A stretch of 11,336 nucleotides of DNA from an uncultured archaeon (GCA_964631415.1 CAZVZC010000047.1:1-11336); one strand, 5' to 3'; positions 1-11,336 are shown, counted from the stretch's first letter. Numbers and translations are program-made. The notes: generated by a model not told the origin, from the letters alone.

Positions 1-710
1 TCGCGCTCGCTAGGCTTGAAGACATTCGGTCGGACGGTGGACATCTGAGGTCTCGTGTACGGGCAGAGGATCTCAGCCATGATGTTCCCTCCGAATGCAG
101 GGCGAATCTGCACAAGCTGTCGCTTGTCATCGATTTCAAGACCAGTACAGTCTGCAGTGAGTCCAAGACCAAGTCGAGCCGCCACACGAGGAGCGAGGTC
201 TCTTCCGTTGCCTGTCGCACCAAACAGTACGATTGCGGGCTTGCGAGGAGCGATCAAAGACGTGACTGCAATGGTGTACGCATCTGTCGTGTAGTCAGCA
301 AAGGCCTTGTCATCCACTACGAGAACCTTGTCAGCTCCTTGGTGAATCAATGACTCCGCGTAGCTGGATGTTTCTGATCCAATGAGCACGGCCACGACCT
401 TCTCGTGGAGATTGTCGGCAAGGAAACGCGCCTTGGTCACCAGCTCATAGGCTACACTCCGGACTCTTCCCTCAGCAGTTTCACATACAACCCAGACGTC
501 CTTGTACTGAGCGATCTTGTCCTTGTCCACGGCCTTTCTTTCGATCTTTATGGCATTGACAGGGCACACCTCTTGACAGGAGCCACAGAGAACACACTTG
601 TCAAAGTCGAACCGCACCTTGTTGTCGTCCTTGGCGATGGCACCGAAGTTGCAGACCTTTGGGCACAGCATGCAGCCAGTGCATTTCTCCTTATCATAGA
701 GCAGTGCCAT
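1..710 (-). CDS. etfA: Electron transfer flavoprotein alpha subunit with N-terminal 2x[4Fe-4S] ferredoxin domain (runs off the window; C-terminus missing)
   Basis: Not in the ORF track; translated by hand from ATG at 710-708, 3 nt after the etfB stop: MALLYDKEKCTGCMLCPKVCNFGAI...DKCVLCGSCQEVCPVNAI...KDVWVVCE...GRDLAPRVAARLGLGLTADCTGL...QIRPAFGGNIMAEILCPYTRPQMSTVRP. Two CxxCxxCxxxC motifs followed by the EtfA motifs GLTADCT, RPAFGGN and RPQMSTVRP. Confidence 0.95.
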   Translation of the reverse strand, partial: MALLYDKEKCTGCMLCPKVCNFGAIAKDDNKVRFDFDKCVLCGSCQEVCPVNAIKIERKAVDKDKIAQYKDVWVVCETAEGRVRSVAYELVTKARFLADNLHEKVVAVLIGSETSSYAESLIHQGADKVLVVDDKAFADYTTDAYTIAVTSLIAPRKPAIVLFGATGNGRDLAPRVAARLGLGLTADCTGLEIDDKRQLVQIRPAFGGNIMAEILCPYTRPQMSTVRPNVFKPSER

Positions 711-713
711 TCT

Positions 714-1502
714 CTAGATCGCCCCCTTTGATGCGAGAAACTCAACGAGTCTCTTTGCTGCGGCCTTCGGGTCGGTTCCCTCTATCTTGATGCCGCCTTT
801 CCTCCTCTCAGGTGCGAACACTTTCCTGACTGTCGTCGGTGAACCCTTGAGTCCAATTGAGTCTGGATTGACACCCAGCGTCGTCACGTTCACTTCTTCG
901 AGAGGCTTCTTCTTCGCCTTCATGATGCCCATGATGTTAGGGAGTCTGGGCTCGTTCAGACCCTTTGTGGCGGTCAGCAGTGCAGGCAGCTTCACTCTCA
1001 CCACTTCGTAGCCCTCATCAGTCCCTCGATGTACGACCACGAACTTACCATCCTCCTCGACTTCAAGGTGGCGTACATAGCAGACCTGAGGAATACCAAG
1101 CAGCTCAGCAATCTCCGGACCCACCTGAGCGGTATCACCATCTATGGCTTGCTTTCCACAGATGACCAAGTCATACTCCATTTTCTTGATCTGTTCGGAT
1201 AGAGTGCGGGCAGTGGCCCAGGTGTCTGCACCTGCGAACGCTCTATCAGTGAGGAAAACAGCCTTGTCTGCACCCATGGCCAGCGCCTTCAGCAGTACGT
1301 CCTTGGCTTGGGGGGGGCCCATCGTTATGACTGTGACCTCACCGCCGAGCTTCTCCTTAAGCTGTATCGCCGCCTCAACTGCGTACTCGTCGAATGGATT
1401 CAGAATGCTGGGCACTCCTTCTCGGATGAGCGTGCCGGTTTCAGGGTTGATACGAACCTCAGCGACCTCAGGAACTTGCTTGACAGGGACTACGATTTTC
1501 AT
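714..1502 (-). CDS. etfB: Electron transfer flavoprotein beta subunit
   Basis: MKIVVPVKQVP, NPFDEYAVEAA, DRAFAGADTWAT, CGKQAIDGDTAQVGP, GLKGSPT. Start placed at ATG 1502 (family-typical N-terminus, GGAGTG 7 nt upstream) rather than the track's 1526. Confidence 0.96.
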   Translation of the reverse strand: MKIVVPVKQVPEVAEVRINPETGTLIREGVPSILNPFDEYAVEAAIQLKEKLGGEVTVITMGPPQAKDVLLKALAMGADKAVFLTDRAFAGADTWATARTLSEQIKKMEYDLVICGKQAIDGDTAQVGPEIAELLGIPQVCYVRHLEVEEDGKFVVVHRGTDEGYEVVRVKLPALLTATKGLNEPRLPNIMGIMKAKKKPLEEVNVTTLGVNPDSIGLKGSPTTVRKVFAPERRKGGIKIEGTDPKAAAKRLVEFLASKGAI

Positions 1503-1556
1503 GAACGTACACTCCGAGGTGCCCACGTTGTTCGGCTCGCCCGGTAATCTGCCCCA

Positions 1557-1562
1557 TTATAA
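1557..1562 (-). promoter_or_regulatory. Putative TATA box (palindromic TTATAA) for etfBA
   Basis: Only TATA-like AT-rich hexamer in GC-rich sequence about 55 nt upstream of the etfB ATG; being palindromic it could act in either direction. Confidence 0.5.
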
Positions 1563-1714
1563 GCAATGTGTACGAGGAACAGTCAACCGGACGACAGGGT
1601 CCTCCGTGTGGGAGAACCCGTCCAAGGAGGTGCGAGAGCAGGCCTTACGTAATCCTTTTATGATAGCTTCAGCGGATAACCAGCCAATTCCTACTAAGAA
1701 GGTAGTGGACGCTA

Positions 1715-2107
1715 ATGGGCAAAGAGAAAGGCATTGGCATACTCATATTCATCCTCGCATTCCTTGTGTTGATTTACTACACATGGGGTCTTGTAATCCT
1801 GCAGAACCCATGGTTCGGGCAAGCTGTTCAGGACTGGGTATTGGCTACTTTTGGAGCCGGGTTACTGAGAGACATCTTCCTCCCGAATCCGATGTTCCTT
1901 ATCATCCTCCCCGTCTGGCTTGCCGCAGTGCTGATTGCAGTCATCGCGATGTGGATTGGTTGGACAATGATCACCACACCAGCTCCTGAGCCACTCGAAG
2001 ACTTTGACTTCGAAGAGGAGAAGGTGGCTGAGGGAAAGAAGGCTGAGGAGAAGAAGCCTGAAGAGAAGAAACCCGAGGAGAAGAAGCCCGAGGGTAAGAA
2101 GAAGTAG
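1715..2107 (+). CDS. Two-TM membrane protein, DPM2-like (dolichol-phosphate-mannose synthase regulatory subunit-like), with charged repetitive tail
   Basis: TM1 GIGILIFILAFLVLIYYTWGLVIL; loop ending IFLPNPMF; TM2 LIILPVWLAAVLIAVIAMWIGWTM; then TTPAPEP. The pattern G...YYT.W / FLP...I.P / I...M matches eukaryotic DPM2 as I recall it. WIGWTMxTTPxP is typical of a small archaeal membrane-protein family. Confidence 0.6.
   Translation: MGKEKGIGILIFILAFLVLIYYTWGLVILQNPWFGQAVQDWVLATFGAGLLRDIFLPNPMFLIILPVWLAAVLIAVIAMWIGWTMITTPAPEPLEDFDFEEEKVAEGKKAEEKKPEEKKPEEKKPEGKKK
2015..2104 (+). repeat. Six degenerate 15-bp coding tandem repeats (EEKVA EGKKA EEKKP EEKKP EEKKP EGKKK)
   Basis: gaggagaaggtggct|gagggaaagaaggct|gaggagaagaagcct|gaagagaagaaaccc|gaggagaagaagccc|gagggtaagaagaag, immediately before the TAG. 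Confidence 0.9.
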
Positions 2108-2143
2108 AGTGCTTCAAGAGAATAACCCAAGTCACTACCACAG

Positions 2144-2178
2144 GAGAGCGGACCTTGTGGTCCCTCTCACCTCATTTT
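2144..2178 (+). terminator. Possible terminator hairpin between convergent genes
   Basis: GAGAG-c-GGACC-ttgt-GGTCC-CTCTC (2144-2168) followed by TTTT at 2175-2178. Confidence 0.4.
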
Positions 2179-2274
2179 CCGTCGCATGGCAAGAGCCTGT
2201 GACATTGCAGCCACTCTGTTATGGTTGGATACAGCCTGAATCGGAATTGGCATGGAATCGGTATGTCTGCTAAC

Positions 2275-3633
2275 TCATACCTTCTCTACCGCTTCTAGAA
2301 TCAACTTCACGCCCCTCTGGGACAGCTTGTCTGCCGTGTCTTGAGATCGCCCTTCTGCAAAACACCGCCACAGGGGCTCGGTACCTGATGGCCTCATCAG
2401 CACCCAACCTTCGTCGTAGAGGAGCTTCACTCCATCTAGTGTGACTCTGTTTTCGCCTTCCGTGAGGCGGAGCAGCACATCGAGAATCTGATTCCTCTTC
2501 TCTGGAGGTACAGAGACCTTCGTCTTCGTGCTTGCATAGTGGGGCAGTTGTGAGATCAGCTCAGACAGCGCCTTGCCCTCCAAGGCCAGCATCTCAACTG
2601 TCTGTGCTGCAGTCATTGCCCCATCGCGAACAGGCTGATGCGGAGGATAGAAGACGCCCCCGTTCTCCTCGCCTCCGAGCTCTGCACCTATCTCTTTCAG
2701 CTTGTGGGAAACCACGACGCTTCCCACTTCAGTCCAGACGATGCGGGCTCCAGCCTCTCGGGCAACATCCTCAATCAGCCGTCCACTACTCACAGGCGTC
2801 ACCAGTGTGGACCCTCTCTTTTTGGGCAGCACGCGGGCGGCTATTAGAGCAAACGACTGATCGCCCCACAGAACCTGACCTTTCTCATCAACAAACGTCG
2901 CCCTGTCAGCATCGCCGTCATGTGCAATCCCAACATCAGCCCCTATGGCGACCACTGCGCGGCGGAGAGACTCGAGATTCTCAGGGAGAGGCTCCGGGTT
3001 GCGACCAGGAAACGTCCCATCCAGCTGTGCGTTGAGCGATATCACCTTGCACCCAAGCTCCCTCATGAGATGCGGCGTGACCAAGGAACCCACGCTGTTC
3101 GCTCCATCAATCACAACCGTGAGATTCCTCTTCTGAATCGCCTCGACGTCAACATGGGACTTCACTGCATCTATGAATTGGTCTATCGCAGAGTCGTACG
3201 ATTGGACAGTGCCTATCCTGTTCCATCCCACAATGGCAAACTGCCTCCCGAAGTAGACGTCCTCTATGCGTGCTTCAATCTCCCTTGAAACCTCTATCCC
3301 GTCTGACCCCACGACCTTGATTCCGTTGAACTCGGGGGGATTATGGGAAGCTGTAATGACTATGCCAGCTGCGCATCCGAGTCTCGGCACGACGAACTGC
3401 AAAGCTGGAGTCGGCGCCAAGCCCACATCCATCACTGAACAACCAGTGGCCAGAAGGGCGGACGTTACTGCCCTCGTGAACATCTCGCCGCCCATTCGGG
3501 AGTCTCGGGCAATGGCAACCAGACCCGGCCCCGCGATTGTTCCGACGGCCTTGCCGAGATTGAGTGCCATGTCCACGGTCAGGCTTTGGTTGATGACACC
3601 CCTGATGCCATTGGTGCCGAAGATGCGCCCCAT
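2275..3633 (-). CDS. glmM: Alpha-D-phosphohexomutase (archaeal phosphoglucosamine mutase or phosphomannomutase/phosphoglucomutase)
   Basis: FGTNGIRG, catalytic TASHNP, metal loop DGDADR, sugar loop GEENGG, RPSGTEP; SD GGTGA at 3644-3640. The family is clear; substrate specificity, and so the symbol, is tentative. Confidence 0.88.
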   Translation of the reverse strand: MGRIFGTNGIRGVINQSLTVDMALNLGKAVGTIAGPGLVAIARDSRMGGEMFTRAVTSALLATGCSVMDVGLAPTPALQFVVPRLGCAAGIVITASHNPPEFNGIKVVGSDGIEVSREIEARIEDVYFGRQFAIVGWNRIGTVQSYDSAIDQFIDAVKSHVDVEAIQKRNLTVVIDGANSVGSLVTPHLMRELGCKVISLNAQLDGTFPGRNPEPLPENLESLRRAVVAIGADVGIAHDGDADRATFVDEKGQVLWGDQSFALIAARVLPKKRGSTLVTPVSSGRLIEDVAREAGARIVWTEVGSVVVSHKLKEIGAELGGEENGGVFYPPHQPVRDGAMTAAQTVEMLALEGKALSELISQLPHYASTKTKVSVPPEKRNQILDVLLRLTEGENRVTLDGVKLLYDEGWVLMRPSGTEPLWRCFAEGRSQDTADKLSQRGVKLILEAVEKV

Positions 3634-3670
3634 CTATGTTCACCAAATCAGTTGTCCCCATAGGCGATGA

Positions 3671-3676
3671 CTTAAG
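3671..3676. promoter_or_regulatory. Palindromic CTTAAG TATA-like box centred between divergent genes
   Basis: Lies 37 nt from the mutase ATG and 34 nt from the TPR ATG; the same YTTAAG occurs upstream of rps19 and the flavodoxin. Confidence 0.45.
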
Positions 3677-3710
3677 AGTATCGTCAGTTCCGTGACAACC
3701 TGAAGTCAGA

Positions 3711-4226
3711 ATGCGTTTCTTCAGGCATAAGACAGACATTGAGTACGAACAAGCTGCAAAGATGCTGGCTGATGGAAACTCCCGCGAAGCCGTAGACACA
3801 CTACGGCAGATCGTTTCGAAGAACCCGAGGCATACTAACGCGATGGTGTCCCTAGCTGTAGCACTCATTGAACAGCAGGGTACACCGGAAAGGGACAGTC
3901 CACTCACGAAGGAGGCCCTAGGTCTACTCGACAATGCCGCAGCCCAAGCTCCAAAGGATCCGGTGCCACTGTTCAACAAGGGGGTATGTCTGAGAGATCT
4001 TGGCATGCTTGAGGAGGCTCTAGCTAGCTTTCAAGCGGCACTGAATATCGAAAAGAGACTCCCACTGGCCATTCTCCACATGGCAGAGATCAACTACGAA
4101 CTTGGTAGATGGGAGAAATCCATCGAACTCGCTAGGCTTGCTCTGATAAGAGACCCCGGTCTGGAAGGTTCTATGGAATGGGTGCGTGATGCAGTGAGCA
4201 AAGCCGCTGGCAATGGCAGACCCTGA
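3711..4226 (+). CDS. Tetratricopeptide-repeat protein
   Basis: TPR-like helical units: AVDTLRQIVSKNPRHTNAMVSLAVAL; PLFNKGVCLRDLGMLEEALASFQAALNI; AILHMAEINYELGRWEKSIELARLALIRDP. Confidence 0.85.
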   Translation: MRFFRHKTDIEYEQAAKMLADGNSREAVDTLRQIVSKNPRHTNAMVSLAVALIEQQGTPERDSPLTKEALGLLDNAAAQAPKDPVPLFNKGVCLRDLGMLEEALASFQAALNIEKRLPLAILHMAEINYELGRWEKSIELARLALIRDPGLEGSMEWVRDAVSKAAGNGRP

Positions 4227-4250
4227 AACGTGTCTACTACGCGACCCTGA

Positions 4251-4263
4251 CGAAACGTTTAAG
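4251..4263 (+). promoter_or_regulatory. Putative BRE plus TATA (CGAAAC g TTTAAG) for rps19
   Basis: Purine-rich element directly upstream of TTTAAG (4258-4263); strong SD GGTGAT at 4321-4326 before the ATG. Confidence 0.55.
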
Positions 4264-4329
4264 TTAACATTTCAATGGGTGACGTCAATCTGAGTGGTCA
4301 CGGCCATCTCTACCTAATATGGTGATCAC

Positions 4330-4740
4330 ATGTCACAGAAAGGCGTTCCGACCTATCGCGGACATGAGCTTGAGGCCCTTGCCAAGATGAGCATGGATGA
4401 GCTGATAGAGCTTCTCCCATCACGTAGGAGAAGGACCCTGAAGCGAGGGCTTCCTCCAAGACAGAAGAAACTCCTCATCAAGCTCAGGAATGCAAGGAAG
4501 GCTCAGAAGAAGGGTAAGGAAGTCATTGTGAAGACACACTGTCGTGACATGGTCATACTCCCGGAGATGGTCGATCTTACTGTGGCCGTGCACAATGGCA
4601 AGGATTTCCTTAGGGTCAAGATAATCCCACAGATGATTGGACACGTCCTTGGAGAGTTTGCCCCCTCAACCAAGAAGGTTTCCCATGGCAACCCAGGCAT
4701 TGGTGCAACCAAGTCATCATCATTCGTACCGCTGAAGTAG
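4330..4740 (+). CDS. rps19: 30S ribosomal protein uS19 (archaeal S19P / eukaryotic S15 type)
   Basis: [43 protein letters not shown] and the C-terminal [18 protein letters not shown] tail typical of archaeal/eukaryotic uS19. Confidence 0.98.
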
Positions 4741-4845
4741 GTGCACTTCTTTCCGAAGAAGCACACTCACGGCGCTTGGCGTCAGTCACAGTGTTTCCCT
4801 GTACTGTTCTCTGTAGTGAGGGTCTTGCGTCTTTCGTGGGAATTG

Positions 4846-4855
4846 TTCTTAAGAA
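4846..4855 (+). promoter_or_regulatory. Perfect palindrome TTCTTAAGAA containing a TATA-like CTTAAG upstream of the flavodoxin
   Basis: 10-bp palindrome; CTTAAG ends 35 nt before ATG 4889. Confidence 0.45.
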
Positions 4856-4888
4856 AAGCACCAACTATGGATGGAATGGAGAGAGCAA

Positions 4889-5356
4889 ATGAAGACCGCA
4901 CTTATTGTATACGAAAGCAAGTACGGCAACACGAAGCGCTTGGCTAGTGCGATTGCCGAAGGCATTCGAAAAGTAGGTGACCTCGAGTGCAAGGTCGTGG
5001 CAGTCGGGGAGGTACAACCAGATGAACTCCCCAAGTACGACACGATTCTGTTTGGCTGTCCGAACCATATGCAGGGGCCCAGCCGTGGGCTCATGAGTTT
5101 CATCGACCGGGCAGCTATTGTCAACCTGAGCGGCAAGACTGGAGCGGCCTTTGACACATACATGGGCGGCAATAAGGGAATAGCAGTCACCAAGCTGGAA
5201 CAGAAGATACGACAGAAACTTCCCGGCGTCCGACTGGTCATCCCAGGTCTGTCAGCAGAGGTCAGGAGCAGAACTGGGCCTTTGGTTGAGGAGGAGATCC
5301 AGAGGGCCAGTCAGTTTGGTGAGACAATTGGCGAAGCACTGCTCAAACAACCGTAG
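4889..5356 (+). CDS. Flavodoxin-family protein
   Basis: FMN phosphate loop IVYESKYGNTKRLA, YDTILFGCPNH, LSGKTGAAFDT. Start placed at ATG 4889 (MKTALIVY); ATG 4871 is also possible. Confidence 0.9.
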   Translation: MKTALIVYESKYGNTKRLASAIAEGIRKVGDLECKVVAVGEVQPDELPKYDTILFGCPNHMQGPSRGLMSFIDRAAIVNLSGKTGAAFDTYMGGNKGIAVTKLEQKIRQKLPGVRLVIPGLSAEVRSRTGPLVEEEIQRASQFGETIGEALLKQP

Positions 5357-5451
5357 TCCGTCTTGAAATCCTTGGTCCTCATGTTCCCACGATTTGCGCG
5401 GAAATCTCATTCTGTTCGAAGGCACTAGGGAACCCGTCTCGTCAATGGTAT

Positions 5452-6636
5452 CTATATCTCGTAGCTGTCGCGCGCACGCGATAGTCGTCTGCAGCCTGTT
5501 TCTGTGACTGCAAAGGTGTCTTCAATGCCCAGCAGCTTCTTACCCAAGAAGACGAGCTTTGGCTCGCAAGCCAACACGTTGCCTGATACAAGATCGGGTC
5601 CCTCCGAATAGAACACAGGGAGATCATCCAGTTCCAGTCCGACACCATGGCCGACAAATGCCACCTTATCAGACCCATCCCCCATGAAGTGTTCTTGAAT
5701 ACCCAGTTCTGTGCTCAGTGCAAGCACTCTGCCGTAGAGAGACCCCAGGTTCACACCTGGTCGGAGCTCCTGCTGGATGAGCAGTCTAATCTGATTCAGC
5801 GAGTCAATCTGACTGCGGGTTTCCGGGTCGAATCGGCCAAGCACGAATGTTCGAGTAGTGTCGGATATGTAGCCTTGACAGTTGCCGCAGGTATCCACTA
5901 AGAAGGGGGAACTGCGTCCTATTCTCTGATGAGATGGCCCGTACGGATATTTCAGAGACAGACCCCCGCTTGAAACAGGTGTGAAGTAACTGTTGAGAGC
6001 TGAGGCAGTGCTTGAAACGACGTAGGAGTACTGTGGCATTATGGAACCAAAGGCCCGCGTTGTGATGAAGCCGCCATGGCCATTCTCAAGCAACCAGCAG
6101 TCCAATCGTGATGCCAGCTCCACTTCGGTCATATTGGGCTCTGCTATGCGTGTGCAGTAGTCGAAAGAGCGATCTACAATGCTTGCGGCCTTCTCGATCA
6201 ACTCAATCTCAGACTCGGACTTGACAGAGCGCTGCTGTCGGAATATGAGACTGCCATCGACAAGCTGAGTCCCTCCTGCCTTGGACTGGAGAAATGACAC
6301 GAAGGAGAATGGCAACAGATCCGCTTCTATGGCGATTCGTGTTTCTGATTTGATTCCTAGTGTTTCAAAGAACTTCGACTGTCGCCCAAAGTCCCGAACT
6401 GTTGGAATCGCCGAATGTAGGCGGGCGAGTGCAACGTTGCGTTTTACGAGGTGAATGGGCGTCCCATCCGCGGGGACATATACCGCCCCCTCAAGTCCAA
6501 TTCCTGAATAGTAATAGAGCTCTGTCGCCGAAAAGAGCAGAGCGCCATCGATGCCTTGTTCATTCAATCTGCGACGCAGACTGCCTATTCTTGACTCAAT
6601 CTCTGAGCGAGAAAAACCACTGCTGCAACTGGACAT
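5452..6636 (-). CDS. M24-family metallopeptidase (Xaa-Pro aminopeptidase/prolidase-like) with creatinase-type N-terminal domain
   Basis: ELYYYSG, RSVKSESEIELIEKA, metal ligands in VDTCG, SDTTRT, GHGVG, CEPK and GIEDT. Start placed at ATG 6636; the track's Ser/Gly-rich 31-aa extension looks non-coding. Confidence 0.9.
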   Translation of the reverse strand: MSSCSSGFSRSEIESRIGSLRRRLNEQGIDGALLFSATELYYYSGIGLEGAVYVPADGTPIHLVKRNVALARLHSAIPTVRDFGRQSKFFETLGIKSETRIAIEADLLPFSFVSFLQSKAGGTQLVDGSLIFRQQRSVKSESEIELIEKAASIVDRSFDYCTRIAEPNMTEVELASRLDCWLLENGHGGFITTRAFGSIMPQYSYVVSSTASALNSYFTPVSSGGLSLKYPYGPSHQRIGRSSPFLVDTCGNCQGYISDTTRTFVLGRFDPETRSQIDSLNQIRLLIQQELRPGVNLGSLYGRVLALSTELGIQEHFMGDGSDKVAFVGHGVGLELDDLPVFYSEGPDLVSGNVLACEPKLVFLGKKLLGIEDTFAVTETGCRRLSRARDSYEI

Positions 6637-6790
6637 GACTAGGCTACCCCATTCTGGTAAGGAGGGTCCATGTGAAAAACGTGACGAACTGGAACCACCT
6701 CTGTACTGTTTCGCCTGTCCCCTCCACACTGCCGAATTGGGGGAGTAAACGAGCCCGATGCGTCATTTGCGCCTTCCTTGGGAGAATGCA

Positions 6791-6841
6791 CATTATCCTT
6801 ATTAATCACCACTAATATGATATAATATCGACTATGGGAGG
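6791..6841. promoter_or_regulatory. AT-rich divergent promoter region with imperfect palindrome ATATGATATAATAT (6815-6828) and SD GGGAGG (6836-6841)
   Basis: Most AT-rich stretch I can see in the window, between the divergent peptidase and thioredoxin-like genes. Confidence 0.55.
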
Positions 6842-6852
6842 CTAATCTGAAC

Positions 6853-7254
6853 GTGGATTGTCTGCATTCGGCTTACAACTCCCCTATCATATCCTGCGGC
6901 AGATCCAGCTGTATAATCCTCTACAGGGGAGAGGACTGCTTCTTCTGTGATGCTGCCGCCGAAATGCTGAACAGCATCATGTCTCAGTATGGCGTGTCAA
7001 ACGATGTGATTCGAGAGATCGACATCGACTCGTCAGAAGATACTGAGTCCGAACCTGCGATTGTGGCCCTCCCTACCATAAGGATATGCGATGCCGTGCT
7101 ATCGGGCCTTCCCGAAGAGGACGTCATAAGCGACGCCATCATCCGAGTGCTGATGAAGGACTGTTTCTCGGAGCATATCGTAGGTCATAATGAACTGTCG
7201 GAGCCTCGAGCAATAGAGAGTCTGTCTGGTCCTCTCGGCCAGCGAACAGAATAG
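6853..7254 (+). CDS. Thioredoxin/glutaredoxin-fold protein (CFFC)
   Basis: IILYRGEDCFFCDAAAEML (strand, CxxC, helix), IREIDID, cis-Pro loop VALPTIRI, LSGLP. GTG start uncertain. Confidence 0.75.
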   Translation: MDCLHSAYNSPIISCGRSSCIILYRGEDCFFCDAAAEMLNSIMSQYGVSNDVIREIDIDSSEDTESEPAIVALPTIRICDAVLSGLPEEDVISDAIIRVLMKDCFSEHIVGHNELSEPRAIESLSGPLGQRTE

Positions 7255-7311
7255 GCCTAGTCAACACACGTTGTCTTTGACACCAGTAGCAGACTGAGGA
7301 CTCTTGTGCAA

Positions 7312-7345
7312 GTCCCGCCAAGTTCGGGACAGCCCAGCTGTTTTT
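7312..7345 (+). terminator. Possible terminator: hairpin plus T5 tract
   Basis: GTCCCG-ccaagtt-CGGGAC (7312-7330) then TTTTT (7341-7345) in the gap between convergent genes. Confidence 0.35.
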
Positions 7346-7383
7346 GGCTTTAGGAGAACTCCGCACGGGAGATTCGGAAGGAA

Positions 7384-7839
7384 TCAAGAGTCCATCTCTA
7401 TTGTTTCCCAGCGGACTCGCCCTGCTTGAACGGCCTCCTTTATCTTCCGTTCAGTACGGTTGAGCTGAGCGTCCCCGGTCTTTATGTCTGCAATAATCAC
7501 CTCAATCGAACCCTCCGACTTCCCGTCCTTGATTGCTGTGTAGCCGTCAAAGATCACGTAGTCTATTGGCGATCCTATGAAGCGGGCGTCTGAGAGTTCA
7601 TGCTTGAACTTCTCCTGGAGTAGAGGAACTATGTGTTCTCCAATCTTGCCCTTCAGGACATAGCGGCTGCGATCAGTCGCGTCCTTCCGTATACCCGCCT
7701 CTTGCTCTGCCCAGGTCTTCCTAAACTCGGCCTCCACCCGGGATATTCGATACTTCAGCTTCATGTTCAGGATGATATATACTGTAAACGCAATCAGAAG
7801 CCCTATCCCAAGCCCGAGAAGTGTATCCTCCAGAGCCAT
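7384..7839 (-). CDS. Membrane-anchored endonuclease related to archaeal Holliday junction resolvase (Endonuc_Holl/COG4741-like)
   Basis: N-terminal TM, RSRYVLKGKIGEHIVP, DARFIGSPIDYVIFDG, ADIKTG, QLNRTERKIKEAVQAGRVRWE (PD-(D/E)xK). Start set at ATG 7839 because TATATATT lies about 22 nt upstream, which fits a leaderless transcript. Confidence 0.88.
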   Translation of the reverse strand: MALEDTLLGLGIGLLIAFTVYIILNMKLKYRISRVEAEFRKTWAEQEAGIRKDATDRSRYVLKGKIGEHIVPLLQEKFKHELSDARFIGSPIDYVIFDGYTAIKDGKSEGSIEVIIADIKTGDAQLNRTERKIKEAVQAGRVRWETIEMDS

Positions 7840-7861
7840 GTGGCCTGTTACTGCGTCATCT

Positions 7862-7869
7862 AATATATA
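7862..7869 (-). promoter_or_regulatory. TATA box (TATATATT) of the nuclease gene, probably leaderless
   Basis: Minus strand reads GAG-TATATATT-AGATGACGCAGTAACAGGCCAC-ATG. Confidence 0.6.
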
Positions 7870-8015
7870 CTCGGGTAATCGGTGGGACATACAGCTGGTG
7901 ACAAACAGCTCTCGCGGCCGTACGGCGCCTGCCGATGGAGTGTTCGGGGAAAGACTGATTAGTATCTAGAGTGCCCAAGCTCTGAGACTGCCTCAAAACG
8001 GAGCTGAAACTGCCC

Positions 8016-8423
8016 ATGAGAATGCAGACTAAGATTGCGGCACTCGGTGCACTCGTCTTGGTCGCTCTATCGACTGTGACCATCATGGCGCTGTTCGACG
8101 ATGCTGAGGGGCCGCTCATCTATGAGGTGGATATCCTGCCTGTTTCACCAAAGGGCGGCGACATGATTACCGTCAGTGCCTACTGCATTGATACCTCTGG
8201 AGTGTATTCTGCAAAGATGTCATGGTCAATCAACGAGGCGGGGTGGGTCGAGCAGGACATGGTATTCTATGCGTGCCTGTGCCTAGCGGGCGGAAGGTGG
8301 ATTGCCAGCTTTGGCCCCGTTAGTGCAAGTGACACAGTGGACTTGTATGTGACAGCTTATGACAACACACCCGGTCACAACTCTGCAAACACCCAGACCT
8401 TTCAACTCCAGATAGCGACGTGA
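8016..8423 (+). CDS. Exported or membrane-anchored single Ig-like domain protein with a CLC loop
   Basis: N-terminal hydrophobic signal/anchor KIAALGALVLVALSTVTIMALF; beta-sandwich pattern D..GP.I..V...P..P...D.ITVSA...D.SGV......W......W.A......V..YVTAYD...N; Cys in AYCID and YACLCLAGGRW. Confidence 0.7.
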   Translation: MRMQTKIAALGALVLVALSTVTIMALFDDAEGPLIYEVDILPVSPKGGDMITVSAYCIDTSGVYSAKMSWSINEAGWVEQDMVFYACLCLAGGRWIASFGPVSASDTVDLYVTAYDNTPGHNSANTQTFQLQIAT

Positions 8424-8437
8424 AGCTGGTGACAAAC

Positions 8438-8632
8438 ATGAGAATCGAAGCCATCATCAACCTAGTGATACTTGTGGTCGGAGTTGTTGTTGCTATTGCA
8501 CCTTGGACCTTTGCGCCAGTCTGTGCAAGTCAGATGAGATGCTGGAATACGCGTGATGTGGAAACAGTCTTGGGTGCTTCCATTGCGCTTCTTGCTCTTG
8601 TCAGCACATACAGACTTCTCGCTCACGGATGA
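8438..8632 (+). CDS. Small two-TM protein, single-repeat DUF4418-like
   Basis: TM, APWTFAPVCASQMRCWNTRDVETVLG, TM; PVC..M.C..T...E..LG is the DUF4418 pattern as I recall it. ATG 8438 has SD GGTGA (8428-8432); an alternative GTG at 8420 overlaps the upstream stop. Confidence 0.7.
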   Translation: MRIEAIINLVILVVGVVVAIAPWTFAPVCASQMRCWNTRDVETVLGASIALLALVSTYRLLAHG

Positions 8633-8660
8633 AGAGAAACGGTCTGTCGGAGGGTTGCTG

Positions 8661-9131
8661 GTGAACCTAGAACAACGCAGGATGCTGGAGGCGGCCTTCG
8701 TCACTGTGGGATGCCTCGGCATCTACGGCTTCACTAGCACACTTCAGGTCGTTCACTACTGTGATTGGACCGGACTGCAGATTCGCGACCGCATTGGCCA
8801 TGAGGTCACTTTCTTCCTCGTGAATGGCACCCAGAGGTACTACTGCTGCGTGAGCATATCGCTGTTGGCGTTTGATCATCTCATTGGGGTTGGCCAAACA
8901 GATAGCATCGTCAACATACAAGTCAGATGTCCAATGTGCGGGATGCTGATGGACTGGGATGACCAGATGATTGTGTGGATTGCTCAGTCTGACTATCTAT
9001 GTCCTACGACAGGCACGCCCACAATTGTCTGTGTGTGTCAAGACCTCTCGGATACGGAACTGTGTGAGAGCCACTTCTTACAGCTACATGGTGGCAACAT
9101 CACAGCAAACCCCTACGTCTGGCCCCCATAG
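8661..9131 (+). CDS. Cys-rich NosL-like / tandem TRASH-like exported metal-binding protein
   Basis: N-terminal RR plus hydrophobic segment with VGCLG; HYCDWTGLQI...NGTQRYYCC...LLAF...IVNIQVRCPMCGML...VWI..SDYLCPTTG...IVCVC...CESHFLQLHGG. Layout and the terminal F...HGG match NosL. GTG 8661 is preceded by GGAGGG (8649-8654). Confidence 0.65.
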   Translation: MNLEQRRMLEAAFVTVGCLGIYGFTSTLQVVHYCDWTGLQIRDRIGHEVTFFLVNGTQRYYCCVSISLLAFDHLIGVGQTDSIVNIQVRCPMCGMLMDWDDQMIVWIAQSDYLCPTTGTPTIVCVCQDLSDTELCESHFLQLHGGNITANPYVWPP

Positions 9132-9142
9132 AGGCGATCTCC

Positions 9143-9550
9143 TTGCGAAAGCGAATGATACTCATTGCCCTGCTATTATCAGTTTCATTCAACGTACTAG
9201 CTGCATTCGCTGTTAGTGCATTCCCAAGAACTTCGCAGGCATGGCTCTTCCCAGATCTGGGGCCAGGGATCTTGCAGGACTCCTACTACAGCAGAGCGCC
9301 CGCACTTGAGAGCCTGTTTGGTGCAATCGGTGATGTGCCCGGGGGGTACTCACTCTACGCAGGGAGTCCGCTTCAAGGGGGTTTCAATGACAATCTCAGT
9401 ACTTGGATGGTGGGGTCAATCCCTTGGAGGTTGTCTATGCCTGCTTCAGAGGGAAGTGCAATCGTTGCGGCCATTGCAGTGGCCGCCCTACCTCTCCTAA
9501 TAGTCTTCATCTTTGGGAGGAGATCATACGGGTCTACGAAGACACGTTAA
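9143..9550 (+). CDS. Hypothetical membrane protein: signal peptide/TM, Gly/Pro/aromatic-rich loop, C-terminal TM with basic tail
   Basis: TTG start with SD-like GAGGCGA (9131-9137); MRKRMILIALLLSVSFNVLAAFAVSA ... AIVAAIAVAALPLLIVFIFGRR; fills the operon gap exactly. Confidence 0.65.
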   Translation: MRKRMILIALLLSVSFNVLAAFAVSAFPRTSQAWLFPDLGPGILQDSYYSRAPALESLFGAIGDVPGGYSLYAGSPLQGGFNDNLSTWMVGSIPWRLSMPASEGSAIVAAIAVAALPLLIVFIFGRRSYGSTKTR

Positions 9551-10742
9551 CCTTGCCAGCTACTCTCTGGGAAACGTATTCAAGTATCGAACGAGGACTG
9601 CCGCGATACTGTTGGCCCTCACGTTCTCCACAGCTTTGCTTTGCTCTGTCGAGTTTATCAGAGAAGGGGTTGTGATAGACATTGAAGCCTCACTTGGGGA
9701 GGGCCCGGACCTTGTTGTTCAGAAACTGGTCGGAGGACGCCAAGTACTGGTACCATTGGAGTGGATCAACAATGTGTCTGAAACGACAGGGGTCAGACTG
9801 GTCACTCCTCGTGTATGGGGATACACTGATGCAGGGGACGGCAGACTGCTCACTGTCATGGGTGTGAACGCAACGGAGTATGCCACCATATTCGCGGCAG
9901 TCGGTACTGACATCTTGGCCGGCGGCAGATTCATCATGGAGAACGACACAAGGAAAATGGTAGTGGGACAGGGTATCATTGACATGATGGCTGCATCTGG
10001 CGCAGCGGTGACAATCAATGTAGGGTCTGTGCTATCGCTCATCACATGCAACGGCAGTCTGATTGAGTTCGTGGTAGTCGGTGTCTTCAGTGCAGACTCG
10101 AAGATACAAAGCTACGACCTGATTATGACTGACATCGGCAGTGCTCGCATGGTCCTAGGCGTTGACAATTCGTCATGCACGGACGTCGCTGTGTGGATCA
10201 GCTACGGAAGTGACTTGAACAGCGTGGCGTTCCAGCTCGACACCTCGTTGTCACAGGCACGTGTGCTGACACGTGATGCGATGAAGAACAACATGCTGAG
10301 GACCTATGGAGGCCGTGCGGGTGTGGCTGCACTCCTATGGGCCTGCGTGTTGTTAACAGTTGTGTTGCTTGTCTGCACTGCCTCATCTGCAGGCTCGGAA
10401 GAGGCCAAGAGAGAAGTGGGTCTCTTGAAAGCTCTCGGCTTTGACACTGTTGACATTCTGGAAATCAGGATGGTAGAAAGCCTGACTCTGGGGGCTCTTG
10501 GTGCCAACTTCGGCATTTCGCTGGCGATAGTCTTTGACTTCGTCTTGGGAGCACCACTTCTGGCCGGATATCTGCTAGGATGGAATCTTGTCCTTCTGAA
10601 TGGGGGCATCCCCTTAGCTGTTTCTTCAGCCACCATATTCACGGTATTTGCAGCAGCCATTGTCCCCATCATGGTCGCCACGGTCGTGCCTTCATGGCGA
10701 AATGCGATCACCGAGCCGGACACGGTTCTGAGAGGTGTCTAG
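9513..10742 (+). CDS. MacB/FtsX/LolC-type (type VII) ABC transporter permease; true start may be ACG at 9528
   Basis: TM1, then a large extracytoplasmic domain (GPDLVVQKLVGGRQ, GVRLVTPRVWGY, MVVGQG, FVVVGVF), TM2, KREVGLLKALGF, ESLTLGALG, TM3-4 and VPSWRNAITEP. Confidence 0.93.
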   Translation: MGGDHTGLRRHVNLASYSLGNVFKYRTRTAAILLALTFSTALLCSVEFIREGVVIDIEASLGEGPDLVVQKLVGGRQVLVPLEWINNVSETTGVRLVTPRVWGYTDAGDGRLLTVMGVNATEYATIFAAVGTDILAGGRFIMENDTRKMVVGQGIIDMMAASGAAVTINVGSVLSLITCNGSLIEFVVVGVFSADSKIQSYDLIMTDIGSARMVLGVDNSSCTDVAVWISYGSDLNSVAFQLDTSLSQARVLTRDAMKNNMLRTYGGRAGVAALLWACVLLTVVLLVCTASSAGSEEAKREVGLLKALGFDTVDILEIRMVESLTLGALGANFGISLAIVFDFVLGAPLLAGYLLGWNLVLLNGGIPLAVSSATIFTVFAAAIVPIMVATVVPSWRNAITEPDTVLRGV

Positions 10743-10743
10743 G

Positions 10744-11336
10744 ATGACATTTGCAGTCAGGACAGAGAACTTGTGGAAGACCTATGGCTCTGGTGGACCA
10801 CGCCAAGTTGATGCTGTACGGGATGTCACAATTGAGATTGAAAGAGCAAGAATCACAGCCATCGGGGGCCCTAGTGGTTCTGGAAAGACGACACTCTTGA
10901 GTCTAGTCGGTCTGCTCACAAGGCCAACCAAGGGAAAGGTCCTGTATGGTGACCAAGACTTTTCGACCCTCTCAGAAGTGTTCAGAACAAGAGCACGTCG
11001 CCAACGGATTGGGTTCATCTTCCAAGCTCAGTATCTCATCCCACAGCTCACCTCTGTGGAGAACGTTGCTCTCCCGATGCTCTGCTTGGATGTCCCTCGT
11101 TCTGAGGCAGAGAAACTGGCAGCTGAGAGGTTGTCAGGGTTGGGCATGAGGCATAGGTTGGACTTCAGAGTGGCGGAATTGAGTGGCGGCGAACAACAAC
11201 GCGTTTCGATAGCGAGGTCACTCATGAACTCGCCAGAGATACTGATTGCGGACGAGCCAAGTGCATCAATCGACGAGAAGTCTGCTGAGGAGCTGCATTC
11301 TGTCCTGAGAGAGATGGTCGAGAGGGACAAACTGAC
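10744..11336 (+). CDS. ABC transporter ATP-binding protein, LolD/MacB/MJ0796 type (runs off the window)
   Basis: Not in the ORF track; from ATG 10744 (SD GAGGTG 10732-10737): MTFAVRTENLWKTYG, Walker A GPSGSGKTT, Q-loop IGFIFQ, ENVALP, signature LSGGEQQRVSIARSL, Walker B ILIADEP. Confidence 0.96.
   Translation, partial: MTFAVRTENLWKTYGSGGPRQVDAVRDVTIEIERARITAIGGPSGSGKTTLLSLVGLLTRPTKGKVLYGDQDFSTLSEVFRTRARRQRIGFIFQAQYLIPQLTSVENVALPMLCLDVPRSEAEKLAAERLSGLGMRHRLDFRVAELSGGEQQRVSIARSLMNSPEILIADEPSASIDEKSAEELHSVLREMVERDKL

Follow-up and report, generated by a model that had tools for sequence, protein, structure and literature searches.

RESULTS

Organization of the locus

The window, that is, the whole stretch of 11,336 nucleotides that was analysed, comes from a Thorarchaeota (Asgard) host and carries a cassette of six tightly packed genes on the + strand at 8016–11336. 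These open reading frames (ORFs) and a seventh gene beyond them are as follows.

g1, 8016..8423, + strand: 135 aa, N-terminally anchored CxC protein (ORF)
g2, 8438..8632, + strand: 64 aa, half-size DUF4418 protein; alternative GTG start at 8420 (ORF and Pfam)
g3, 8661..9131, + strand: 156 aa, 10-Cys protein with a modelled NosL fold, tethered by a transmembrane (TM) helix (ORF and AF2 model)
g4, 9143..9550, + strand: 135 aa, TM helices at the N- and C-terminus (ORF)
g5, 9513 or 9528..10742, + strand: FtsX/LolC-type permease of a type VII ABC system (ORF and Pfam)
g6, 10735 or 10744..11336, + strand: LolD/MacB/FtsE-type ABC ATPase, 3′ end missing (ORF and Pfam)
g7, just past the window on the same contig, convergent: 8-helix Cys-rich membrane protein

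An earlier note on this DNA had described six co-oriented, close-packed genes, and the spacing bears this out, with gaps of 14, 28 and 11 nt along g1–g4 followed by two overlaps or near-abutments; the 3′ end of g4 overlaps the start of g5. In the contig, a run of N directly follows 11336, so that the C-terminus of g6 is missing, and then come g7 and an NfeD-like gene; no nos cluster was found downstream of the window. The unit of six genes proposed in that note has to be extended to seven: no other partner of the ABC pair is conserved as widely as the convergent g7. Because it is convergent, g7 lies outside the cassette transcript in Thorarchaeota. For g3, the start is a GTG located 8 nt past a GGAGG sequence, and a longer ORF of 192 aa from 8553 would overlap g2. 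Start candidates of g5 are TTG 9513 and ACG 9528, and orthologues show ATG at the latter position.

The order of g1–g6 was identical in all 17 related Thorarchaeota loci fetched, at 35–97% identity. Accessory genes and transporter are thus strictly conserved together, whereas a lack of such co-conservation would have refuted the earlier note. Six genes in one order at 17/17 loci represent far more clustering than expected by chance. Roughly one in three genomes of the order carries the cluster, and g2 is adjacent to g3 in 27 other genomes from 13 of 17 genera. No published description of this cassette was found in the literature.

A type VII ABC pair and a small anchored protein

The claim of a permease with a MacB-type ATPase was upheld by matches of g5 to Pfam FtsX (PF02687; E 1.6e-8, residues 277–396) and of g6 to ABC_tran (E 1.8e-31). 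The g5 product spans the membrane with four TM helices and exposes a large domain outside (residues ~50 to 265 between hydrophobic segments), as FtsX-type permeases do with the large extracytoplasmic domain that separates TM1 from TM2. Its profile matched LolC best among PDB chains (E 8.7e-15, across 148–407), followed by YtrF, LolF, LolE and MacB. The best models for g6 were LolD (E 5e-50), the MacB nucleotide-binding domain (E 9e-43) and FtsE (E 1e-42), and its translation shows Walker A, signature and Walker B motifs, as expected of the cognate nucleotide-binding protein. Neither protein scores at the level of LolCDE proper: g5 reached 45.5 bits against TIGR02212 LolCE (E 4.8e-12), where the cut-off is 362, and g6 reached 170 bits against the LolD equivalog, where the cut-off is 308. 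Together these data strongly support assignment of g5 and g6 to a LolC/MacB-like type VII ABC pair.

The outside part of g4 carries a conserved motif in the alignment (LGPA..QDSY..RAP.LE.PFG.IGD.PGGY), and the protein also has a GRRSYG..KT tail. Neither g4, searched against Pfam and NCBIfam, nor the set of small proteins in the same position in bacteria, searched against Pfam, matched any family. Similarity of g4 to the equivalent Bathyarchaeia gene was weak (tblastn E 0.002), and hhalign gave a probability of 9% between the thorarchaeal and bacterial proteins.

g3 has a NosL fold with a diverged knuckle

No match of g3 to any Pfam or NCBIfam family was found, and Pfam NosL (PF05573) matched neither g3 nor any other protein of the genome at E ≤ 1. 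The AF2 model (pLDDT 92) nevertheless superimposes on NosL 7og7 with a VIA Z-score of 11.6 and an rmsd of 3.1 Å over 114/134 residues (model 30–155 on chain 55–178). In Foldseek, 7og7 was matched at E 3.3e-4, and NosL chains of NosDFYL were also among the best PDB matches; the next-best folds were MerB (Z 6.6) and then eL24. The model thus strongly supports a two-subdomain NosL/MerB-like fold, that of the NosL copper chaperone.

Of the 10 cysteines, 18 orthologues retain five without exception (C34, C90, C93, C126 and C135), along with M95, M97, M103 and H138; an NG(T/S) sequon is likewise invariant. In NosL, a C-x-M knuckle and a Met hold Cu(I), which is passed to an ABC-anchored partner, and the ligands Cys62 and Met64 of the N-terminal CxxCxM, plus Met145, are strictly conserved (PMC8457098). 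In the collinear fit to 7og7, C34-D-W-T37-G-L39 of g3 lies at Cys59..Met64, and T37 and L39 replace Cys62 and Met64. The knuckle of subdomain 1 is therefore degenerate (C34-x2-T) and lacks the bridging Cys and Met, whereas subdomain 2 has a full C90-x2-C93-G-M95. Consistently, hhalign against bacterial NosL aligned only this CxxCGM knuckle, and placed it on the bacterial N-terminal knuckle. With T37 and L39 at the positions of NosL copper ligands, the metal site proposed for subdomain 2 is a putative one. The 10 cysteines and NosL-like character of the earlier description thus stand; g3 falls outside Pfam NosL, however, and has no canonical copper ligands in subdomain 1. Residues 3–27 are modelled as a TM helix in which the only Cys, C18, is unconserved, and no lipoprotein anchor was recognized. 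Just 5 representatives of the g3 family were found among 1.84 billion proteins.

g1 and g2 are specific to Thorarchaeota

Alignment of 17 g1 sequences showed invariant C57 (YCID), C87-L-C89 (ACLCxAGGRW) and GGRW. Searches with g1 gave no Pfam or NCBIfam family and no PDB sequence match; its fold is presumed to be a beta-sandwich or Ig-like. In the Atlas it falls into a separate cluster of 55 Thorarchaeota members, and its look-alikes, a Bacteroidota lipoprotein and DUF4625, are weak.

The product of g2, described before as half of a DUF4418-like protein, indeed passed the gathering score of Pfam DUF4418 (PF14387; E 1.1e-8, 35.8 bits, cut-off 27), but it covers profile positions 2–51 of 117 only. 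It shares with DUF4418 a Cys/Met hairpin, here two helices joined by an invariant loop P-V-C29-x3-M33-R-C35 (C29, M33 and C35 invariant), and differs in lacking the second hairpin of the full-length domain; all 18 orthologues are half-size (61–65 aa). In a genome scan g2 was the sole DUF4418 match (34 bits), and no full-length copy was detected. It lies invariably directly upstream of g3. No profile similarity of g2 to g7 was found, and tblastn found no g2 relatives in 80 bacterial g7 loci; g1 and g2 are Thorarchaeota-specific additions relative to the bacterial operon described below. Taken with g3, these alignments show core Cys, Met and His positions that do not vary, whereas unconserved cysteines would have counted against the earlier interpretation.

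g7 is the constant partner of the ABC pair

The g7 protein consists of 8 helices arranged as two four-helix bundles, and its motifs GAMC, CC and HHCPxC persist without change from Thorarchaeota through to Proteobacteria, the last being a glutaredoxin-type CPYC in Thorarchaeota. The family has no Pfam model, and PDB searches returned generic helical-bundle matches only, with no solved relative and neither DsbB nor VKOR among the matches listed. A long, fully supported tree branch separates archaeal from bacterial g7. In Thorarchaeota, g7 and the cassette occur together in 26 genomes; two genomes have the cassette without g7 and five the reverse, all at contig ends and two with partial cassettes, so that g7 accompanies the cassette wherever contigs permit.

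The first six relatives found outside Thorarchaeota (two in Bathyarchaeia, the others in four bacterial phyla) all lie directly after a same-strand ABC ATPase, which FtsX precedes in 5/6. A wider scan confirmed 576 loci, placing g7 in at least 576 species genomes. Among the best 80 of these loci, an ABC gene adjoins g7 in 79 and FtsX is present in 72; a small anchored protein is encoded in 68 and a true NosL in 62. The NosL genes neighbouring g7 in bacteria are recognised by Pfam NosL (E 4e-33, 3e-34). Moreover, a CusA/CzcA-type RND gene occurs in 20 loci (725 bits, cut-off 701), CusB/CzcB-like adaptors in 9 and ResA/TlpA-like thiol-disulfide oxidoreductases in 14–18, and one bacterial g7 locus has an HMA P-type ATPase. 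At the window locus, likewise, a g7-family gene with GAMC, CC and HHCPxC lies beside the FtsX–ABC pair. These distributions strongly support an obligate genomic partnership of g7 with this ABC subfamily in both archaea and bacteria.

When a complex of g5 and g4 was predicted with g7 as the partner, the score was 0.62, and the best of three controls scored 0.00; in benchmarking, the score mark was reached by 58/80 solved complexes and 2/110 mismatched pairs. Runs agreed in at least 91% of contacts, with a partner pLDDT of at least 77. In the model, g7 is predicted to pack against the TM helices of the permease, and no similar solved complex was found. The predicted interface includes FtsX TM1 and TM2, which line the dimer interface in MacB and LolCDE structures; because a single g5 copy was modelled, g7 may sit in the place of the second g5 protomer.

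DISCUSSION

Relations to known systems

Like NosDFYL (PDB 7OSF, 7ZNQ; NosL 7OG7), the cassette encodes a membrane-tethered NosL-fold protein together with an ABC ATPase and permease, and both likely follow the same logic, in which ATP gates the transfer of Cu(I) on the extracytoplasmic side. However, NosFY is of the ABC-2 type and our pair is of the type VII FtsX/LolC-like type, NosL is lipid-anchored and g3 is anchored by a TM helix, and g3 fails Pfam NosL and has its CxxCGM in subdomain 2. NosDFYL also has no counterparts of g7, g4, g2 and g1. Conversely, the cassette has no NosD at the locus, and Pfam NosD matches in the genome lie elsewhere and are generic beta-helix repeats. No nosZ model match was found in the genome (85% complete), and no link of NosL to nosZ or nosDFY was found, so that the two checks proposed in the earlier note, for nosZ in the genome and for a nos cluster downstream, both came out in its favour.

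Like the type VII mechanotransmitters MacB, LolCDE, FtsEX and YtrEF, the cassette combines a permease of the FtsX type, whose outside domain is large, with a LolD-like ATPase as a separate protein. It differs in scoring under every equivalog cut-off, in having no membrane-fusion protein, LolA/B or EnvC-type partner, and in its conserved partner, the 8-helix Cys/His/Met membrane protein g7.

A further close relative is an unnamed bacterial operon with the order NosL(-NosL), small anchored protein, FtsX, ABC and g7, for example in Pelotalea chapellei DSM 13688 (L175) and Geobacter sp. OR-1 (L192). It has the same ABC subfamily, a g7 family with identical invariant motifs, and upstream NosL-type and small anchored proteins. 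All its genes are co-directional, whereas thorarchaeal g7 is convergent; its NosL passes Pfam, whereas g3 is NosL-like by fold only; and g1 and g2 are absent. The architecture is thus not solely archaeal, since its core is widespread in bacteria too. The NosL/FtsX-ABC/g7 core, of which no published description was found, is shared by Thorarchaeota and hundreds of bacterial species.

A probable copper relay and competing explanations

Because bacterial counterparts of the core adjoin copper-efflux genes, the machine probably handles copper outside the cell. The metal role proposed in the earlier note thereby gains independent support from bacterial relatives in which Pfam NosL stands beside CusA/CusB, TlpA-like and HMA P-type ATPase genes. 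We give a probability of about 50% to a relay that is powered by ATP, works outside the cytoplasm and handles copper or a different thiophilic metal, with removal likelier than enzyme loading.

An envelope thiol-disulfide system, in which g7 would be a DsbB/VKOR-like oxidoreductase using CPxC and CC to set the redox state of exported g1–g3 with the ABC pair in support or regulation, is unlikely but credible. Invariant HHCPxC and CC in g7 loops predicted to face outward are compatible with it, as are the three adjacent Cys-rich exported products g1–g3 and the thioredoxin-like neighbours in bacteria. TlpA-type proteins reduce the cysteines of copper sites, so their presence does not discriminate between redox and metal readings. 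However, Cys in g7 is accompanied by invariant Met and His (GAMC, HHC), a combination characteristic of Cu(I) sites, and NosL, CusA and CusB accompany g7 in 62, 20 and 9 of the 80 loci; the lack of a DsbB/VKOR chain among the PDB matches listed weighs slightly in the same direction.

It is distinctly unlikely that the same machine serves another soft ligand instead of copper, such as Hg(II), Ag(I), Zn/Cd or sulfide/persulfide. MerB, too, has a fold related to that of g3 and is matched weakly by the Bathyarchaeia equivalents (E 5e-4), pumps of the CusA/CzcA family transport Ag, Zn, Cd and Co out of the cell as well, and four-Cys TRASH-like sites usually bind Zn. Yet the closest fold is NosL, which is also the family present in the bacterial operons, and CxxCGM with further Met residues is the Cu(I) motif of NosL (PMC8457098).

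Lol-like sorting, in which the ABC pair would extract or position anchored g1–g4 in the archaeal envelope and the cysteines would be structural, seems very improbable. The top named models of g5 and g6 are LolC/E and LolD, the closest solved relative is LolC, and every accessory protein is membrane-anchored; but equivalog cut-offs are far off (45 against 362 bits, 170 against 308), archaea have no outer membrane, and the partners conserved across domains are NosL and g7 rather than lipoprotein carriers. A MacB/BceAB-type module for peptide or bacteriocin export or for immunity, with small Cys-rich proteins as cargo, is hardly credible: g6 also matches bacteriocin-export ABC models and several products are small and Cys-rich, but these are TM-anchored and 35–97% conserved over 13 genera, precursor-peptide and modification genes are absent, and the bacterial NosL and Cus context speaks against it.

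Proposed mechanism

According to the relay model, g1–g6 and g7 would form one membrane system for a thiophilic metal, most likely Cu(I), at the outer face of the membrane. The three g7 motifs fall in alternate loops, which should face outward by the positive-inside rule, and together they may build a composite thiolate/thioether/imidazole site. Cu(I) would be carried by g3 on its CxxCGM knuckle, and ATP-driven mechanotransmission by g5/g6, perhaps via g4, could force the metal to pass between g7 and g3 or to be released. The CxC plus C of g1 and the PVC-x3-M-x-C hairpin of g2 may be extra stations.

No copper enzyme able to accept the metal was detected in these Thorarchaeota. Plastocyanin and cupredoxin_1 were not found in the genome (85% complete), multicopper oxidase was found in 0/87 genomes of the order, and COX2 occurs in 2/87, neither carrying the cassette. 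This missing acceptor counts against the relay, as do the convergent g7, the failure of Pfam NosL to detect g3, the weak similarity of g4 across lineages and the chance that g7 took the second protomer's place in the model. Since the bacterial versions adjoin CusA/CusB efflux genes and an acceptor enzyme is missing here, we favour removal or detoxification of surface Cu(I) over enzyme loading as the direction.

More broadly, and at somewhat less than even odds, NosL, the small anchored protein, the type VII ABC pair and g7 may constitute an unrecognised cross-domain class of ATP-driven metallochaperone machine, present in at least 576 species, whose Lol/MacB-type mechanotransmitter would act on a metal site in the membrane rather than on lipoproteins or drugs. 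Thorarchaeota would then have a diverged NosL with its knuckle moved to subdomain 2, two lineage-specific thiolate stations in g1 and g2, and no detectable copper enzyme to serve.

Results

Gene layout and a seventh component

The source genome is a MAG of 2.16 Mb (85% complete), and the window is the opening 11,336 bases of its contig C47. From position 8016 it carries six co-oriented genes, g1 to g6, together called the cassette.

Genes of the cassette
g1, 8016-8423, + strand: ORF, anchored CxC protein
g2, 8438-8632, + strand: ORF, Pfam DUF4418
g3, 8661-9131, + strand: ORF, GTG start 8 nt past GGAGG
g4, 9143-9550, + strand: ORF, two-anchor protein
g5, 9513 or 9528 to 10742, + strand: ORF, FtsX domain
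g6, from 10735 or 10744, 3' end cut at 11336, + strand: ORF, LolD/MacB/FtsE-type ATPase

Spacers of 14, 28 and 11 nt separate g1 to g4 and are followed by two overlaps or near-abutments, so that the tight packing claimed in the earlier note is borne out, as is, for g3, its Shine–Dalgarno site. Translation of g5 begins at one of two codons. In 13 of the 16 orthologues listed, the start is ATG and the proteins open ...MG(L/V)(R/Q)(K/R)H.NLA; the window genome and its closest relative (locus L026) have ACG (Thr) at this codon, window position 9528, behind GGAGGAGATC, and the start is either this ACG or the upstream TTG at 9513.

Right after 11336 the scaffold is interrupted by about 100 N (about 2840-2940 of the extracted locus L001). 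The 3' end of g6 is lost in this gap, together with the C-terminal part of a convergent gene, g7, which is why this seventh component was hidden from the window. Past the gap, contig C47 carries g7, encoding a Cys-rich membrane protein, and an NfeD-like gene. A nos cluster at this place, which was to count against the earlier interpretation, was sought on contig C47 and these two genes were found instead; the idea of a six-component unit, however, has to be given up.

Two other genes in the window were observed. A small protein, thioredoxin/glutaredoxin-like and with the motif CFFC, is encoded at 6853-7254 and is kept upstream of the cassette, with an Hjc-like endonuclease, in many Thorarchaeota loci; having neither signal peptide nor anchor, it was set aside as a cassette member, and its position is probably merely local synteny. 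A stand-alone uS19 gene (4330-4740) is flanked by TPR and flavodoxin genes and belongs to no ribosomal protein cluster.

Conservation across Thorarchaeota

Genes g2 and g3 were found in 28 of the 87 genomes of the order (the window genome included), representing 13 of 17 genera, and were adjacent every time. As the earlier note required, the accessory genes are co-conserved with the transporter, the order g1 to g6 being identical in all 17 Thorarchaeota loci fetched, and core Cys and Met residues are conserved: C57, C87 and C89 of g1 and C29, M33 and C35 of g2 are invariant in the alignments, as are C126 and C135 of g3. The g7 gene is convergent to g6 in 16 of these 17 loci, and a contig end cuts the remaining one. 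Cassette and g7 occur together in 26 genomes of the order, the cassette without g7 in 2 and g7 without the cassette in 5; all 7 exceptions are located at contig ends, with partial cassettes visible in two. At one locus (L042; G020:C21, 3282-4259, 6466-7692 and 8740-9144), g1, g5 and g7 each contain in-frame stops (one TAG and one TAA in g7), and this cassette may be decaying, or the stops may be assembly errors.

Family assignment and predicted structures

No Pfam or NCBIfam family matches g1, g3, g4 or g7. The half-size DUF4418 assignment of g2 holds, with 35.8 bits against a cut-off of 27 over positions 2-51 only of the 117-position profile; the function of DUF4418 was not described in the literature searched. 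The idea that g2 is a fragment of the g7 family was rejected, as hhalign gave no similarity. In the same profile libraries g5 has an FtsX domain and resembles LolC/E weakly; g6 is an ABC ATPase of the LolD/MacB/FtsE type, and both score well under all Lol equivalog cut-offs. Judged from sequence, the pair is a type VII ABC system, since the closest solved relatives of g5 are LolC (E 8.7e-15), then YtrF, LolF, LolE and MacB.

The AF2 model of g3, built from an 18-sequence alignment, has a pLDDT of 92, and its top PDB matches are NosL of Shewanella denitrificans (7og7) and the NosL chains of NosDFYL. Foldseek gave E 3.3e-4 for 7og7, and VIA gave Z 11.6 and an rmsd of 3.1 A over 114 residues (model 30-155 onto chain 55-178); the next matches were MerB (Z 6.6) and eL24 (TRASH-like), the latter over residues 30-74 only. 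The Pfam NosL search detected neither g3 nor any other protein of the window's 85%-complete genome, nor did it match P0005, a distant representative of the g3 family, which is tiny (5 clusters in a profile search of 1.84 billion protein representatives). The proposed NosL/TRASH-like identity therefore survives in the predicted fold and fails in the Pfam search: it is the structural model, and not the sequence, that marks g3 as a NosL. The canonical NosL site is degenerate, because in the collinear fit on 7og7 C34-D-W-T37-G-L39 of g3 occupies Cys59..Met64. A putative metal site would instead lie in subdomain 2, where a complete knuckle (C90-x2-C93-G-M95), which hhalign pairs with its N-terminal counterpart in bacterial NosL, is accompanied by invariant M97, M103, C126, C135 and H138. 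The anchor of g3 is a TM helix and not a lipobox, and its invariant NG(T/S) sequon is consistent with a location outside.

The g7 protein (about 326 aa) is modelled as two four-helix bundles, with GAMC and CC loops of low confidence. Its GAMC, CC and HHCPxC motifs should all lie on the outer face, because basic loops alternate with Cys loops in the alignment (positive-inside rule). The model has no PDB match at Foldseek E <= 0.001; wide VIA matches of residues 1-162 and 179-326 (Z about 12) were dismissed as generic four-helix bundles at noise level. When one copy of g5 was given together with g4, and with g7 as the partner, the predicted complex scored 0.62, whereas the best of three controls reached 0.00; 58 of 80 solved complexes, but just 2 of 110 mismatched pairs, attain this mark. 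At least 91% of contacts agree between the runs, with partner pLDDT of at least 77, and g7 helices 3-20 and 47-82 are placed against TM1, TM2 and TM3/4 of the FtsX protein. The pass does not come from a solved structure known to the predictor, because a similar complex was sought for g7 among solved PDB structures and none was found. The exact interface is uncertain, because a single g5 copy was given and, in solved structures of MacB-type transporters, the two protomers meet along TM1 and TM2.

Relatives in Bathyarchaeia and bacteria

When one genome per species was scanned for the g7 pattern, relatives turned up in Bathyarchaeia and in several bacterial phyla. The first six all lie directly behind a same-strand ABC ATPase, which FtsX precedes in five, and a broader profile gave at least 576 confirmed g7-family loci.

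Features at the best 80 of at least 576 g7-family loci (missing features are mostly contig-end cases)
ABC ATPase: 79/80
FtsX permease: 72/80
Small anchored protein: 68/80
NosL, often two copies: 62/80

The bacterial order (L133-L212) is stereotyped: NosL(-NosL), small anchored protein, FtsX, ABC and GAMC/CC/HHCPFC protein, an apparently undescribed operon. Bacterial NosL neighbours clear Pfam NosL (E 4e-33 and 3e-34); the small anchored protein, with the motif LTDLCLFTEARYTRH...PFQD, has no Pfam match, and its homology to Thorarchaeal g4 is unproven. GAMC, CC and HHCPxC are invariant from Thorarchaeota through all bacterial relatives compared. At least 274 g7-family clusters exist in a 5.8-billion-protein set; they are hypothetical wherever named, except for one with a generic ABC label, and all lack a Pfam domain.

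ORF clustering of flanking genes at the same best 80 of at least 576 loci gave a CusA/CzcA-type RND pump at 20 (725 bits against a cut-off of 701), CusB/CzcB-like adaptors at 9 and ResA/TlpA-like oxidoreductases at 14-18. A histidine kinase recurs at 13 bacterial loci and an HMA P-type ATPase occurs at one; an ORF cluster resembling multicopper oxidases (3 loci) was rejected, having no NCBIfam match. The core operon is found in Geobacterales, Nitrospirota, Thermodesulfobacteriota, Methylococcales and others, with Cus-type efflux genes adjoining a quarter of sampled loci, and cultured carriers include Pelotalea chapellei DSM 13688 and Geobacter sp. OR-1.

In a quick, unrooted tree of g7, Thorarchaeota and Bathyarchaeia lie on the same side, parted from bacteria by a long, fully supported branch, which argues against recent transfer. 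One Bathyarchaeia locus (L103, 5966-6667) encodes, between a CxxCGM TRASH/MerB-like protein and a g4-like gene, a 233-aa anchored protein that consists mostly of repeats rich in Gly, Tyr and Met (GMGMGMM, YGYPYNY). Repeats with many Met residues are a typical feature of proteins that bind copper.

Discussion

In our best reading, g1 to g7 make up a putative relay outside the cytoplasm that is powered by ATP and passes on a thiophilic metal, Cu(I) being likeliest. The type VII ABC pair would act on the composite Cys/Met/His site of g7 and also on the NosL-type carrier, and in Thorarchaeota g1 and g2 may serve as additional thiolate stations. The CPxC and CC motifs, taken with the thioredoxin neighbours, are equally compatible with a thiol-redox role.

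For the metal relay, removal or detoxification is favoured over enzyme loading, because in bacteria the operons show linkage to Cus genes and the window's genome encodes an HMA P-type ATPase. Moreover, that genome (85% complete) has no plastocyanin, cupredoxin_1 or NosZ, and among the 87 genomes of the order multicopper oxidase is found in none and COX2 in two only, both without the cassette.

Literature searches (NosL+FtsX, NosL+MacB/Lol, NosL-like families) gave no description of a NosL-FtsX/MacB-type module. In this literature the architecture is as unfamiliar as was first thought, but its core is also widespread in bacteria. We propose, as the best reading, an ABC-coupled NosL copper relay that employs another class of ABC transporter and has gained a new membrane partner. 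If true, type VII ABC transporters would gain a new job, the movement of soft metals between extracytoplasmic protein sites, and NosL-type chaperones would acquire a partner system independent of N2O reduction. Since the operon is common in environmentally important bacteria (Geobacterales, Nitrospirota, Thermodesulfobacteriota and methanotrophs) and adjoins Cus-type genes in a quarter of sampled loci, it may be a missing piece of their periplasmic copper or silver handling, a question made directly testable by the cultured carriers. For Asgard archaea, it would be a rare, well-defined envelope system, one that they have in common with Bathyarchaeia and that is separated by a long branch from the bacterial forms.
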